From: a virus
Lineage: Duplodnaviria > Caudoviricetes
Reading direction: 5' to 3' (one strand)
IMG/VR virus record: IMGVR_UViG_3300033073_000736
Span: 1 to 64,000 of that record
Length of the DNA: 64,000 nt
Both the position numbers and the translations under genes were made by a program. Of this stretch, positions 1 to 64,000 are shown in pieces. A model generated the notes under the pieces. The model was not told the DNA's origin. It worked only from the letters and a program-made list of their open reading frames with translations, and made no database searches. Each line of letters begins with the position of its first letter. Position 1 is the first letter of the stretch.

Positions 1-104
1 CGCTATCAATATCATCCATATAATCGAAATCCCCCCTATCCTTTTCCGTCAGTTCATAGCCATATATCAAATGGCGCTTTTGATTGTTCGTGATGATCTT
101 CATG

Positions 105-380
105 TTATTCCCCCTTCTCTTCCCAGTCAAAATTAACGGCGTCATAATCACGGGGGTTCATTACCTCGCCTTCTACCTCATAAAACGCAGTACAGCCGGA
201 GCGAGAAACGTATTTCATCCCATCAAACCGATGCGACAAGCCGATATGACGGGAAAGGATGTTAACCGCTCCTCTTAATGTATTCGCCCTGACTGCAAAC
301 ATGTTCAGCCAACAGTAATTACACTCCCCGCCAAACAGGTCAGTATGCTCAAAATAAAACACTTGCTTTGATTTTGACAT
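105..380 (-). CDS. hypothetical early-region protein
   Basis: 91-aa ORF with SD (GAGGGG), TATAAT and an ACAAACAAC leader upstream. Confidence 0.7.
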   Translation of the reverse strand: MSKSKQVFYFEHTDLFGGECNYCWLNMFAVRANTLRGAVNILSRHIGLSHRFDGMKYVSRSGCTAFYEVEGEVMNPRDYDAVNFDWEEKGE

Positions 381-477
381 GATAATGTCACCCCTCGTTG
401 TTTGTCTGAATACATTATAAAAGCCTTGTTTAAAGCCCCTAGAATGTATGCCCTATAAACTAGGGCATAAACACTAT

Positions 478-750
478 CTAGAAATTGTATGGGATAGCGC
501 CATATTCTCTAGCAATTTTACCTGCTTCACGTTTCCCGCTGCATTCCCTGCGTATCCCATCAACAGGTCGCTCATTGCGGGTTATGATAACCACACCGCG
601 CCCCTTGCACCCGTAATAATGAGCGTACAATATTTCAGTCTTCATATTCCACACTCCCAAAAACCACAAAATAAGCCAGAATACCGGCTCCCAGAACAAC
701 ATTGTATTCATTGTCCACCATTCCATAGCCAAATGAGAAACAACATACAA
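478..750 (-). CDS. hypothetical early-region protein (start may be at 645, MKTEIL)
   Basis: ORF track; co-oriented with neighbours; start uncertain. Confidence 0.5.
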   Translation of the reverse strand: MYVVSHLAMEWWTMNTMLFWEPVFWLILWFLGVWNMKTEILYAHYYGCKGRGVVIITRNERPVDGIRRECSGKREAGKIAREYGAIPYNF

Positions 751-774
751 GCCCTGATAATACGTTCATTTTGA

Positions 775-1017
775 TTATTCCCCGTTAAGAATCGTGATAG
801 TGGACGTATTGAGATTCCCACCCATACTTTGTAGCTTATGGGCATATGCCCTAGCCGATTGCAGGCTACGGACATTCCCTGTCTGTTGATAATGGCGGAT
901 CATACGTCCCATAGCAAGAATAACTTGATTCTTACTCATTGTCTCCCAATGGATGCGCCCATTGATAAAAGGGACAATAGCCGACACTACGCAAACAAGA
1001 ATCAGATAAACAAGCAT
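775..1017 (-). CDS. hypothetical protein, hydrophobic N-terminus
   Basis: 80-aa ORF with AGGAGAG SD upstream. Confidence 0.6.
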   Translation of the reverse strand: MLVYLILVCVVSAIVPFINGRIHWETMSKNQVILAMGRMIRHYQQTGNVRSLQSARAYAHKLQSMGGNLNTSTITILNGE

Positions 1018-1081
1018 GTCTCTCTCCTAGTTAATCACGCTTTATTGCTAACACTCCTCAGAATGTTAGCTAAAAGAGTAA

Positions 1082-1231
1082 TCACGCTGGAAATACTTCT
1101 ACTGACCGGATAGTGCTAATGTCGTACCATTCGACATAATTGTCAATTCCTTTTTGACCGGCAACACAAGGGGAATTAGCACCGACCCAAGTTATATACT
1201 CATTGTTGATTATAACCTTAAAGCTTTTCAT
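1082..1231 (-). CDS. small hypothetical early protein (MKSFKV...)
   Basis: The ORF-track ATG at 1276 overlaps the -10 box of a promoter, so the internal ATG at 1231 with an AGGA SD is preferred. Confidence 0.55.
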   Translation of the reverse strand: MKSFKVIINNEYITWVGANSPCVAGQKGIDNYVEWYDISTIRSVEVFPA

Positions 1232-1274
1232 ATCCTGCCCCTTGTCGGCTTGTTTGCCGTGTTTTGATAGTGTC

Positions 1275-1303
1275 ATTCTAGGCTTGCTTTGCTATCTTGT
1301 CTA
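1275..1303 (-). promoter_or_regulatory. sigma70-type promoter TAGACA-N17-TAGAAT
   Basis: Direct motif match with 17-nt spacer. Confidence 0.6.
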
Positions 1304-1664
1304 GCCTTTTGTGTGGCTAATTGTTATCGGATTGTAACAGGCTTTATCTCTCTCTCTCTTTATATAGCTATCTCGCGTTAACAGGCCGGACACAAAACAA
1401 GCCTATCAGTGTACAAGCGTACGCTATTGGGCAGGGGGACAACAGGGGGGGAGAGATGGGAAGATGAAAAGGACACCCAGGCTAGACACCCAGGCGGGTG
1501 CTAGTTCCCGAAATGCTCAAGATCATTGCGCCGCAAGGCTTCCTGGGAATGCAAGGAATGGAAAGGGAAGAAAACCAGGAAAATCCGGCTCATTAGGAGT
1601 AAAACACCCACCCCGGTAGTATGTACCGCCCGTCAAGCCCTTGCGGCAAAATTTTCTTAACAAA

Positions 1665-1726
1665 CCATCGGCTAACTTGAAAACTCCCCCTTTCTATCCA
1701 AAAATCGCCCTAGTCCCCAAATTTTC
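1665..1726. repeat. copy 1 of a ~60-bp intergenic repeat (CCATCGGCTA.CTTGAAAA..CCC...CCAAAAATCGC.CTAGTCCC)
   Basis: Near-identical to 5311-5374; degenerate third copy at 5381-5435. Confidence 0.8.
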
Positions 1727-1758
1727 TAGAAAACTTCCCTGTTTTCTGGGGCATTCCC

Positions 1759-1965
1759 TTAGAAATGTTCCACTTTAACTGTCTTCCCGTCTGGCAGGTC
1801 ATTTGCCGCGTCGATTACAGACTTGATAGAATCAAGGTCAATATCGTCAACGTCAATTCCCGTAAACTCGGCATAATCGTCTGCGTAAAACTTGCTTCGA
1901 TTGTCAAGGTAAAAGCCAAGCCCTGAAAAATCAATCGACTGTTGTGTGGCCGTCAATATAACCAT
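1759..1965 (-). CDS. acidic hypothetical early protein (MVILTA...)
   Basis: ATG at 1965 follows TGTGT-TATGAT and an ACAAACAACGGGG leader. Confidence 0.65.
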   Translation of the reverse strand: MVILTATQQSIDFSGLGFYLDNRSKFYADDYAEFTGIDVDDIDLDSIKSVIDAANDLPDGKTVKVEHF

Positions 1966-2069
1966 TATATGTCCCCGTTGTTTGTGTATGGCTTGCATCA
2001 TAACACAATACAAGCCATTTTGCCATAGAATTTGAAAATCTTTACCGCTTATCGTGGGGCGGTAAAATA

Positions 2070-2294
2070 TCAGGGCTTGATCTTCTCCCAAAACCAATAC
2101 TTTTCAACAAAATCTGAAACAGTTTTAACTGTGACAGGGCCGGACATTATAAGACTATCAGCCGTAGAACAAAAGCGGATTCTCTTGCGCTTAATCTCTA
2201 CCTTTACGGGGAGTGTTCTGCCACAACGACAAATAAAGCCCTTGTCGTCAAGTGTTGCACCGTACAATACAAGCGTATCGGAAATAATGTCCAT
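2070..2294 (-). CDS. hypothetical early protein
   Basis: 74-aa ORF co-oriented in the cluster. Confidence 0.55.
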   Translation of the reverse strand: MDIISDTLVLYGATLDDKGFICRCGRTLPVKVEIKRKRIRFCSTADSLIMSGPVTVKTVSDFVEKYWFWEKIKP

Positions 2295-2603
2295 TGGATT
2301 CTAGTCTCGGTTCAGTCTGTTACAGTGTTGATATGCTAACACAAAACAATTGAAGCCGCAAACAACCTTACCCTTGTTATAGTAAGTGTCAACAATAACT
2401 GGCTTGCCATTGGCAGCCGTTTTAACGACAAATTGTGTGCTTTCGATGCGGCGTGATTGTTTCATGCTTACACCATGTCAAAACATCCGCGCTATTGTGT
2501 TTTTCTATTGCAGGAACACAAAGGAAAAACATATAACGCTAATCGGGTATACAAATGTACTGCCCGGCACTGTTAGCGCCGGAAAGTATGTAAAATTGCA
2601 TTG

Positions 2604-2924
2604 TCAAAGCTTAACACGCTTTTTGACAATCTTAAACGGGTAAGGCTCATTATCCCGATATTCCTTAAGTGAACGCCTTGCATTTTCCAAAGTGGTTTCA
2701 GTGTTGACGCATTCCCACCCGTGACCGTAGCCATAATTTGCTTGAATTTCCCACTCTTCGCGAGTTTTCCGCTTGTATGGCAAGGCATAGGCGCGGCGAA
2801 CAGTAACGCAGCTGTCGTATCCATCATGGTTGACAAGAGAACGTAAAACGTAGTCTTTATCACAATCATCTGCGAAAGATACTGCGTCAATCTTTTTCCC
2901 GTTAAGGTAGACATTCCAAAACAT
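2604..2924 (-). CDS. hypothetical early protein
   Basis: 106-aa ORF directly downstream of a TTGACA promoter. Confidence 0.75.
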   Translation of the reverse strand: MFWNVYLNGKKIDAVSFADDCDKDYVLRSLVNHDGYDSCVTVRRAYALPYKRKTREEWEIQANYGYGHGWECVNTETTLENARRSLKEYRDNEPYPFKIVKKRVKL

Positions 2925-2957
2925 GATGTTTCTCGCTTACTTGTGTGAATGATTGCT

Positions 2958-2986
2958 AATTTATAGCAATCCTTTGCCCTTGTCAA
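2958..2986 (-). promoter_or_regulatory. sigma70-type promoter TTGACA-N17-TAAATT
   Basis: Direct motif match. Confidence 0.7.
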
Positions 2987-2994
2987 TCCTTTAC

Positions 2995-3465
2995 TCAATA
3001 ATCTTGCAGCAATTCACGCAACGTTTCTTGCTGCTTTGTGCTGAACAGGCGGCGCATTTGCTTACCAATGTCACAACAGGCATTATAAACACCAAGGGCT
3101 TTAATACTATCGTCATCAAACCCAAAGCCGCTACACCAGTCAGAAAAGCACTGATTGACGGCCTCAGAATCTAACAGGAGTGAATGCAAAATGCTTGCAA
3201 TGTGCGGCGCTACGGGCTTGCCTTTGTCCGTGTATCCGCAATTAACAAGGGTTTTTGGTTTGGAACGCAACCCCACCCCAGTATAATACTGGAAAATCTC
3301 CTCTTTTTTGTCTTTGTGCACCGTAACGCGCCATTCATCACACTTCCAATCATTGTCGCGAGTAGTTTCGCCAACAAGCGATACAGTGTAATAAATCCCA
3401 TATTCATTCAACAGGGAGACGATTGCTTTGTTAGCCTGTTCTGTGGTGAGTTGTTCGGTTTGCAT
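2995..3465 (-). CDS. conserved-looking hypothetical phage protein
   Basis: 156-aa ORF with GAGG SD and its own promoter. Confidence 0.8.
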   Translation of the reverse strand: MQTEQLTTEQANKAIVSLLNEYGIYYTVSLVGETTRDNDWKCDEWRVTVHKDKKEEIFQYYTGVGLRSKPKTLVNCGYTDKGKPVAPHIASILHSLLLDSEAVNQCFSDWCSGFGFDDDSIKALGVYNACCDIGKQMRRLFSTKQQETLRELLQDY

Positions 3466-3503
3466 GATATACCTCTAGCTTGGTTGTGTTGTTCAATGTG
3501 GCA

Positions 3504-3533
3504 ATTATGCCTGTGTGTATAGCAATGTGTCAA
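3504..3533 (-). promoter_or_regulatory. sigma70-type promoter TTGACA-N18-CATAAT
   Basis: Motif match followed by an AACAACACAAC leader. Confidence 0.65.
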
Positions 3534-3553
3534 CTGTTTTTCGCTTGTTTTCG

Positions 3554-4171
3554 TCAGAAAATAGCGCCATCTTCCGTAAACTGGTATTCATTGCACAAGA
3601 TCATTTCGTCTACCTGTTCATCTGACGTGAGATAATCATATTCAGCCTCAAGGCTTTTATAAATGTCCCTTGCCAAGTCGCGGAAAATGTCGGCACATTC
3701 ATCTTCAAGCCCTTGCGGAATGTCGTAACGTTCGCCATGCCCTTCAATGTACACCGATACACTAAAGCGCATTGTCATTTCGTGGCAATAACGGCCATTT
3801 TGCGAAATGTCAACATTCACGCCGTAAAAATTAGGCTTTTGCATTTGCGTTAAACGCTTGCAAATGTCGTGCATTTCTTTCCATTGCGGGAACTCTTTTT
3901 TAAGGGATTGCGACCCTCCCTTTTTGTAAGAATATGTCCCTGTGAACGATGCGCCGTCTCCTTGACTCCAAAACCCGGAAAACATGATGCGGCTAATATC
4001 AAGCCCAAACAATTTGCAAGCGGTTGTGTACTGGTCATATACACATTCCCACCAATCATAGTCAAGCCCTTGACTTTTCCACCAGTCCCGTGCCTTTTCT
4101 TTGGCGCTATCGCTCAATTCATCGAACGTGAAAACTTCTGTTTCTTTGATCATCACGGAAGGCATGGCCAT
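3554..4171 (-). CDS. hypothetical protein (FDELSDSAKEKAR.WW / FSGFWSQGDGASF family)
   Basis: 205-aa ORF with GAGG SD; motifs recalled from a phage/ICE family that is often loosely labelled antitoxin; function unverified. Confidence 0.8.
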   Translation of the reverse strand: MAMPSVMIKETEVFTFDELSDSAKEKARDWWKSQGLDYDWWECVYDQYTTACKLFGLDISRIMFSGFWSQGDGASFTGTYSYKKGGSQSLKKEFPQWKEMHDICKRLTQMQKPNFYGVNVDISQNGRYCHEMTMRFSVSVYIEGHGERYDIPQGLEDECADIFRDLARDIYKSLEAEYDYLTSDEQVDEMILCNEYQFTEDGAIF

Positions 4172-4204
4172 TTCCTCGCTGGTTGTGTTGTTTCAATACC
4201 TGCC

Positions 4205-4233
4205 ATTGTATGCTATCAAGACAATACAGGCAA
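4205..4233 (-). promoter_or_regulatory. sigma70-type promoter TTGCCT-N17-TACAAT
   Basis: Motif match followed by an AAACAACACAAC leader. Confidence 0.7.
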
Positions 4234-4261
4234 GCGTTATTTGACTTAAAAGCGCAAGATT

Positions 4262-4447
4262 TTAAATCCTCCCGCCCATTTCGTACTTATCTAAAGCATT
4301 CCGCACAAAATCCACAAAGCTAATCCCCCTGCCTTGCATTTCTGCAATCTTGTTGATCCGTTCAATGTCAAGGCATTTGTTGATATTCAAACGGACGGGA
4401 AATTGCTTGTAAGCCGAGAAATCTTGCTTTTTCTTGTGTTCGCTCAT
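4262..4447 (-). CDS. small putative ribbon-helix-helix DNA-binding protein
   Basis: QFPVRLN strand followed by two amphipathic helices ending SFVDFVRNALD; ATGA overlap with the upstream ORF. Confidence 0.5.
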   Translation of the reverse strand: MSEHKKKQDFSAYKQFPVRLNINKCLDIERINKIAEMQGRGISFVDFVRNALDKYEMGGRI

Positions 4448-4632
4448 TTGCTTTGCTCCTTAACATGCTTATTTAAAGCCCTTGCCGCGTCTTTATCCCA
4501 GCAAAGGAAAAGCCAATTGATACAATCATCCGTATTACTGAAATGACGCAATTCTTTGATACGCTCATCTGATAGCAAAATCTTGCCGTTACTTTCCCAG
4601 CAATGCCAGTGGTTAAAGATAAATGGCTTCAT
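4444..4632 (-). CDS. hypothetical early protein
   Basis: 62-aa ORF with GAGGAAGG SD and AACATACAAC leader. Confidence 0.65.
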   Translation of the reverse strand: MKPFIFNHWHCWESNGKILLSDERIKELRHFSNTDDCINWLFLCWDKDAARALNKHVKEQSK

Positions 4633-4720
4633 GGTTGACCTTCCTCACGTTCTGTTGTATGTTCGCGGCTTATCGGAACTGACAAGCCGCTTGATGTTTT
4701 GAATGATAGCGGATTGCTAT

Positions 4721-4918
4721 CTATGCGTCAACAGGTTTGTACTGCTTTGCTAAAAAATCATCACAATGGTATCCGAAAATGTGCAGGTCATAATTCGGAT
4801 GATTAGGGTTTGACGTATCGAGCATGTGGCGGGGAGTATCAGACAACTCATTAACAGATTGCCGTACTGCCTCCTTGATAAGACGCTTCACTTCTTTAGT
4901 GTTGTAAATTGCGCTCAT
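4721..4918 (-). CDS. hypothetical early protein
   Basis: 65-aa ORF; first gene of the leftward cluster. Confidence 0.65.
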   Translation of the reverse strand: MSAIYNTKEVKRLIKEAVRQSVNELSDTPRHMLDTSNPNHPNYDLHIFGYHCDDFLAKQYKPVDA

Positions 4919-4956
4919 TGTGTCACCTGTTCCTGTTGTGTTGTTTCGATATAGCT

Positions 4957-4985
4957 AATGTATAGCAATGCTCAGACGGTAGCAA
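4957..4985 (-). promoter_or_regulatory. sigma70-type promoter TTGCTA-N17-TACATT
   Basis: Motif match followed by an AAACAACACAAC leader. Confidence 0.6.
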
Positions 4986-5310
4986 TACTGGTAATTGTAA
5001 AAGATTGTAAACGGAATGATCGAAAAAGGCATATAAAGGAAGCATTCTTGCGAATGCCGGGAACGCCTTGCAAGCGTAGCAAACAAGCTAAAAGCCCCTA
5101 CAAGGCGATTTTAGGCGCGTTTAGCTGGAGAATGTACAAACGTACTGGCAAGGCAGGAAACAGGGCTTAAACGGGCTTGTAGAACGTTCTAGCCCGCATT
5201 GTGACATTAGACAATGGCTCAGTGACGATTGTGCCATTATGTAATGTCATTAGGAGGGAATCGGTGGGTATCTCATCCGAGTTTCTTCCGACACCCTCGA
5301 TTGTTACAAC

Positions 5311-5435
5311 CCATCGGCTATCTTGAAAAACTTCCCCTCTTTTCCAAAAATCGCTCTAGTCCCTAAAAATTTCCAAGTTCCGGCTAATTTGAAAATCCTC
5401 CCTATTTCAAAAATCCCATCCAGTCCCTTGATTTC
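5311..5435. repeat. copies 2 and 3 (tandem, degenerate) of the ~60-bp intergenic repeat
   Basis: CCATCGGCTATCTTGAAAA...CCAAAAATCGCTCTAGTCCC followed by CGGCTAATTTGAAAA...CAAAAATCCCATCCAGTCCC. Confidence 0.75.
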
Positions 5436-6095
5436 AGGAAAACACACATCTTTTTCTAAAACCAAAAACACTTACATTCCTTGCAACACAACAAGATTCT
5501 TATAATCAGGGATGGAAATGATTACAAACACAACATTTCTGAAAGAAATGATTAAAGCAATATGTTACTCAAAACACCAAATCTGGCTCGAATTGAGCAG
5601 CAACATACACAAACATATGTCTTATCAGAGCTGTAAAACTTGTTAATAGGTCTGGTTAGAGCTTTTGCCTGCGGATTTTGAAAATCTTTTATCGGGTAAA
5701 ATATCCGGGTAAAATATCAGAGATGGAAATATATTGTTGAAATACACAACACAACCTGTCCCACATGAGCGAAGCGAATGTGGCTATTGTTGAAGCATTG
5801 TCGTTAGACAAGCTATACAACACAACAAAGACTGAAGTCTGTTGAGGGACACAACAAGCTATACACAAACACAAGACGGCTTGAGCAGAGCGAAAGACGG
5901 CTTCTTGTCAGCACAAAACGAAAGTTGTAGTTTTGATTAGCTTAGGTTGTAAAAATCAACCTATGGTTGAAGTTTGTTGCTGAAGATAAACACTGAGAAG
6001 GAAATTTGTTTTAGGCAGGGAAGAAAGAATCTCTTTATTTCTTTTCTTTCTTTGTTAAATAATCTGTTCTATTATCTGTTAGGGTGCGATAACTG

Positions 6096-6172
6096 GACGG
6101 GTCTAGTCCTGTAAAAAGACGGGTTCAGTCTTTTAAACGGACTGGTGTATCTTTTAAACGGACGGGTTGACA
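6096..6172 (+). repeat. iteron-like array: four GAC(G/T)GGT-starting units spaced 22, 22 and 21 bp
   Basis: Units start at 6096, 6118, 6140 and 6161; units 2-3 share TCTTTTAAACG; preceded by an AT-rich tract at ~6030-6080. Confidence 0.7.
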
Positions 6173-6195
6173 AGGTTCAGATGTTGTGTGACAAT
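6167..6195 (+). promoter_or_regulatory. sigma70-type promoter TTGACA-N17-GACAAT overlapping the fourth repeat
   Basis: Motif match at the start of the rightward arm. Confidence 0.65.
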
Positions 6196-6231
6196 GCTCT
6201 CGTAGACCAGCAAACCTTAGAGAATACAAAC

Positions 6232-6429
6232 ATGACGCTCACAAAAGTTCAGAAAGTTGTAGTTGACGACAAGATGAAAGACAGGTACACTGTCATTGGT
6301 CTATTCCAGAACCTGAGTGGACTTGCGGGTGCGGATGTCGGTTTGGTTAAAGGGAAGCACCGTATCCATATTAATTGCCTTGGATACGATTCCTATGTTA
6401 GTGGCTTAGTTTATCAGGAGATAAAATGA
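6232..6429 (+). CDS. hypothetical protein
   Basis: ATG at 6232 downstream of the promoter; stop overlaps the MTase start (ATGA). Confidence 0.55.
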   Translation: MTLTKVQKVVVDDKMKDRYTVIGLFQNLSGLAGADVGLVKGKHRIHINCLGYDSYVSGLVYQEIK

Positions 6430-7121
6430 ATGAGTTGGCACTTTTCGCGGGCGCTGGTGGAGGACTACTCGCAAGCAGTATCATCGGAAACACTATTGTA
6501 TGCGCTGTCGAACGAGATGAGTATTGCATCGAGATTTTGTGTCAAAGACAGAACGACAGAATTATTCCACCGTTCCCGATATGGGACGACATCTGTACAT
6601 TTGACGGGAGGGGATGGAAAGGAACTGTGGACTTGGTTTCTGGAGGATTCCCCTGTCAAGCATTCTCTAGTGCAGCAAGAGGTAGAAATATTGCTGAAAA
6701 AGATTTATGGCACGAGATGCGTAGGGTTATTGGAGAGGTTGAGCCTAGAGCAGTCTATGCTGAAAATGTATCCGAAAAAGCCATACTATATGCAAGAGAC
6801 GACTTGTTTCACATGGGGTATAACTGCGAATATATCAAACTTTCAGCGAAAGACGTTGGTGCAGACCATGAACGGGACAGATTTTGGTTACTTGCATACA
6901 CCGACGACTATGGCCAACTTTGCCGCGCCAAGTATGCAAAAGCACAAGGGGTGCCGGAACTTCGTAACAGCGTTTGGGAAACCTTCCCCGACGAACTTCG
7001 AGTATCTGATGGGGTGGCCTTCAGGATGGACAGACTTAAAGCCCTTGGCAACGGACAAGTTCCTCTTGTGGCGGCAAGCGCATGGATTATGTTGCACAAA
7101 AGATGTTTCGGAAACGGCTAA
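6426..7121 (+). CDS. C5 cytosine DNA methyltransferase, catalytic (alpha-type) polypeptide
   Basis: Motif I FAGAGG, IV GGFPCQ, VI ENV, VIII HERDRFW and X RLKALGNGQVP; motif IX and a TRD are absent from this frame. Confidence 0.92.
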   Translation: MNELALFAGAGGGLLASSIIGNTIVCAVERDEYCIEILCQRQNDRIIPPFPIWDDICTFDGRGWKGTVDLVSGGFPCQAFSSAARGRNIAEKDLWHEMRRVIGEVEPRAVYAENVSEKAILYARDDLFHMGYNCEYIKLSAKDVGADHERDRFWLLAYTDDYGQLCRAKYAKAQGVPELRNSVWETFPDELRVSDGVAFRMDRLKALGNGQVPLVAASAWIMLHKRCFGNG

Positions 7122-7134
7122 CCTTACTAAGTGA
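6430..7134 (+). CDS. putative beta polypeptide of the methyltransferase, overprinted in the +1 frame
   Basis: 234 codons open across the whole MTase gene; HTPTT (TRD-like) and PTNFEYLMGWPSGWT (motif IX-like); shares the AGGAG SD at 6416-6420. Confidence 0.72.
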   Translation: MSWHFSRALVEDYSQAVSSETLLYALSNEMSIASRFCVKDRTTELFHRSRYGTTSVHLTGGDGKELWTWFLEDSPVKHSLVQQEVEILLKKIYGTRCVGLLERLSLEQSMLKMYPKKPYYMQETTCFTWGITANISNFQRKTLVQTMNGTDFGYLHTPTTMANFAAPSMQKHKGCRNFVTAFGKPSPTNFEYLMGWPSGWTDLKPLATDKFLLWRQAHGLCCTKDVSETANLTK

Positions 7135-7325
7135 TAGAGAGATTGCAAATGAAAGTGCTGATCACCCTGCCTGCACCAGTTGCAGACATTGTACAACAAA
7201 CTCGCGGCGAGATGAGTATTCAACGATTCATTGTTGAGGCTATCAAGTCCTATCATCAACGTAACGTCTCCAATGGGGGAAACAAACATGACCGTAGTAG
7301 TACGAACACAGTTCCAATTAACTAA
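7131..7325 (+). CDS. putative ribbon-helix-helix (CopG/Arc-like) regulator
   Basis: KVLITLP alternating strand, then helix, then MSIQRFIVEAI helix. Confidence 0.55.
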   Translation: MIERLQMKVLITLPAPVADIVQQTRGEMSIQRFIVEAIKSYHQRNVSNGGNKHDRSSTNTVPIN

Positions 7326-7755
7326 TCTTCTGATTGATTGCTTGGGTAAGACGCAGACAACCACATCTGAGCGAATGCTTCTTATCTGTCTATCAAAATA
7401 CACCAACCCAAAGAACAATTGGCAATGCTGGCCTTCTACAGAGGTGCTGATGCAAGATAGCGCACTGAGCAGGTCAGCAACTTTTGCTAACTTAAAATCC
7501 CTCAAAGACAAAGGGATTCTGTCCACTCTCCCCGGCTACACAGGAAGATGCTCTCACTACATCATCCGTATCGAAAAGATTGCTGACGCTAGGTATGCCA
7601 CACAAGCTGAACTGGACAAGCCTAAAGAGAAAAGCAGCAATAAAGGCAGCAAACATGTTGACAAGTCCCCTCCTGTTGTGCAACAATCTTCACATCAACA
7701 AGGCTTCAGTCATCCAGACTACGACGATGATGAAGAACTTGATACGCCATTTTAG
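7288..7755 (+). CDS. winged-helix protein resembling the N-terminus of phage/plasmid replication initiators (HTH_36-like)
   Basis: ERMLLICLSKY...CWPSTEVL...LSRSATF..LKSLKDKGIL pattern; acidic tail ending in PF. Confidence 0.7.
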   Translation: MTVVVRTQFQLTNLLIDCLGKTQTTTSERMLLICLSKYTNPKNNWQCWPSTEVLMQDSALSRSATFANLKSLKDKGILSTLPGYTGRCSHYIIRIEKIADARYATQAELDKPKEKSSNKGSKHVDKSPPVVQQSSHQQGFSHPDYDDDEELDTPF

Positions 7756-7771
7756 AGAGAGAGGAACCAAA

Positions 7772-8278
7772 ATGAAACCAACCATCCCTGTACAGCAAGT
7801 GAAGAAAGCCCCTACTCCTGTTGTTGTGGCACAGAATACTGCTATTCCACCCTCCCGACCAAAACCTGCGTTGGCTGATACTGAATGGGAGTTTTATGAA
7901 GACATGGAACCACATGAAATGGACATCAATATTGCCAAGTTCATCCTATTCAAGGTGAAGAGTTGCAGTGAACGCGGTGTTGAGTGGAAGCTAACATTCC
8001 AAGCCGTCAAGAATTTGATGAAATCCAAGAAGTGCTATTACACTGGTCAGAAGCTGACACAGCCGGTGAAAGGGGTGGCTGGGTTTATCAAGCGTGAAAC
8101 GGATATTACACTGGATCGTATTGATTGCAAGAAAGGATATGTGAAGGGGAATGTTGTTGCTTGTTCCAGTTGGGCTAATCAGCTAAAATCTGAAGCTGAA
8201 AACAAGACAGTATTTGGGGTCGAAGATGCTGCCAAGGTTTTTGTCAAGGCATCTAAACGTTTGAAGAATGGAGAATAG
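7772..8278 (+). CDS. His-Me finger (HNH-like) endonuclease-family protein
   Basis: KCYYTG...TLDRID..KGYVKGNVVACSSWANQLK; GAGG SD before ATG 7772. Confidence 0.7.
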   Translation: MKPTIPVQQVKKAPTPVVVAQNTAIPPSRPKPALADTEWEFYEDMEPHEMDINIAKFILFKVKSCSERGVEWKLTFQAVKNLMKSKKCYYTGQKLTQPVKGVAGFIKRETDITLDRIDCKKGYVKGNVVACSSWANQLKSEAENKTVFGVEDAAKVFVKASKRLKNGE

Positions 8279-8477
8279 CATGAAACTGATGTTGTCCTAC
8301 GTCCAAGGCCCAAACAACACAATCAGTGTTGCAGATGCCAATAATATTTTTCTTGGATTTATTTGTACCAACCCATTTGGTATGTTATCATTCCACCAAG
8401 AGCAAGCACTGAACATTCAGGAACAAACTGAATTGTCTAGTGTGATGCAACAGATTCATTTTCATATTGGAGCGTAA
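8268..8477 (+). CDS. hypothetical protein
   Basis: ORF track; fits operon packing. Confidence 0.5.
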   Translation: MENSMKLMLSYVQGPNNTISVADANNIFLGFICTNPFGMLSFHQEQALNIQEQTELSSVMQQIHFHIGA

Positions 8478-8482
8478 CTGTT

Positions 8483-8674
8483 ATGAACATCTATCAAGAA
8501 AACGGTTATAAGTCCCGAAAGGACTATCTCACCTCCCTTGCAGCAGAATACGATGTAGACTATCAGTCCGTTGCTTGTCTGGCTGCTTTGCTCGGAAGTG
8601 GTGAAGATTTTGATGCACTGGTTAGTGCTGTAGAGGATATGGCAATGGCTCAAGAAGATGGGGAGATGATGTGA
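8483..8674 (+). CDS. small acidic conserved phage protein (NGY..R.DYL..LA..Y...LLG..EDFD.LV family)
   Basis: 63-aa ORF with GGAG SD; recalled recurring phage motif. Confidence 0.75.
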   Translation: MNIYQENGYKSRKDYLTSLAAEYDVDYQSVACLAALLGSGEDFDALVSAVEDMAMAQEDGEMM

Positions 8675-8841
8675 TGCCAGCAAATGTTTCTGAAGTTGAA
8701 GTGAACATCACGGTTTGTGTAAGCGACACTGGAACAGTGGATTGTTTTGCTGGTGATAGATTTGTTAACAGGTTCAAGTACGAGGCTTGGCTGAAGGAAA
8801 AGAAAGAGAGTGGGCGATTGCTACGACCACTATATCCTTGA
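8674..8841 (+). CDS. small hypothetical protein (MPANVSEVEV..., 55 aa)
   Basis: Read by hand; below the ORF-track cutoff; TGATG coupling to the upstream gene. Confidence 0.5.
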   Translation: MPANVSEVEVNITVCVSDTGTVDCFAGDRFVNRFKYEAWLKEKKESGRLLRPLYP

Positions 8842-9031
8842 TGATAATAACATCGGTGGTGGATTGATGCTGTGTTATGAATCTGAATATTACGATCCAT
8901 ACGAATCCAATCCTTTTTACATTCCATATCATGTTGATGTCTTGACAGGGGAATGGGTTGTATCTACAATACCGGATATTCCCGCACTGTCTGACAATAC
9001 ACTTGAACACTTCGAGGAAAATGACCAATGA
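8810..9031 (+). CDS. hypothetical protein (start may be at 8867)
   Basis: ORF track; ATGA overlap with the next gene. Confidence 0.45.
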   Translation: MGDCYDHYILDDNNIGGGLMLCYESEYYDPYESNPFYIPYHVDVLTGEWVVSTIPDIPALSDNTLEHFEENDQ

Positions 9032-9195
9032 AGAGTTGGCTAAAGGCTTTTACACACAATGTCATTGTACATCCACTGATGATGTTTCTTCCAACTAACC
9101 TTGCAAATTGGTTGCACGATAAAAATGCAAGTTGGGCATTCGGGTTAGAGCGCTACGATGAACTAGCTCTAGAAAAGCGGCGAGAAAAGACATGA
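9028..9195 (+). CDS. small hypothetical protein (MKSWLKAFTHNVIVHPLMMFLP..., 55 aa)
   Basis: Read by hand; GAGG SD; ATGA overlaps at both ends. Confidence 0.6.
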   Translation: MKSWLKAFTHNVIVHPLMMFLPTNLANWLHDKNASWAFGLERYDELALEKRREKT

Positions 9196-9425
9196 AAATG
9201 CACGAAGCTATTCAAGCCTTGCTGCTTCCAGAGAACAAAGAGATGTGGGCAAGACCATGTTGTTGGGCTGGATGGCATCAGGCTTATTGCCTAGACCGCA
9301 GGTCGTTGTCTTTGATGCTTGTTCCAAGTAATCGTGGTGGCGAGTATCACATGACTTACACCATCCGTCACTTGATTGATGATTGGGAAATTGTTAGTCC
9401 CGACACTGTGCTGGGTGGAAAATAA
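9192..9425 (+). CDS. hypothetical protein
   Basis: 77-aa ORF in a tight operon. Confidence 0.6.
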   Translation: MKMHEAIQALLLPENKEMWARPCCWAGWHQAYCLDRRSLSLMLVPSNRGGEYHMTYTIRHLIDDWEIVSPDTVLGGK

Positions 9426-9426
9426 T

Positions 9427-9624
9427 ATGAACATTCCAGAAGCCACTATTAACAAATGGCTAGAAAGCCTTAAAGACAGTGCAGACGACCTGTACCGCGA
9501 CAGCCGTCTTAATGGCGGGGTTGTCAAAGAGCAGATGTCAAGTGAGGCAGAAGGTATTGAAAGTGCTGTCTATTACATCCGCAGGAAACTTAGGGAGCTG
9601 AAAAATGACATTACGAATCAGTGA
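9427..9624 (+). CDS. hypothetical protein
   Basis: ATG at 9427 immediately after the upstream stop. Confidence 0.6.
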   Translation: MNIPEATINKWLESLKDSADDLYRDSRLNGGVVKEQMSSEAEGIESAVYYIRRKLRELKNDITNQ

Positions 9625-9859
9625 AATTGAAGGAAGTGACAAGCTTCGTGTTGACCTTATTCACAGCATTCTTGGCAAAGAATATGTGTATGTCCAAGGA
9701 TATATTGAGCATGACAAAGATGACTGGAACAGTTGGTATTTCTACATTGTTGATCCATCTGTTGCCCCATCGTTAATCTTGTTCGGTCTGGAAGAGCTTG
9801 AAATAATTAGTAATGCAATTAGAGACAAACAAAATGGCGTCCCTTTTAAAGCCTCGTGA
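9605..9859 (+). CDS. hypothetical protein
   Basis: 84-aa ORF with GGAG SD. Confidence 0.6.
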   Translation: MTLRISEIEGSDKLRVDLIHSILGKEYVYVQGYIEHDKDDWNSWYFYIVDPSVAPSLILFGLEELEIISNAIRDKQNGVPFKAS

Positions 9860-10100
9860 CTTCAAGTTGGTAAAACTGTACAAGTGGCATACAACCGAGA
9901 ATCCAGATTCCTCGTTAATTCCCTGTATTGTCTGGTGGAAGAAGGGAAATGAAACAGATGGCTACTGGCTCAAGGGGGAATTGTTGTGCAGGCAGTTTCC
10001 TAATGGTGAAGTGGTGGAAATTGCAGATACACTTGATTCCTTGTGTGAGAAGTTGTACAATCGCTATCTTGATTTGTTTTATTCCTGGAATGAAGAATGA
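9834..10100 (+). CDS. hypothetical protein
   Basis: ORF track; internal ATG preferred. Confidence 0.55.
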   Translation: MASLLKPRDFKLVKLYKWHTTENPDSSLIPCIVWWKKGNETDGYWLKGELLCRQFPNGEVVEIADTLDSLCEKLYNRYLDLFYSWNEE

Positions 10101-10288
10101 ACACATACGTCCTGCTTTTCATCGTCGACTCTAACATCGGCACGACACAAGCGCCACGTTATGAGAGTTTGACAAGTATTCAGCAAGAATACACTAGCAA
10201 AAATTCTTGTAATGTTGCTCTTGCATCCCTGTTGAAGCAAGTTTATAATCGTGCTGATGTCTTAACAGCACAATGTACGGAGAAATGA
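10097..10288 (+). CDS. hypothetical protein
   Basis: ATGA overlap. Confidence 0.55.
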   Translation: MNTYVLLFIVDSNIGTTQAPRYESLTSIQQEYTSKNSCNVALASLLKQVYNRADVLTAQCTEK

Positions 10289-10289
10289 A

Positions 10290-10481
10290 ATGCCAGTAAT
10301 CGAAGTAGTTGCAATGTTGTTTGGTGGAATCAGTTTTGTGTTGACATTTGTCTATGCAGCACAAGTGTTCAAATCAATTCCTTATTTTGACACAGATGCG
10401 TTGACAAACACGTTGTTCAGTGCTATTGTTTTCCTTGTATGTGTAGGGACTTTCTCCTACGTTGAACTTGTTAAGCCCTGA
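10290..10481 (+). CDS. small membrane protein (2 TM)
   Basis: Two hydrophobic stretches; GGAG SD. Confidence 0.6.
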   Translation: MPVIEVVAMLFGGISFVLTFVYAAQVFKSIPYFDTDALTNTLFSAIVFLVCVGTFSYVELVKP

Positions 10482-10618
10482 CAAGACAGCGTAAGAATCA
10501 ATTCTGTTGCTGATTTGATGTGTAAAAAGCACATCAAATCACATTTATTGGTTTCAGGCAGTACGTTTGTACATCTTGAATGTGTCAGTTTATTTTACAA
10601 TGTATTTTCACATTGTTG

Positions 10619-10647
10619 TTGACAGACCTATCTTGTTGAAATATGAT
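10619..10647 (+). promoter_or_regulatory. sigma70-type promoter TTGACA-N17-TATGAT
   Basis: Near-consensus; followed by a CAACACAAACAAC leader. Confidence 0.75.
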
Positions 10648-10683
10648 GTCCACATCAACACAAACAACCAAAGGTAAACTGAA

Positions 10684-11415
10684 ATGAGCAACATATCTTC
10701 TTCTGTAAGTCGCGGATACAAAGTTTTTAATAGTGACTGGACTTGCCGGGGATTCCGGTTTGAAGTGGGACAGACATACAGCTTGCCTGACGGACAACGA
10801 CCTGTTCCTTGTGAACAAGGATTTCATTTCTGCGAAATTGCGGTAGATTGCTTTAATTACTACAGTTTTGATCCGTCAAATAAAGTCGCTATTGTTGAGG
10901 CGATTGGGGATGTGGTGGTTGATGCCGACAAGTCTTGTACTAATGTAATAAATGTGGTTGAAGAGGTTTCTTGGGAAAAACTATTGACGTTGGTTAATGT
11001 CGGAAAAGGTAACTCTGGTTACCAAAACTCTGGTGATCGAAACTCTGGTAACTGGAACTCTGGTAACTGGAACTCTGGTAACTGGAACTCTGGTTACCTA
11101 AACTCTACAACCCCTACTACGATTCGTATATTCAATAAGGACGTAGATGTGAAGGTTTGGGAAAAGGCGCATATCCCTGATTTCTTTCACTTCAATATTA
11201 CTCTTTTTGTTCCTGAATACGAAATGTCAAAGGAAGAAAAAGAACAAAACGAGGGATGGGAAGCTGTTGGTGGGTACTTGAAGGTAGTGGATTACAAAGA
11301 AGCATGGCAAGAAAGTTATAGGAATGCTTCTCAAGAAGATCGTGAATTAGTGAAACAACTACCCAACTTCGATGCAGATGTATTCTTTGAAATTACAGGT
11401 ATTCGGGTTGAATGA
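10684..11415 (+). CDS. pentapeptide (NSGxx) repeat phage protein
   Basis: GYKVF...CRGF.FEVG...GFHFC N-terminal domain, then six NSGxx repeats, then LPNFDADVFFEITGI. Confidence 0.85.
   Translation: MSNISSSVSRGYKVFNSDWTCRGFRFEVGQTYSLPDGQRPVPCEQGFHFCEIAVDCFNYYSFDPSNKVAIVEAIGDVVVDADKSCTNVINVVEEVSWEKLLTLVNVGKGNSGYQNSGDRNSGNWNSGNWNSGNWNSGYLNSTTPTTIRIFNKDVDVKVWEKAHIPDFFHFNITLFVPEYEMSKEEKEQNEGWEAVGGYLKVVDYKEAWQESYRNASQEDRELVKQLPNFDADVFFEITGIRVE
11011..11106 (+). repeat. 15-bp coding tandem repeat (AACTCTGGTAACTGG)
   Basis: Six units plus a partial seventh; three identical consecutive units. Confidence 0.9.
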
Positions 11416-11425
11416 GGAAAATGAT

Positions 11426-11659
11426 ATGAAACATATCAAAATGCTGTCTCTGTCCAAGTCTAATGGGAAATGGTATGCACGGCTTGAAACACGAAGCTGG
11501 ATGATGGGGTGGATTACGAAGAACAACATCATCGCTTCAGGACAATTATCTAGTGATGGAAGTGTGTTTACAAGCAATTGTTCTGTTGTCAGCGACAAGC
11601 CAATTGATGTAGAATTGGTGAAGAATGCTGTATTTCAACAGTGGCGTGTGTTTGGGTGA
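11426..11659 (+). CDS. hypothetical protein
   Basis: GAGG SD before ATG 11426. Confidence 0.6.
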   Translation: MKHIKMLSLSKSNGKWYARLETRSWMMGWITKNNIIASGQLSSDGSVFTSNCSVVSDKPIDVELVKNAVFQQWRVFG

Positions 11660-11669
11660 GAGGAATAAA

Positions 11670-11945
11670 ATGCTTTCACAAAAGATGCAGATGAAAATTA
11701 GTCTTGTTGCTCATGCCATGGTGACATCTGATTTCTCAATGATGTGCAATCCACGGTTTCGTGGTGAGAAGTTTGAATGGCACAAGTTTACAGCAATGGT
11801 AGTGGGTCGCATCAAGTCTGAGCTTTTCATCTATTTCCGAGAAGATCAGAAGATCACGAAAGAAATGCTGGACTTTGCTCAAGATGAATGTGAAAGGTTG
11901 TGTGACAAGATGTTAAGTAATTCTGGATTTCTTGAGGATGAATAA
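11670..11945 (+). CDS. hypothetical protein
   Basis: GAGG SD; stop overlaps the primase start (TAATG). Confidence 0.65.
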   Translation: MLSQKMQMKISLVAHAMVTSDFSMMCNPRFRGEKFEWHKFTAMVVGRIKSELFIYFREDQKITKEMLDFAQDECERLCDKMLSNSGFLEDE

Positions 11946-14575
11946 TGGCAGATGTGCTGCGTCACGAACAATGTCCGCAATGTGCAGCTAACGGGAATGA
12001 CCGAAGCCATGACAACATGGCTGTTTATTCCGATGGCGGGAAGCATTGCTTTGCTTGTGGTTATCATGTATTTGGAACAGAAGATTGGAATGAAGAGAGT
12101 ATGAGTGTAGAAAACATTAAAGATTTTAGTGAAGAATCAAAACAGAAGATTAAGGACAGCACGTCCACTAAAGGGAAAGGGTATCGTGGGTTGGATGATA
12201 AAATCACTGGCCCGTTCGGTGTTCGTTACGAATATGATGAATCCACTGGTGCTGTGGCAAAGCAATACTATCCTGTGACTATCAAGGGAGAGTTGAGTGG
12301 TTACAAGATTCGTAAGCATCCTAAGTCATTCTTGTCCGTTGGTGAGACAGGGAAAGTATGTGACCTGTTTGGTCAGTTCAAATTCAAGACTGGCGGGAAA
12401 TATGTGTTGATTGCTGGTGGTGAGTGTTTTCCGGGGCATGTGGAGGTTCTTACAGAGGATGGTTTTGTACGATTTGACAACCTTGAAAAAGGTGTGAAAG
12501 TCTACCAGCACAGTTTTGATGGTAGCGGGGACTTTGTTGTACCTTATGCTTATACTGAGAAAAACTATAGTGGTAACATCATCCACACAAAGTCGTCTCG
12601 GTATGATGTTGTTTGTACAGATAACCATAATTTGGTCTATATTACACAGACCAATAAAGTTATTGTACAACCAGCATCTCAACACTTTTCAGTCGGCTGG
12701 AGCCTTCCCGTTGCGAGCAACTATTCTGGGAACGGGATAAACCTTACTAATGATGAAATTGCACTGGTTATTGCAATTTGTGCCGATAGTAAACTTGACC
12801 ACCGGGTTAGGACTAATAAGCAAGCTCATTTTGCATTTGTAAAAGAGCGAAAAATTACTCGACTTAAGGGGATTCTTGAACGGCTTGAAATTCCGTATAC
12901 CTCTTATACCAGTACTTGGGCAGAGGGCAAGACTTATACAACTTTTAATCTAAAGATTCCTGATTATGTGTCAGATAAGTTTTTACCTGTGTCTTGGTTG
13001 ACAGATGCCAATAAAGAGCAGGCAGAGTTTATTCTCAATGAAATTATTCATTGGGATGGAAATCTTGTGAAAGAACGCGACGCTTTTGAGTTCAACAGCA
13101 AGCATAAGCGAGAAGTGGATTTTGTACAAGCTCTGGCTGCTTTGACGGGGCGATATGCTGCTGTTCGATTCCGAAAAAATCAGTACGGAGAATGGTGGAG
13201 TACACGAGTAAGTGGGAAAAAGAACAAAGTTTCGTGCCAGTCTATCAAAAAGACAACCGAGCACTTTAATGGTAAGGTATACTGCGTGTCTGTTCCGACA
13301 GGAATGATTGTTGTGCGGAATAACGGGAAAATTGCAGTTGTGGGGAATTGTGATCAGCTTTCTGCTTATCAGATGCTGCGTGAATATCAACTTAGTAAGA
13401 GTGGCGGGGAGGATTATGCTCCCATTGCTGTCGTCTCCCCAACAATTGGAGAGAATTGCAAGAAGCAGATTCAGAAACAGTACGACTTTCTTAACCAGTT
13501 TGAACGTATTGTTGTTGGTTTTGATAATGATGAGGCTGGACGTAAGGCTACTGAAGATGTAATTGATGTCCTTCCTCGCGGTAAGGTGTGGATTGCCAAT
13601 TGGAGTTATAAAGACCCCAATGAATATCTGGTTAATGGAAAAAGCAGGGAGTTTATTCGGGATTTTTACAATGCTGAAAAACATACACCAGCAGGTGTTA
13701 TTGCTAGTGACAAAATCTTTGAAGAAGTGCTGAAGCGGGCAGAAAGTGACAAACTTCCATTTGCACCATTTCTTGATGGATTGAATGAAATGCTTGCTGG
13801 TGGTATCACTTACGGATTTATTGTCAACATTCTTGCCGGGTCAGGATGTGGTAAGTCTGCACTCATCAATGAAAATGTTATTCATTGGACTAAGAAGTTA
13901 GATGTCAAGGTGGGTGTTGTTAGTTTGGAAGCCGATGCCGGATACTACGGCGAACAGCTTCTTAGCCGATATATTGGTAAGAAGATTGCATTAATTGACA
14001 ACAAGGAGGATAAGGTAAAGCTGCTTACTTCTGACGATACAAAGCGACTGGCACATGAACTATTTACGAGTGCGGATGGAAGTCCTTCATTCTATATCCT
14101 TGATGATCGAGGTGATTTCAGTCAGTTGCAGGAAAAGATTGAAGAATTGGTTGTTGCCTTCGGTGTACGTGTGATCATTATTGATGTTATCAGTGACGTT
14201 TTTGCTGGAATGACAATTGAACAAGTGGACAAATGGATGCAGTGGGAGAAGTGTCTTGTCAAGCAATACAATTGTATATTGGTGAATATCGCTCATGTTC
14301 GCAAAGCATCTGGTGGTGAACAAGCAGGCAGTCAAGGGGCGTTCCTTACTGAAGAAAGCATTCTTGGGAGTGGCAGTCAATTCCGAAGTGCAGGGATTAA
14401 CATCTCTTTGCAACGGGATAAGAATGCTGAAGATGAGGTTGAACGCAACACTACTTACGTACATCTTTTGAAGTCTCGTGACACTGGTATGACAGGGAAG
14501 GCTTGTGAAGTATACTACGATCTAAAGAGTCATACGTTGTATGATAAGGAATACTACTTCTCTCATGTGACTTGA
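11945..14575 (+). CDS. T7 gp4-like primase-helicase precursor containing an intein
   Basis: Zn ribbon CPQC...CFAC; TOPRIM GGE|CD and FDND; helicase Walker A AGSGCGKS and Walker B IIID. Confidence 0.95.
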   Translation: MADVLRHEQCPQCAANGNDRSHDNMAVYSDGGKHCFACGYHVFGTEDWNEESMSVENIKDFSEESKQKIKDSTSTKGKGYRGLDDKITGPFGVRYEYDESTGAVAKQYYPVTIKGELSGYKIRKHPKSFLSVGETGKVCDLFGQFKFKTGGKYVLIAGGECFPGHVEVLTEDGFVRFDNLEKGVKVYQHSFDGSGDFVVPYAYTEKNYSGNIIHTKSSRYDVVCTDNHNLVYITQTNKVIVQPASQHFSVGWSLPVASNYSGNGINLTNDEIALVIAICADSKLDHRVRTNKQAHFAFVKERKITRLKGILERLEIPYTSYTSTWAEGKTYTTFNLKIPDYVSDKFLPVSWLTDANKEQAEFILNEIIHWDGNLVKERDAFEFNSKHKREVDFVQALAALTGRYAAVRFRKNQYGEWWSTRVSGKKNKVSCQSIKKTTEHFNGKVYCVSVPTGMIVVRNNGKIAVVGNCDQLSAYQMLREYQLSKSGGEDYAPIAVVSPTIGENCKKQIQKQYDFLNQFERIVVGFDNDEAGRKATEDVIDVLPRGKVWIANWSYKDPNEYLVNGKSREFIRDFYNAEKHTPAGVIASDKIFEEVLKRAESDKLPFAPFLDGLNEMLAGGITYGFIVNILAGSGCGKSALINENVIHWTKKLDVKVGVVSLEADAGYYGEQLLSRYIGKKIALIDNKEDKVKLLTSDDTKRLAHELFTSADGSPSFYILDDRGDFSQLQEKIEELVVAFGVRVIIIDVISDVFAGMTIEQVDKWMQWEKCLVKQYNCILVNIAHVRKASGGEQAGSQGAFLTEESILGSGSQFRSAGINISLQRDKNAEDEVERNTTYVHLLKSRDTGMTGKACEVYYDLKSHTLYDKEYYFSHVT
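12425..13348 (+). mobile_element. intein (308 aa) with LAGLIDADG homing endonuclease domain
   Basis: Begins CFPGHVEVLT.DG, has blocks IAICADS and IIHWDG, ends VYCVSVPTG..VVR....AVVGN followed by +1 Cys. Confidence 0.92.
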
Positions 14576-14590
14576 CATCCTCTCTAATTA

Positions 14591-14620
14591 GCCCGACAAT
14601 ACGTTCGGGCTTTTTCTTTT
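14591..14620 (+). terminator. Rho-independent terminator
   Basis: GCCCGA-N8-TCGGGC followed by TTTTTCTTTT. Confidence 0.8.
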
Positions 14621-14634
14621 TATGGAGAACAATT

Positions 14635-14853
14635 ATGCGACCTTCGCCTAAGTATTGGTGGGATTTTCGTGACAGTTACATCATCGTTGAAAGCGATCAT
14701 GATGAGTTCCCGCTGCTTGCAAAGTGGTATTTTTTCAACAACCAAGAAGCAGGACACTTGATTGATTGTGCCGAAGAACTCATTTCTGATTTGACGGCTG
14801 GAAGGACTGACCCACGAAAACTGTACAAACAGTTTCTTAAAGAAGGAGCATAA
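14635..14853 (+). CDS. hypothetical protein
   Basis: GGAG SD before ATG 14635. Confidence 0.7.
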   Translation: MRPSPKYWWDFRDSYIIVESDHDEFPLLAKWYFFNNQEAGHLIDCAEELISDLTAGRTDPRKLYKQFLKEGA

Positions 14854-14855
14854 TC

Positions 14856-16514
14856 GTGAACCTCAAACATTACGTTGCTGACATCGAAACCTACCCCAAT
14901 TGCTTCACCATTGCCGTCAAGCGTGTTGATGGGAAGCATTCCAATGTTTTTGAATGTAGTGAACAACAGAATGACGTTTCTCGCATCCTGAAGATGCTGG
15001 ATTGGTTGCATGACAATGATGGGTGTATGGTGGGGTTCAATATCATCAACTTTGATTATCCTGTGCTACACGAACTGATTCAGAAGCGCAACATCCTCCC
15101 AAAGACAGGGAAAGGAATAGCTACAATGATGTATCGTGCTGCACAGAAGCAGATTGACAGTTTTAAAGGGGACGGGTTTGGTAACACTGTCAAGGAAGAT
15201 GAACGCTATTTCAAGTTGATTGACTTGTATAAGATTCATCATTTTGACAACAAGGCTCGTGCAACATCACTGAAGATGCTTGAGTTCAACATGCGTGAAC
15301 AGAACATTTCCGACCTTCCGTATCCGGTTGGTAGCACACTTACACCTGAACAGATTGCTGTGTTGAAAAAATACAATATGCACGATGTCAACATGACTTT
15401 GGCTTTCTACAACAAGTCACAAGAACAGATTCAATTCCGTGAACAACTTAGCGCAAAGTACAATCGTGACTTCACCAATCACAACGATACCAAGATTGGT
15501 AAGGATTACTTTATCATGCGGCTTGAAGAAGAAGGTATTCCTACATCTATTGTAAAACATGGTAAGAAAACACTGATTCAAAGCAAGCGTCCGTTCATTG
15601 ACATCCGAGATTGTTTGTTCTCGTATTACGACTTTGAACGTCCAGAGTTTATTGCAATTGTTGAATGGTTCAAGCAACAACGTATCACTGAAACAAAAGG
15701 TGTATTCACTGATATTCTTGAGTACAAACTTGGGGATGTTGCCAAGTACGCCGAGATGGTTGTGAAGCGAAAGAAACTCAAAAGCAAGCCAACTGAAGCA
15801 GAGGAAAAACAAATAAAGAAAGAGAATCCACTGTGCTGGGTTGAGGAAGTGGAATTGAAGGCCAAGGAAACTAAAGCCAATGGTGGAGGGTTTAAGAAAG
15901 CCTACTGGCATTGTTGGAGAGTGGCTGAGACGTTGAATGTTGTTGTGGATGGTTTCAGATTTGACTTTGGTACAGGTGGTATTCATGGAAGTATTGAAAG
16001 CAAGATTGTGAAGGAATCTGAGAATTGGAAGATTCGAGATTACGATGTAGAATCTTTCTATCCCAACATGGCAATTAGTAACCGAGTCTATCCCGAACAC
16101 TTGACCGAGAAGTTCTGCGACATCTATGCAGATGTTTTCAATCAGCGCAAGATGTACAAAAAGGGTACGGCTGAGAATGCTATGATGAAACTCGCATTGA
16201 ATGGCGTCTATGGTGAAACGAATAACCAATATAGTGTGTTCTATGACCCAAAGTATACAATGACAATTACAGTTGGTGGACAACTTACATTATGTTTGCT
16301 TGTAGACATGTGGATGCGAGAAGGGTTGAAATTCAAAATGATAATGGCAAATACAGATGGTGTTACAATTGCTGTACACAAAAAACACTATGAAATGTGT
16401 GATACAATTGCTAAGAAATGGGAGGATATAGTGAAATTAAAACTGGAGAGTGTTGACTACTCAGCAATGTATATCCAAAATGTAAATTCGTATATTGCCG
16501 TCTATAAGGAGTAA
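14856..16514 (+). CDS. family B DNA polymerase, N-terminal part (3'-5' exonuclease plus palm/fingers)
   Basis: Exo DIET, FNIINFD and YNMHDV; pol motifs DVESFYP, KLALNGVYG and NTDG; ends IAVYKE*. Confidence 0.93.
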   Translation: MNLKHYVADIETYPNCFTIAVKRVDGKHSNVFECSEQQNDVSRILKMLDWLHDNDGCMVGFNIINFDYPVLHELIQKRNILPKTGKGIATMMYRAAQKQIDSFKGDGFGNTVKEDERYFKLIDLYKIHHFDNKARATSLKMLEFNMREQNISDLPYPVGSTLTPEQIAVLKKYNMHDVNMTLAFYNKSQEQIQFREQLSAKYNRDFTNHNDTKIGKDYFIMRLEEEGIPTSIVKHGKKTLIQSKRPFIDIRDCLFSYYDFERPEFIAIVEWFKQQRITETKGVFTDILEYKLGDVAKYAEMVVKRKKLKSKPTEAEEKQIKKENPLCWVEEVELKAKETKANGGGFKKAYWHCWRVAETLNVVVDGFRFDFGTGGIHGSIESKIVKESENWKIRDYDVESFYPNMAISNRVYPEHLTEKFCDIYADVFNQRKMYKKGTAENAMMKLALNGVYGETNNQYSVFYDPKYTMTITVGGQLTLCLLVDMWMREGLKFKMIMANTDGVTIAVHKKHYEMCDTIAKKWEDIVKLKLESVDYSAMYIQNVNSYIAVYKE

Positions 16515-16517
16515 AAC

Positions 16518-17174
16518 GTGAATCCTAAATTATTACCAAAAAGTGGTGGAATATATTCCATTAAAAACACCTTGAATGGTAAAATATATATTGGCAGAAC
16601 AAGATCGTTTTATAGAAGATGCCACCAGTACATATATGATTTTAACAATAGATCAATCGGGCATATCAATGATCATCTTTTTAGAGCTATGAGCAAATAT
16701 GGGCTGGAGTCATTTGCATTTGACATCGTCGAACATTGTGATATTGATATTCAACCAGAGCGAGAGTTATACTGGATCATTGCACTGAACACAACAGATA
16801 GAAGGTTTGGGTATAACATTAGATTAGATGTTGGCGGAGCCATGGTAGTATCCGAGGAGACATCTCATAAAATAAGTAGTAATTTAAAAACTCAATGGGC
16901 TAGTGGCATAAGAGATAACCATTCAAAAAAATTAAAGGAATCATGGTTATACAGAGATAGATCAGCACAAGGTAAACTATTCTCAAAGTATTTGACTTTG
17001 TATGAATATATTGTAAATTTCAATAGCGATAATGAGATTATTGCGGATTACAAGAAACTTTGCGAAATGGGCCTGAAGTCAGCACTAAGTTCTTTCTATA
17101 GAAAGAAGTCTGATACTATTGTCTTGAAAGGTATCACTATTCACAGGAGAGCAGTCAATGAAAGTGAAACGTAA
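16518..17174 (+). mobile_element. free-standing GIY-YIG homing endonuclease inserted in the DNA polymerase gene
   Basis: GIYSI...KIYIG...R...E...GYN; AT-rich; abuts both polymerase fragments. Confidence 0.9.
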
Positions 17175-17598
17175 AGGGGCATATCAGTACGAAGGATTGG
17201 GTTGGTATCAAAATCAGGGCGGATTGGTAATTCCTATGGCCGCTGAAGCCGCAATGTTATATGGAAAAGATGTGGAAGAATACATCCGTACACATGATAA
17301 TGATTGGGACTTCTTGCTTCGTACCAAAGTTCCACGGAATAGTAGTCTGGTGTTGGTGTATGAGTTTCACGAGGAAGAGCAACAAAACATCTGTCGCTAC
17401 TACATTGCTAAAGAAGGGGAAGGTGGAAAGTTGGTAAAAATCATGCCACCACTTGAGGAAGGTGGGGAGGATAGGCGACTCGGTATTGACACGGAATGGA
17501 CAATCCTCACTTGCAACGATATGAAAGATTTTGACAGAAGCAAGATGAACTATGATTACTACGTCACTGAAGCAAAAAAGTTGATACTGAATGCTTGA
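17158..17598 (+). CDS. family B DNA polymerase, C-terminal (thumb) part
   Basis: MKVKRKGAY.Y...W.QN...LVIP.AAEA...DFLLRTKVPR continues the polymerase; own AGGAGA SD inside the endonuclease gene. Confidence 0.85.
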   Translation: MKVKRKGAYQYEGLGWYQNQGGLVIPMAAEAAMLYGKDVEEYIRTHDNDWDFLLRTKVPRNSSLVLVYEFHEEEQQNICRYYIAKEGEGGKLVKIMPPLEEGGEDRRLGIDTEWTILTCNDMKDFDRSKMNYDYYVTEAKKLILNA

Positions 17599-17624
17599 CA
17601 CCTCACACAAGGATGTGTGATAAT
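17595..17624 (+). promoter_or_regulatory. sigma70-type promoter TTGACA-N18-GATAAT with a CsrA-consensus palindrome in the spacer
   Basis: TCACAC-AAGGAT-GTGTGA at 17603-17620. Confidence 0.6.
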
Positions 17625-17661
17625 TCTTTCATCGAAACAGCAACTGATTTGGAGAAACAAA

Positions 17662-17961
17662 ATGATCATCCGTGAAGCCTCTCTATGCCTTCGCTTTTAT
17701 ACATCAGATGGCTGGACTAGAAGGGATGTTGTTGAACTGTTATACGTGATGAACAAGAGTAATTCACCAATCTATCACTATGTTTGTCCTCGTTGGTTTA
17801 GCAATAATGACAAAGATGCCGAGTACCGAGGATTCTTGTATGAAGACGGGTTGGAACATCTTGACTGTGACTACTATGCTGTGTATCATCCAAATGTCGG
17901 ATTTAAGGGGGAGAAGTTGAAGCAACATACAATTATTCCTTTTGGCTCTAGCTCTGTTTGA
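17662..17961 (+). CDS. hypothetical protein
   Basis: GGAG SD before ATG 17662. Confidence 0.65.
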   Translation: MIIREASLCLRFYTSDGWTRRDVVELLYVMNKSNSPIYHYVCPRWFSNNDKDAEYRGFLYEDGLEHLDCDYYAVYHPNVGFKGEKLKQHTIIPFGSSSV

Positions 17962-17985
17962 CAATTAATTTTACAAATAAATTGA

Positions 17986-18013
17986 TTGACATTGGCTGGA
18001 AACGTGTTATATT
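17986..18013 (+). promoter_or_regulatory. sigma70-type promoter TTGACA-N16-TATATT (extended TG)
   Basis: Motif match in an intergenic gap. Confidence 0.55.
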
Positions 18014-18085
18014 GAACGTACAACGTAAATGTTTTGGAGAGAGCCTTTCGGCTTCCATATCACTATCGTTCTATGGAGAATTGAA

Positions 18086-18313
18086 ATGAGTGCAACATAT
18101 CCGGGAAATGACTATCGTCCCGGCCAATACATTCGAGCCACTGTGTCTGACCCTGAATATTTCCAGATTGGACAACGTGGGAAAATCATTAGCATCATTG
18201 AAGATGATGCAAGCATCGACGGATACGCTTATTTCATTGAGTTTGTTGATGGAGAAGTGTATTGGTGGCTGGATTGTGATGAGTTTGAAATTGATGATAA
18301 ACAGAGGAATTGA
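18086..18313 (+). CDS. small SH3/KOW-like hypothetical protein
   Basis: GGAG SD; PGQYIR...GQRGKII...YFIEF beta-rich pattern. Confidence 0.6.
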   Translation: MSATYPGNDYRPGQYIRATVSDPEYFQIGQRGKIISIIEDDASIDGYAYFIEFVDGEVYWWLDCDEFEIDDKQRN

Positions 18314-18558
18314 AAATGGCTGAACTTGATATCCGTGATGACGCTGAAAATGAAATTATTGACACTATCCGCTTTGCTAAGGATGATATTGTGTCCAATA
18401 AGCATTGCTACACTGGCGTATTCTGTATTGCGTGTGATGGTGCAGTGGCAGGTGCAGCGATGAGAACGCAACCGGATGTTGCATATTTGTACATCAGAGA
18501 CATCCCCAACCTGATCAAAGCCTTGCAAAAGGCACAAGAAATTTGGGGGAATACATAA
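18310..18558 (+). CDS. hypothetical protein
   Basis: GAGG SD; operon packing. Confidence 0.65.
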   Translation: MKMAELDIRDDAENEIIDTIRFAKDDIVSNKHCYTGVFCIACDGAVAGAAMRTQPDVAYLYIRDIPNLIKALQKAQEIWGNT

Positions 18559-18761
18559 TGTCTTGGGAACCTGCATGTACTGCCCCTTGGAACAAGGAAG
18601 TGATTGTCAGGGGGGACAACGAGTATACATCAATGCCCAATTTTGTAATTAAGGCCATTCGTACATATGACAGAATGACTTGGGTGGACGCCACTGGAAC
18701 ACCGTTGACTGATAAGGGGTGGGTTCCTGAATGGTGGTGGAAACCAAGCAAAAACTGTTAA
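18558..18761 (+). CDS. hypothetical protein (DUF551-like)
   Basis: WEP..TAP..KEV.V...P.WW motif; TAATG overlap. Confidence 0.55.
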   Translation: MSWEPACTAPWNKEVIVRGDNEYTSMPNFVIKAIRTYDRMTWVDATGTPLTDKGWVPEWWWKPSKNC

Positions 18762-18786
18762 ACTAACTTTCTACGGAGAAACAACT

Positions 18787-19077
18787 ATGAATCGTAACAA
18801 ACAAACCGGACAAACTGGATTTCCTATTTTGTCCATCCTCTTCCTTATCTTCCTGACACTAAAACTGGCAGGAATTGGTGTTGTAGCAACATGGAGTTGG
18901 TGGGCGGTGACAAGTCCTTTGTGGTGTGTCCCGTTGGGTTTTGTAATTGTACTGTTTCTGATTGGTGTGCGAGTTCTATGGATTAAGTACACCAAGGGAG
19001 AGACGGAAAAGCAAGAGTACATTGATGGCCTTGAAGCCTGTATCGAGTCTTTGCGAATTGAGATTAACCAGAAGTAA
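18787..19077 (+). CDS. membrane protein
   Basis: GF.IL.ILFLIFLTLKL.G....WSWW.V.SPLW pattern, 2 TM; GGAG SD. Confidence 0.8.
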   Translation: MNRNKQTGQTGFPILSILFLIFLTLKLAGIGVVATWSWWAVTSPLWCVPLGFVIVLFLIGVRVLWIKYTKGETEKQEYIDGLEACIESLRIEINQK

Positions 19078-19151
19078 ATAACGAATAACGCAACAGCATG
19101 ACATTTTGTTGTGTTGTTGCTATAACGCTAACATTCAGTTAGCACATTGCG

Positions 19152-19209
19152 GCAAGTGGCCTGTTTTACAGGCTTTTGCACTTGCTTTACACTACACGTC
19201 TAAGGACGT
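19152..19209 (+). promoter_or_regulatory. structured leader of ssb (two hairpins)
   Basis: GCAAGTG/CACTTGC enclosing GCCTGT-TTT-ACAGGC; ACGTC-TAAG-GACGT. Confidence 0.5.
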
Positions 19210-19232
19210 TTACACAGAGAGAAAACTGAAAC

Positions 19233-19874
19233 ATGGAAACTATTAACAACGTTTGCTTCCTCTACACCAACATTCAACAACCGAAGAACAAGTACCAATC
19301 CGAAGAAAAGGAATGGAGCGTTCAGGTTGTTGTCAGTAAGGAAGACGCTAAGGCTTGGAACAAGAAGTTCCCCAAGCAAAAGGCAAAGCAATTCGATAAC
19401 GATGAGTTTACGGAAAAGTTCGACATCGACCCGCCGTTCAAGAATCAAGATGAACAGTTCACAATCAAGTTGGCTCGTGGCACTACCTACAAGGATGGCA
19501 ACCCTATCCCTGACAAGTATGCCCCGAAAGCGTACCTGAAGATTGGAAATAACAAGGTGCAGGACATCACCAAGACCAAGTTGGTTGCAAACGGAAGTAC
19601 AGGCAAGGCTGCATATGATGTTGTTGAGAACAGTTTTGGTACATTTGCCAAGCTGAACAGCATTTGTGTTGAACACCTGATTGAATACATCCCCGCTGGC
19701 GGCTCTGGCAGTCCGTTTGGGACGGTTGTCGAGGATGAAGTGGATGCTGAACGGCAAGAGACGTTTACCGCCCCTCCTGCGGCTCCCACGAAGTCTGGGA
19801 AGCCAGCAGCAAAGCCGAAGCAGTCTGAGCCAGAATCGGACGATGATTTTGACGACGAATCGGCTCCGTTCTGA
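19233..19874 (+). CDS. ssb: single-stranded DNA-binding protein, T7 gp2.5-like
   Basis: OB-fold-like core (NGS.G...Y...N.FG..AKL..I.V..LIEY) and acidic tail ending DDDFDDESAPF. Confidence 0.82.
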   Translation: METINNVCFLYTNIQQPKNKYQSEEKEWSVQVVVSKEDAKAWNKKFPKQKAKQFDNDEFTEKFDIDPPFKNQDEQFTIKLARGTTYKDGNPIPDKYAPKAYLKIGNNKVQDITKTKLVANGSTGKAAYDVVENSFGTFAKLNSICVEHLIEYIPAGGSGSPFGTVVEDEVDAERQETFTAPPAAPTKSGKPAAKPKQSEPESDDDFDDESAPF

Positions 19875-19886
19875 TAAATGACGACA

Positions 19887-19904
19887 AAGCACAAGGATGT
19901 GCTT
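19887..19904 (+). promoter_or_regulatory. hairpin AAGCAC-AAGGAT-GTGCTT matching the CsrA/RsmA consensus
   Basis: ACAAGGATGT in a 6-bp stem just upstream of the next gene's GAGGAG SD. Confidence 0.5.
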
Positions 19905-19923
19905 CTTATGAGGAGAGTAAACA

Positions 19924-20103
19924 ATGAACGAACGTGTTATACTTACAATGACCTTTGACTTGGAAATGGATTCAGAAGACTACGATCCAGAAGTGGATTA
20001 TATCCAGCTAGTTACAGATAGGGTTGAAGGGGTGGATTATATGTATAGTGTCGTAAATGCTAACATTATTGCTTATGAAGGAGATATTGAAGAAAATGAC
20101 TGA
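19924..20103 (+). CDS. small acidic hypothetical protein (59 aa)
   Basis: Read by hand; GAGGAG SD. Confidence 0.65.
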   Translation: MNERVILTMTFDLEMDSEDYDPEVDYIQLVTDRVEGVDYMYSVVNANIIAYEGDIEEND

Positions 20104-20419
20104 ACAAAAACGTAATGCCGGAAGGCCCAAATCGGAAGATCGGGCCTCTCTTGACGCCATTATGAAGAATGAAAAGACACGCGACCAATTCAAGCACGTT
20201 GTAGACAACCTTGTAACGTCTAAACTTGGTTTGATGATGAAGCAAGAGACACATTCTTCTGATATTGCGGGTGCTGCTGAAACATTCAAACTGTCTAAGG
20301 GGTGGTTGAATACATTGGTGAATGGCTTAGCTGCTGACAAGATTCAGGAAGTGGCTGAGAAAGGTAGTTTGATTGCTGAAGCTGTTGAAGAATTGTTTGG
20401 CGAAAATTCTGGAGAATAA
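20096..20419 (+). CDS. putative dsDNA-binding protein with N-terminal AT-hook-like GRPK
   Basis: KRNAGRPKS followed by a helical body; AGGAG SD before ATG 20096. Confidence 0.6.
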   Translation: MTEQKRNAGRPKSEDRASLDAIMKNEKTRDQFKHVVDNLVTSKLGLMMKQETHSSDIAGAAETFKLSKGWLNTLVNGLAADKIQEVAEKGSLIAEAVEELFGENSGE

Positions 20420-20422
20420 ATA

Positions 20423-21427
20423 ATGTCTCGTGTGCTGCTTGATGCAGAATTATTCTCATCAATTGATTTGTCTAAACGTACAGTGGTGATTGATGCGGAT
20501 ACATTGCTGTTTCAAGCAGCCGTGTGTCAGCAAAAAACCACATATCTTGTCACACACATTCCAACAGGTAATGGTGGATGGTTTGTAGAGAATAAGAAAC
20601 AATTCAAGGAATGGCTTGAAACAGAAGAAGCTGAAGGGTTTAACGAGGAAGATTATTCCCTCTCTCCTGTTGTTACGTTACATGGTGAAATCAGCTATGC
20701 CTGCCACACTTTCAGACAAAGGATTGAAGAAATTATTCGGAACACTAATGCTGACGATTTTCGTATATGTATTCAAGGGAGTGATAATTTCCGTAAGCAA
20801 CGAGAAGCTAAGTATGTTCGCTATAAAGCAAATCGAACAGGTGATAAGCCACTGTTGCTGAAAGAGCTTGCTGATTGGGTGAAGGTGAAGTACAAAGAGA
20901 AGTGTATTATTTCACAAGGGGAAGAATCCGATGACATCGTGACACGCTTCTCTGCTTTCTTTCTCAGAAATGCCAAATCTCGTGACCAGTACAAAGCCGT
21001 CATTGCTTTTGTTGATAAGGACATTGCTGCCAATCACATTGGCTGGAGCTACAATTACAACAAACCGGAAGATGGAATCTGGTGGAACAGCAAGAAAGCA
21101 ATGCAATACAATCACTGCATGATGGTGTTGACAGGGGATGCTGCTGATAACGTCACTGGTCTTGGTAAGTTGTCACCAGAGATTATTGAGAAATACGGCT
21201 TGCGTTCTACCAAGGGAGTTGGTAAGGTGAGTGCTGAAGCTATCCTGTCCGGTGCTGAAACAGAAAAGGAACGTTGGGAACGAATTATTGAAGCATACAA
21301 AGCATCATGGCCTGAAGATGGAATGGAACGTCTGGAAGAGATGAACTGGTTTATGTGGCTTCGTCGGACAGAGAATGAAGATTTCTGTTTGGATAAGTAT
21401 TTGAAGAAGATTGGGGTTGAATTATGA
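20423..21427 (+). CDS. 5'-3' exonuclease (T7 gp6 / flap endonuclease-like)
   Basis: IDADT, ESDD, DKD and GDAADN..GLG acidic motifs. Confidence 0.88.
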   Translation: MSRVLLDAELFSSIDLSKRTVVIDADTLLFQAAVCQQKTTYLVTHIPTGNGGWFVENKKQFKEWLETEEAEGFNEEDYSLSPVVTLHGEISYACHTFRQRIEEIIRNTNADDFRICIQGSDNFRKQREAKYVRYKANRTGDKPLLLKELADWVKVKYKEKCIISQGEESDDIVTRFSAFFLRNAKSRDQYKAVIAFVDKDIAANHIGWSYNYNKPEDGIWWNSKKAMQYNHCMMVLTGDAADNVTGLGKLSPEIIEKYGLRSTKGVGKVSAEAILSGAETEKERWERIIEAYKASWPEDGMERLEEMNWFMWLRRTENEDFCLDKYLKKIGVEL

Positions 21428-21621
21428 CTTACAAAATACAGTCGGCTACAGGTCACGGTACGGCCAAAGAGAAGAGAAGTCACCACGGCTGCGAGAAGAA
21501 CTGGAACCGCTATGGGGAACCTTTTGTACATCTTCTGCATGGTAGGATGAAGTTCCATACAACTGAAGAATGGCTATCGCGTAAACCTGTACCTACTTTG
21601 GAATTGAATTATGACACCTGA
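21424..21621 (+). CDS. hypothetical protein
   Basis: ATGA overlap. Confidence 0.45.
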   Translation: MTYKIQSATGHGTAKEKRSHHGCEKNWNRYGEPFVHLLHGRMKFHTTEEWLSRKPVPTLELNYDT

Positions 21622-22135
21622 TAACTCTGTAAAACTCCGTGTTGGCGACATCGTTCGGTGGGAGTATGTTGAAAACAAGTACACACCTGACCGCTACTGG
21701 TGTTGTTCCTGTATTGCTGAAGTGTTTGAGAATTTGGACGGGGAGTTGTGGCTGCATGATACCTATTGGGGAGATAGTAGTAACGGAAGAAGTTTCAGTG
21801 TAGATGAAATTGGCTCAAAAATTGAAGTGGAGTTCATTGCCAACATGAGCGACTTGGTTGCTTGCCGTGAAAGCGAATTTGCAATGTATTCTAAAGAAGA
21901 TTGTGTCAACCTCTCTCACCCAAACAGTAGAGGGCTTTACTATCTTCGCAAAGGTGCTAAGAAAGACGCAGGTAGGATAAGACGTTGCCTTGAGGCACAC
22001 AAGGAATATTATTTGAGGCAAAGTGAATACAACCGACAATACGCTGAAGATATGCAGAAGCGAATTGATACTTTTGATGAAAGCGATTTAGACAACATCT
22101 ACCTTCCGAACGAAAAGAACGTATGGTGGAAATAG
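21611..22135 (+). CDS. hypothetical protein
   Basis: 174-aa ORF. Confidence 0.75.
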   Translation: MTPDNSVKLRVGDIVRWEYVENKYTPDRYWCCSCIAEVFENLDGELWLHDTYWGDSSNGRSFSVDEIGSKIEVEFIANMSDLVACRESEFAMYSKEDCVNLSHPNSRGLYYLRKGAKKDAGRIRRCLEAHKEYYLRQSEYNRQYAEDMQKRIDTFDESDLDNIYLPNEKNVWWK

Positions 22136-22136
22136 A

Positions 22137-22385
22137 ATGATAATCAACACATACAAAGCCTACATTGCCACCAAACACGATGGCTCTCCAATCGTGGCCA
22201 GACGCATTTCCACATCTGGTTGGGCTTGGTATACTGTAGGACGCCACGGACAAATCGTGTCACCAGAGATTCCAGAAGAACATCTGAAGAACTTCAGCAT
22301 GATTGTACAAGGAAGTATGAAAGAAGGGTGGGCGACGGAGACGGTTTATGAAATTGCTATGCAAGAAGGGGAAGAATGTGTCTAA
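22137..22385 (+). CDS. hypothetical protein
   Basis: 82-aa ORF, tight spacing. Confidence 0.6.
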   Translation: MIINTYKAYIATKHDGSPIVARRISTSGWAWYTVGRHGQIVSPEIPEEHLKNFSMIVQGSMKEGWATETVYEIAMQEGEECV

Positions 22386-22968
22386 GAAAAAGGAGTACCA
22401 AGATAAGTTTCCAAACAAGGTGTGGCTAGACATGCCTGAAGTTTGGAAGACAGAGGCGGAATACTGGAAATACTTGCGTGGGCAAATGCGGAACATTTGG
22501 CGGTTCTTCCCTGTGAAGAACAAGTTCAAGGCGATGCAAATGGTTCCAGTATTTGAGGGGTGTGGAGTTACCAATCCGAAAGTTAAGAAGGTTGGGCAAT
22601 GTGCTTACTGTAAGAAATGGTTTGCAGCAAACAAACTACAAGTTGACCATATAGAACCGGCAGGTTCATTTAAGAGTTACGAGCAAGCGGCAGAATTTAT
22701 ATACAATTTGCTTACACCGATGTCTAATATGCAACTCTTGTGTGAAGATAACTGTCATTGCCTTAAGACCTACAGTGAACGCATGGGGATGAGCATGGAA
22801 GATGCTATTATCGAAAAGCAATGTGTTGCCTTCGGTAAACTTCCAGCAGCAGAGCAATCAAAGCGATTCATTGAGATTGGAATCAATCCAGATGAATATA
22901 GCACCAAGGAAAAGCGTAGGGACGCATATCGTGAACATTTAAAAACGGAGCGTGACAAAAATGCGTGA
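22378..22968 (+). CDS. HNH-family endonuclease (possible junction resolvase)
   Basis: CAYC...QVDHI...N.QLLC...CH..KT; sits in the replication cluster. Confidence 0.8.
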   Translation: MSKKKEYQDKFPNKVWLDMPEVWKTEAEYWKYLRGQMRNIWRFFPVKNKFKAMQMVPVFEGCGVTNPKVKKVGQCAYCKKWFAANKLQVDHIEPAGSFKSYEQAAEFIYNLLTPMSNMQLLCEDNCHCLKTYSERMGMSMEDAIIEKQCVAFGKLPAAEQSKRFIEIGINPDEYSTKEKRRDAYREHLKTERDKNA

Positions 22969-23173
22969 CCTAAAACCAACATATCGCGTGGCTGAACGTA
23001 ATGCGGTGTGTCGTTCCTGTAGTAAGACGATTGAGAAAGGTGAAAAAATGGTGAGTTGGTTCTCTCATTTGAACTCAGGCATGTGGATTCATCTTTGTAA
23101 GGACTGCTGCGCCCATCTCCGCAATCTAACTTTGGATGACAAAAATGCGCCTGATATTCAAGCAGACATTTGA
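22961..23173 (+). CDS. small zinc-finger protein
   Basis: CRSC...H.C..C. Confidence 0.6.
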   Translation: MRDLKPTYRVAERNAVCRSCSKTIEKGEKMVSWFSHLNSGMWIHLCKDCCAHLRNLTLDDKNAPDIQADI

Positions 23174-23366
23174 TGACAGAATGTTTCGTAACAAATATGG
23201 AATCCTGTTGAATGATAAATCCTTCACTGAGAAAGCCCTGAATGTTGCTGGCTTCTCCAACCCCTTGCCGAAAGGGTTGGCATTGTATTATTATGCACTG
23301 GCTGGACAAGGGAGGGTGGTGGTGGAAATATATAAGTACAGTGATAATGATGAGGAGAAGAGTTGA
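23136..23366 (+). CDS. hypothetical protein
   Basis: ORF track. Confidence 0.5.
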   Translation: MTKMRLIFKQTFDDRMFRNKYGILLNDKSFTEKALNVAGFSNPLPKGLALYYYALAGQGRVVVEIYKYSDNDEEKS

Positions 23367-24310
23367 TGCAACTAACAACGCCTGAATGGCTTGACAAATA
23401 TAAAGAACTGGTTGCATCTGGTCTTAGCCAGCGGCAGGCTTGTGCAATCCTTGGACTTGCTCGTGCTACAGTTTATGATACGTTGAAGAAGCAGCAAGAA
23501 ATGGACAATATCGCTACAGGGGAGAAGTCAAAGGGAATGCGTGTTCTTCTATGGGATATTGAGTCCGCCCCCCACCTCGGTTATTTCTGGTCACGATGGA
23601 AGCAGAACATCGGTAGCAACCAGATTGAGCAGGAAGGTGGGTACATGCTCAGTGCCGCATGGAAGTGGCTCGGAGAGGAAGAAGTGTTTCACGTTTGGGC
23701 AGATGACCCAGTACAAGGGAACGATGCCAATATCTGTGCAACCTTGTATGAGGTGATTGAGCAAGCTGATGTTATTATCGGACACAATCAAAACTCATTC
23801 GACTATCCAATGCTGAATGCGCGACTTGTACAGAATGGCTTCCCTCCGCTGAAGAATGTCAAGAAGATTGATACACTGCTAATTGCAAAGAAGAACTTTC
23901 GATTTGCAACGAACAAACTCGATGACCTTGGAAAGTATCTTGGTGTTGGGCGCAAGATTGATACTGGGGGGTTTGAACTGTGGCATCGTGTAATCACTGG
24001 GGATAAGGATGCTCTTGCTGAAATGGTGGACTACAACCGGCAAGATGTTGTTCTACTTGAGCGTGTCTATCTGAAACTGCGGGCATTTGATTACAATCCT
24101 GCTGCCAATGCCGGTCACTATTACAACGACAATCTTTCTCGTTGTCCTGTATGTGGTAGTAGTGATGTGGAAGAAACTGGTAATGCTTCCTACACCCCTG
24201 TCAGCAAGTTCGCAGAGATGGTTTGCAATGATTGTGGCCACCGAAGCCGGAAGCGACAGACATTGAATGACAAGGAAAAGCGATACAACATGTTAATCAC
24301 ACCAAAATAA
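23363..24310 (+). CDS. HTH + DEDD (RNase_H_2/YprB-like) 3'-5' exonuclease + zinc ribbon
   Basis: SQRQAC..LGLARATV HTH; WDIES, GHN..SFD and YNRQDV; CPVC...CNDC. Confidence 0.85.
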   Translation: MMQLTTPEWLDKYKELVASGLSQRQACAILGLARATVYDTLKKQQEMDNIATGEKSKGMRVLLWDIESAPHLGYFWSRWKQNIGSNQIEQEGGYMLSAAWKWLGEEEVFHVWADDPVQGNDANICATLYEVIEQADVIIGHNQNSFDYPMLNARLVQNGFPPLKNVKKIDTLLIAKKNFRFATNKLDDLGKYLGVGRKIDTGGFELWHRVITGDKDALAEMVDYNRQDVVLLERVYLKLRAFDYNPAANAGHYYNDNLSRCPVCGSSDVEETGNASYTPVSKFAEMVCNDCGHRSRKRQTLNDKEKRYNMLITPK

Positions 24311-24326
24311 AATGTTACATTATAAC

Positions 24327-24366
24327 GCTCTGGCAGCCTAACGGTTGTCAGGGCTTTTTCTTTTTG
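24327..24366 (+). terminator. Rho-independent terminator
   Basis: 12-bp stem with G-U pairs followed by TTTTTCTTTTT. Confidence 0.75.
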
Positions 24367-24384
24367 TGCTGTGTAAAAATGTTG

Positions 24385-24413
24385 TTGACACGAGGAATGA
24401 AGGGAAGTAAGAT
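24385..24413 (+). promoter_or_regulatory. sigma70-type promoter TTGACA-N17-TAAGAT
   Basis: Motif match; AGACAAACAAC leader. Confidence 0.72.
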
Positions 24414-24445
24414 GAGTCATCAAGACAAACAACTGGAGCAATATT

Positions 24446-24661
24446 ATGTCTTGCATTATCTTAGACGCAGGTGCATATCAGATGGCCGTCAATGTCCTCG
24501 AACGTGCTGGAAAGCACGAGGTTGTTGATGAGTTAAGGAAGACGGCTCGTATTATCGAACAACCAAAGAAGCAATGCTGCTGTTGTGGTACAACCGAAAA
24601 CCTCTTTAAAGACGGTTGGTACGGATGGCGTTGTAATAGCACAGGTTGTATAGTTTTCTAA
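24446..24661 (+). CDS. small Cys-rich hypothetical protein
   Basis: GGAG SD; C..C...C....C. Confidence 0.65.
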   Translation: MSCIILDAGAYQMAVNVLERAGKHEVVDELRKTARIIEQPKKQCCCCGTTENLFKDGWYGWRCNSTGCIVF

Positions 24662-24675
24662 AAGAGGAAGCAGTC

Positions 24676-25005
24676 ATGTACACAATCACATTCACAGCAA
24701 CATTCCCTGAAACACTTGCCAAGGCAATTCGTGAAACATTCTCCAAGCCGGGAATGTCTTGGCGGAACATGTCATTGCCACAGGAAATGTCTATCTGGCA
24801 ATCAATGGTTTTCAGACGCTTTGCCAATCACAGGGACAGTTATTACATTGGCGGGTGTTATGGCGAGAAAGATGTGTTGCTTTGGCAAGGAAATACAGTT
24901 ACAATGACTTCAACAATTCCAGCAGCAGAGAGTGATTTAGAGTGGTTGCTTGGCGACATGCTGGAGCAATGTGCTAGTTTAGATTGGACAATCGGAGAAG
25001 AATGA
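24676..25005 (+). CDS. hypothetical protein
   Basis: GAGG SD before ATG 24676. Confidence 0.65.
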   Translation: MYTITFTATFPETLAKAIRETFSKPGMSWRNMSLPQEMSIWQSMVFRRFANHRDSYYIGGCYGEKDVLLWQGNTVTMTSTIPAAESDLEWLLGDMLEQCASLDWTIGEE

Positions 25006-25652
25006 GAATGAGTGTTCTTGAACACAACCCATTTAAGGTGGGTGATAAGGTGAGTTTGAAGCAGAGTAGTTATGATTTTAACCCTAGACTTTGGGACGCA
25101 TACAGGGGCTACGAATACTCTTTCGTTACTGCTGTTGATGGCAATAAGATCACTACAAGTGAAGACAAGTCCTTCAGCCACTACACACATTTCGACTTTT
25201 ACAAAGAGGAAAAAGACATGACTCCACAAACAACTCAACAAACACAGCAAAAGACCAAGCGTGTTCCATTTACACATGAATTGTGGGAGAAGTGGAAAGA
25301 CAAGGGTGGAAAGGTGATTTGTGTCCCAACAGGAAAGCAAGTGTTACAACTTGCATATTTCCCTGAAGCTGACCATCGTTATCGCTATGTGTGTTTGACA
25401 ACACTTGGAAGCTGTACACACGCGACGGATACTGAATATCTTGCGCTTGAAATCCCTGTCACAACCAAACGCATTCCGTTCAACCCTGAATTGAAAGATG
25501 CTAAAGTGTTTACTAAAAGTCATAACCGCTTGGTTAAAGAGTGGCACATGTTTAGCACAGGGGTGGTGGCTACTCTTTGTGAGACTGACATCGTTGTGAC
25601 CAAACATGACTGTGGTGAACTTGAAATGGAAGTTGAAGAAGATGCCCCCTGA
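25002..25652 (+). CDS. hypothetical protein with FKVGDKV SH3-like N-terminus and an internal duplicated KR.PF unit
   Basis: ORF track; TKRVPF...KV and TKRIPF...KV repeats. Confidence 0.75.
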   Translation: MRMSVLEHNPFKVGDKVSLKQSSYDFNPRLWDAYRGYEYSFVTAVDGNKITTSEDKSFSHYTHFDFYKEEKDMTPQTTQQTQQKTKRVPFTHELWEKWKDKGGKVICVPTGKQVLQLAYFPEADHRYRYVCLTTLGSCTHATDTEYLALEIPVTTKRIPFNPELKDAKVFTKSHNRLVKEWHMFSTGVVATLCETDIVVTKHDCGELEMEVEEDAP

Positions 25653-25887
25653 ATCAAACACACCTGACAGCACTGTACACTTCACATTGTATCATCACAT
25701 CCAGTATGATATTGTCAATGCTAGTGCTTATGAGAGAGACACTATCGTTGCTAAGCTATGTGACAGTACGGTGGAGCAACGTTTCAATTCCGTCCCTGAA
25801 GCCCTTATTTGGCTTTTTGAGAAAGAGACTGGAAAGCAGCTTAAAGTGAAGCATTATTTTTCCGGGGCATTGCCATGTGCAAAATGA
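25642..25887 (+). CDS. hypothetical protein
   Basis: ORF track. Confidence 0.5.
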   Translation: MPPESNTPDSTVHFTLYHHIQYDIVNASAYERDTIVAKLCDSTVEQRFNSVPEALIWLFEKETGKQLKVKHYFSGALPCAK

Positions 25888-26072
25888 CTGGTTTTGATGT
25901 AATCTACGGAATTGCGGGAGTGACAATTGATCCGCATTGCTGTCGTAGAAATGATGGATGTACAGGTGGCGTAACGCTTGACGAGGCTTGTGAACTTGTG
26001 GCACAGTGGCATGAAGAGCAGGCTAATCTGTGGCGCAACCAAAAGCACCCTGACGCACAATATTTTGTTTGA
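25875..26072 (+). CDS. hypothetical protein
   Basis: ORF track. Confidence 0.5.
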   Translation: MCKMTGFDVIYGIAGVTIDPHCCRRNDGCTGGVTLDEACELVAQWHEEQANLWRNQKHPDAQYFV

Positions 26073-26084
26073 GGGAATGAGGAA

Positions 26085-26276
26085 ATGAATCTGACAAAAG
26101 CAGAGCGTGAGTTTTTGGCCACTCTGTTGCTACACCGAGCCAATGCGCTTGTCTCTTGCTGTGAACAAATTGGAATGGATTGTAGAGATAAGCACGACAT
26201 TGAATACATGCGATTTCTTGCTTGCAAGTTGTCTGGTAAGCGTAAAATCATTGCATATAAAACCTTGAGGAAGTGA
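26085..26276 (+). CDS. hypothetical protein
   Basis: GAGG SD. Confidence 0.6.
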   Translation: MNLTKAEREFLATLLLHRANALVSCCEQIGMDCRDKHDIEYMRFLACKLSGKRKIIAYKTLRK

Positions 26277-26279
26277 ACA

Positions 26280-26564
26280 ATGAAGAAACTTGAACCAAAG
26301 ACAGGGGAGTGGATTTACCTGAACGAACGCTACGAAGTGTGTAGCAGCAACGGGTGTTGTACGATTGGTGAAATCTATCTTGACCACATGGAAGATGAGT
26401 GGGTGTTTGATATTGAAACACGAGAACGTGTTGGTGGGAGTGTGTATTACACTGGCGAGATGGAAGAGATTAATCGTTTGTTGAATATCTTGAACAAGCG
26501 TGATAAGTTGGGTAAGTACAAACGTGTTGTAGATAAGAAAGAAGGGGAAGAAGGTGATGAGTGA
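26280..26564 (+). CDS. hypothetical protein
   Basis: GAGG SD. Confidence 0.65.
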   Translation: MKKLEPKTGEWIYLNERYEVCSSNGCCTIGEIYLDHMEDEWVFDIETRERVGGSVYYTGEMEEINRLLNILNKRDKLGKYKRVVDKKEGEEGDE

Positions 26565-27120
26565 GTTTAAGATTGGGGACAGGGTGGTTCTGTTGACAGA
26601 TGATTACGTAGGACACGGTGCAAACCAAGGTGCTACTGGAGTTGTGAAAAACTTTTATTCATCCTGCATTGGGGTAGAATTTGATACAAAGGTTAATGGT
26701 CACTCACTAAATGGAGAATTGAGTAATAGGAACGGTTTATATGTTACTATTCATTCTATTGCGCCACTTGAGGATAAAGCCGAAGATAAAATGTCCACTA
26801 TTAAAACCGGAGGCAGTACGCCAAACCAATATCGCCTTTCTGTCAACTTGCCATTAACATCTGACCGGACACAATTTGTTGATGTTGATTTGGAAGCACT
26901 GGATGTAATTGATGCTCTGGATTTGTCAGGGAACCTGAAAGATGTGCAGAAGGCGTTGTTCCGCATGGGGAAGAAAGACGGTGTAAGCGATGCTTACGAC
27001 CTTAACAAATGCCTCTTCTACATCTTGCGTGAGATGAAGAAACGTGACATTATTAGTCATGCGAAGTTTTGGGAAGTTAGTGAGATGTTGGAGAAGATAT
27101 TAAATGGGAGGGGGGAATGA
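26554..27120 (+). CDS. SH3-like domain fused to a DUF3310/T7 gp1.7-like domain
   Basis: FKIGDRV N-terminus; EALDVI...GN..KAL.R.GKK...DL.K...Y. Confidence 0.7.
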   Translation: MMSEFKIGDRVVLLTDDYVGHGANQGATGVVKNFYSSCIGVEFDTKVNGHSLNGELSNRNGLYVTIHSIAPLEDKAEDKMSTIKTGGSTPNQYRLSVNLPLTSDRTQFVDVDLEALDVIDALDLSGNLKDVQKALFRMGKKDGVSDAYDLNKCLFYILREMKKRDIISHAKFWEVSEMLEKILNGRGE

Positions 27121-27284
27121 TGGATTGGTTTATAGGTGTTATTGTTTCGGTGGTAATATTTTGCATGGTGGTGCTTGGTTTCGCTATGGGGAAGGGGAGT
27201 GCTGCCTCTGATTGCCGGGATTTTGGGGCTTTTAAAGTGGGAGATCAACGATATGTTTGTAGTGTAGATGAGAGAGCAAAATGA
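27117..27284 (+). CDS. small membrane protein (55 aa)
   Basis: Read by hand; ATGA overlaps at both ends. Confidence 0.55.
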   Translation: MMDWFIGVIVSVVIFCMVVLGFAMGKGSAASDCRDFGAFKVGDQRYVCSVDERAK

Positions 27285-27559
27285 ATAACCGAACATATCG
27301 TGACTTATGCCCACAAGGGACACCAGAAGCAATTAGACGTAAACACAACATTGGAGACATCTTCCTTAACCAAGTAAAATGCCTTGTCTGCGGAGATGTT
27401 ATTACGTCCAATCATCGACATGATTTTGTTTGGTGTAGTTGTAAAAGTATTGCTGTGGATGGTGGGAGTTGGATGAACAGACGACTATTCAACGATGTCC
27501 ACATGATTGAAGAAATGAGTGTTCCATATGAACAAGACGTTGCAAGCAACATTGAATAA
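27281..27559 (+). CDS. conserved zinc-binding phage protein
   Basis: N..KC..CGD.I.S.HRHDFV.CSC....VDGG. Confidence 0.8.
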   Translation: MNNRTYRDLCPQGTPEAIRRKHNIGDIFLNQVKCLVCGDVITSNHRHDFVWCSCKSIAVDGGSWMNRRLFNDVHMIEEMSVPYEQDVASNIE

Positions 27560-27613
27560 TGTTATGCTTATTGTCTGGCTTGATTAAAACTGAGGAAGTG
27601 AGAGAGACGTAAA

Positions 27614-28261
27614 ATGAAGAAATCTGAATGGGTTGTAGCACTTGTTGAAGACTGTGGATATGACAAGGGTGATAAAATGAAAGTGTTCGGGGATTCATAT
27701 ATTGATAATGACGGGGATGACAGGGACTTGCAGCTGGCGTTGAGGAACAAGTGGGTTGAGTTTACAGACCACAACTACTCTCTCAAGAAGTTTGAGAAAG
27801 ACATTCGTAAGTTCAACGAACGCTGCGGGAATGTTGATTGTACACCTAAAATGTCTCTTGCTGAAACGTGTTCCGTTGTCTTGCCACAAGCTAAAGTGAT
27901 TGTGGAAGAGGCTAAAGAATTGCTGAAAGCCTGTGAAGACCAGAATGAGCAAGAGCTACTGGACGGTGCAGTCGATACGTGTGTCACAGCATTGCGATTG
28001 CTTTCGTTGCTTGGAAAGCGTTATGATTTGATGAGGGCAGCAGAGATGGTGATGGAGAATAATCGTCTGAAATACACAAAAGATGTAATTCTCGCAAATA
28101 ACCGGGCAATGAAGTCAGATGGAAGTTGGCTGGGATTTGATATTATCAGCACAGAACAAAAAGGAATCACCTACTACTGCCTGAAAGACCAGAACGGGAA
28201 GATTCGTAAGTGGGAAGGATTTCCTAAAGTGGAACTGAATGTTGAGGAATTGCGGAAATGA
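27614..28261 (+). CDS. MazG-like / NTP pyrophosphohydrolase family protein
   Basis: IVEEAKEL...ELLDGAVD...V...N..K...GKIRK. Confidence 0.75.
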   Translation: MKKSEWVVALVEDCGYDKGDKMKVFGDSYIDNDGDDRDLQLALRNKWVEFTDHNYSLKKFEKDIRKFNERCGNVDCTPKMSLAETCSVVLPQAKVIVEEAKELLKACEDQNEQELLDGAVDTCVTALRLLSLLGKRYDLMRAAEMVMENNRLKYTKDVILANNRAMKSDGSWLGFDIISTEQKGITYYCLKDQNGKIRKWEGFPKVELNVEELRK

Positions 28262-28470
28262 CACAACAGAAAACCGAAATTGATAGTGAACTTGTTGGAC
28301 ATCTGTACGCAGCAGCTTGTCAACTTTGCTCAACAGCAAAGATTGTGGAAGATGTCTGGTTTAAGGAATCTGCTTCATGTATGAAGCAGAGTATTGTAGA
28401 AATGCGTGAAGTGTTAGACCAGTTTTCGATGGTTTTGTATAATCTAGAAAAACAAACGAATGAACATTGA
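28258..28470 (+). CDS. hypothetical protein
   Basis: ATGA overlap. Confidence 0.55.
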   Translation: MTQQKTEIDSELVGHLYAAACQLCSTAKIVEDVWFKESASCMKQSIVEMREVLDQFSMVLYNLEKQTNEH

Positions 28471-28666
28471 AATCGGACAACCTATCATCTGGATGGGAAA
28501 TAATTGTGTTGTTGAATCCATCATCCCACATGAAGATGGAAGAACAGAGGTTGGTATTGCCCTGAATGGCAGAGTGTACTATGATTGGTTGAGTGAAATA
28601 ACTATTGCAGAGGAAGAAGAAAATGCCCGAGACAAAGCGAATTATTGTGAAGATCACTGTACCTGA
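28460..28666 (+). CDS. hypothetical protein
   Basis: ORF track. Confidence 0.5.
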   Translation: MNIEIGQPIIWMGNNCVVESIIPHEDGRTEVGIALNGRVYYDWLSEITIAEEEENARDKANYCEDHCT

Positions 28667-28901
28667 ACACAGTGATTGGAGCATGGAAGAAGTGGCTGAA
28701 GATGTGGAAACGGCTATTATGGAAGTGATTGACTACTATGATGTACTGGCAGAGATTCAGTGATGGAGTTTCAATAGGTGGGTAAAACATATCGTGCCTC
28801 TGATTGTGATAGCGAAATGCTGAATGAGAAAGAAGCAAAGCAACAAGCCAAACAACGTAAACGTGCTGTGAAAGAGCAGCGTGACAAACGGAAACAGAAG
28901 T

Positions 28902-29318
28902 ATGAACAGTCAGACAACGACGAATGACAACGACATTCTGCTAGACATCCCTGAACACATCTGGCAACAATGTAAAGCGTATAAGGACTGTCCTGACGGC
29001 TGGCAATCTACGGTAAGAAAAGTGGAAGCTGTCCTGTTGGCCGAAGGGGCGGACATCCGGCAGATGAAAGAGAAGTTTGGTGGGTTGCGTGTCTATTGGG
29101 ACTGGCCCGAAGAATGGAATGATTTGGAAGAAAGCACGTTCCACGACAAATGCGAACAGATTGAATGTCTGATTGATATTGCTGATTGGGTTTGTCAACG
29201 AACGTGTATGAAATGCGGTGAAGAAGGGGAAGTGAGGAAGAGTGGTTGGATTGCTGTTTTTTGTGACAAACACTATACTGAGTGGACAGAACGGGTTTAC
29301 GGGAAGAAAGGACAATGA
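28902..29318 (+). CDS. conserved phage protein (GW...Q.KEKFGGLR.Y...C..CG)
   Basis: Recalled recurring phage motif. Confidence 0.8.
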   Translation: MNSQTTTNDNDILLDIPEHIWQQCKAYKDCPDGWQSTVRKVEAVLLAEGADIRQMKEKFGGLRVYWDWPEEWNDLEESTFHDKCEQIECLIDIADWVCQRTCMKCGEEGEVRKSGWIAVFCDKHYTEWTERVYGKKGQ

Positions 29319-30349
29319 TTAAAGTAAAAGGTAAGGGTGGAATTACAGCAAAGATTGTTGCTGACAGTGTATCATCTGTTTCTGGGGATCGTATTACAAC
29401 GTTTGAACTTGAATATCATCGGTATGTCCATAGCGAATTGATGACGCATCGAATGTTCAGCCGTAATGCTGCGAGTAGTCGAGCCATTCCCGTAAAGAAT
29501 ATGCTTGAACTGGTTCGCAATTCTCCAGCAATGCCTATTCATTGGGGAAAAAATCAAGCGGGAATGCAGGCTAAGGAAGAGTGTGACAATGGCGTATGGA
29601 AATACCTTATTGTCGATCACTTTATGTATCCGAGAGAAGATGCTTGGATAATGGCCGCTGGTGGTTCTGTGCGAAATGCGGAAGAGTTTAATAATGCAGG
29701 TTATCACAAGCAGATTGTCAATCGCCTTGTTGAACCATTCCAGATGATTAAAGTGGTGGTGACAGCAACATCCTTTGATAATTTCTTCTGGCTTCGTTTC
29801 CATGAAGATGCTCAACCAGAGCTTGCTGAGTTGGCACGTTGTATGCTGGTGGCTTATAAGCGAAGTAAGCCGCAAGAGTTGAATCCGGGTGACTGGCATC
29901 TCCCTTATTATGGAAATGGTTATTGGAAGAAAAGTCACCCCTTGAGTGATACTGACAGTCAGGCACAATTTGTAGAGGATGCCTTGAAAATTAGTGCCTC
30001 TTGTTGCGCCCAAGTGTCGTACCGTAAAAATAATGATAGTTTGGAAAAGGCTGAATCTGTGTGGGAACGCCTTGTTGCAAGTCAACCTGTACACGCCAGC
30101 CCAACAGAGCATCAGGCAACACCTATGAAGGATGCGGAGTGGGAATACAATTATTCTGGTTGCGATATGACTGACACACCTAAAGGGTACACGCACGTAG
30201 ATAAAGACAACAAATTCTGGTCAAACAACTTCAAAGGTTGGATTCAACATCGTGCATTGATTGCAAATAACGTTTGCAACAGTTATGATTATTCACAGGA
30301 CGTTGATGAGAATGGATTGGAAATTACAGATGAGGAAGAAAGTGTATGA
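29315..30349 (+). CDS. thyX: FAD-dependent thymidylate synthase
   Basis: HSELMTHRMFSRNAASSRAIP motif; H.SP.EH. Confidence 0.9.
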   Translation: MIKVKGKGGITAKIVADSVSSVSGDRITTFELEYHRYVHSELMTHRMFSRNAASSRAIPVKNMLELVRNSPAMPIHWGKNQAGMQAKEECDNGVWKYLIVDHFMYPREDAWIMAAGGSVRNAEEFNNAGYHKQIVNRLVEPFQMIKVVVTATSFDNFFWLRFHEDAQPELAELARCMLVAYKRSKPQELNPGDWHLPYYGNGYWKKSHPLSDTDSQAQFVEDALKISASCCAQVSYRKNNDSLEKAESVWERLVASQPVHASPTEHQATPMKDAEWEYNYSGCDMTDTPKGYTHVDKDNKFWSNNFKGWIQHRALIANNVCNSYDYSQDVDENGLEITDEEESV

Positions 30350-30711
30350 CACAACTTGTAAGCTATAAAAACATCAGCATGTCTGACTTAATCCGGTGTC
30401 CCGGTTTTGATGGAACAGAGGAAAAGATTAAGGAATTGCTGTTTCAACTTGGTGTAGACACACAATTCCCCGTAGATTGTGAAGTGGTTACTCATCGCAA
30501 CATGCAGAACCAAGTGGTAACTTGTGAATACTATATGGGGCGGGAACGTACTGATAAAGCGTATATTCGTTCAGGACATGCCAGTATTGAAGCCCTTTAT
30601 GCCAGTAAGCCAGATATTGCACAGGACTTGATTAAGATGAGTCGGCAAGGTATTGGTGAACGTGTGTTCAAGAAGAATGAAAGCAATAAGAAAAGTGGTG
30701 ATGAGGAATGA
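30346..30711 (+). CDS. hypothetical protein
   Basis: 121-aa ORF coupled to thyX and nrdA. Confidence 0.75.
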   Translation: MTQLVSYKNISMSDLIRCPGFDGTEEKIKELLFQLGVDTQFPVDCEVVTHRNMQNQVVTCEYYMGRERTDKAYIRSGHASIEALYASKPDIAQDLIKMSRQGIGERVFKKNESNKKSGDEE

Positions 30712-31607
30712 CTGAGAAGATTGAGGAACGGAACGGAATCATTATTGATTATAGTCGTGACAAGTTGTTGCCTGAGAAGGGATTGGCAATGCTTACAGCC
30801 AAGGGGTTTTACAAGAAGGACAATGAAGATTCCCCCCAACAATCTTTTGCACGAGCAGCAACGTGCTATTGTTTTGGGGATTATGAGTTTGCTCAACGTA
30901 TCTATGATGCCGCAAGCAAGCACTGGTTCACGTTTGCATCTCCTGTTCTCAGCAATGCTGTAGATGTAGAGTGGCCTACATTTACTGAAGATGAATGGCT
31001 GGATGCAGCAAGTTGGCTACAACGGAATGTCGAGCCTGACGGTATGCCCATTTCTTGCTTCCTTGTGAAGATTCCTGACAACAAGAAGGGAATTGTCGAA
31101 GCACGAACTGAAACTGCTTGGTTGTCGATGATGGGCGGCGGGGTGGGTGTCTATGCCGCCAATCGCTCACCGGATGAGAAGAGTACGGGCGTGATGTCAC
31201 ATCTTCGTGGATATGATGCTGACACTCTCTCTTATCGTCAGACTGCCAGTCGTCGAGGAAGTATTGCAGCCTATGCAGATATTACGCACCCTGAGATTCA
31301 ATCGTTTATTCAGATGCGTAATCCCGTAGGCGGGGATGTAAACAAGAAGTGCTTCAATCTGAACAATGCTGTCAATCTCCCAGATAGCTTCATGGAAGCA
31401 GTTATCAATGAACAAGATTACGAACTGGTTGATCCTAAGCATGGGCCGACAGGACGTAAACTGAACGCATCCAAGATGTTTGAAGAAGTGCTGGAAATGC
31501 GCTTTGAAACAGGTGAACCGTATCTGCATTTTGTAGATACAAGTAATCGCTGCAAGCCGAAGCAGATTACCAATCCGTTGTACAAGGTGGAGCAAAGCAA
31601 CTTGTGT
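30708..31607 (+). CDS. nrdA: class Ia ribonucleotide reductase alpha subunit, exon 1
   Basis: SPVLSN, ISCF, GGGVG, R.ETGEPY; ends SNLC at the thiyl cysteine. Confidence 0.93.
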
Positions 31608-32452
31608 TAATTTCTAGCACCCTGATACAGTAATGTATCTTGAAAACTTTCCTAAAAACGGTGAAACTCTCTAGTAGACAATACCGTGCTATCTCGATAT
31701 GAGGTGTGTAACGACTATGGACAAGAAACAACTTTACAAACTTATCTCAGCTTTTTCTATGGCAGACGGGGGTCTTTACCGTAGAAAAGAAAATCATAAC
31801 GCTTATTTTGCAATGAATATGCTGACTTGCCACAATGATTACATTGATTGGGTAAAAAGCGTGTTTGAGAACTTAGTGCATGTCAACAAAACAAAAGTTC
31901 AAAACCCTTGCAAAAGGCCACAGACCAACATAAACACAAAGACGCATCCAGCACTTACAAGCATCCACGGAAGGATTTATCGGGATGGATATAAAGGGCT
32001 TGATGAACACTGGATACACTGCATTGATTGGGAAATATTGGCAATATTTTACATGGCGGACGGGTGTCTGGCAGTTGAACAGCCCAATACTAAAAAGGGA
32101 CTAATCAACCCATCTCCGAGCGTGTCATTAAATATGAAACGACTTAGTTACGGGGATACATGGTTTCTCAAAAAGTGTATTAAAGACAATCTGGATGTGG
32201 AATTTAATATTGGAACTCAGAATTACAAAGGCAAGACATATTACTTTCTTCGCTTGCGTAATAAAGATATAGATAAGTTTATGGAAGGGATCAGACCCCA
32301 CGTTGTTCCTTCCTTCCGGCATAAGTTGTATGATTCCGAACGGAAAGCCCCGGTGGCTGAAAGACCGGGTGATGATATAGTCTGAACTGCATAGCGATAT
32401 GCAGAGGTGGGAGGAAACTGCCCACCCCCGTTTTTACGGAGTAACAAAATTG
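31608..32452 (+). mobile_element. group I intron (phage IA-type) in nrdA
   Basis: Exon ends in U (TGT) and intron ends in G; core AACGGTGAAA...AATACCGTG, P7 ACGACT / GATATAGTC; splicing restores SNLC|SEI. Confidence 0.92.
31717..32385 (+). CDS. intron-encoded double-motif LAGLIDADG endonuclease (I-SceI-like)
   Basis: SAFSMADG and LAIFYMADG motifs. Confidence 0.85.
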   Translation: MDKKQLYKLISAFSMADGGLYRRKENHNAYFAMNMLTCHNDYIDWVKSVFENLVHVNKTKVQNPCKRPQTNINTKTHPALTSIHGRIYRDGYKGLDEHWIHCIDWEILAIFYMADGCLAVEQPNTKKGLINPSPSVSLNMKRLSYGDTWFLKKCIKDNLDVEFNIGTQNYKGKTYYFLRLRNKDIDKFMEGIRPHVVPSFRHKLYDSERKAPVAERPGDDIV

Positions 32453-33403
32453 AGTGAAATAACACTGATGACTTCCGACAAGCGCACAGCCGTTTGTTGC
32501 TTGTCCTCTCTCAATCTTGAGAAGTATGATGAGTGGAAAGACAGCGGATTGGTGAAAGACCTTGTACGATTGCTTGATAACGTACTGGAATACTTCATCC
32601 GTCTTGCACCGCCTGTTTTGAGTAAGGCTGTTTACTCAGCAAGTATGGAACGTAGCATTGGGATTGGAACGCTTGGTTGGCACAGTTACTTGCAAAAGAA
32701 CATGATTCCTTTTGAAAGTGGTGGATTTGGTAGTGCTGCACAACACACAAATATCTTGTATTCCAAGATTAAGAGTGAGGCAGAAGAAGCCGGTAAGGAA
32801 CTTGCTGTAACTCGTGGCGAGGCTCCAGATTGTGCAGGTAGTGGGTATCGCAATGCTCATTTGCTGGCTATTGCTCCGAACGCATCTTCAGCAGATATTA
32901 TCGGTGTTTCACCAAGCATCGAGCCTTGGGCAGGGAACGCTTTCAATAATCAAGGACGGGCAGGAAGTTTTCTAATCAGGAATAAGTACCTTGAAAAAGA
33001 ACTTGACAAGGTAGGGCTTAATACCAAGGAAACATGGGATAGCATTATTGCTAATGATGGAAGTTGTCAGCATATTGATGAGTTGAGCGAAGATGTTAAG
33101 AAAGTGTTCAAGACAGCACGAGAGATTAATCCTATGTGGATTATTGAACTTGCATCCATCCGCCAACAATACATCTGCCAGAGCCAAAGCGTGAATATCT
33201 TTGTCCCTGAAGATATTACAATGCAAGAGATGGCTGACATCCATATTGCAGCTTGGAAGAAGGGGTTGAAGTCGCTGTACTACTGTCGTGCCAAGGCTGC
33301 CGGAAAGGTGAACATTGGTACAGGTGGGGAAACGCCGCTAAACAGCATTCCAGTCCGTCAGAAGATTGAATGGGCTGGTGAGTGTTTGTCTTGTCAGGGT
33401 TAA
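32453..33403 (+). CDS. nrdA: ribonucleotide reductase alpha subunit, exon 2
   Basis: SEI...AVCCLSS, AIAPNASS, KSLYY, C-terminal CLSCQG. Confidence 0.93.
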   Translation, partial: SEITLMTSDKRTAVCCLSSLNLEKYDEWKDSGLVKDLVRLLDNVLEYFIRLAPPVLSKAVYSASMERSIGIGTLGWHSYLQKNMIPFESGGFGSAAQHTNILYSKIKSEAEEAGKELAVTRGEAPDCAGSGYRNAHLLAIAPNASSADIIGVSPSIEPWAGNAFNNQGRAGSFLIRNKYLEKELDKVGLNTKETWDSIIANDGSCQHIDELSEDVKKVFKTAREINPMWIIELASIRQQYICQSQSVNIFVPEDITMQEMADIHIAAWKKGLKSLYYCRAKAAGKVNIGTGGETPLNSIPVRQKIEWAGECLSCQG

Positions 33404-33421
33404 ACAAAAAGGAGAATGTAA

Positions 33422-34414
33422 TTGTCAGTATTTAAGGAAAGTACGTCCTACCGCCCATTTGTCTATCCTTGGGCTGTAGAGATGTCAAAGAAACATGCAA
33501 TTGAAATGTTCTGGGATGTCCACCAAATTGAGTTGCAGGATGACTTGCGGCAATACAATAGCAAGGATGGGCTGAAGACAAAAGATGTATCCCACGAAAC
33601 CAATAAGTACATCATTGACCAACTTCTGTGCGTCTTCACAGAGATGGACAAGACCGTTGCCGGTGGATATACACAGTTGTTGCCGTATGTCAAGAACAAT
33701 GAGGCCCGAACATGGTTTCTCACAGTTGCTCAAAGAGAGACAGTACATCAACGCGGATATGCTATCCTTGCTGAAACATTTGGCTTTACGGATAAGGATT
33801 GGTCAAGGTTTAGCGAGTACGCAGAAATGCGCGATAAACTGGAAGCGATGACAGCCTCTCAATTGAAAGGACGAGACGAGTACAAGGCTGCTGTCATCCT
33901 ATCCACTATCTTACTTGGTGAGGGGATTGGATTGTTCGGGGCATTTGCTGTACTGCTTAATTTCAAGCGGCAAGGGAAGCTGATGGGTTTTAATGATGTA
34001 AATCAGTGGAGCCTCCTCGACGAACAAGAACATGTTACAGGTAATATCAAGTTCTTGAACGAAATGCGTAAAGACTTGACTGAAGCTGAAAACTGGTCAC
34101 TTGATTGTCTAATCAAGGATGTTATAAAGAAGTATGAAGATGCTGAACACCGTTTCCTAGACTTGGTGTATGCTATTGGAAGTCAGCAAGACTTGGATAT
34201 TGAAGATGTAAAGAAGTATATCACTTACCTTGGCAAACTTCGTCTTTTCCAACTCGGACTCCTCTCTCTTGAGGAAGTGCCTAACAATCCTCTTGATTGG
34301 ATGGACTGGATGTTGACAGCCTCCAGACATGATGCTTTCTTTGAGAAACGTGTTACTGACTATTCTCATCGTAAGCTTGAGGGAAAGGTGGATTACGCCA
34401 AGTATAGGCAATAA
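33422..34414 (+). CDS. nrdB: class Ia ribonucleotide reductase beta subunit
   Basis: Diiron ligands FTEMD, ETVH...Y, GEG and DEQEH; TTG start 7 nt from GGAG. Confidence 0.93.
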   Translation: MSVFKESTSYRPFVYPWAVEMSKKHAIEMFWDVHQIELQDDLRQYNSKDGLKTKDVSHETNKYIIDQLLCVFTEMDKTVAGGYTQLLPYVKNNEARTWFLTVAQRETVHQRGYAILAETFGFTDKDWSRFSEYAEMRDKLEAMTASQLKGRDEYKAAVILSTILLGEGIGLFGAFAVLLNFKRQGKLMGFNDVNQWSLLDEQEHVTGNIKFLNEMRKDLTEAENWSLDCLIKDVIKKYEDAEHRFLDLVYAIGSQQDLDIEDVKKYITYLGKLRLFQLGLLSLEEVPNNPLDWMDWMLTASRHDAFFEKRVTDYSHRKLEGKVDYAKYRQ

Positions 34415-34431
34415 TCTTCAACAAATAATTG

Positions 34432-34460
34432 TTGACATGCACAAGGAAGTGCATTAACAT
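34432..34460 (+). promoter_or_regulatory. sigma70-type promoter TTGACA-N17-TAACAT with an ATGCAC-AAGGAA-GTGCAT palindrome in the spacer
   Basis: Motif match. Confidence 0.7.
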
Positions 34461-34498
34461 TCAATTCAACAAGACAACTTACAGTGTGGAGAACGAAG

Positions 34499-35044
34499 AT
34501 GAGCAAGTTTAAGGTTGGTGATAAGGTGAGGCGGGTTGTTAAAGATTATGACTCGCAAATGAAGGTTGGACATGAAGGGGTGGTTACTGGCGTATCAAAT
34601 AATGGTCGCTGGATGAGCGTAGATTATTTTGCTACCGAAATTGACCCTTTTCCACTGAACGTTGATACTTTTGAACTTATTGAGGAACCTAAAATGACTC
34701 AGCAATTCAAAGCAATAAAAATCCGTATCAAAGATGAACAGCATTCTCGCCTTGTGCAAGAAACGTTGTTTGAGATGGGGTATGGTTGGCCTAATAAACA
34801 AGTAGGCTATACTTCTTCTCCTTGGTTGACGACTTATGAGGATGGTCGTCTCTATTATGGAGAAGAGATGATTACCTTTGATTCCCATGAAAATGAAGAG
34901 GTGGAAATTGTCACCACCTATTCTTTCAAGCCTGTTGACCAAGAAGTTTTACGTAAACGTAAAGAAAAGGAAGCCTTGGAGAAAAACGTTGCTGAAATGC
35001 AAAAGCAACTTGACGAAATTAAGCAGAAACTGGAGAATATGTGA
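34499..35044 (+). CDS. hypothetical protein (FKVGDKV SH3-like, coiled-coil C-terminus)
   Basis: GGAG SD before ATG 34499. Confidence 0.75.
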   Translation: MSKFKVGDKVRRVVKDYDSQMKVGHEGVVTGVSNNGRWMSVDYFATEIDPFPLNVDTFELIEEPKMTQQFKAIKIRIKDEQHSRLVQETLFEMGYGWPNKQVGYTSSPWLTTYEDGRLYYGEEMITFDSHENEEVEIVTTYSFKPVDQEVLRKRKEKEALEKNVAEMQKQLDEIKQKLENM

Positions 35045-35176
35045 TGAATATTTTTCTTCCGCTGATGAGTGGAGTGATTGCAGGGGCTACACTTAGTACG
35101 CTTAATGTGTATCCCAATAGTTGGCAATGGTGGGTACTATCACTGCTGCCTAATGTTTTCGGTATAGCATGTTATT

Positions 35177-35470
35177 ATGACCAAACAAGAAATAATTGAC
35201 TACCTTGTTAGCCACGGATGGCAACTGTCTCAGACAGGGAATCCTTATGTCTATTTACAAGGGAAGACACGTTATGGCTTTCCAACACTGGATAAATACA
35301 CAGTGACGTTCAATCGTGCTGCTGTGGAAGTGAGGAAAGAAGATACCTCTATTGAGGCTACAAACACCAATTGGGCTATTCGCAATCCAGTGGTTGCAAA
35401 GAGCAAGTTGTTGGGTGTACAATTGCGGGAAGATGGGACAATTTGTATTGACGGGATTGTTATTAAATAA
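35177..35470 (+). CDS. hypothetical protein
   Basis: ORF track. Confidence 0.55.
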   Translation: MTKQEIIDYLVSHGWQLSQTGNPYVYLQGKTRYGFPTLDKYTVTFNRAAVEVRKEDTSIEATNTNWAIRNPVVAKSKLLGVQLREDGTICIDGIVIK

Positions 35471-35485
35471 CAGAGGAAAACTGAA

Positions 35486-35689
35486 ATGGTAGATATTATT
35501 TTCTTGACGGGATGCAGTATTGTTTGCTACATTGTGGGATATGCTCTTGTAACGCATTGCAAGAACAAGTGGGTTGCCTTTTGCTGTGCTATTCTGTTCG
35601 GCACAGTATTTGGTGTGGCGGCGGGTGAGATTGTCTATAACAAGCCAATCGAGCAAGCTGAAAATGAAGTGAACAGTGGAGAATACTAG
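35486..35689 (+). CDS. small membrane protein
   Basis: GAGG SD; 2 TM. Confidence 0.6.
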   Translation: MVDIIFLTGCSIVCYIVGYALVTHCKNKWVAFCCAILFGTVFGVAAGEIVYNKPIEQAENEVNSGEY

Positions 35690-35876
35690 GAAAGAAGAAA
35701 ATGATTTCTGTAGAAGTGGTGAAGAATGCCGTAAGTCTTGGAGCAACACTTGTTATGCTTGGTCTGATGATTTGGTTCTTCTTCAATGACAACAACACAC
35801 CGAAGAACCCGTAATGTCCGTGACACAATAAGAGGCGTCCATGCCCCGAATAAAGCTATAGCCAAATAATGCAATG

Positions 35877-36284
35877 TTATTTGGCTGCTTTGCTATTCCC
35901 GCTTTCCAGTTGTATTTCCATCCTACCAATCCTCTCCCCGTGCTGTTCAAGCAAAGTGAGTTTCTCCTTGATAATGAATACAGCCAACCCTTGCCCCATC
36001 GCTAAACAGAATGTCCCCACTGCAAAAGCCCCTTTCAACCAACCAAGTGTTGTGTTCATCTGGTCTTTAGTATGCTTGAACTCCTTAACCAGTGCTTCGT
36101 GAGACTCGCTGAGGTGGTCTTGCTTCTGTTGGTAGGCGATGAACTTACTCAGTATCTCCGTCTGTTTATCAAGGGCCGAATGCACTCCTTGCATTGTCGT
36201 ATTCAGACCATCCAACTTTACATTGATAACAGCTACATTCTGTTCTATGAGGTTGATCCTTTGTTCTTCATTTTGACTGGTCAT
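35877..36284 (-). CDS. coiled-coil plus TM protein in the lysis cassette (XhlA-like or holin accessory)
   Basis: RINLIEQNVAVINVKLDGL coiled coil; single TM WLKGAFAVGTFCLAMGQGLAVFII. Confidence 0.7.
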   Translation of the reverse strand: MTSQNEEQRINLIEQNVAVINVKLDGLNTTMQGVHSALDKQTEILSKFIAYQQKQDHLSESHEALVKEFKHTKDQMNTTLGWLKGAFAVGTFCLAMGQGLAVFIIKEKLTLLEQHGERIGRMEIQLESGNSKAAK

Positions 36285-36567
36285 TTTGTTCTGTCCTTTT
36301 TGTTGCAATATACGCAGCACTACTTCCAGTAACAAGCATACCAATTACGAGGAGGATGGTGTTTGTCAGTGTAGAATATACAAACTGAAACTGTACAGCA
36401 CTAACACCAATAGAAAGGCCAACGACTATTCCCAACATAACTAACGCCACAGCAGCAGCAACAAAAATACCAGTCATATAACCAAGACGTTTGGTAGACG
36501 GCATTCCACTCTTTCCATCTGACATGGCCTTCTGTAGCCATTCATTCCATCTAAGATATTGCCACAT
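36268..36567 (-). CDS. putative holin
   Basis: 99 aa with two TM segments, directly after the endolysin. Confidence 0.65.
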   Translation of the reverse strand: MWQYLRWNEWLQKAMSDGKSGMPSTKRLGYMTGIFVAAAVALVMLGIVVGLSIGVSAVQFQFVYSTLTNTILLVIGMLVTGSSAAYIATKRTEQNDQSK

Positions 36568-36568
36568 T

Positions 36569-37204
36569 TTATGTCTCCTTCTTGGTCAGTATTTCCATTG
36601 CTGCTTTCCTGCCTTTCTCTCTTTCCTCGTGTCCCATGCCGGAAGGGCCATTGATGGCTTTGGTCACACCCCACCAATCGTTCTTGTCAACTAAAGCATT
36701 AATCTTCCTGCTATCCCAATACCAACAGGCTGACAATACAGCATACCACCCTTCTTCAAGGAACTCAGGATGCTGAACAACATCCACACCTGTTGCTTTA
36801 TAGAAAGCAATGTAATTGTCCTTGAAAGTTAGGTGACACCCCCCTCTCCCTCTGTATCGCCACCCATCCCCGCTTGCTTCATCCCCATTCCCATACCTAT
36901 TGGCATAGACACGATTAGCAATGTTGATAGGCTTATTGACATACATCTTGGCAAGATAGAGAGTGGGGAATCGACTTGGAAACACCCTCATAAGCCGCTC
37001 AGGAGAGGTGTAATTGGTGTTCTCAACCAGCCTAGTCCATCCCATTGTCTCGTGTCCGAACTGGCCTAGAAACGTCGCTAAACGAGGGATGGAGGCATTG
37101 ATGCCGTACTTAGGGAGGAGTTGATTGATGGCATTGACGTATTCCTTTACGTTCTTGCATTTGGGGAATAAGGAGCGCATCTGCTGTTCTGTTATTTGAA
37201 TCAC
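36569..37204 (-). CDS. endolysin, glycoside hydrolase family 19
   Basis: FLGQ.GHET...EN.NY...GDGWRYRGRG...NY...WYW...ING. Confidence 0.92.
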   Translation of the reverse strand: MIQITEQQMRSLFPKCKNVKEYVNAINQLLPKYGINASIPRLATFLGQFGHETMGWTRLVENTNYTSPERLMRVFPSRFPTLYLAKMYVNKPINIANRVYANRYGNGDEASGDGWRYRGRGGCHLTFKDNYIAFYKATGVDVVQHPEFLEEGWYAVLSACWYWDSRKINALVDKNDWWGVTKAINGPSGMGHEEREKGRKAAMEILTKKET

Positions 37205-37225
37205 TTATGCCTCCTTCTGTTTGGC

Positions 37226-38350
37226 TCAGATTTTAATAATGTACATCATAGCTACGTTACGTGGGCGGGTTTCAGTTCCACCAGTAGAAGATGTATAGTT
37301 GTACAATGGGTCAAACAATGCGGTAGCGTTCACTTGGTCACGACCATCAACACCCTTGGTTCCAATACCGGGTGAACCACTCACAGGATTCATGTTCAAA
37401 TTGTGGCTGTGAGATTTAATCTCTTCGTCCTGATTACTGCCACTGGCACGACCGGGGTCTACACCTCTACCATGATCCCATCCACGAAGAAACTCGCCAC
37501 GCATGTCAGGAAGGTTGAACGTACTGATTCCGTCCCCAATCCCGTAGGTTGTTGAGATAACCGAGAACAATGTCGAGTATGTTGTCCGACTGACAGCCGA
37601 TCCATTACACTCAAGCCATCCAGTTGGTGCAGATGTCCCTGCAAAGGCCATTACGCATCCAGAAGGTGTATAGTTGGACGCCATCAACTTCTTCGGCGTA
37701 ACGACAGTTACATCGCTAACACCAGCATTTGTTTCAGCTTGAGTTGCAATCTCAGCAATCCCTGCTGTTGTTTCATTAGCTTGTCCAGTGCGTGCATCCA
37801 CATAACTCTTACGGGCAGCATGATTGGCACTTGACGGGCTGCCTACCAAAAATGTTTGACTGCTATTCCCGGCAATGGGGGCAAATGTCGCATCACACTG
37901 AGCAATGGAATAGACAGACAGGTTAGCCCGAGCAGTTGTAACATTGCTCAAACTAGCCAATGTGCCGTAATTGGTAATGTGATTTGACAACGCAGTGTTC
38001 ACTGTAGCAGCACTACCATAAGAATCAAATGCCCTTTCCCAATATGCAGTTTCGGTAGACGGGTTCTTGTTTGTACCTGTCTGAATTGACTTGTACACAA
38101 CCCCGTTGTATTGGACATAAGAAGCGTACCCAGAAGCATATTGATACTCGGTATTACCGTCCCACTCTGGTACGCCCATCTGGAACGTGTAATAGATACC
38201 AGTGTCTTGTCTATTCTGAAGCCAGTTCATATATTCAAATGCTGGTTTTTCGGCAGTCCACCCCTGTTGCTTCTTTCCGTCTGTAGGTGTACTCACCGTT
38301 CCTGTTTGCGCCCACTGGATGCTAAGATCGGGTTTTGTAATTTTACTCAT
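37226..38350 (-). CDS. tail fibre protein with collar domain
   Basis: W...G...P....GW...P...NW anchor; P.G.V..FAG..AP.GWL.CNG..VSR..Y..LF...LPD.RG.F.RG; ETRPRNVA...IIK. Confidence 0.9.
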   Translation of the reverse strand: MSKITKPDLSIQWAQTGTVSTPTDGKKQQGWTAEKPAFEYMNWLQNRQDTGIYYTFQMGVPEWDGNTEYQYASGYASYVQYNGVVYKSIQTGTNKNPSTETAYWERAFDSYGSAATVNTALSNHITNYGTLASLSNVTTARANLSVYSIAQCDATFAPIAGNSSQTFLVGSPSSANHAARKSYVDARTGQANETTAGIAEIATQAETNAGVSDVTVVTPKKLMASNYTPSGCVMAFAGTSAPTGWLECNGSAVSRTTYSTLFSVISTTYGIGDGISTFNLPDMRGEFLRGWDHGRGVDPGRASGSNQDEEIKSHSHNLNMNPVSGSPGIGTKGVDGRDQVNATALFDPLYNYTSSTGGTETRPRNVAMMYIIKI

Positions 38351-38390
38351 TTGATTATCTTCCTTTTTGTATTCTCACTTTCCCAATTTG

Positions 38391-39737
38391 TTATGGGTAG
38401 GTTCTGACATCACCAACCCGCTGTGTCGGGTTCATCCCTCTATAATAAAGGATTGCCCCACTGCCCGTTCCAGCAGCAACATCGTACCTACTCCCCCCGC
38501 CAAACGTGCATCTGTCCAGCCACATCTTCGCAGCGCCTGTACTGACGAGCCAAGAAGCGTCCGTTTCGCTATCATCGTTCTTAACAGAATTACGAGCATC
38601 ACATAGAATGTTCCAACTCTCTGTCCCGTCATTAACATCTGCCACTACGGGGCCATCTGCACTGTCATAGGAGCCAAGAATACGAATAATCTTGCAACCA
38701 TCGTGAATGGTTGAGCAGTTGTCGCTCCCTGTTCCGTTGATATCAATACCCGCATCTTTACAAGTAACACCAATTTCTACAGCTTTAACGATTCTTCCAC
38801 TCTCGATGTGGTAGTTTAGAATATCTGTATAGCTACCGCTACCACCGCCACCCTGTATAAGGACGTAAGGGATTCCGTAGCAGTGAAGGTTGTTGCCATT
38901 GGTGCTAAATCTAAACCATGTATTACGACAATATAGACGAGAAGATGTCCCGCCACCTGTACAACGTAAACACCCTGTAGCCCCACCAATCAGTTCAATC
39001 TTTCCACTGGTTCCACCGTCAAAAATCCATGTGTAGTTGGATGTGAATGTCGTATTGGAAGCATTGACTATAATGAATAGGTTAGTGTCCCCGGTTGGTG
39101 TAGTGTTGTTCAACTTGTGTACGTATAAGGTGCTGCCGGATTGAAACCAACTCCCCATAGTGGATTGACATTCAGCCAGAGAAGCAGCCGCATAATAACG
39201 AGTCGGATCACCATAAGCATTTAGTGTAGAATAATCCCTCACTTGAGCAACAGAGGAACGGTTGGCAGAATACGTATTGCTTCCAACACTTGTCCATGTA
39301 AGCGTGGAAGCCTTGACGAATGGTCCTGTACGCACATTCCCTGCTGCCTTGAAGATGACATTCTTCCCCGTCACACCGCCAGAGCCGGGATGGTCATTTT
39401 GCATATAGTCCCCTGCTGCCAGATTAATTCTCACCCAAGGGGTGGGGGCTGAAGCAGCAAGGGTCATTGTGTTGTCAATCCCTTTCTTTGGTGTACTGAT
39501 TGTCAACCCATCGTTGCTGTCACTACCAGACGGTGATACGTAATAATCAGTAACACTAATTCCATTATACAACGAATCGAAATTAAAGGATGTGGTTCCA
39601 TTCCCATATATGGTGAAGGGTGGGTCAAATGTATCCGGTGTGAACGTCAATCCTACGGGAGGAGTGAGATAGTAGGAGGGGGAAGATGAACCCCTGCTAC
39701 CTGTTGCCACTCCACCGGAAGCATATTCATTGTTCAT
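38391..39737 (-). CDS. putative beta-helix tailspike / polysaccharide depolymerase
   Basis: YYVSPSGSDSNDG...P...I pectin-lyase-fold entry motif followed by Gly/Asn/Thr-rich beta repeats. Confidence 0.6.
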   Translation of the reverse strand: MNNEYASGGVATGSRGSSSPSYYLTPPVGLTFTPDTFDPPFTIYGNGTTSFNFDSLYNGISVTDYYVSPSGSDSNDGLTISTPKKGIDNTMTLAASAPTPWVRINLAAGDYMQNDHPGSGGVTGKNVIFKAAGNVRTGPFVKASTLTWTSVGSNTYSANRSSVAQVRDYSTLNAYGDPTRYYAAASLAECQSTMGSWFQSGSTLYVHKLNNTTPTGDTNLFIIVNASNTTFTSNYTWIFDGGTSGKIELIGGATGCLRCTGGGTSSRLYCRNTWFRFSTNGNNLHCYGIPYVLIQGGGGSGSYTDILNYHIESGRIVKAVEIGVTCKDAGIDINGTGSDNCSTIHDGCKIIRILGSYDSADGPVVADVNDGTESWNILCDARNSVKNDDSETDASWLVSTGAAKMWLDRCTFGGGSRYDVAAGTGSGAILYYRGMNPTQRVGDVRTYP

Positions 39738-39759
39738 CTTCTTTCGTCTCCATTTCTTA

Positions 39760-40110
39760 TTACCAACCAATCACAGTAACAGTGTATCCAGTGACATTAC
39801 TAAAAGCAGACGGAGTGAAAATAAACTCCTTCACTGCCAAGTCCTTTACGCGGATAGCTCTAGGTGCAGAGACATCAATCGTCAATGCTACGCCATAATC
39901 ATCCTTCAGAGTTTCCGTAGTTCCGCCAACAGAGGTAAACGTAATATTCAATGCCCCTGTAGGAGAGGAGCCTGAAACAACAGCAGAGAGGGTGAACGTG
40001 GTGGCACAACCTTCTACACCAAGGGAGTTATTATATGTATCAGAACCAATCTTCACAGTAACAGCGCCGCTTGTTCCGCTTTCTGTATCCTTCGTAATTG
40101 CAGTTGCCAT
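39760..40110 (-). CDS. small beta-rich virion protein
   Basis: 116-aa ORF with AGGAG SD, between fibre genes. Confidence 0.7.
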   Translation of the reverse strand: MATAITKDTESGTSGAVTVKIGSDTYNNSLGVEGCATTFTLSAVVSGSSPTGALNITFTSVGGTTETLKDDYGVALTIDVSAPRAIRVKDLAVKEFIFTPSAFSNVTGYTVTVIGW

Positions 40111-40133
40111 TCTTTTCTACTCCTATCTTATAT

Positions 40134-40580
40134 TTACCAAGTGGACAATGCAGCACGTTTCCACGTATCTGTGGCCGTGCATACATAAATGTATCCAGTA
40201 TCTACAGCCCAATCCCCGCTTGTCCCTGTAGAACTCGCTGAAGCAGGGGGTGCTACAAACTTCTTACCATACAGTTTCCAATAGGCGGTTTCTGTATCGG
40301 GTTGTTTGTTACTTCCTGTTTGAATGGAAACATAAATATTTCCACTATACGTAACAAAACTGCTGCCGGATTGGTATTCAATTGTTGCCACCCATTCCGG
40401 TACACCTTGCTGCATCATGTAAGATATGGCTTGATCTTGCCTGTTTTCAATAAAGTTCCAATATTGGTAAGGGGGACGTTCTACTACCCATCCAGATTGG
40501 ATTCTACCATTTGTAGGGGTGGATACATCCCCTGCTGAAGCCCATTTATATGTATAGTCGGGCCTAGTCTCTTTAGCCAT
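40134..40580 (-). CDS. short tail-fibre-like adaptor, paralogous to the N-terminus of 37226-38350
   Basis: WAS.GDVSTPT...GW..E.P...N...NRQD...QQGVPEW...EYQ shared. Confidence 0.85.
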   Translation of the reverse strand: MAKETRPDYTYKWASAGDVSTPTNGRIQSGWVVERPPYQYWNFIENRQDQAISYMMQQGVPEWVATIEYQSGSSFVTYSGNIYVSIQTGSNKQPDTETAYWKLYGKKFVAPPASASSTGTSGDWAVDTGYIYVCTATDTWKRAALSTW

Positions 40581-40601
40581 CCTTCTATTCTCCTTCTTAG
40601 G

Positions 40602-41828
40602 TTAACTGAAACTGAACCCTGTTCTCTGACTAGCAAGGGTATGTTTGAAACCGATGGCATCAACAATAACCGTTTTGTTTGTTACTGCTGTAAGGGCATT
40701 GTTGCGGATTGCAATTTGCTCTGTCAGCCCTTTTCCTGTTGTAATCACCCCAGTAGAATGTGTAGCAACCAACGTGTCATTAATGTAGAACGTCACTGTA
40801 CCAGTAGTTCCAACTACCACTTTCAGGGCAATAGCTGAATTAAGTGACGCTGTAACAGATGTTGTAGTGGTTTCAATCGTAGTAAGAACTCCGCTGACAC
40901 ATTTCCAATAACTACTAGAATTATCTACATAGAAGAAAGCACCAGCACCATCAATGGAATGTGCACCGGAAAGGTCTGCAAATGGGTCAGAATCGTCTAA
41001 TGGTAGGGTGGGGGCATAACTAAATCCGATTCGATATACAAAGTTATTACTTCCATCTGGCAATTGATCAAACAAACTACCGTGGAAGATCATTTGCATC
41101 ACGTCCCCTGTTCGCCACTGACTACAGATATTTCCTCCGCTGCCTACCAGTCCTGTTTCGCTTCGGTATACAAGAGCACCTACACCGTTTCCAGTGCTGT
41201 TCAACCGTACACCCATTACACCTGTAAATCTGCTTCCATTGGTGATAAGAGCAATATCATCGTCTGTGATTGCAAAATTGGAATAATTGCTACCGCCGCG
41301 CACATAAACTGACTGCCCCGATGTTACAATATCACAAAACAAGAAATCATCTACAAACTCCACCCCTTTAGCGTAGGAATTGATATTTCCTGTAGCTGTA
41401 TCTACGTAGGTTTTAGTGGCTTTCTGGCTAGCCGCAACAAGGTCACTGTTGGCTGCCAATGTACCGTCAGTGTCTAACGTCACTGTATCAGCAGACCAAG
41501 CACTACTAGCGTACTTGTAATACGAGGATGTGGCAGCATTCCATACGCGCCACCCTTCTGACGGGGTGTAGAATGTCCACCCACCATTCACATAAATGGC
41601 AATATCCTTTGCGTGTCCACTCCATGCACCAGTTGGACTTGATGCAACAATATATCTGTCTCCAGTGGTTGGAGAACCGGGAGGGGTGGAAACTGCTGCA
41701 CTGATTACTTTTCCTTGTACCAATGTGTCCAGCTTAAGTAGGTTGGCGTCCATCCCGGTATTCCAGCCATCCTCCCCCGATGTCCAAGCATACTGCATCC
41801 CCATATTTGGGAGGGTTGTTGCTGTCAT
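40602..41828 (-). CDS. DUF2793-domain virion protein with a C-terminal beta-sandwich (lectin-like) domain
   Basis: LD.LVQ..V.....PP.SP..GDRYIV...PTGAW.G....IA....GW.F..P.EGW. Confidence 0.8.
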   Translation of the reverse strand: MTATTLPNMGMQYAWTSGEDGWNTGMDANLLKLDTLVQGKVISAAVSTPPGSPTTGDRYIVASSPTGAWSGHAKDIAIYVNGGWTFYTPSEGWRVWNAATSSYYKYASSAWSADTVTLDTDGTLAANSDLVAASQKATKTYVDTATGNINSYAKGVEFVDDFLFCDIVTSGQSVYVRGGSNYSNFAITDDDIALITNGSRFTGVMGVRLNSTGNGVGALVYRSETGLVGSGGNICSQWRTGDVMQMIFHGSLFDQLPDGSNNFVYRIGFSYAPTLPLDDSDPFADLSGAHSIDGAGAFFYVDNSSSYWKCVSGVLTTIETTTTSVTASLNSAIALKVVVGTTGTVTFYINDTLVATHSTGVITTGKGLTEQIAIRNNALTAVTNKTVIVDAIGFKHTLASQRTGFSFS

Positions 41829-41860
41829 TATAGTATTTCTCCTATTCTCTAATGCTATTA

Positions 41861-42631
41861 TTATGCAAGCGCGGGAATGTATCCGCCAGTTTCAGATGAT
41901 GTAGCTGCACCATATCCCATTCCATATTCCATTCCATATCCTGTGCCCAGACTGCCTAGTGTTGATGCTTCGCTGTCTTCAGCCATTCCAAAATAATCTT
42001 CTTCAAAGAATACATACTCCACGGCAACCCCTACCGGGATAGGAATGATACTACCTTGGTTACTCAGTCCGCGCAGGAAGTAGGATTGAAAATCTGTAAG
42101 GTTATTTTCCACTTCAAGAGTGATGTGGGCATCTGGATGTTCAACCACTCTACAATTAGCATTACCAGTGACGAAGTTAAGCCCTGAAATAATAGCTTCT
42201 GGGGTGGCCTTAGAGGAATTGGCAATGATACGGGCCTTGATAATGAACCTGTAAGTCTTATCATCTACTGTGCTACTGCTCCCCTCTTCTTGGTCTTTAC
42301 TGCGGAACAAACCTCCGAGAGTGGAATTAGAAAGTGTTCCAAAAGTTTCAGCACCACTACTTCCGTTAAAACCAAAGAAAGGGAAGGTGTTGTAGTTGAC
42401 AAGTGTTCTTTCTTGTCCAAACAGCCTCCCTATCGCATCAAGTTGCTCACCAGAGGCAGTATCAATACTGCGTAATTGCATCAAGTCTTTGTACACAGAT
42501 TGCAATTCTGTAATCTGGTCAATTGCTAATTTGAGATAGGTGTCAAATACCGGCTTATCCTTGAATTGCTGCCCCACCCTCCCTCTGGCTTCAGAGAGAT
42601 AGTCGGTTTCAGTGAATGGCGTTGTTGTCAT
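41861..42631 (-). CDS. baseplate wedge subunit (DUF2612-like)
   Basis: DTA.GEQLD.IG..GQ.R...FFGF...D..YR..IKA.I..N. Confidence 0.85.
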   Translation of the reverse strand: MTTTPFTETDYLSEARGRVGQQFKDKPVFDTYLKLAIDQITELQSVYKDLMQLRSIDTASGEQLDAIGRLFGQERTLVNYNTFPFFGFNGSSGAETFGTLSNSTLGGLFRSKDQEEGSSSTVDDKTYRFIIKARIIANSSKATPEAIISGLNFVTGNANCRVVEHPDAHITLEVENNLTDFQSYFLRGLSNQGSIIPIPVGVAVEYVFFEEDYFGMAEDSEASTLGSLGTGYGMEYGMGYGAATSSETGGYIPALA

Positions 42632-42660
42632 TCTTTTTCTTCTCTCCGTCAGATAGTAAG

Positions 42661-44115
42661 TTAACTGTTGACAACAATATCAGCCAAAGTGATGGTGGCT
42701 CGTTTATAGTAGTCAACAGTGACATTAGCAGACGCCACGGGCGGGTCAACATCATCAACTTTTAAGTCAGTTACGTAGTGACCCGGAACAGTGTTGATTG
42801 GCGTGTACAGCCGACTATAAATTACATCTTCACCAATCTTCAGTCCGTTGATATAATCATAAATGGCCTGCTTGATCTGGTCACCCCCGTTAGTGGGATA
42901 ATCAGAGTCAGTAACTACAGTCACTTCAACATAGATTGGCAGGTCTGTTGGCCTATCAAACTTGATTGTGTGATCCACCCCTTGACTATCTGTCACTGTC
43001 TCGGTTACAGAGCCATACGTTCCAATTCCCGCTGGTTTATTATCCCAGATCGCTTGAGCAATATCCCCCGAATTTCCACCAAGGACAATAGGATAGAACG
43101 AGTGTGCAGGAACAGGAGGAGAAATAAGAGCCGTATCAGTCTCGTTTTCATGGATGATAATTTGCTCCACACCATCAAGCAAAAGGATGGCAGCATAAAT
43201 GGCCTCATATGTATTCAGACTATCTGTAAACTTGGCATCGGCATAACGAACACGCAGTTCTGCATCTGTTTCAGTATCAGTGCCGAGAGCAGCAGCAGAC
43301 GGATTGGTTACACTATCCCAACCAATAACGGGGGACTGAATACTTTGGATTGTATCGGCTTCTTGAGCATTCGACCCCGTCTCTGTACACTCTCCACTCA
43401 CCCCCTTCTTCACCTTACTGATTGTCCAATCAGTATTGACATCAAAAGTACACTGATATTCCTGATTGTAGATGGTGACAAGTGCCTCACTATCCTCAGG
43501 AACAGCAGACAAGTAGGTAGAATGGTTGGTGTTGATTTCAGTGGTTATAGCGTTGACAATCTCTGATTCAGTAGCACTGCCATCAGAAGTGATAGTAACA
43601 GTAACAGGACTAGCATTGATACCAGCAACCTGATAGGTAAAACTATAAGCCGTAGAATTAGATACGACAGCCGGAGAAATACGAATTGCAACACACCCAC
43701 TCTCATTCAGTGTAATCTCGCTGGCTGTACTGAAAACCTTCCCTGTAGAAGAGGAACGAACATTACTATCAACAGGAATCACTGTCCCGTAGTCACCGTA
43801 GCAAACCAGTGTTGCTGTAGAGGACGTATCGCTCTTTCTAGCCACCCCGCCAAGCAATGTGAGGTTTTCAAGAGATTGGCCCGTTGCTTGGTTAATGTCA
43901 AAAGACGAATATACGTCCTGAGCAGTTTCCCACAATTCTGCCAGCGGGGCAGCAACAAGTTTAATCCACCGCCCCAAGACAGATGTGTCAGATGTATTGA
44001 CAATATCACCCGGCTCAACAAGAGAGGAGAAGCCGCTTTCTGCGCTCACTTTCAATTCAGCAATAATGTCATTCAGGCGTTTTACCGAGAAGCCTGTTCC
44101 AGAAAGTCCAGCCAT
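42661..44115 (-). CDS. baseplate J-like wedge protein
   Basis: A.G..L......R...G.D.ETDAELR.R...V.GG...IA.AI...P.GI. Confidence 0.88.
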   Translation of the reverse strand: MAGLSGTGFSVKRLNDIIAELKVSAESGFSSLVEPGDIVNTSDTSVLGRWIKLVAAPLAELWETAQDVYSSFDINQATGQSLENLTLLGGVARKSDTSSTATLVCYGDYGTVIPVDSNVRSSSTGKVFSTASEITLNESGCVAIRISPAVVSNSTAYSFTYQVAGINASPVTVTITSDGSATESEIVNAITTEINTNHSTYLSAVPEDSEALVTIYNQEYQCTFDVNTDWTISKVKKGVSGECTETGSNAQEADTIQSIQSPVIGWDSVTNPSAAALGTDTETDAELRVRYADAKFTDSLNTYEAIYAAILLLDGVEQIIIHENETDTALISPPVPAHSFYPIVLGGNSGDIAQAIWDNKPAGIGTYGSVTETVTDSQGVDHTIKFDRPTDLPIYVEVTVVTDSDYPTNGGDQIKQAIYDYINGLKIGEDVIYSRLYTPINTVPGHYVTDLKVDDVDPPVASANVTVDYYKRATITLADIVVNS

Positions 44116-44144
44116 TTTTATTCCCTCATTTCATGTTTCTTGTA

Positions 44145-44513
44145 TCATTGGGTTGGCGTAATAGTGAAAGATTGTGTTGCCGATATGGCCCCATTTTCTG
44201 TTCTCACTCTGAAAGAGCAACTAAACACCCTCTCTTTTGAAATTGAAGACGAGTAGTCCACAATCTGCAAAGCATCCGGCTCAAGTAAGATTTGTTCTTG
44301 GATGATAGCGTCAACAGCAATCTTACTTCTATTCTTCCCCATCACCCTGTTCCACCAGTCAACACCGAGCGTGTTGTCCATAAACCATTCACCTTGGAAT
44401 GTGTTCAGGCGGATACGAATGCGTTGCGCCAAGTCTTCTGCACCAATGCTTGTAACACTACTTTCACCATTAGTGAAACTAATATCACCGTTGTCATCCA
44501 GTTTAATGTCCAT
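44145..44513 (-). CDS. baseplate wedge / sheath initiator
   Basis: Q.IRIRL..F.GEWF.D...G..W. Confidence 0.8.
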   Translation of the reverse strand: MDIKLDDNGDISFTNGESSVTSIGAEDLAQRIRIRLNTFQGEWFMDNTLGVDWWNRVMGKNRSKIAVDAIIQEQILLEPDALQIVDYSSSISKERVFSCSFRVRTENGAISATQSFTITPTQ

Positions 44514-44907
44514 GTGTCACCTGTGGTGTAGGAAGAGTAATATTGCAAGACTGGAACTGATTGGCTTTGTCATTTATCTTATTAATCAGGTCAGTGATTG
44601 CCGCAGCCCGTGCAGCTAGTTGTGTTGGATAAGTGAGTGCCGGAGCATACAAGGGCTGCAATACCCCTGTAATCAGTCCGGTAATCCAGTCAACAACATC
44701 GTCAATAGACGCAGGTGCTTCCAATAAGGCTGCAATAGGTGCTAGTTTATCTAACTGAACCTGAATTGCAGCATTCTCTGCATAAAGGGATTCTAAAATC
44801 TGTGTTCCAATTTTCTGTAAGTCTGCACAAGACTGAACACTATCAATCCTATCGGACATCTTTTCATACTGGTCAAGATTAATAACACCGCTACCTTGAG
44901 GGTTCAT
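44503..44907 (-). CDS. helical hypothetical virion-associated protein
   Basis: 134-aa ORF between spike and wedge genes. Confidence 0.7.
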   Translation of the reverse strand: MNPQGSGVINLDQYEKMSDRIDSVQSCADLQKIGTQILESLYAENAAIQVQLDKLAPIAALLEAPASIDDVVDWITGLITGVLQPLYAPALTYPTQLAARAAAITDLINKINDKANQFQSCNITLPTPQVTHGH

Positions 44908-44918
44908 GCTTGTCTCTT

Positions 44919-45593
44919 CTAAATAATATTTGTAATAATTCCGTCTGTCACTGTAACAATCTGACCTAACGGGGTTGTGAAACTTCCCGTAGCTCCAGTT
45001 CCGACAGTGATAGCACCTGTAGTGGTGAGCGTCCCATCCATATCTACAGAGAAATTAGTTTCACCAGAAATACCATTAAGTACGATCTTACCGTCAGGCT
45101 TCATCCGTATTTCACATTCGGCAGGTGTTCCGATATTATGCGAAACAACAGCATCATCTGTAGAATGGGTTAGTGTCCGATTAGTCTGTTTATTGATTGA
45201 CAGCCCAAATGGGAACAAACCGGGAATGGCCACAGCATCTCGCATATTGAAAGCACGATAATCGCTAGGGGGTTGTGGTGTTCCATCTCCGGCCTTGAAC
45301 ACATCAATACAAGACTGATTGAATACGAGCAATACTGTATCGCCTTGCTTTATGGGGAATGTGAATGCTGACGTACTGGATGATGGGAAGATGGCAGGTA
45401 CATTTGGGATAGTAACCCACTCCATTTCTTCGTAATCAGGAAACACCATGTTGATTAGTGGTTTGACATCAATGCGACATTCTTCTCCACTTCTCACTTG
45501 CATAACAATAGCGGGGATGGCGGTATACACACTTCTCATTTGGTGTTCAAAGAAAGCCTTCATTGCGCTTTCAAGCGTCATATCACTAGCCAT
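44919..45593 (-). CDS. baseplate central spike (Gp138-like)
   Basis: TAIPA.V...V.P...VP..FP...FP...GD..L.VF...D.....DAVAIPG. Confidence 0.85.
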   Translation of the reverse strand: MASDMTLESAMKAFFEHQMRSVYTAIPAIVMQVRSGEECRIDVKPLINMVFPDYEEMEWVTIPNVPAIFPSSSTSAFTFPIKQGDTVLLVFNQSCIDVFKAGDGTPQPPSDYRAFNMRDAVAIPGLFPFGLSINKQTNRTLTHSTDDAVVSHNIGTPAECEIRMKPDGKIVLNGISGETNFSVDMDGTLTTTGAITVGTGATGSFTTPLGQIVTVTDGIITNII

Positions 45594-45611
45594 ACATATA
45601 TTCCTTTGAAG

Positions 45612-46595
45612 TTATACACCAATTTCAACTGCGTCAACACTGTCCCCGTACAACTCCATGTACCAGTCAGTTCCTCGTGTATCCCCTTTGAAAGAAACAC
45701 TTCTCACCCTGTAATATGAATTGAACGCCTGATCTTCTGTCACCACTTTGAACAAACTATTTGGCCTGATTTCAGGATTGAGCAAAGCCTTCACCCTCAC
45801 TCCCCACCGAACGTATTTAGCCTTCTTGGAAATACGGGGTGTCCCATCCTTCTTTGGTTTAAGTTGTTTCTGACTTATAAACAACTCACCCTCTTTATCA
45901 ATTGCCTGACCAACAGCTTTGCTAATTTCTTCACTGTCCATGAATGGAATATCAATCAATCCACTCTCTTTGGACAGGATGAATGCCCTTTCGGCCTTTT
46001 CATTTGTCGTGTATCGGTCAGTTACAATCAACTTGCCATCTTGGATATTCCATTCAATAGCATACGTCTTGGCTAGGTCATCCAGCACTTGTTTCCCTGT
46101 CCCCATGGCTGTATAGCCATAAGTGCATTTGATCTTTGTCCATTCACCAGAAGAAGACGGCGGGACAGCAAGAGAGAGGGAACGGGCCACGCTATCTACC
46201 ACTGCCTTCAAGGAGATGGATTCCGGGAAAGTTTCACCAATCTTCTTAATCCCTGTATTGATAAAGCCGGGTACAAGTTCAAACACCGTAACTTTATCAC
46301 TTCCTTGCTTTGTTGTCTTGATATTAATAACATCAGCAGATAGAATGGTTTTTAGATTTCCCTCATACCCTGCATCAAGAGTCAAAGTTCCGAAGCGTGT
46401 GTTGATTAGTTTAAGTGTCTCATCTTTCAGATTGAAAACAGACACATTCCCTTTATTGGTGTTTGTCCTATTATCAACGTACAAGTCAACATCAAACTGA
46501 ATACGCAAATCCTTGATAGTAACAATCGCCCCATTTTCAGGATTCTTGAATGTGAGCAGATATTGCCTGTTCCATTGTACATTCTCTATCTGCAT
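45612..46595 (-). CDS. baseplate hub protein
   Basis: I.F......N...I..NL...L.AGY...W.IQDG.L...GLI..P...LLNP.I.P. Confidence 0.82.
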   Translation of the reverse strand: MQIENVQWNRQYLLTFKNPENGAIVTIKDLRIQFDVDLYVDNRTNTNKGNVSVFNLKDETLKLINTRFGTLTLDAGYEGNLKTILSADVINIKTTKQGSDKVTVFELVPGFINTGIKKIGETFPESISLKAVVDSVARSLSLAVPPSSSGEWTKIKCTYGYTAMGTGKQVLDDLAKTYAIEWNIQDGKLIVTDRYTTNEKAERAFILSKESGLIDIPFMDSEEISKAVGQAIDKEGELFISQKQLKPKKDGTPRISKKAKYVRWGVRVKALLNPEIRPNSLFKVVTEDQAFNSYYRVRSVSFKGDTRGTDWYMELYGDSVDAVEIGV

Positions 46596-46613
46596 TACCT
46601 TTCTCCCTTCCTT

Positions 46614-46946
46614 TTATGCCACATAACTGAAAATGAAATTATCCGCTATCTTGGACATGGTGTCACCACTCTCCACTGTGTCATCGGTTAGTGGTGTAAG
46701 CATGAAATAACCTTTCAGTCCAGCATTGAAACTATCAAACGTGAACATCTTCCATTCAGTTGTCATTCGCATTCCGTCAATCACAACAGTCCCATCTTTG
46801 AGAGAGACAGTAATGTGATACCACCCCGTCCTTGCAGATTTGGTGAAAGAAATGGAAACATCAGTGTTACTGAGGTTGGTTGAGTATGAAAAAGATGTTC
46901 GATTATACAACGGGAGAAGAAATATGTCTGCCATGTCAATCTCCAA
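46614..46946 (-). CDS. baseplate-associated virion protein
   Basis: Position and length typical of this module. Confidence 0.7.
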   Translation of the reverse strand: MEIDMADIFLLPLYNRTSFSYSTNLSNTDVSISFTKSARTGWYHITVSLKDGTVVIDGMRMTTEWKMFTFDSFNAGLKGYFMLTPLTDDTVESGDTMSKIADNFIFSYVA

Positions 46947-47763
46947 TTGTTCCTATGATTCCATTTTTATAGGATGAGTTTAGTTTGATCAGATATGACT
47001 TTGCATTATCTCTTGTAGACATAGCATCGGCATTTCTGTCTTGTCTAGGTTTGTGGTTTTCCTGATTAGTGTCTGCTGAAGGGTCGCCTGTTCCATTAGC
47101 CCCTTTTATTGGCTGCTTATTTCCTTTTCCATCTGTTGTAGCAGCACCGTCCGCCACTTTCTGAACTATAATCTTCTCAGCATTCGCAAATTGCACTTTC
47201 ACTTGTACAACATTCACTCGCTCAATGCTGATATTCGGATAGATGGCATACCCGCTGTCTGGGGAGGTGTCAAACGAGATGTCTGTAATAATACAGTTGT
47301 CCCACTTCTCAATCTGGCTTTCATTACCAGACATTGTATACCCGAGAATGGTGACAAACTCCTTATTGCGTTGAATGGCAATAAGTTTATCCTTCACCAC
47401 CTTCATTGCTGCTTTGACACTGTTCCCATCGGCAGAATAGTCTTGTGGGACTGCCTCGCTTGAAAACTCAGGTGTTCCCGTCCTCTCCCCCACCTTCCCC
47501 ATACTTCCGCTTCTTCCACCATCCCCTATGTCATAAACTTTTACAGATTGGTTTGCAGAGTCTTTAAGAGGATTCCAGAAGTTGTAATCACTCACCACCC
47601 CTTGAATACGAAACTTGATATTGTCTGTGATAACATGATCACTAATCTTTGTTCCATCTTCAACAGGATGGGAAGTGACACTGCCAGAGTAGGTTTCAGA
47701 GAACGAGAGAATGCTATCGAAAATGATAACATCCTTGTTCTGTGTTTTTAGCACATAAATCAT
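46936..47763 (-). CDS. distal tail (Dit-like) / tube initiator protein
   Basis: FD......T....T.HPVE.G..ISDH. Confidence 0.8.
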   Translation of the reverse strand: MIYVLKTQNKDVIIFDSILSFSETYSGSVTSHPVEDGTKISDHVITDNIKFRIQGVVSDYNFWNPLKDSANQSVKVYDIGDGGRSGSMGKVGERTGTPEFSSEAVPQDYSADGNSVKAAMKVVKDKLIAIQRNKEFVTILGYTMSGNESQIEKWDNCIITDISFDTSPDSGYAIYPNISIERVNVVQVKVQFANAEKIIVQKVADGAATTDGKGNKQPIKGANGTGDPSADTNQENHKPRQDRNADAMSTRDNAKSYLIKLNSSYKNGIIGTIGD

Positions 47764-47778
47764 TTTCTAACATTCTCC

Positions 47779-49818
47779 TTAGTTGTACACACCCACTCCA
47801 CCGAGCAATTTCTGAATATCTGGCACAAGAGCATTCCCCACAGCCCTGCCAAATTTCTCAGGGTCATTTTGCGCCCCTTCCACCTTGCTTGCATCAATGT
47901 TAATGATGAGGGGGCTGTTTGTCATCATGTTGGGTGAATACCTTGGTTGCTGGATGGTTGGTTGTTTCTTGTATGGGTTGTTAGGGTCTGGATCAAAGGT
48001 AACATTATTGCCCACCCATTCCACACCCTTCACAATCTGACCAACAACCGGAAGATGTTCAGCCCCTTTTTTGGCAAAGTTAAAGGCGTCCTTGATAGTT
48101 ATATTGCTAACATCTCTTTTCAATAACTCCCACCCAGTTAAAACCTCCATAATGAATGTATCCCACAAAATCATGGCATATTCAATATCAAGCTGCCACG
48201 CATGTACCCAATTATCTTCACCGTTTAAATAGTCTGCTACGGATTGGGCTACATATATAAGCCCACCAAGCAATCCAGTCAGTCTTGCAACAGCCGGGAT
48301 TGCTGCCCACACTCCTCGTGTAAACCACATTAGCGAAGACGTGGCACCAGCCAATCCTTGCACTCTAAGCAGAGTCAACGCTGCTAATATCCCACCAGCA
48401 CCAAAAAATCCGAGCAAGAAGAGTTTAATCGCCCTAGAGTTTTCAGCCATTACCTTGAACAACTCCTTCCATCCTTTAGCAATGAGCAACAACCCTTTGA
48501 ATAAGGGAGTGAACACTCCTACAAGTTTAGTAAGAGCGCCAAACATTTCTGTCAACAATTCATCCAATCCGCTTTCCATCATTACTTGGGAAAACTCTCG
48601 CATTTTATTGTTGAAGCGTTCTTGTGCAGCAGCAGACATTTTTAATTGCTTTTGAAGTTCTGGGGATGCAGAGGCAAACGCTCCCATTGCTTCAAGAGCT
48701 TTAATGACGACATCAGCAGATACTTGCCCATTTTCCATTAGTTTGAACAAACCGGCTGTATTTGTTCCAGCGGCTTCCGCAAAATACTGAATCACACCAG
48801 CAGCATGTTCACCTAACTGGCCGCGCAATTCTTCTGCGGTTACGCGTTGTTTATTGAACATCTGTTCAATAGCTTTGTTAGCCAGTCTAATCTTTTCAGC
48901 ACTCATCCCCAACAAGCGGAAATAAGTTTGCGCACCCTTAAAACTCTTTTGAAGAACATCTGTATCAAACTGTTCCTTACCAGACATGAACATCTTGGCG
49001 AAACTCTGACCTACATCAAGTACAGAAATACCGAGTTCGTCTGCTGTCTGTTTTACAAACTTTAAGTTCTTGTTAAAGGTTTCAGTATCACCGGAGATTG
49101 CTTTGAGCATATTCTCCATTGCCATCATTTCACGGCCAGTAGCAATCATTTCTTTGAGGGCGTAACCCACAGCAACCGCGTTAAACAGTCCCATACCAGT
49201 AGGAAGCATAGGGCGTAGCATTGCAGCAGGCCACGTTTTAGCAATTCCCGATGCCCTTCCCCAATATCCGATGTATTGGTTGCTATCCTCCCCACCACCC
49301 CCTCTAGGTCTACCAGCCCCTTCTCTACTGCCTCCGTATCCAGCACCAGTCTGACTGATAGCACTGGAAGGGACTTGACGAAATCTACTAATACCGGCTG
49401 TAGCAGCTTTCAGCCTTTCAAAACTAGCAGACAGCAACATAATGGCTTGAGCATATTCAGCCACTTCATTCTTTCTGCCCTGAATGGCTTGATGCAGTTT
49501 GAAGATGGAAGAAGCAAACCTGTCGGCCCATTGTTCGCTACGCTGAGACTGCTGACTTACAGCCATTTGCATATTGTTCAGGTGTGTAACGCTTTTCTCA
49601 ATTCCATCCATCCATTTCGTAACACCTCTGGTGTCAGTCATTTTCTGGAATTGCTTGAATTGAGCCGTCAATCCTGTAAGTTGATTCTTCAACTTCCCTG
49701 TCTGAACAGCAGCTTCTTTCAAATCTGTTTTGAGAGAGGCCATCTCCTTTCGGAACTCAGTCAGGCCATCCTTATCTACTTTAAATCCTACAGTAGCAAA
49801 TAGCTTTGCCAGTTCCAT
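47779..49818 (-). CDS. tape measure protein
   Basis: Helical, Ala/Gly-rich; QMFNKQRV.AEELRGQLGE TMP motif; C-terminal TM-like segments. Confidence 0.9.
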   Translation of the reverse strand: MELAKLFATVGFKVDKDGLTEFRKEMASLKTDLKEAAVQTGKLKNQLTGLTAQFKQFQKMTDTRGVTKWMDGIEKSVTHLNNMQMAVSQQSQRSEQWADRFASSIFKLHQAIQGRKNEVAEYAQAIMLLSASFERLKAATAGISRFRQVPSSAISQTGAGYGGSREGAGRPRGGGGEDSNQYIGYWGRASGIAKTWPAAMLRPMLPTGMGLFNAVAVGYALKEMIATGREMMAMENMLKAISGDTETFNKNLKFVKQTADELGISVLDVGQSFAKMFMSGKEQFDTDVLQKSFKGAQTYFRLLGMSAEKIRLANKAIEQMFNKQRVTAEELRGQLGEHAAGVIQYFAEAAGTNTAGLFKLMENGQVSADVVIKALEAMGAFASASPELQKQLKMSAAAQERFNNKMREFSQVMMESGLDELLTEMFGALTKLVGVFTPLFKGLLLIAKGWKELFKVMAENSRAIKLFLLGFFGAGGILAALTLLRVQGLAGATSSLMWFTRGVWAAIPAVARLTGLLGGLIYVAQSVADYLNGEDNWVHAWQLDIEYAMILWDTFIMEVLTGWELLKRDVSNITIKDAFNFAKKGAEHLPVVGQIVKGVEWVGNNVTFDPDPNNPYKKQPTIQQPRYSPNMMTNSPLIINIDASKVEGAQNDPEKFGRAVGNALVPDIQKLLGGVGVYN

Positions 49819-49833
49819 GCCTCTTCTCCTTTC

Positions 49834-50085
49834 TTATTGTTTTTGGCTCTTACGTCTGCTGTCATCTCTAAGGGCAGCATTGACATCAAGCATTTCAAGC
49901 ATGTCATAAAAATCGGGAAGAGAATATACAGTCTGCAATTCGTAATAACTACACAACTTTTCTTCAGCAGACAAGAGATTGAGGATGCGTACATCCACTG
50001 TAAACCTCTCTTCAATCTCTTTGTACAATCTCTTTGTGCCAGAATCCTGTTCTGACTCGCTAGGATTTAAGCCCCGATGTTTAAA
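49834..50085 (-). CDS. tail assembly chaperone extension (GT), reached by a -1 frameshift
   Basis: The -1 frame is open from the slippery T TTA AAC to the stop at 49834. Confidence 0.7.
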   Translation of the reverse strand, partial: FKHRGLNPSESEQDSGTKRLYKEIEERFTVDVRILNLLSAEEKLCSYYELQTVYSLPDFYDMLEMLDVNAALRDDSRRKSQKQ

Positions 50086-50453
50086 CCTAGCTTTGAAAAA
50101 ACATCAGCGAAGTTGGCTTTCAACACTTCCTTCACCAATTCAAACAGTGTCCCTGTACGTCCAGCAAACTCAAGGTCAAAGTTGATAGCGGAAGTTCCTT
50201 TGGTGACATTAGAGCCAACCAAGTCTTTAATCAGCGACACAACATCCACTTTATCCATTTGCTCAATCAGGGCATTGATGGCAGCGGTCAGCACCTTCTC
50301 GCCATCCCCATCCGTAGCAGCCGATTGCAATTCCATGAATGCAGGGCCAAGCAGTTTAATAAGGCGGGTTTCAATACCGAGTGCCTTGGTGGCAGGGAAT
50401 TGAGAAATCTTGTAGTCCACGCCATCAACGTGGACATCAATCTGGTTAATCAT
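50067..50453 (-). CDS. tail assembly chaperone (G)
   Basis: Lies between tube genes and TMP; ends LGLNIGA over the slippery site. Confidence 0.8.
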   Translation of the reverse strand: MINQIDVHVDGVDYKISQFPATKALGIETRLIKLLGPAFMELQSAATDGDGEKVLTAAINALIEQMDKVDVVSLIKDLVGSNVTKGTSAINFDLEFAGRTGTLFELVKEVLKANFADVFSKLGLNIGA

Positions 50454-50494
50454 TCTTTATGCTTCCTGTTAATAGATTAAATCAGTAGACTTAA

Positions 50495-50926
50495 TCAATA
50501 GATTAAATCGGTGAGAGCAGTGAATTGAAGTGCATTGACAACAAAACTCCATTCTCGTTCGGTTGTATCATTTCCCAACACGAGGTCGGGAGCGGATAGG
50601 ATGTATCCTGTAGAACTAATATTTGGTTTGGACGGTGAGCTATTGCTGCTCAACACTTCAACTCGAAAGAATGAGTTGGCATTTGCTTCGGACGAAGCGT
50701 AGAGATGTTGCAGCACGACATTGCTATCGCTTGTTTGCAACAGTTTGACATTGAGACGAAAGGGGTGAGGGAACGATTTGACTCTTGCAGAATAGACAGC
50801 ATCTATTCCATCTATATTTTTGAAGCTATCATTTCCTCTGTTAACTCGGATTTCAACCACCCCTGTTAAGGAATAACCACCAATCCTCACTTCATTTTCA
50901 GAAGGGTCATAAACTACAGAAGTCAT
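50495..50926 (-). CDS. tail tube-like protein (paralog 3)
   Basis: YDPS...IGG..L.G...L.QTS.SN..L...REW.F. Confidence 0.75.
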   Translation of the reverse strand: MTSVVYDPSENEVRIGGYSLTGVVEIRVNRGNDSFKNIDGIDAVYSARVKSFPHPFRLNVKLLQTSDSNVVLQHLYASSEANANSFFRVEVLSSNSSPSKPNISSTGYILSAPDLVLGNDTTEREWSFVVNALQFTALTDLIY

Positions 50927-51462
50927 TACGACACACTCCTTACAATAGATTTTATTGCATTACTGCTGATTGACATTCCTGCTTGAATTGCTGAAAGGGC
51001 CGCAAGAGCCTCTGTAACAAATGTTGGGTCATCAGCATTGCCACCAATCAGACATTCAACATCGTTGCACATGAATGTCCATTGCCTTGTGGCAAGGGAT
51101 TGCCCAAAATCCAATTCCGGCAAGGATTCAATCCACACATCCTTGGCAAAGAACATTGTGTTTCCACTATTGTCCTTGATAATCAGTGGCAAGTATTGCA
51201 CCAATTTGATGTTGTTTTCGTACAGCAGTTTTTGTACACCGTTCAGCAAGTCATTACTCTCGCTTGATTGTGCAAGAAATATCTCCACTTTCCATGTGCT
51301 ATAACGTTGTTGTGTTATGGCAACAGTTCCATCCATTGCACGTTTGCTCGTATAGAGCGGATCAGTCCGACTGATACGAACAACATTGTCAGAACTAAAC
51401 CCACTAATGTTAACACCAGCAAATGTAATTCCGATATCACTAGGGGAATAGGTATACATCAA
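50926..51462 (-). CDS. tail tube-like protein (paralog 2)
   Basis: TYSPSD...G....L.QSSESN..L...RQW.F. Confidence 0.78.
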   Translation of the reverse strand: MMYTYSPSDIGITFAGVNISGFSSDNVVRISRTDPLYTSKRAMDGTVAITQQRYSTWKVEIFLAQSSESNDLLNGVQKLLYENNIKLVQYLPLIIKDNSGNTMFFAKDVWIESLPELDFGQSLATRQWTFMCNDVECLIGGNADDPTFVTEALAALSAIQAGMSISSNAIKSIVRSVS

Positions 51463-51520
51463 TTCATTCCTCTTGAATTAAGAGGGCGTCCTTGCCCTTT
51501 ATTATTATTCCCTTGAGGCG

Positions 51521-52048
51521 TTATTGACGCCATTCAGCCGGGACAGTGCCACCAAGTTTCTCGATAGCAGCCACATCTTCCGGGCTAATCTTGCTATTAC
51601 CACCGATGAAGTCTTCCATACGGGTGCAGTGAAAAACCCAATCACGGTTGTTCAGGCTATTACCGTATTGGCTGTTAGGCACAACACCGATATACGCCTC
51701 TTGGGCAAACGCTACAGCACGACCAGAACCATCCTTCACAGTAAGGGTGAACAAGCCGTCGCTATTACGGCTGTCACGGTCATTCTGGTACAGGTAGGAC
51801 AGAATGTCGTTAGACGCACTGCCCTGACCGAGAGAGACAGTGACTTTGCCAGAGGTGTTATCCTTGAATACGCGAGTGGCGATGTTATCAACACCAGTCA
51901 CATGCTCGTAGGTTTCACTGTCACGTTCAACATTGATGTGACTATCTTCAGCATAGCCAGCAATCACATGAACCAAGCCAGTAGATTCCTGACTAATCAC
52001 AACATTTACATCAGACGGAGAATACGTCGAAGTACGAGTAGAAGCCAT
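51521..52048 (-). CDS. tail tube protein (DUF3277-like)
   Basis: TYSPSDV...G.A.D...G..T..L.Q.S.SN..L...R.W.F. Confidence 0.85.
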   Translation of the reverse strand: MASTRTSTYSPSDVNVVISQESTGLVHVIAGYAEDSHINVERDSETYEHVTGVDNIATRVFKDNTSGKVTVSLGQGSASNDILSYLYQNDRDSRNSDGLFTLTVKDGSGRAVAFAQEAYIGVVPNSQYGNSLNNRDWVFHCTRMEDFIGGNSKISPEDVAAIEKLGGTVPAEWRQ

Positions 52049-52063
52049 TTATTATTCTCCTTA

Positions 52064-53356
52064 TTAAGCGTACACAGTGCCAGCGATGGTGGTGTACATA
52101 ATAGCACCAGCAAGACGGGCATTGAACGTAATGTCTGGCAGAACGCGAGTGGCACGAACAGCGGACGAAATATTCAGCACGTTCGGAACACTAATCACAG
52201 GGGCAGGAGCAGAATCCAATCCACCAACACTAATCCCTTCTGCAATAGCGCGACGGATTTCAGCTTCCAGAACAGCCGTACCCTTGCTGGTATAGCCAAT
52301 CTTGCGAGTGTTCACTTGCTGGAACCAAATCCCTTCTTGGATACGCGCCTTCAGCCAGTCGGCGAAGATAATAACATCAATCCATTCACCGACACTCACT
52401 TTCCCGCCAATCACGACATCAACACCGCCGATATTGGATTCATAAGTGGAGCCATTCTTGCCTTTGATATAATTCGCTTCAGCGGAAGTGAGAACATCAG
52501 CAACAATGCCAGAAAGCGTTTTATAGCACCAGTGCGTAGAGCCGGGTTGTTGAGCGCCAAAATAACCCACCCAAGCGCATTCAATGAAGTTGGTGTCAGC
52601 AGAACCATTCCAGATATAGAAAGTGCGGTCATAATTCAGAGCCTTAATCTGACTGAAAATATCAGACGTAGACGAAGTTTTGACAGCAGCGGCTTGGCTG
52701 GAGAACACATAGACTTTATCAAGAGTTTCGATAGCAGCGGCAATATCCAGAACGTCCGCATCAACATGCGACTCAGTTGACAGGATGTACCAACTATCAT
52801 TCACCCCTTGAACAGCCGTAATCGTATCAGCCCATTCTTCAGTGACAGTGCCATTAGCCAGCGACAGATTAGCCGACAACCCCTTGATTGCATAGCCAGT
52901 GCCAGCAACAGTCGGAGAGATTGTAATTGTAGTTGTACCACCGACAGTGAGACCAGTCACGCCAGCAGTTACGATATCTGCACGCAGCCCATCACAAATC
53001 TCAGTAGCAGTGGCGGAGCCATCAGACGTGAAGGTGATTGCTTCCCCCTCTAGATTGAACGAATATACGGCACTGTTAGCAACAGTGGGGGTGATCACTA
53101 CATCAGGAACATGTCGTCTACCAACAACAATCTTGTCCAGCCCTTGCTCTTGAGCAAAATATTTCTGAGCAGCTTTGTAAACATTAGACGTGCTGGCAAA
53201 ATCAACAGCCACTTCGGTAACGCTGTTATACTCCTTAGCACGTTCCGAGAACGCAACATGAGAAGCAATGAAGCAGGGAACGGCAAACGAAGCACGTTGC
53301 ACTGCGGTAGTTTCACGACTAATCGTGATATCAATGATGTCATTAAGAACAGTCAT
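52064..53356 (-). CDS. tail sheath protein (DUF3383-like)
   Basis: I.ITI......F...Y.AA..YF.Q...KTL.G...G.WID.I...DW. Confidence 0.9.
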   Translation of the reverse strand: MTVLNDIIDITISRETTAVQRASFAVPCFIASHVAFSERAKEYNSVTEVAVDFASTSNVYKAAQKYFAQEQGLDKIVVGRRHVPDVVITPTVANSAVYSFNLEGEAITFTSDGSATATEICDGLRADIVTAGVTGLTVGGTTTITISPTVAGTGYAIKGLSANLSLANGTVTEEWADTITAVQGVNDSWYILSTESHVDADVLDIAAAIETLDKVYVFSSQAAAVKTSSTSDIFSQIKALNYDRTFYIWNGSADTNFIECAWVGYFGAQQPGSTHWCYKTLSGIVADVLTSAEANYIKGKNGSTYESNIGGVDVVIGGKVSVGEWIDVIIFADWLKARIQEGIWFQQVNTRKIGYTSKGTAVLEAEIRRAIAEGISVGGLDSAPAPVISVPNVLNISSAVRATRVLPDITFNARLAGAIMYTTIAGTVYA

Positions 53357-53371
53357 GTTCTTCATCTCTCC

Positions 53372-53947
53372 TTAGTAAGTTATTGTAATTGGCAACGTAC
53401 CGGCTACATTATTGGCTTGAGTAAGTGTTCCGTTAATGTTTCCATCATCAATGGAATCGAACGTCACGGTGAGATGTTTGTCGTAAGCCAGCGACACATC
53501 TATTGTGTAAAGCGAATAAATATCTGCTTCACGTTTCTGTTGGGAACGCCTCAAATCACCAACACGCAGTACACTCATTCCATTGTCAGCAAACAATTGC
53601 CTGTAATAAATGCTTTGCATCTTGAGTTTGAAATCTTCCGCATAATTGGCAGCATTCGTATTACTGCCACCAGATGTCTTATCCTTACCAACAAATGTAA
53701 ACCTTACAAGAGCCTCGTAAGGCTGACACACGATTGTCTGTCTTGTTGTTCCATTGACTGTCCCGCTTTCGCTACTCATACCCACAGCATTCTCTGAAAT
53801 CAGGAATATGCGGCAATAAGGAGAAGCAGGTTCAACACCATTCTGCATATCAAAGATGGTTGTGATACCAGATACAGTGGCAGTAAATGCTGTGTAGATG
53901 CTGTCTTCAATAGAAGTGAAATTACTGTTTGATACACTAGACATCAC
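53372..53947 (-). CDS. tail terminator / neck protein
   Basis: Position; QNG..PA.PY motif. Confidence 0.7.
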   Translation of the reverse strand: MMSSVSNSNFTSIEDSIYTAFTATVSGITTIFDMQNGVEPASPYCRIFLISENAVGMSSESGTVNGTTRQTIVCQPYEALVRFTFVGKDKTSGGSNTNAANYAEDFKLKMQSIYYRQLFADNGMSVLRVGDLRRSQQKREADIYSLYTIDVSLAYDKHLTVTFDSIDDGNINGTLTQANNVAGTLPITITY

Positions 53948-54315
53948 GCCACCTCTTTACGAACAGCAATGGCTTGATAACTGTCCAACACACCAAGATT
54001 GTACAGATTTACTTCACGGACTTCATACACATCACCATTCCATGTCACTTCGTCACCACGCTGCAACACACTTCCTTCCTTTGATGTACGAAGCGATTGA
54101 CTGATTCCGTCAGTGATGATGAAAATGGAATGTTTGCTTCTATCCCCCTCAGGAAGCAGTTTTGTCATCTTCCCAGAAGCGTTAGGTTGAATGTTGCATT
54201 TGATTGTGAATGTAGAATCTGCCCCGTCTAATGCTCTACCATTCACATAACTCATTGTACGTCTGGTGAATGTGTATGTTGCTTTACCAACTGAAAGAAA
54301 CAATGGTGTTGTCAT
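53944..54315 (-). CDS. head closure (stopper) protein
   Basis: IQP...L..LPEG.R...GD.V.W.G..YEV. Confidence 0.78.
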   Translation of the reverse strand: MTTPLFLSVGKATYTFTRRTMSYVNGRALDGADSTFTIKCNIQPNASGKMTKLLPEGDRSKHSIFIITDGISQSLRTSKEGSVLQRGDEVTWNGDVYEVREVNLYNLGVLDSYQAIAVRKEVA

Positions 54316-54854
54316 TTAATTTCCACCTCCTTCTTTCGTTGTCCGTAGGCATCATTATTAACAATCTTGGCTGTGATATTTTCGTACATGAAAGATGTGT
54401 CATGCAATATCATTGTCTCTGGTGATTTCTGTTCAAGTGTCAAAGCAGAGTTAGGCTCAAAATTCTGCTCGTCAATTGTTTCCTTGACACTCTCAACCAG
54501 CCACTTCCCCATTTCCACCATGTTCTTCTCTTGCTTTCCTTGCAAGATGTTGGCAAATACAGCAGGGGCGGATTGCCTTACAAACCATTTAGCTTTGGCA
54601 AGAGACTGTGTGAAGAACGGGCGAGGAGGGGAATAATTCCCGTTAGGCAGCGTAAACCCGTTTTCATTCAACCAAGCCACGTGGGCAACACGTTGCCCAC
54701 CTCTTCCGCGAGGGTCATCGGGTGGATAAACAGCTTCATTTACAAACCCGTATTCAATCTCTTTCTGATTCAAGTCTTGCAAGTGTTTCCACAAAGCATC
54801 CAAACCAGAATAATCCATCTTCACTTCATAGCCTAGTGCCTTACTTCCTGCCAT
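54312..54854 (-). CDS. tail completion / neck protein
   Basis: VA..NE.G....PPRPFF...L.DT..M. Confidence 0.78.
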   Translation of the reverse strand: MAGSKALGYEVKMDYSGLDALWKHLQDLNQKEIEYGFVNEAVYPPDDPRGRGGQRVAHVAWLNENGFTLPNGNYSPPRPFFTQSLAKAKWFVRQSAPAVFANILQGKQEKNMVEMGKWLVESVKETIDEQNFEPNSALTLEQKSPETMILHDTSFMYENITAKIVNNDAYGQRKKEVEIK

Positions 54855-54856
54855 GA

Positions 54857-55318
54857 TTACAGTCCAGTAATGCTGGAATCAGTCCAGATTTCTTTTGTCA
54901 GATAAGATGGGGAACCACTGTCGTTTGTCACGCCCTTATAAATCTGTGTTGTTGGTGTGTCCGTATCAAGCATATTCGCTTCCATGTCACTACGGCTAAT
55001 TCCACCAGCGTAAGGGGTGAACTCAACATCGTAGATGGCTGGATTAGCTAAAGCAAGTTTAAGTGCTTGCATGTAGTTGTTGAACGTATCCGCACCATAG
55101 ACTTCAACTTGGTAGGCACGTTCACGGCGCATCTTGGCAAGAGAAAGCAGGATGATTGGCATCAATTCTCGTGCTGTACGCTTTTCATTACCACTGTTCT
55201 TATCGAGGTAGTATTGATATGTAGCATCATCAAGGAAAACCAATGTTGTATCAATATCACCACAAGCAAGCCTGACTCTATCCACAGCACTTGTAGCCGG
55301 ATTGCCTGTGTAGGCCAT
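54857..55318 (-). CDS. head-tail adaptor
   Basis: VRL..GD......L.D..Y.Y.L. Confidence 0.8.
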   Translation of the reverse strand: MAYTGNPATSAVDRVRLACGDIDTTLVFLDDATYQYYLDKNSGNEKRTARELMPIILLSLAKMRRERAYQVEVYGADTFNNYMQALKLALANPAIYDVEFTPYAGGISRSDMEANMLDTDTPTTQIYKGVTNDSGSPSYLTKEIWTDSSITGL

Positions 55319-55381
55319 TGCTATTCTCCTTTTGTTATTCTCGCTGTTCTATTGTTCAAATACACTTATTGAAATACACTT

Positions 55382-55405
55382 GAACAATAGCCCCCGAAGG
55401 GGCTA
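55382..55405 (-). terminator. terminator-like hairpin with cUUCGg tetraloop after the capsid gene
   Basis: TAGCCCC-TTCG-GGGGCTA followed by TTGTTC on the minus strand. Confidence 0.7.
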
Positions 55406-55420
55406 AAGCTACTCGACGGG

Positions 55421-56455
55421 TTAGGTCGAGCTATACAGCCGTACGATAGCAGCCGGGCGCTTGGCAACAGCCAGCAGGTTCATTTCCGAGCGGATGATGA
55501 CAGAACCATCAATCGGGTCACGGTGAGTGAACAGGTAGCTTTCTTGACCGATGGTGTTCACATGCTGCATAGTACCAGCAGGCGAAGCGTACACACCGAA
55601 AGCATCCATCGTGCCACGCGGAACCAAACGTGCTTCGTTGGCAGTCATAAACGCAGTGCCACCGAAATCAGTACCGCGATATTCGATGAAACGCACACCA
55701 CCATACTCAAACACACGAGTACCCATCGGCAGCGAAGAGTCCAGACGCTGACGCAGCGGCTCTTGAGTAGACGAGTAGTATGTGTATGCAGCTTGCACCT
55801 TAGCGTGCTTGATCAGGTTACTGAAGAAGCCCGGAGAGCAGAATGCGTCAAAGCCGGTAGACACTTCACCGCCTGCTTGCAGGTTGTCGATGATGTGGGC
55901 AATACCTTCTTCCACTTTACCCATGATGTCGGTGGTGGCAGTGCCAAACACGAAATCAATTTCCTTACGGGTGACACCGAACTCGGTGTAGAAGTTGGTA
56001 GAGATAGTGCCATTCGGGGAGTAGACAGTACCATCAGCCAGCAGTTGAGCAAAAGCCTTTTCCTTCAGTTGCATGTGCGACATGCGGATACGCTCAATCT
56101 TACGAGCCAGAGCCAGAGCTTCTTGTTCCGGCTGGTCATTCGTGCCATAAGCAGAACGAGATTGAATGTCTTCCGGCTTCAGCACATCGTCCAGCGGGAA
56201 GTGAGGAACGTTGAAGGAATACAGCTTACGCACATAGTCCTTGGAAACGTTGTTACGCTCACCACGAATACGGTCAACCATAACAGCGCCGGACTTGGTG
56301 ATTTGTTCCATACTCACAACCGGGGTGGTGACACCTTCGGTAGCCGGGAAAATACCCGATTGAGTGATAATGCCCCACTGATTCGGAATCAGATTGATTT
56401 CAGGGGTGCGGTCAATGATCTGAAAAGCGTCGGTGTACGACCTTACAATGGCCAT
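55421..56455 (-). CDS. major capsid protein (lambda gpE-like)
   Basis: IN..PN..G......F...P.F...D....I...A.G...L.DG....G....FY..FG. Confidence 0.92.
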   Translation of the reverse strand: MAIVRSYTDAFQIIDRTPEINLIPNQWGIITQSGIFPATEGVTTPVVSMEQITKSGAVMVDRIRGERNNVSKDYVRKLYSFNVPHFPLDDVLKPEDIQSRSAYGTNDQPEQEALALARKIERIRMSHMQLKEKAFAQLLADGTVYSPNGTISTNFYTEFGVTRKEIDFVFGTATTDIMGKVEEGIAHIIDNLQAGGEVSTGFDAFCSPGFFSNLIKHAKVQAAYTYYSSTQEPLRQRLDSSLPMGTRVFEYGGVRFIEYRGTDFGGTAFMTANEARLVPRGTMDAFGVYASPAGTMQHVNTIGQESYLFTHRDPIDGSVIIRSEMNLLAVAKRPAAIVRLYSST

Positions 56456-56458
56456 TGT

Positions 56459-57148
56459 TCAATTCTCCTTTGTGTTTTTATCATAAAACTCTTGCCACTC
56501 TGGGCAAGTGTGTGGGTTCCAGCCGGTTTTTATCTTCTTGACAACGGCTGCATATGTCCAAGCAGCGACCTTAAAATGCAATGCGACTTTAACGTGTCCA
56601 CAACTATGTTCAGTCACATAGTCATAAACTTTTACTGCATCTAACCAAACCTCTTTGGAAGATGCTGAATTGTTCCACGCAGTTTGCTTCTTTCTTAGTC
56701 TCAACTTTTGTTTAGTTTGCTCAGAGTGTTTTCTACCTTTGTTGCTGCCTCCACATCTTTTCGAAAGGGTGGGGTCTAGGATGTAAGCCATCTTTATAGA
56801 CTCGCTCAATCTTTCTAATGTGGATTTACTGGTTTTAACATCTTGTCTGCCAAGATACCCTCCCTCGACCGTGTTATACCCTATTCCGGGAGATGGTCGG
56901 AGTTTGTTCTCCACCTCAAGACAGTACCACAGTGGCGCAACTAATATCTCAGTACATATCAAGTCTTGGTGCTTCCTAATAGCCTTAGCTATAATAGTTT
57001 TAGCACCTTTCCTAGCTGCACTTTTGTGAGATGTCATCCTTTTGTGCAAAGAGTTTGTTGTGACACCTATATAGCCTTCCGTAAACATATCGGTGTGGTT
57101 GGGTCTTCTTATCCAGTAGACGCTGCACCTTTTGTTTAGATCAACCAT
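56459..57148 (-). mobile_element. free-standing GIY-YIG homing endonuclease with NUMOD3 motif
   Basis: VYWI...GYIG.T...R...H...E...GYN; NKGRKHSEQTKQKL. Confidence 0.85.
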
Positions 57149-57165
57149 ATAGGTACACCTTGTTA

Positions 57166-57867
57166 TTAGATTTGAGCTTCAGCAATGATGCCGACAGCAG
57201 CCATTTGAGAGTACAGAGCAGCCTTCTCGGCAGCAGTGTTGATAGACGCACCAAGCGTCAAACCTTCCTTGGCAACCAGAGCCGGGCCACGTTCCAGAAT
57301 CAGAACAGTGGTGTCAGTGGTGGCGGCAACAGAGGTGTCAATACCCAAACCGTTAGAAGCACCGATGTAGATGCCAGCGAAAGCGGCAGAGCCATCCGAA
57401 GCAGTGTTTTCCAGAATCTTGTACTTTTCAGTACCAGTCACAGTGATAACGAAAGTATCACCAACGATAAAGTCGGTAGAACCGTCAGCAAGCGTGAAGG
57501 CCAGACCAGCGCCAACGAAAGCCGAAGCCACATTACCAGTGCCGACAACAGAGCCATTGGCATTCAGCATTTCAAAGGCACCAGCGTTGCTGGAAGCAAC
57601 AGTGATACGCAGAACGTATTGACCAATCTTGGCATGGGACGAGACAGTGATGCTACCCATCGTGCCGTTACCAGTGTTGGAAGCACCTGCCACAGCAGCA
57701 GCAGAGCCGCTAACCAGCGTCTTACCCAGAACAGTACCGGGGGTGTAGGTTTTAGCACCAGCTTCATAAGCGGTAACAGCCTTACGGCAGAAGCCCATTT
57801 CGCGTTCAAATTCGTACTTCAGGACATTGCCCAAGCGTGCGGTTCCAGTGGCAATCAAAGCAGCCAT
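57166..57867 (-). CDS. head decoration protein (gpD-like) with an inserted beta domain
   Basis: R..V......G.VLG...[insert ending DF.VGD.F.ITV]...A.GI...RGP..V. Confidence 0.8.
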   Translation of the reverse strand: MAALIATGTARLGNVLKYEFEREMGFCRKAVTAYEAGAKTYTPGTVLGKTLVSGSAAAVAGASNTGNGTMGSITVSSHAKIGQYVLRITVASSNAGAFEMLNANGSVVGTGNVASAFVGAGLAFTLADGSTDFIVGDTFVITVTGTEKYKILENTASDGSAAFAGIYIGASNGLGIDTSVAATTDTTVLILERGPALVAKEGLTLGASINTAAEKAALYSQMAAVGIIAEAQI

Positions 57868-57894
57868 GTAGTTTCTCCTTGTGTGTTATTGTAA

Positions 57895-59244
57895 TTACTG
57901 CTTCTTAGCAGCATACTTGGCCTTGATAATGGCCGCAGTTTTATCTTCATCAACCGGATCAGCATTGCTACCAGCGAATCCCTTTTCGGCAAAAGCCTTA
58001 TCTTCCAGTTCAACCTTTGCTTGCAGCGTAGACAGAACAGTGGCGAAAGCATTGTCATCCAGAGCAGCCAGCGACACGTGCAGGGCAGCAGCCTGTTCCT
58101 TGTCTGTTACAGCTTCCAGAGCAGCCAGACGCTTGTTAGAGGCGGCTTGAGCGGCTTCGGCTTGCATCTGCACCACCTTAGCCTGAGCGGCTTCAAAAGC
58201 GGCTTGCATTTCGTTAGCCTTGGCTTGTGCAGCCTCAAAGGCAGTGTTCATATCAGCCAGAGCAGCAGTAATTTCCACCACTTTAGCCTCGCTTGCTTCA
58301 AGGCTGGCCTGAACAGCTTGCACCGTTTCGTCAGCATTGAGTTGAACGTCTTGTACGTCAACAGTCATTTTCTTTTTATCTCCTTGTGGAATGAAAGAGA
58401 ATCGCATAGGTTTCTCCACTAAGTCAGCCAGATAATTGCCAAACTCCTCTCGTGTCATTGCCTTATCAGCAAAACCAATTTTGATAGCGTCTTGTGCCAT
58501 CAACACTTTAGCCTGAGTGGATTTAACAACCCCTACATCAATTCCTCTCATATCCGCAACATATTGTGTGAATTGCTGATAAAGGGAATCAACTTTATAT
58601 TGAATGTCGGCCAGAAACTCTTCACGCCAGTCGCCATTCTCATTGAACGGAATCTTACTATCACCAGCATAGATATAAGTGTCTTCAACACCTGCATTCT
58701 GCATGGCTTTATTAATGTTCCGCAGTTTTACAACAACACCAACACTACCCAACTCTCCGTCTGGGTTAGTGATAATTTCATGGGCAGCACAAGAAAGACC
58801 ATATGCAGCAGAAGCACTCAATCCATCTACATATGCAATCAGTTTAATACCTTTTGCATCCGCCTTCTTACGCAATGAGATACCTGTTTCCATCATCCCG
58901 TAAGCCTCTCCCCCCGGACTGTCAACATCCATAACAATTGTCTTTGCACCCATTGCACAAAGTTTGTCAAAGTCATCAACAATCTGTTGGTAAGAGCTAT
59001 TTTGTTCACCGCACATTGCTTCGTATTCGATATACGTCAGTGGGCCACTAACCGGAATAACACCAATCTGTGTTTCAGCAACATACTGAACAACACGCTC
59101 GGATGGCTTCTTCTCCAATTCAACAGCCAAAGCAACTTGATTATTACGGTCATCCAGATATGTAAACACTCGCTCAAGAGATGCTGGAAGCATCAAATGA
59201 GGGGTGTTGTACAACTTGTTTGTCAAGCGTATCAACTTCCCCAT
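57895..59244 (-). CDS. prohead protease (S49) fused to an Ala-rich scaffold
   Basis: DVDSPGG, SAAY, GSVGV; coiled-coil C-terminus. Confidence 0.9.
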   Translation of the reverse strand: MGKLIRLTNKLYNTPHLMLPASLERVFTYLDDRNNQVALAVELEKKPSERVVQYVAETQIGVIPVSGPLTYIEYEAMCGEQNSSYQQIVDDFDKLCAMGAKTIVMDVDSPGGEAYGMMETGISLRKKADAKGIKLIAYVDGLSASAAYGLSCAAHEIITNPDGELGSVGVVVKLRNINKAMQNAGVEDTYIYAGDSKIPFNENGDWREEFLADIQYKVDSLYQQFTQYVADMRGIDVGVVKSTQAKVLMAQDAIKIGFADKAMTREEFGNYLADLVEKPMRFSFIPQGDKKKMTVDVQDVQLNADETVQAVQASLEASEAKVVEITAALADMNTAFEAAQAKANEMQAAFEAAQAKVVQMQAEAAQAASNKRLAALEAVTDKEQAAALHVSLAALDDNAFATVLSTLQAKVELEDKAFAEKGFAGSNADPVDEDKTAAIIKAKYAAKKQ

Positions 59245-59269
59245 TCTTCTATTCTCCTTTATTTCATCT

Positions 59270-60751
59270 CTATCCGTTATTGTCTGGATTCATTGCACTG
59301 TTATCATCTTCAGCAACTTGTGTTGAAGTACCGTTTCCAGTTCCGGTATTCATACCGTCGCCACTTCTTGATGTAGGCTTGCCAAGCAGAACATTCAGTT
59401 CTTCTTGATTCATGCTTTCATCCACTTCATCCGGTAAGTCCAGAATCTCAGCAATGTGATTAACATTCTTAGCAGTGGGGGCAATTAGTCCAACAGCCTT
59501 GATACGCTGAATGGCCTTACTGTAGGCTTCAAGGTCAATCTCATCCAAATCCCCATAAACGAACTTAGGCATCTTTTCATCGCGCCATCCATTCATCTTG
59601 TAAATCCAAGGAATGAGGTCATTGTTGAGAACGTCTTGAATCTCTTTCAGTCGTGCTTCAATCCCCATTGCCAACATGTTTGTTTTGCTGTCGGAAAGGG
59701 CATAACTACCAGTGGCGTCTTGTCCAAGCTTGAGGACATCAGCAAAAAGAGCCGTAAGTATCTTGTTGTCCCAACGTTGGATAGCTTCGCTGATATACTG
59801 AGATGTAGTGTTGTTGACAGAAAGAAGTTCAAAATCGAACATCTTGTTCCTTCCTTCGTCATACATGAGCGGCATTACAATACCTGTTTGCTCATTCATT
59901 TGAAGGTTGCGAACCATATTCTTATAGAACGCATAAACTGCCTTGTCAGCCTCACTGGCATCGTCTGCCATATACTTCGGATGCAGCCAGACAATCGGAA
60001 CACCGTTAATGTTCTTACTGTAGCCAACTGCTTCAATCTCTTCCAATTCCTTACGGAAGCGGTAAGCAATGTAGCAATTACTCAGTGGCGATGTCCCTTC
60101 CGGGTTGTCCTTGGTGGCGTCAGCCCTGAACAACATAAACCTGTCACGGGGGATGAAGATTGGACTCCCGCTATCAATATAGCGAACATACCCGTCAGTG
60201 TTAGTTACTGTCTGTTCCAAACCAATCAAATCTCGTCCATCCTCACTAAACACCCATTTGGTAATAGTGTCTTGTGCGCGAGGAGCCAGTTTACGCAGAC
60301 CAACAAATCCATCATTGTATTTGCTGCCATTGGCATATCTGCGCCTACGCGGAACTTTCTCAATAACAGAATGACCGAATGTCAGATATGTCAAGCACTC
60401 TTTGATGAACTGGAACCAACTCCCTTCCATGTCGTGCATGACTGATTCAATGTATTCAGCCCTGAGCTTTTGTTGGTCAGTGGCATCATCACATTCTTCA
60501 ACATCCCACTCAACACGGCTAATCATCAACTCATAAGCTTTTAGAGCGGCAGAGATGGTGGTGTCTTTACGCATTTCTTTGTAAGTGCGGATATTGTCGG
60601 GCCAACGCAATTCTCTACGTGCCTCTTCATAGACAATCCCGCTACTCACTTTCAAGCCGCTATACCCAATCTCAGTCATTTTCATGCGAGGGATGGGGGA
60701 GCCATCAGAAGTTAGCTGACTGAAATCTTCTTCATTTTCCATTTCAGCCAT
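59270..60751 (-). CDS. portal protein
   Basis: G.SGLKV..G...E...LRW...Y..M..D...NPEG.SPL...I...D..I...LG. Confidence 0.9.
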   Translation of the reverse strand: MAEMENEEDFSQLTSDGSPIPRMKMTEIGYSGLKVSSGIVYEEARRELRWPDNIRTYKEMRKDTTISAALKAYELMISRVEWDVEECDDATDQQKLRAEYIESVMHDMEGSWFQFIKECLTYLTFGHSVIEKVPRRRRYANGSKYNDGFVGLRKLAPRAQDTITKWVFSEDGRDLIGLEQTVTNTDGYVRYIDSGSPIFIPRDRFMLFRADATKDNPEGTSPLSNCYIAYRFRKELEEIEAVGYSKNINGVPIVWLHPKYMADDASEADKAVYAFYKNMVRNLQMNEQTGIVMPLMYDEGRNKMFDFELLSVNNTTSQYISEAIQRWDNKILTALFADVLKLGQDATGSYALSDSKTNMLAMGIEARLKEIQDVLNNDLIPWIYKMNGWRDEKMPKFVYGDLDEIDLEAYSKAIQRIKAVGLIAPTAKNVNHIAEILDLPDEVDESMNQEELNVLLGKPTSRSGDGMNTGTGNGTSTQVAEDDNSAMNPDNNG

Positions 60752-60791
60752 CGGCTGTTCTCCTGTTAAATGTTAATGTGTTCATAAGCCG

Positions 60792-62138
60792 CTACGCGAA
60801 ATTGAAGCGGCTTACACCGGACATATCGGGAGGGGTGAATGTTGGGATGGAAATGCCAGATGCAAGAGCAGAGAACCCATCCCCGCATGTATCGACGATA
60901 TCATCGTGAACTCTCCTGCTTCCGTCAAAACTTTCTAGTTCCTGTATAAACTCATCATTCCATTCCCCGACAACGAGTTTTACGTTTCCGCTTTCACAAG
61001 CCGCGCAGAACGGAGCAAACCGTTGTACTTTGGATTTTGACGTATGTTTTGACTTGGCGTAGAATCCATGCTCTGCTAGATCGCGTACAAGAGTGGAAGC
61101 ATATTGTTTACCAGCACTTCCTGGATCCTGCGGGACAACGATTAGTACGTCATCCCCATCCTTTTTAGCGGTTTCCACCATCCTTTGAAACACTTCACCA
61201 TGCCTAGCCCGAAACCGCACTACGTCTTCCACATAGTACGTTCCGTACTTATCCTTGGAAATCAACGTTCCTACAGTGTAGTCAGGATTAGGCATCAAGT
61301 CAGAAGGAAGGGAACCACTAATGTCCCATGCTCTTACTTTCTTAACCACATTTAGTGGGGGTATAGGTACTATTTCACACCACTCTTTTTTCCAATACCC
61401 TGTGGATTCAAGTTCAGCATCCCAGCATCCATGCAAATATTTGGCTTGTTCAACCTTCCCCATCGCCAGCAAATTACCAATATACTCTGGTTGTGCTTCC
61501 ATCAAAGACGGGTTGTCGTAAACGTTGGCAGAAATAAACACTACAGATGTGGGAATACACTCACTAGGATTGGAATACGACTTACTGTGTTCAGCAATCA
61601 ATTCCTCTGCTGTGTCCGCCCAATACATCTTACCAGCGAGTGGCAGATAATATCTTTTTACACCGTCTCTGTCTTTACGAGGAAATCCTTCATCATCTAG
61701 CCAATAATCAATCCACTTTCTGAGGAAAGATTTCTTTTCAGGGTTGCAAGTAAGCATCATTCTTGGTCTTACTTGAGGACACTTAGGATTACGGTTACGA
61801 CCGCGAAGGTATGTTACCTGAGTTTCAGTGTACTGTTGTGCTTCGTCTACAAGAATCAAGTTAGCTTGCAAACCCTGGAAGTTATCCTTGTCTTTTTCGT
61901 ATTCAAAATGTTGCAGGGCAATTAGCGCCCCGCTGGAAAACTTGAACATCTTGGTTTGAGAGTTGTACCTTACTTTCGGATCAACCTTCTTGAACAAGTC
62001 CATTGCTGTGTCTAGTACACCGCCAACACCTGTAAGTTGTGGGGTGGTTCTTCGGGTAATCACTCCGCGAAAGGTCGGGATATGGACGTACTGAAGGAAC
62101 TTCATAATTCCTAAGTATGTCTTGCCCGCGCCCATTGC
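60792..62138 (-). CDS. terL: terminase large subunit, exon 2
   Basis: AMGAGKT Walker A remainder, VDEAQQ Walker B, TCNP, RAWD, HDDIVD nuclease motif. Confidence 0.93.
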   Translation of the reverse strand, partial: AMGAGKTYLGIMKFLQYVHIPTFRGVITRRTTPQLTGVGGVLDTAMDLFKKVDPKVRYNSQTKMFKFSSGALIALQHFEYEKDKDNFQGLQANLILVDEAQQYTETQVTYLRGRNRNPKCPQVRPRMMLTCNPEKKSFLRKWIDYWLDDEGFPRKDRDGVKRYYLPLAGKMYWADTAEELIAEHSKSYSNPSECIPTSVVFISANVYDNPSLMEAQPEYIGNLLAMGKVEQAKYLHGCWDAELESTGYWKKEWCEIVPIPPLNVVKKVRAWDISGSLPSDLMPNPDYTVGTLISKDKYGTYYVEDVVRFRARHGEVFQRMVETAKKDGDDVLIVVPQDPGSAGKQYASTLVRDLAEHGFYAKSKHTSKSKVQRFAPFCAACESGNVKLVVGEWNDEFIQELESFDGSRRVHDDIVDTCGDGFSALASGISIPTFTPPDMSGVSRFNFA

Positions 62139-62853
62139 CATATCTGTTTTAGGGGCGCTACACCCTTTCCACCGTTTCCGGTGTTGTCGGACTATATCTT
62201 CATACCGTCAGGTATGCCCCCCATTTCGATGTCGCTTGACACCTACTGGCCTACACTCATCGGCCATAGTCTCTGCACGTTTTTGACTTGAACCCAATTA
62301 AACTACTCTATTCCTCTCTTATTAAGCACTCTTGCTTGTTCATGTAAGCTGTCACGTATACAATCCCTTTCATGCTTATTAAGAATATCTTCTTTCATAG
62401 GGTATGAAAGACAAACTTTCATAATTGGTAACTTTATCTTAGAAAATTTGAATATGTTATTAATCAAATCCTTAGTGTCTTTAGCCCCAAGATTAAAAGA
62501 CCACGCTGGTTTTCTATTTCCAGTTTGTGTCTTTTTACTTATGCTTCCAACTCCAAGCAAATCTTTAATATAAATTAAGACTTCTTCATTTGTACTGGCT
62601 ACCTCACTTGTCATTGAGTAACCAACATACCGATAATCATTAACTGTGTGCCATCTTTTATTGACTTCAAAAGAACCTTCTCCGTCATAAAATCCTGCTA
62701 GATAAGCCTTATCGGTTTCTGATAATTTATTCATATTGAATCCTCTTTTGATTAAGGATTCAAGTCAAACTTCGCTCAGGATTACCCTCGCCTTTACGTT
62801 AGGGTTTCCCTGAATTAGAGGGGTTTCGTTTTACTAAACGGAGGCGCTTATTC
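62139..62853 (-). mobile_element. group I intron in terL
   Basis: Exon 1 ends GGU and intron ends G; core AATTCAGGGAA...GTAATCCTGAGC, P7 GAGACT / AAGATATAGTC; splicing gives IFGG|AMGAGKT. Confidence 0.92.
62303..62734 (-). CDS. intron-encoded single-motif LAGLIDADG endonuclease (I-CreI-like)
   Basis: YLAGFYDGEGSF motif; 143 aa. Confidence 0.9.
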   Translation of the reverse strand: MNKLSETDKAYLAGFYDGEGSFEVNKRWHTVNDYRYVGYSMTSEVASTNEEVLIYIKDLLGVGSISKKTQTGNRKPAWSFNLGAKDTKDLINNIFKFSKIKLPIMKVCLSYPMKEDILNKHERDCIRDSLHEQARVLNKRGIE

Positions 62854-62946
62854 ACCACCAAAAATTGTTATGTCTGCATCCGAAGAGATGAACATTTCTT
62901 GCTTCAAACTCTTCGGGCCGATTATCTCTTTCTTTTTAGCTGTCAT
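62854..62946 (-). CDS. terL: terminase large subunit, exon 1 (31 codons, MTAKKKEIIGPKSLKQEMFISSDADITIFGG)
   Basis: Read by hand; GP...Q..F..S.ADI.IFGG precedes Walker A in terminases. Confidence 0.88.
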
Positions 62947-63724
62947 CTTCAGATTGCTCTTGTTTAATGTCGTCATAGGTCTTGAAGTTATAGTCAAAAG
63001 AGATGTCCTTATAGAACTTCCTATTACGAATATTCCCTACCAACTTCCTATCTACATTCAGTTCACGGGCTATTTGCAAAATACCTTTACCGCTTTGCAG
63101 TTCTTCGCAAATCTGAATAATCTTTTCCACAGATGTATTTGTCTTCTTTTTTAATATAGAAAAATCATACATTGTTGAAATGTACTTCCATTGTTCTTTC
63201 TGATTGTCCTTCAGGTGTTGAATGAATCTACGGTCTATACCTGTCATTCTGGACACATCGCAAACACGGTATCCGTCTTGCATCATTTGACAAACTTTGT
63301 GGACATCGTCTTCCGTGACATCTCGGTAACCTGTGTTCTTAGTCCAGTCATGGATCACTTCTGATGCTAATGGTACAAGATTCTTATCTGTCAGAAAAGT
63401 AGGCTTTCGCAACCCGTTCACATTCGCATGTATTGTGTTTTCTTGTGGGGTTGCCCATTCCAAATTACTAATTGCATTATTAGTTTTACAACCATCTATA
63501 TGATTGACCTGCACTTTGTTTTCAGGGTTTGGAATGAATGCCGTCGCGATTAGGCGGTGTACCCTTGTATTCATCCACACAACGCCACTATCATCTGTAG
63601 GGCAGATGCAATGATACCCATCTAATAGCCATCCACGAAGGAATCTATTACTTTTCAAACTGAAAACCTTACCACACTCTGTAACGCAGTAGGAACTCAA
63701 ACCAATATGACCCATGTTTCGCAT
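62936..63724 (-). mobile_element. free-standing HNH homing endonuclease (NUMOD4-type) with two C-terminal HTH repeats
   Basis: VHRLIA.AFIPNP.N...VNHIDG.K.NN...NLEW.T..EN; overlaps the terL start. Confidence 0.85.
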
Positions 63725-63882
63725 TTTGTTTCTCCGTACTTTATTCAGGAAGTTAAAATATAAGAAGCGGAAGAGTGTGTGCAGAATCACACCTTTTCGG
63801 GGGCCATCCTATCCGCTAATTTATTTACACAATTAATTAATTGTGTTTAGATTGTGGCATGTATTCATGCTTCCATAAATAC

Positions 63883-63910
63883 AGAATAACACCACTTCTC
63901 TATTTGTCAA
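63883..63910 (-). promoter_or_regulatory. sigma70-type promoter TTGACA-N16-TATTCT (extended TG) upstream of the packaging/structural arm
   Basis: Motif match in the non-coding window end. Confidence 0.5.
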
Positions 63911-64000
63911 TACCTTAATACGACTACTTGTATTATTCGTCCCCGACAATTTTCAAACTGAAAACAGCGCCACCAGATTCTCCCCCGTCATCATCAGGAA

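Follow-up and report, generated by a model that had tools for sequence, protein, structure and literature searches.

Organization of the Locus

The window, which is the whole stretch of 64,000 nucleotides that was analysed, carries a tailed-phage genome with genes for a primase/helicase, DNA polymerase, tape measure, baseplate, portal, and large terminase. The locus described here contains two long reading frames, A and B, that are read from the same strand over nearly the same nucleotides. The features of the locus are collected in Table 1. A preliminary description of this DNA had proposed two full-length open reading frames behind one Shine-Dalgarno sequence. The coordinates and the spacings of 5 and 9 nt were re-derived, and both frames are open.

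Table 1. Features of the two-frame methyltransferase locus, in window coordinates
Feature	Coordinates	Strand	Remarks
Small upstream ORF, 65 aa from ATG 6232	6232-6429	+	same frame as B; stop TGA within ATGAATG
AGGAG Shine-Dalgarno, common to frames A and B	6416-6420	+	5 nt before ATG 6426, 9 nt before ATG 6430
Frame A, predicted C5-cytosine DNA methyltransferase catalytic core, 231 aa	6426-7121	+	stop 7119-7121
Frame B, second ORF, 234 aa	6430-7134	+	+1 frame; start 4 nt after that of A; stop 7132-7134
B residues 1-135, putative leader	6430-6834	+	open, weakly constrained as protein (stops, periodicity, SNPs)
Motif I, FAGAGGG	6444-6464	+	A residues 7-13; within PF00145 and M.HhaI alignments
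Motif IV, GGFPCQ	6642-6668	+	A residues 73-78; catalytic Cys
Motif VI, ENV	6759-6770	+	AENV at A residues 112-115
B residues 136-219, conserved module LHTPTT ... EYLMGWPSGWT ... DKF..W	6835-7086	+	putative recognition/motif IX-like
Motif VIII, HERDRFW	6861-6896	+	A residues 148-154
LHTPTT in B	6892-6909	+	
Hand-over segment, A residues 158-192, putative linker	6897-7001	+	selection follows B (periodicity, SNPs)
PTNFEYLMGWPSGWT in B	6988-7032	+	
Motif X-like LGNGQVPLVAA of A	7044-7076	+	by pattern; shared with the end of B, constraint on both frames

Both start codons are contained in the sequence ATGAATG. The ATG of B is kept, as xAT-G, at 30 of 31 loci; it is retained when residue 2 of A is N, Y, or H and also when A starts at TTG, at GTG, or farther upstream. 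Comparison of the loci supports the conservation of paired starts behind a single ribosome-binding site.

The TGA of the small upstream ORF overlaps the ATG of A (ATGA) and abuts the ATG of B, and translation of this ORF may be coupled to both starts. It was matched by no Pfam or PHROG family. Related ORFs of 52-65 aa (FISKEQ..VV ... KG.H..IINGLGYDTY) are found ahead of the methylase at loci L001, L002, L006, and L008, and the small ORF therefore travels with the cassette. The flanks of the homologous loci are unrelated to each other, which indicates that the gene is a mobile cassette and makes the neighboring genes unusable for the calibration of dS. A megablast search of the region against phage records returned no match.

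Two further reading frames lie close by. An HNH-endonuclease-like ORF (7580-8278, + strand; phrog_3118, E = 1e-26) is located shortly 3' of the methylase. An antisense ORF of 212 codons (6888-7526, - strand), which overlaps the 3' end of the methylase, appears in the mechanical ORF list only and is probably a by-product of doubly constrained sequence.

Frame A Corresponds to a Catalytic Core without a Recognition Domain

Residues 4-165 of A are matched to profile positions 4-168 of 324 in Pfam family PF00145 (E = 5e-24). The profile of A homologues aligns to residues 15-174 of M.HhaI, which comprise motifs I-VIII, and stops at residue 174; a Foldseek search with the AF2 model of a related core (locus L117) also matched M.HhaI. 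The preliminary description had assigned motifs I, IV, VI, VIII, and X to frame A and had reported the absence of motif IX and the near absence of a target-recognition domain (TRD). Motifs I, IV, VI, and VIII were located, together with a motif X-like segment. Motifs IV, VI, and VIII are invariant or near-invariant in alignment A1. In the same alignment G208, N209, Q211, V212, and P213 are invariant, as is the C-terminus of A with LGNGQVP. LGNGQVP is called motif X by its pattern, this segment being outside the Pfam and PDB-profile alignments. Neither a TRD nor motif IX was found between motifs VIII and X of A, where the partial PF00145 match has already ended (168 of 324), and only ~45 poorly conserved residues separate motif VIII from the motif X-like segment.

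The search for A homologues returned 7961 sequences. The best 120 of these 7961 are 225-241 aa in length and are 71-92% identical to A over 90-100% of the length. By comparison with these proteins, frame A is an intact, colinear, and full-length member of a compact ~230-aa family of C5-methyltransferases.

A sequencing error or a frameshifted pseudogene, in which one protein would be read from A, then B, then A again, was considered and rejected because thousands of homologues have a colinear A that is conserved from end to end. The gene is truncated in several GenBank records of cultured phages; the annotated methylase coding sequences of phiRSP (MH252365, locus L072; 390 nt) and BUCT711 (OM816836, locus L074; 516 nt) are 5'-truncated. 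Neither the A frame, which starts at TTG or GTG, nor the B frame was recognized in these two annotations.

Frame B Is Kept Free of Stop Codons at Most Homologous Loci

At 48 of the 56 complete homologous loci (40-82% aa identity) the +1 frame has no stop, where 4-9 would be expected, and B is at least 0.9 times as long as A; both frames extend to at least 200 codons at 50 of the 56. Stop avoidance was quantified with a set of 31 homologous genes from IMG/VR (A identity 40-82%), nearly all of which are stop-free in the +1 frame from the TGA at codon 0 to the 3' end. Synonymous-codon shuffles of these genes give an expectation of 2.5-9 stops in the +1 frame; none is present in the gene body of 25 of the 31, and for most of the genes 0 of 1000 shuffles were as open in this frame as the observed sequence. 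The +2 frame of the homologues contains 7-25 stops, which matches the shuffle expectation. For the gene in the window, with the A protein held fixed and the phage's own codon usage, the probability of no +1 stop is 0.0016. The 17 other window genes that were compared have 4.3 stops per 100 codons in the +1 frame, and their longest open run in that frame is 91 codons.

Codons 2-135 by themselves are open in 12 of 14 divergent lineages, with a probability of zero stops between 0.0007 and 0.12 per lineage. A single stop is found in the B leader at five loci, namely at codon 101 in L013 and L014, at codon 26 in L040 and L045, and at codon 60 in L047. The C-terminal module is still open and conserved at all five, and these stops are consistent with some lineages either dispensing with the leader or restarting translation internally. 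The comparison of homologues for +1 stop avoidance had been put forward in the preliminary description as a check on B, and it came out in favor of B at the 48 open loci, with the leader stops at five loci as noted.

Matches to B were obtained in 23 cultured-phage records, the hosts of which are Pseudomonas, Ralstonia, Klebsiella, Acinetobacter, Salmonella, Vibrio, Stenotrophomonas, and Microcystis. One unbroken match covers at least 80% of B in 21 of the 23. Both frames are open in the cases that were inspected (phiRSP, PS-1, BUCT711, and ABMM1). A word search with B returned 497 matches. A profile search returned 28,689 cluster representatives (50% clustering, E <= 1e-3), and most of the best 150 begin at residue 1. 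Among the B-type proteins for which precomputed Pfam results were listed, none carries a domain except for one frame-switched chimera. These comparisons identify A and B as two conserved coding frames.

Selection Passes between the Two Frames

Pairwise differences were tabulated by codon position for successive segments of the alignment. In A codons 2-135 the most variable position is position 3 of A (0.47-0.53), with identities of 0.72-0.73 for A and 0.46-0.51 for B. All three positions are fairly conserved in codons 136-157 (A identity 0.76, B identity 0.58). In codons 158-192 the differences at A positions 1, 2, and 3 are 0.53, 0.26, and 0.32, respectively; the most variable position is now position 1 of A, which is position 3 of B, and the identities are 0.40 for A and 0.65 for B. 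In codons 193-217 all three positions are conserved (A identity 0.73, B identity 0.67). The hand-over of periodicity is repeated in a second, deeper clade. Differences that are synonymous in A occur less often in codons 136-217 than in codons 2-135, mostly by a factor of 2-3.

Polymorphism was examined with 25 listed SNPs from contigs of two metagenomes that are ~96% identical to the window. The SNPs in codons 1-135 comprise nine that are synonymous in A and non-synonymous in B, three of the reverse kind, and four that change both proteins, so that 13 of the 16 are non-synonymous in B. Five SNPs fall within 6898-7001. Three of these are synonymous in B with radical changes in A, and the other two cause K>R and M>I in B. 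None of the 25 listed SNPs lies within 6955-7088. The stop codon of B is changed from TGA to TAA in the ~96% relatives and is thus retained.

Residues 1-135 of B combine weak amino-acid constraint with strong stop avoidance, and this segment therefore reads as a translated leader. The AF2 model has a pLDDT below 50 over the same residues. The last ~85 residues of B, in contrast, are under strong selection as a protein module. Residues 158-192 of A are, by the periodicity and the SNPs, a linker with its sequence dictated by B. The dual coding had been described at the outset as running end to end. That description stands in so far as both frames are conserved and coding by comparison; it has to be amended to an asymmetric arrangement, with B residues 1-135 hardly constrained and A residues 158-192 reduced to a linker.

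The C-Terminal Module of B and Its Association with the Methyltransferase

Two relatives in which the +1 frame is closed provide information about the module at B residues 136-219. Locus L117 is a single ORF of 337 aa. In this protein residues 1-226 are 45% identical to A (E = 2e-61), and residues 253-335 are 48% identical to B residues 136-217 (E = 7e-24). Locus L075, from a gut phage scaffold, has the same build, with the module in frame after motif X. Both fusions are without B residues 1-135. In cultured phages, the B module was matched nowhere but at loci with a match to the A methyltransferase. Comparison of these loci supports a functional association of the module with the A enzyme. 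Since some relatives carry the tail of B joined directly to the enzyme, this tail is very probably the part that A is missing.

Two families of ~70 aa, phrog_35493 and phrog_26627, match B residues 184-220 with E values of 1e-9 to 1e-10, and phrog_1008, annotated as "DNA methyltransferase," matches residues 184-204 with an E value of 4e-4. The segment EYLMGWPSGW resembles motif IX in its pattern. The preliminary description had likened the B tail to a TRD and motif IX. The likeness is one of pattern only: Pfam, a PDB profile search, and an hhalign comparison with the canonical methyltransferase of phage 5093 gave no match for a motif IX or TRD identity. With the colinear fusions L055 and L059 the PF00145 match does not reach into the B tail. 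The ESM Atlas search with B returned unnamed viral clusters only, with a recognition value below threshold.

The AF2 model of B has a mean pLDDT of 49, with values of 64-77 for residues 160-223, and because of this low mean the model is unusable for a fold search. In the AF2 model of the L117 fusion the core is good and the pLDDT of the module is ~36-65, and the docking of the module is unreadable because of this low confidence.

Long forms of the gene were found at loci L046, L050, L054, and L057-L064 and in Acinetobacter phage ABMM1, and in these each frame runs for more than 300 codons without a stop. The insert consists of (W/F/L)PTP-type repeats in B and a low-complexity linker in A, after which A resumes with motif X. 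A two-frame layout is also present at loci L077 and L092, which are high-GC, prophage-type IMG/VR sequences from a distant C5-methyltransferase clade. B starts ~45 codons inside A at these two loci, and the +1 protein carries several xTP..A.D repeats and a WMMGFPPGW tail.

Comparison with Known Systems

In split C5-methyltransferases of the M.AquI type, the motifs are divided between two chains that are encoded by adjacent genes, and the split falls in the variable region with motifs IX and X kept together. The arrangement proposed here would resemble this type in the division of motifs between two chains and differs from it in that the two frames are overprinted, whereas the M.AquI-type genes are adjacent. 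Phase-variable methyltransferases are comparable with respect to the homopolymer found in a related clade with C10-C12 tracts; the gene in the window is without such a tract.

M.EcoHK31I (Escherichia coli HK31, recognition sequence YGGCCR) had been named in the preliminary description as the precedent for an alpha/beta enzyme with its beta chain in an alternative frame. This agrees with the account of the enzyme in PMC2836561, where the alpha gene encloses, in a different frame, the coding sequence of a 61-aa beta chain with motif IX and the enzyme requires both chains. The two systems are alike in having a second polypeptide in another frame of a methyltransferase gene. They differ in extent, since the two frames overlap completely here (234 of 231 codons), with one Shine-Dalgarno sequence and start codons separated by 4 nt, whereas the beta gene of M.EcoHK31I is a nested gene for 61 aa. 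They differ also in content, since A lacks the recognition domain that the M.EcoHK31I alpha chain has, and the variable region here is in B, with PTPT/WPTP repeats in relatives. The likeness is one of gene layout.

Total overlap of C5-methyltransferase ORFs has been remarked upon in PMC5601072 for the Streptococcus thermophilus 5093-group phages, the pneumococcal phage MM1, and Tn5252; the remark is made there without a function and with citations of Obregon 2003 and Sampath & Vijayakumar 1998 for the overlapping ORFs. These streptococcal elements resemble the present locus in that two same-strand frames cover a C5-methyltransferase gene. In phage 5093, in contrast, the methyltransferase frame is complete and includes motifs IX and X of its own, and the +1 ORF has only 143 codons. 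This +1 ORF gave a weak hhalign alignment with B residues 61-160 (probability 83%, E = 9e-6), a similarity that may be partly forced by the homologous A frames.

Proposed Two-Chain Methyltransferase and Alternative Explanations

The gene probably encodes a methyltransferase of two polypeptides, an A+B heterodimer of the M.EcoHK31I kind with total overlap of the two frames. The polypeptides would be made from starts 4 nt apart behind a single ribosome-binding site. Frame A would supply the AdoMet-binding catalytic core (motifs I-VIII and X), with a sequence-indifferent linker in place of a recognition domain. We infer that B is translated end to end from ATG 6430, that it forms a heterodimer with A and contributes a recognition/motif IX role, and that the enzyme would act against restriction. 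The first ~135 residues of B would form a loose leader of which the chief demand is openness, and the last ~85 residues would bind the core and supply the missing variable-region/motif IX-like part. The active A+B heterodimer would probably methylate phage DNA, with anti-restriction as its putative biological role. The two-chain enzyme is preferred because it explains all of the observations, among them the second ATG behind the common Shine-Dalgarno sequence, the open leader, the A linker that stays open through inserts, and the fusions. Counting against it are the near absence of amino-acid constraint in B residues 1-135, for which the modeled confidence is also low (pLDDT < 50), the leader stops at five loci, the negative profile searches for motif IX, and the low confidence of the module in the fusion model. 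On the DNA, motifs I-VIII lie in A, the IX-like motif in B, and motif X in A, an order that one recoded chain would fit equally well.

Such recoding, by ribosomal or transcriptional slippage from A to B after motif VIII and possibly back before motif X, would produce a single chain, and full-length B would not be a product. The canonical order of motifs I-VIII, variable region, IX, and X would be restored as the motifs lie on the DNA, the periodicity hands over exactly at codons 158-192, and amino-acid constraint is missing in the B leader. A related clade carries a poly-C tract (10, 11, or 12 nt) directly after motif VIII, at the first hand-over, ~470-490 nt into the gene (loci L026, L055, L056, L059, L065, and L070). 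With C11 these contigs join A motifs I-VIII to the B tail, with C10 the B leader is joined to A motif X, and with C12 both frames are continuous. The tract could be a phase or slippage switch, or a homopolymer assembly error, and the differences in its length would be weakened as evidence for recoding by the latter. In the gene of the window, however, no homopolymer exceeds 5 nt, and neither hand-over point has a slippery heptamer; the longest homopolymers within 6426-7134 are a pair of A5 runs that lie at neither of the frame junctions. A return to A could be read in one metagenome contig (run X3, depth 32 of 279), in which an extra G after 7019 would join the IX-like motif of B (...EYLMGWP) in frame to FRMDRLKALGNGQVP of A and hence, in the canonical order, to its motif X; this contig may represent a divergent relative or an error. 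Recoding leaves unexplained the stop avoidance in B codons 2-135, the openness of the A linker across inserts of more than 100 codons, and the conserved ATG of B, and it is judged unlikely.

A similarly low probability, if anything slightly lower, is given to the production of a short beta chain only, in which the C-terminal ~85 residues of B would be made from an internal start, by analogy with the 61-aa beta chain of M.EcoHK31I, and the openness of the first 135 codons would be a side effect. The concentration of constraint in B residues 136-219, the restriction of the L117 and L075 fusions to this part, the open module at loci with a leader stop, and the B start ~45 codons within A in the high-GC prophage clade would all fit a short chain. 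The alignment, however, contains no conserved internal Met ahead of the module, the 5' ATG is conserved, and 12 of 14 divergent lineages have no stop in the leader, at the per-lineage probabilities given above (0.0007-0.12).

It is more doubtful still that B is a real protein outside the enzyme, such as a regulator or an anti-defence factor, which happens to share the DNA. In favor of this reading, B has no detectable profile similarity to solved or curated methyltransferase domains; against it, L117 and L075 carry the module as an in-frame extension of A cores, the module is seen only at methyltransferase loci, and A is without any recognition domain. Least probable, and strongly disfavored by the sequence comparisons, is an unexpressed B with an openness that is a by-product of composition or of the A sequence: at phage codon usage, half of the gene taken from a single sequence is free of stops with a probability of ~0.05, but stop avoidance is joint over many lineages saturated at synonymous sites, codons 158-192 have the periodicity of B, in-frame fusions exist, and the +2 frame matches expectation.

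Implications

The two-chain enzyme may belong, as a tentative proposal with a little less than an even claim on belief, to a very large and essentially unannotated class of phage and prophage C5-methyltransferases with an obligate two-frame organization, a specificity module in the +1 frame, a translated leader of more than 130 codons for which only openness matters, and re-wiring by homopolymer slippage at the hand-over points in some clades. If this is true, the overlap would rank with the longest that are known to be conserved between same-strand genes of prokaryotic viruses, and annotation would systematically overlook the specificity of phage methylases. For thousands of "orphan" phage cytosine methylases, annotation and REBASE-style prediction of specificity would cover only half of the enzyme if B is the recognition subunit. 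The locus would also be a natural system for two proteins that share ~700 nt, in which constraint visibly passes between the frames, and a long leader that is held open without sequence constraint is a point of interest for overlapping genes in general. Cultured relatives are available in phages of Pseudomonas, Ralstonia, Klebsiella, and Acinetobacter, in which single synonymous changes can silence one frame.

Follow-up and report, generated by a model that had tools for sequence, protein, structure and literature searches.

The analysed window is a 64,000-nt stretch of an 83.5-kb IMG/VR virus record, which derives from a metagenome and has an estimated completeness of 74%. Three open reading frames (ORFs) lie close together between positions 14856 and 17598, all on the plus strand, as are the other features described below. 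The first (14856..16514) starts with GTG and encodes a 552-amino acid (aa) polypeptide, chain A, comprising the 3′-5′ exonuclease, palm and fingers of a family B DNA polymerase (PolB) and ending in YIAVYKE before a TAA stop codon (16512-16514). The second (16518..17174), also with a GTG start, is a free-standing GIY-YIG homing endonuclease gene encoding 218 aa (Pfam PF01541). The third (17158..17598) starts with ATG and encodes the 146-aa chain B, which begins MKVKRKGAY and consists of the KxY-motif strand (KVKRKGAY) and a C-terminal domain in the thumb position. Chain A is read in frame 0 and chain B in frame 1. The endonuclease ORF begins 3 nt past the stop codon of chain A, these 3 nt being the sole non-coding sequence, and overlaps chain B by 17 nt, its own stop codon falling out of frame within chain B. 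The initial annotation had listed these three ORFs together with a Shine-Dalgarno sequence AGGAGA before position 17158, and all of them were found in the sequence as described.

Inspection of the sequence assigned each polymerase chain its own start codon and Shine-Dalgarno sequence. The AGGAGA of chain B (17145..17150), which is separated from the ATG by 7 nt, belongs to the 3′-terminal part of the endonuclease ORF. The endonuclease gene is preceded by AAGGAG (16506..16511), 6 nt upstream of the GTG at 16518, and this element coincides with the two final codons of chain A (AAG GAG, Lys-Glu), a feature missing from the initial annotation. The same AAGGA-stop junction is present in the split alleles L007, L008 and L005. 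RNA folding at the ribosome site of the endonuclease gene gave no structure beyond that of shuffled sequences (z 0.30), and at the Shine-Dalgarno region of the thumb gene it gave only weak structure without significance (z -1.77); neither site thus provides evidence of a control hairpin like that of mobE in phage Aeh1. Promoter and terminator counts inside the operon were the same as in shuffles.

The polymerase belongs to a clade with 13% sequence identity to solved PolBs. Pfam does not recognise the enzyme, its DNA_pol_B model scoring 11.9 bits, under the cut-off. Sequence searches of the PDB with chain A and with a profile of the thumb returned no match, nor did megablast of positions 14500-18000 against phage records. 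PHROG 1252 (DNA polymerase) matches chain A at profile positions 53-508 (E 3e-140) and chain B at positions 512-648. An AlphaFold model of the nearest uninterrupted relative, encoded on contig L016, reached a pLDDT of 89.6 from an alignment of 35 sequences, and Foldseek, run with this model against the PDB, assigned a probability of 1.00 (E 2e-14) to matches with the 9N, KOD, Tgo and Pfu polymerases. Judged by this predicted fold, the split gene encodes a family B DNA polymerase.

Motifs A (DVESFYPN), B (KLALNGVYG) and KxY (KRKGAY) are present and invariant across the family alignments, as are the exonuclease residues D9/E11 and FDYP, and motif C reads NTDG throughout the clade, with Asn for the first Asp. 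Both chains are intact, and all family-invariant residues have been kept. Chain B and the thumbs of L014-L017, which are uninterrupted relatives, share 85-93% identity, and an alignment of 22 stand-alone thumbs contains 26 invariant columns. A Foldseek search of the PDB with the thumb domain alone gave no significant match, so the designation of this domain as a thumb is based on its location behind KxY and on the model of the full-length enzyme. We take KxY to be the start of the thumb, following the domain limits of KOD and Tgo, which makes thumb chain a fair name for chain B.

The position of the break was defined by comparison with uninterrupted homologues, which read YIAVY-T(N/D)G-KVKRKGAY (L016-type sequence around the site: ...NNYIAVYTDGKVKRKG...), whereas the window reads YIAVY-KE-stop ... 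M-KVKRKGAY. The three turn residues are swapped one for one, and the ATG of chain B stands where the uninterrupted homologues have the turn Gly codon. Aligned to these homologues, both parts are exactly colinear, with no residue lost or gained. That related polymerases are continuous through the site, as had been proposed, holds for 79 of the 80 best IMG/VR relatives. Among cultured phages, Limnohabitans DC31 and Curvibacter P26059A also have an uninterrupted homologue, encoded in both cases by one ORF of 728-734 aa. In the L016 model, the break corresponds to residues T550-D551-G552, which connect strand 544-549 (YIAVY) to strand 554-557 (VKRK). This places it in a predicted β-hairpin turn at the junction of palm and thumb, where the KxY motif follows directly. 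When chain B was folded alone, residues 21-146 were modelled with confidence (block-mean pLDDT 91-96 to residue 140, and 81 for the last six residues), while residues 1-20 reached a pLDDT of 46-55. The low confidence of this N terminus fits a strand that would be ordered only once docked on chain A.

The product of the intervening gene matches the GIY-YIG family with E 6.6e-9, and its catalytic domain aligns to that of I-TevI (1LN0/1MK0; E 7e-9). Residues Y13, Y24, R34, E83 and N100 are invariant among five endonucleases found at this site, and on this basis the GIY and YIG motifs and the catalytic Arg, Glu and Asn of the predicted endonuclease are intact. Its C-terminal half has no Pfam match. 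A 98% identical copy occupies the same site in contig L097, which comes from an independent run and sample, and homologues with 41-62% identity occupy it in L007, L098, fEV-1, phiAB441 and KpTRp1. Conservation among five homologous inserts is protein-like over their entire length.

The history of the insertion can be followed in close relatives. IMG/VR contigs L014-L016 share 82-89% nucleotide identity with the window over the primase-polymerase region and carry an uninterrupted polymerase. The alignment with L016 extends to 16506 and resumes at 17160, and these limits define the inserted cassette as 16507..17159. Its 653 nt stand in for 7 nt that the uninterrupted allele has at this point, a net gain of 646 nt. 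Upstream of it, residues 1-400 of chain A are 90-92% identical to L016/L014, whereas residues 481-552 are only ~50% identical to L016/L014/L017, although these three are themselves 80-88% identical to each other there. This second tract (16296..16511) carries the signatures of the other split alleles L007/L008. The last ~72 codons of chain A are thus, by sequence comparison, foreign to the window's own lineage.

A comparison with L097 dates this exchange relative to its surroundings. The two loci share the same architecture and differ at 7% of nucleotides, but identity is 97-99% over 16301-17100 and 83-95% in the flanks. Synonymous divergence follows the same pattern: the tract and the endonuclease gene have dS values of 0.026 and 0.07, whereas the sequence further upstream and the thumb reach 0.43 and 1.04, respectively. 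This contrast marks the endonuclease gene, together with ~215 nt of upstream polymerase sequence, as a recently transferred block. Such a block looks like the expected footprint of homing with one-sided co-conversion, and the element appears to have been recently mobile. Presence/absence polymorphism at a single site and a co-converted flank, by which mobility was judged, are both found here.

The split is not confined to these two loci. A search with chain B retrieved 265 stand-alone proteins; among the 120 listed, ~55 start with M-K-[VI]-K-R-K-G and ~35 carry a 14-17-residue leader before GKVKTKG. All eight metagenomic contexts that were fetched contain an N-terminal part, an endonuclease gene and a thumb gene, five of the endonucleases being of the HNH_3 and three of the GIY-YIG family. 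A census of IMG/VR by exact pattern added 17 loci, nine with GIY-YIG, seven with HNH_3 and one without an endonuclease gene, eight of the inserts having been checked in Pfam. Cultured Yersinia phage fEV-1, Acinetobacter phage phiAB441 and Klebsiella phage KpTRp1 have a homologous GIY-YIG gene (41-47% identity) at the same site. An ATG in place of the Gly codon, preceded by a Shine-Dalgarno sequence, recurs in dozens of lineages. Since the same arrangement is met in independent samples, it is not due to chance. By the predicted families of its occupants, the site is a recurrent target of two unrelated endonuclease families, GIY-YIG and HNH_3.

The split alleles of one sub-lineage share a signature (an extra residue, MANTDG, VNSYI and VYK[ED]-stop) with GIY-YIG and HNH_3 occupants alike. 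This shared flank suggests an exchange of one endonuclease gene for another within alleles that had been split before. At the locus lacking an endonuclease gene (L117), chain A ends in YIGVFNEG-stop and overlaps the ATG of chain B by 11 nt, and the Shine-Dalgarno sequence of chain B, AGGAG, is written in the Ile-Gly-Val codons of chain A. L117 may be a real endonuclease-free split or may reflect a 2-nt assembly error.

The explanation that we consider highly probable is that a free-standing GIY-YIG cassette was inserted by homing into a replicative PolB gene and that the two resulting chains reassemble non-covalently, with neither RNA splicing nor protein splicing taking part. The cassette would have come from a diverged, already split donor allele, dragging along ~215 nt of upstream polymerase sequence, and would have entered the three-residue hairpin turn directly before KxY. 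The gene would thereby have become three tightly packed cistrons, in which the cassette supplies the stop codon of chain A, the endonuclease would be translated from its GTG behind the Shine-Dalgarno sequence made of the last two chain A codons, and chain B would be translated from the ATG that replaced the turn Gly codon, using the Shine-Dalgarno sequence inside the endonuclease gene. In the assembled enzyme, the palm sheet would be completed by pairing of YIAVY, the final strand of chain A, with VKRK, the N-terminal strand of chain B.

That chains A and B form an active two-subunit polymerase is most likely, as we infer from cultured phages with the same split, from the family-invariant residues kept in both chains, from the activity of published split PolBs and from the lack of any other polymerase in the record. 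Neither a PolA nor a second PolB was found in the 83.5-kb record, although at 74% completeness another polymerase could sit in the missing part.

Group I introns with GIY-YIG or HNH ORFs are frequent in phage polymerase genes, and an intron nearly filled by the endonuclease ORF, whose splicing would restore one polymerase mRNA and polypeptide, was weighed against this explanation. With U at position 16505 and G at position 17160, the two ends could be joined in frame, but such a pair is expected by chance anyway. An Rfam scan of positions 16200-17500, with E values up to 10, returned no intron family and only two chance snoRNA/viral matches, although Rfam models can miss introns with large ORFs. 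The layout itself speaks against an intron, as the ORF fills 16518-17174 and leaves a non-coding remainder of 3 nt, and the five homologous inserts are conserved like proteins along their whole length. Moreover, the upstream part always stops right at the junction, and downstream of it the ATG replacing the Gly codon and the Shine-Dalgarno sequence are conserved in dozens of lineages, where an exon would have no need of them. We therefore regard splicing of the RNA as quite unlikely.

As to protein splicing, an in-frame intein is impossible, with chains A and B in different frames and no extra residues present. A 'fractured gene', in which split-intein halves flank an endonuclease gene and join the chains by trans-splicing, is known for polymerase genes in metagenomes and for jumbo phage MIJ3 (PMC2677866, PMC6892783), and the order of N half, endonuclease gene and C half described there (PMC2677866) is the one seen in the window. 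Here, however, the ends of the chains carry no intein residues: there is no additional N-intein (~100 aa) or C-intein (~35 aa), chain B starts with MKVK and so lacks a Cys/Ser/Thr +1 nucleophile, and the two chains end and begin exactly where uninterrupted homologues continue, a colinearity that refutes this arrangement and leaves it with a negligible probability. The initial annotation had called the locus a PolB split by a GIY-YIG gene with no intron or intein, and the empty Rfam scan, the different frames and the exact colinearity all sustain that description.

The split might instead have inactivated the polymerase, in a genome that is defective or that uses another polymerase from its host or from the unsequenced 26%. 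The incompleteness of the record (~74%) leaves room for this, and decay might not show yet in a gene whose cassette has recently arrived. Yet both chains are intact with every family-invariant residue in place, no other polymerase was found in 83.5 kb, and the same split is shared by cultured phages that form plaques and by many diverged lineages. The independent L097 also has the same split at 7% nucleotide divergence, with a dN/dS against the window of 0.02-0.03 in both chains, a ratio that is no proof of selection on the split form, because the cassette is much younger than its flanks and most of the underlying divergence predates the split. Inactivation is quite unlikely. An assembly artefact or chimeric contig would be conceivable for a metagenomic IMG/VR record, but the identical architecture and the 98% identical endonuclease in the independent run (L097), along with many other assemblies and finished phage genomes, make it exceedingly improbable. 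Reassembly of two separately translated chains after homing thus remains our preferred explanation.

Events of this kind are already known. According to PMC2988022 and PMC3061061, gene 43 of the T4-related Aeromonas phages 25 and 44RR is split into 43A and 43B, with the seg-like gene seg43(25) lying between the two in phage 25 (Petrov, Ratnayaka and Karam 2010), and the 43A/43B products co-purify and are active (PMC2988022). Phage 25 and the window share a replicative PolB in two cistrons with a free-standing GIY-YIG-type endonuclease gene between them. The T4-like gene 43 is split at the finger tip, and phage 25 also has an untranslated spacer and an intron, whereas the window is split at the palm/thumb hairpin turn before KxY and has neither. 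The polymerase clade of the window also differs from the T4-like enzymes, given its 13% identity to solved PolBs and its escape from the Pfam DNA_pol_B model, and endonucleases of two families occupy its split site in many lineages, unlike the case of phages 25 and 44RR.

The precedent cited in the initial annotation, nrdA of Aeromonas phage Aeh1, is real: this gene is split by the HNH endonuclease gene mobE, and its halves reassemble without splicing (Friedrich et al. 2007; PMC3045599, PMC2988022). Aeh1 and the window have in common that an essential gene is interrupted by a free-standing endonuclease gene and yields two polypeptides. They differ in the interrupted gene and in the family of the endonuclease, and assembly was shown biochemically in Aeh1, whereas in the window it is the most likely outcome. 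Two-chain PolBs are fully active in Methanothermobacter, where the split is natural, and in Pfu, where it was engineered (Kelman et al. 1999; PMC3061061). The Methanothermobacter split lies in the palm, ~83 residues past the finger split of Pfu, with the two genes 85 kb apart and no endonuclease gene; the engineered Pfu split is in the fingers, and neither enzyme is split at the hairpin before KxY. As for I-TevI of the T4 td gene, its catalytic domain is homologous to that of the endonuclease in the window, with all catalytic residues conserved, but I-TevI is intron-encoded, whereas the gene in the window is free-standing and encodes a C-terminal half without a Pfam match. The locus is thus a known kind of event (phage 25/44RR gp43A/B, Aeh1 nrdA) at a different position and in a different PolB lineage.

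The case is consequently less novel than it was first scored, since PolB splits beside a free-standing endonuclease gene have been published and the same site is occupied in phages deposited in GenBank. A description of this split site was not found in the searchable literature. In cultured phages, both the endonuclease gene and the gene for the short C-terminal part mostly carry the label 'hypothetical protein' (fEV-1 g46c/g47c, KpTRp1), and the fEV-1 paper names Gp48c alone as the polymerase. These entries are an annotation warning, as such labels are routine in this clade and leave its polymerase annotated in truncated form.

The locus also adds a natural and well-documented PolB split point, the palm/thumb hairpin turn beside the primer-binding KxY motif, which is useful for polymerase engineering and for the question of how the thumb docks. 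With a near-identical cassette and co-converted flank in two diverged backbones, it captures a homing event almost in the act. The initial annotation had further suggested that the endonuclease gene has become hard to lose. The location of the thumb Shine-Dalgarno sequence inside that gene agrees with this idea, which is otherwise weakened by the recent arrival of the cassette, its absence from close relatives and the apparent split without an endonuclease gene in L117. It is possible, although we propose it only tentatively, that endonuclease genes have long used the hairpin turn preceding KxY as a landing pad in this phage PolB clade and that the polymerase has become adapted to existing as a stable heterodimer divided at this point. 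If so, the two-chain enzyme would be an evolutionary end state and not a transient wound.

Around the window's split polymerase, the first codons of the GIY-YIG endonuclease ORF (AAC GTG AAT CCT AAA; 16515-16530) are alike at 12 of 15 positions to the target at the start of chain B, the separate thumb chain (AAA GTG AAA CGT AAA; 17161-17175). This likeness may be the remnant of a target-site duplication, or it may be due to chance. Immediately 3′ of the chain B stop, a 7-bp hairpin is followed by a T-rich run (17603-17620 within 17595-17624), and both lie within the region's best promoter-like match, TTGACA-18-GATAAT, which agrees at 11 of 12 positions.

A polymerase split with the endonuclease gene absent was observed at positions 8700-8770 of an 83.5-kb contig, IMGVR_UViG_3300038722_000002. 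Its chain A, the N-terminal part of the polymerase, ends in YIGVFNEG-TAA; there is an 11-nt overlap between this end and the chain B ATG, and AGGAG stands 7 nt upstream of that ATG. From its sequence, this arrangement looks like the continuous form of the polymerase after deletion of 2 nt, and the locus represents either a genuine two-cistron polymerase that lacks an endonuclease or an assembly error.

A second class of stand-alone thumbs carries an N-terminal leader of 14-17 residues before SGKVKTKG and has an HNH_3 gene upstream. The class comprises thumbs on two metagenomic contigs (L012, 4501-4986; L013, 4501-5007) and about 35 proteins among the 120 matches listed in the chain B search, and the accompanying chain A terminates in IAIKGL or VAIKEDKI. 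These thumbs deal with the same hairpin site, the palm/thumb junction, in a slightly different way.

In the cultured Yersinia phage fEV-1, g46c is the polymerase thumb chain, not a hypothetical protein. The annotated start of g47c (L094, 2601-3269) removes the GIY-YIG motifs; the true ORF start is located approximately 93 nt upstream (MKPNKFLKGRSGIYGI...).

Further breaks are found in the same polymerase clade. In an IMG/VR relative (L033, 1992-3042), the polymerase ORF ends exactly at motif A (ELIDADV), and the homologous sequence picks up again some 1 kb downstream, a second interruption site distinct from the hairpin site. The annotation of Acinetobacter phage phiAB441 (PV420835, 827-4756) gives four 'DNA polymerase' pieces and a GIY-YIG gene, and thus at least one extra break upstream of the hairpin site; an additional ORF labelled polymerase is also present downstream.

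Elsewhere in the window, a 318-aa ORF weakly matches, over 23501-23908, the exonuclease part of the DNA polymerase profile PHROG 1252 (E 2.9e-6); it probably encodes a DEDD exonuclease in its own right rather than another polymerase. The primase/helicase ORF (11945-14575) contains about 308 codons inserted in frame at 12424-13346, beginning with Cys and ending in Gly-Asn followed by Cys. The insertion is missing from three close relatives with an uninterrupted polymerase (L014-L016), whose primase genes align on either side, a pattern that fits an intein. This intein-like insertion and the polymerase endonuclease therefore place at least two mobile elements in the replication genes of this genome.
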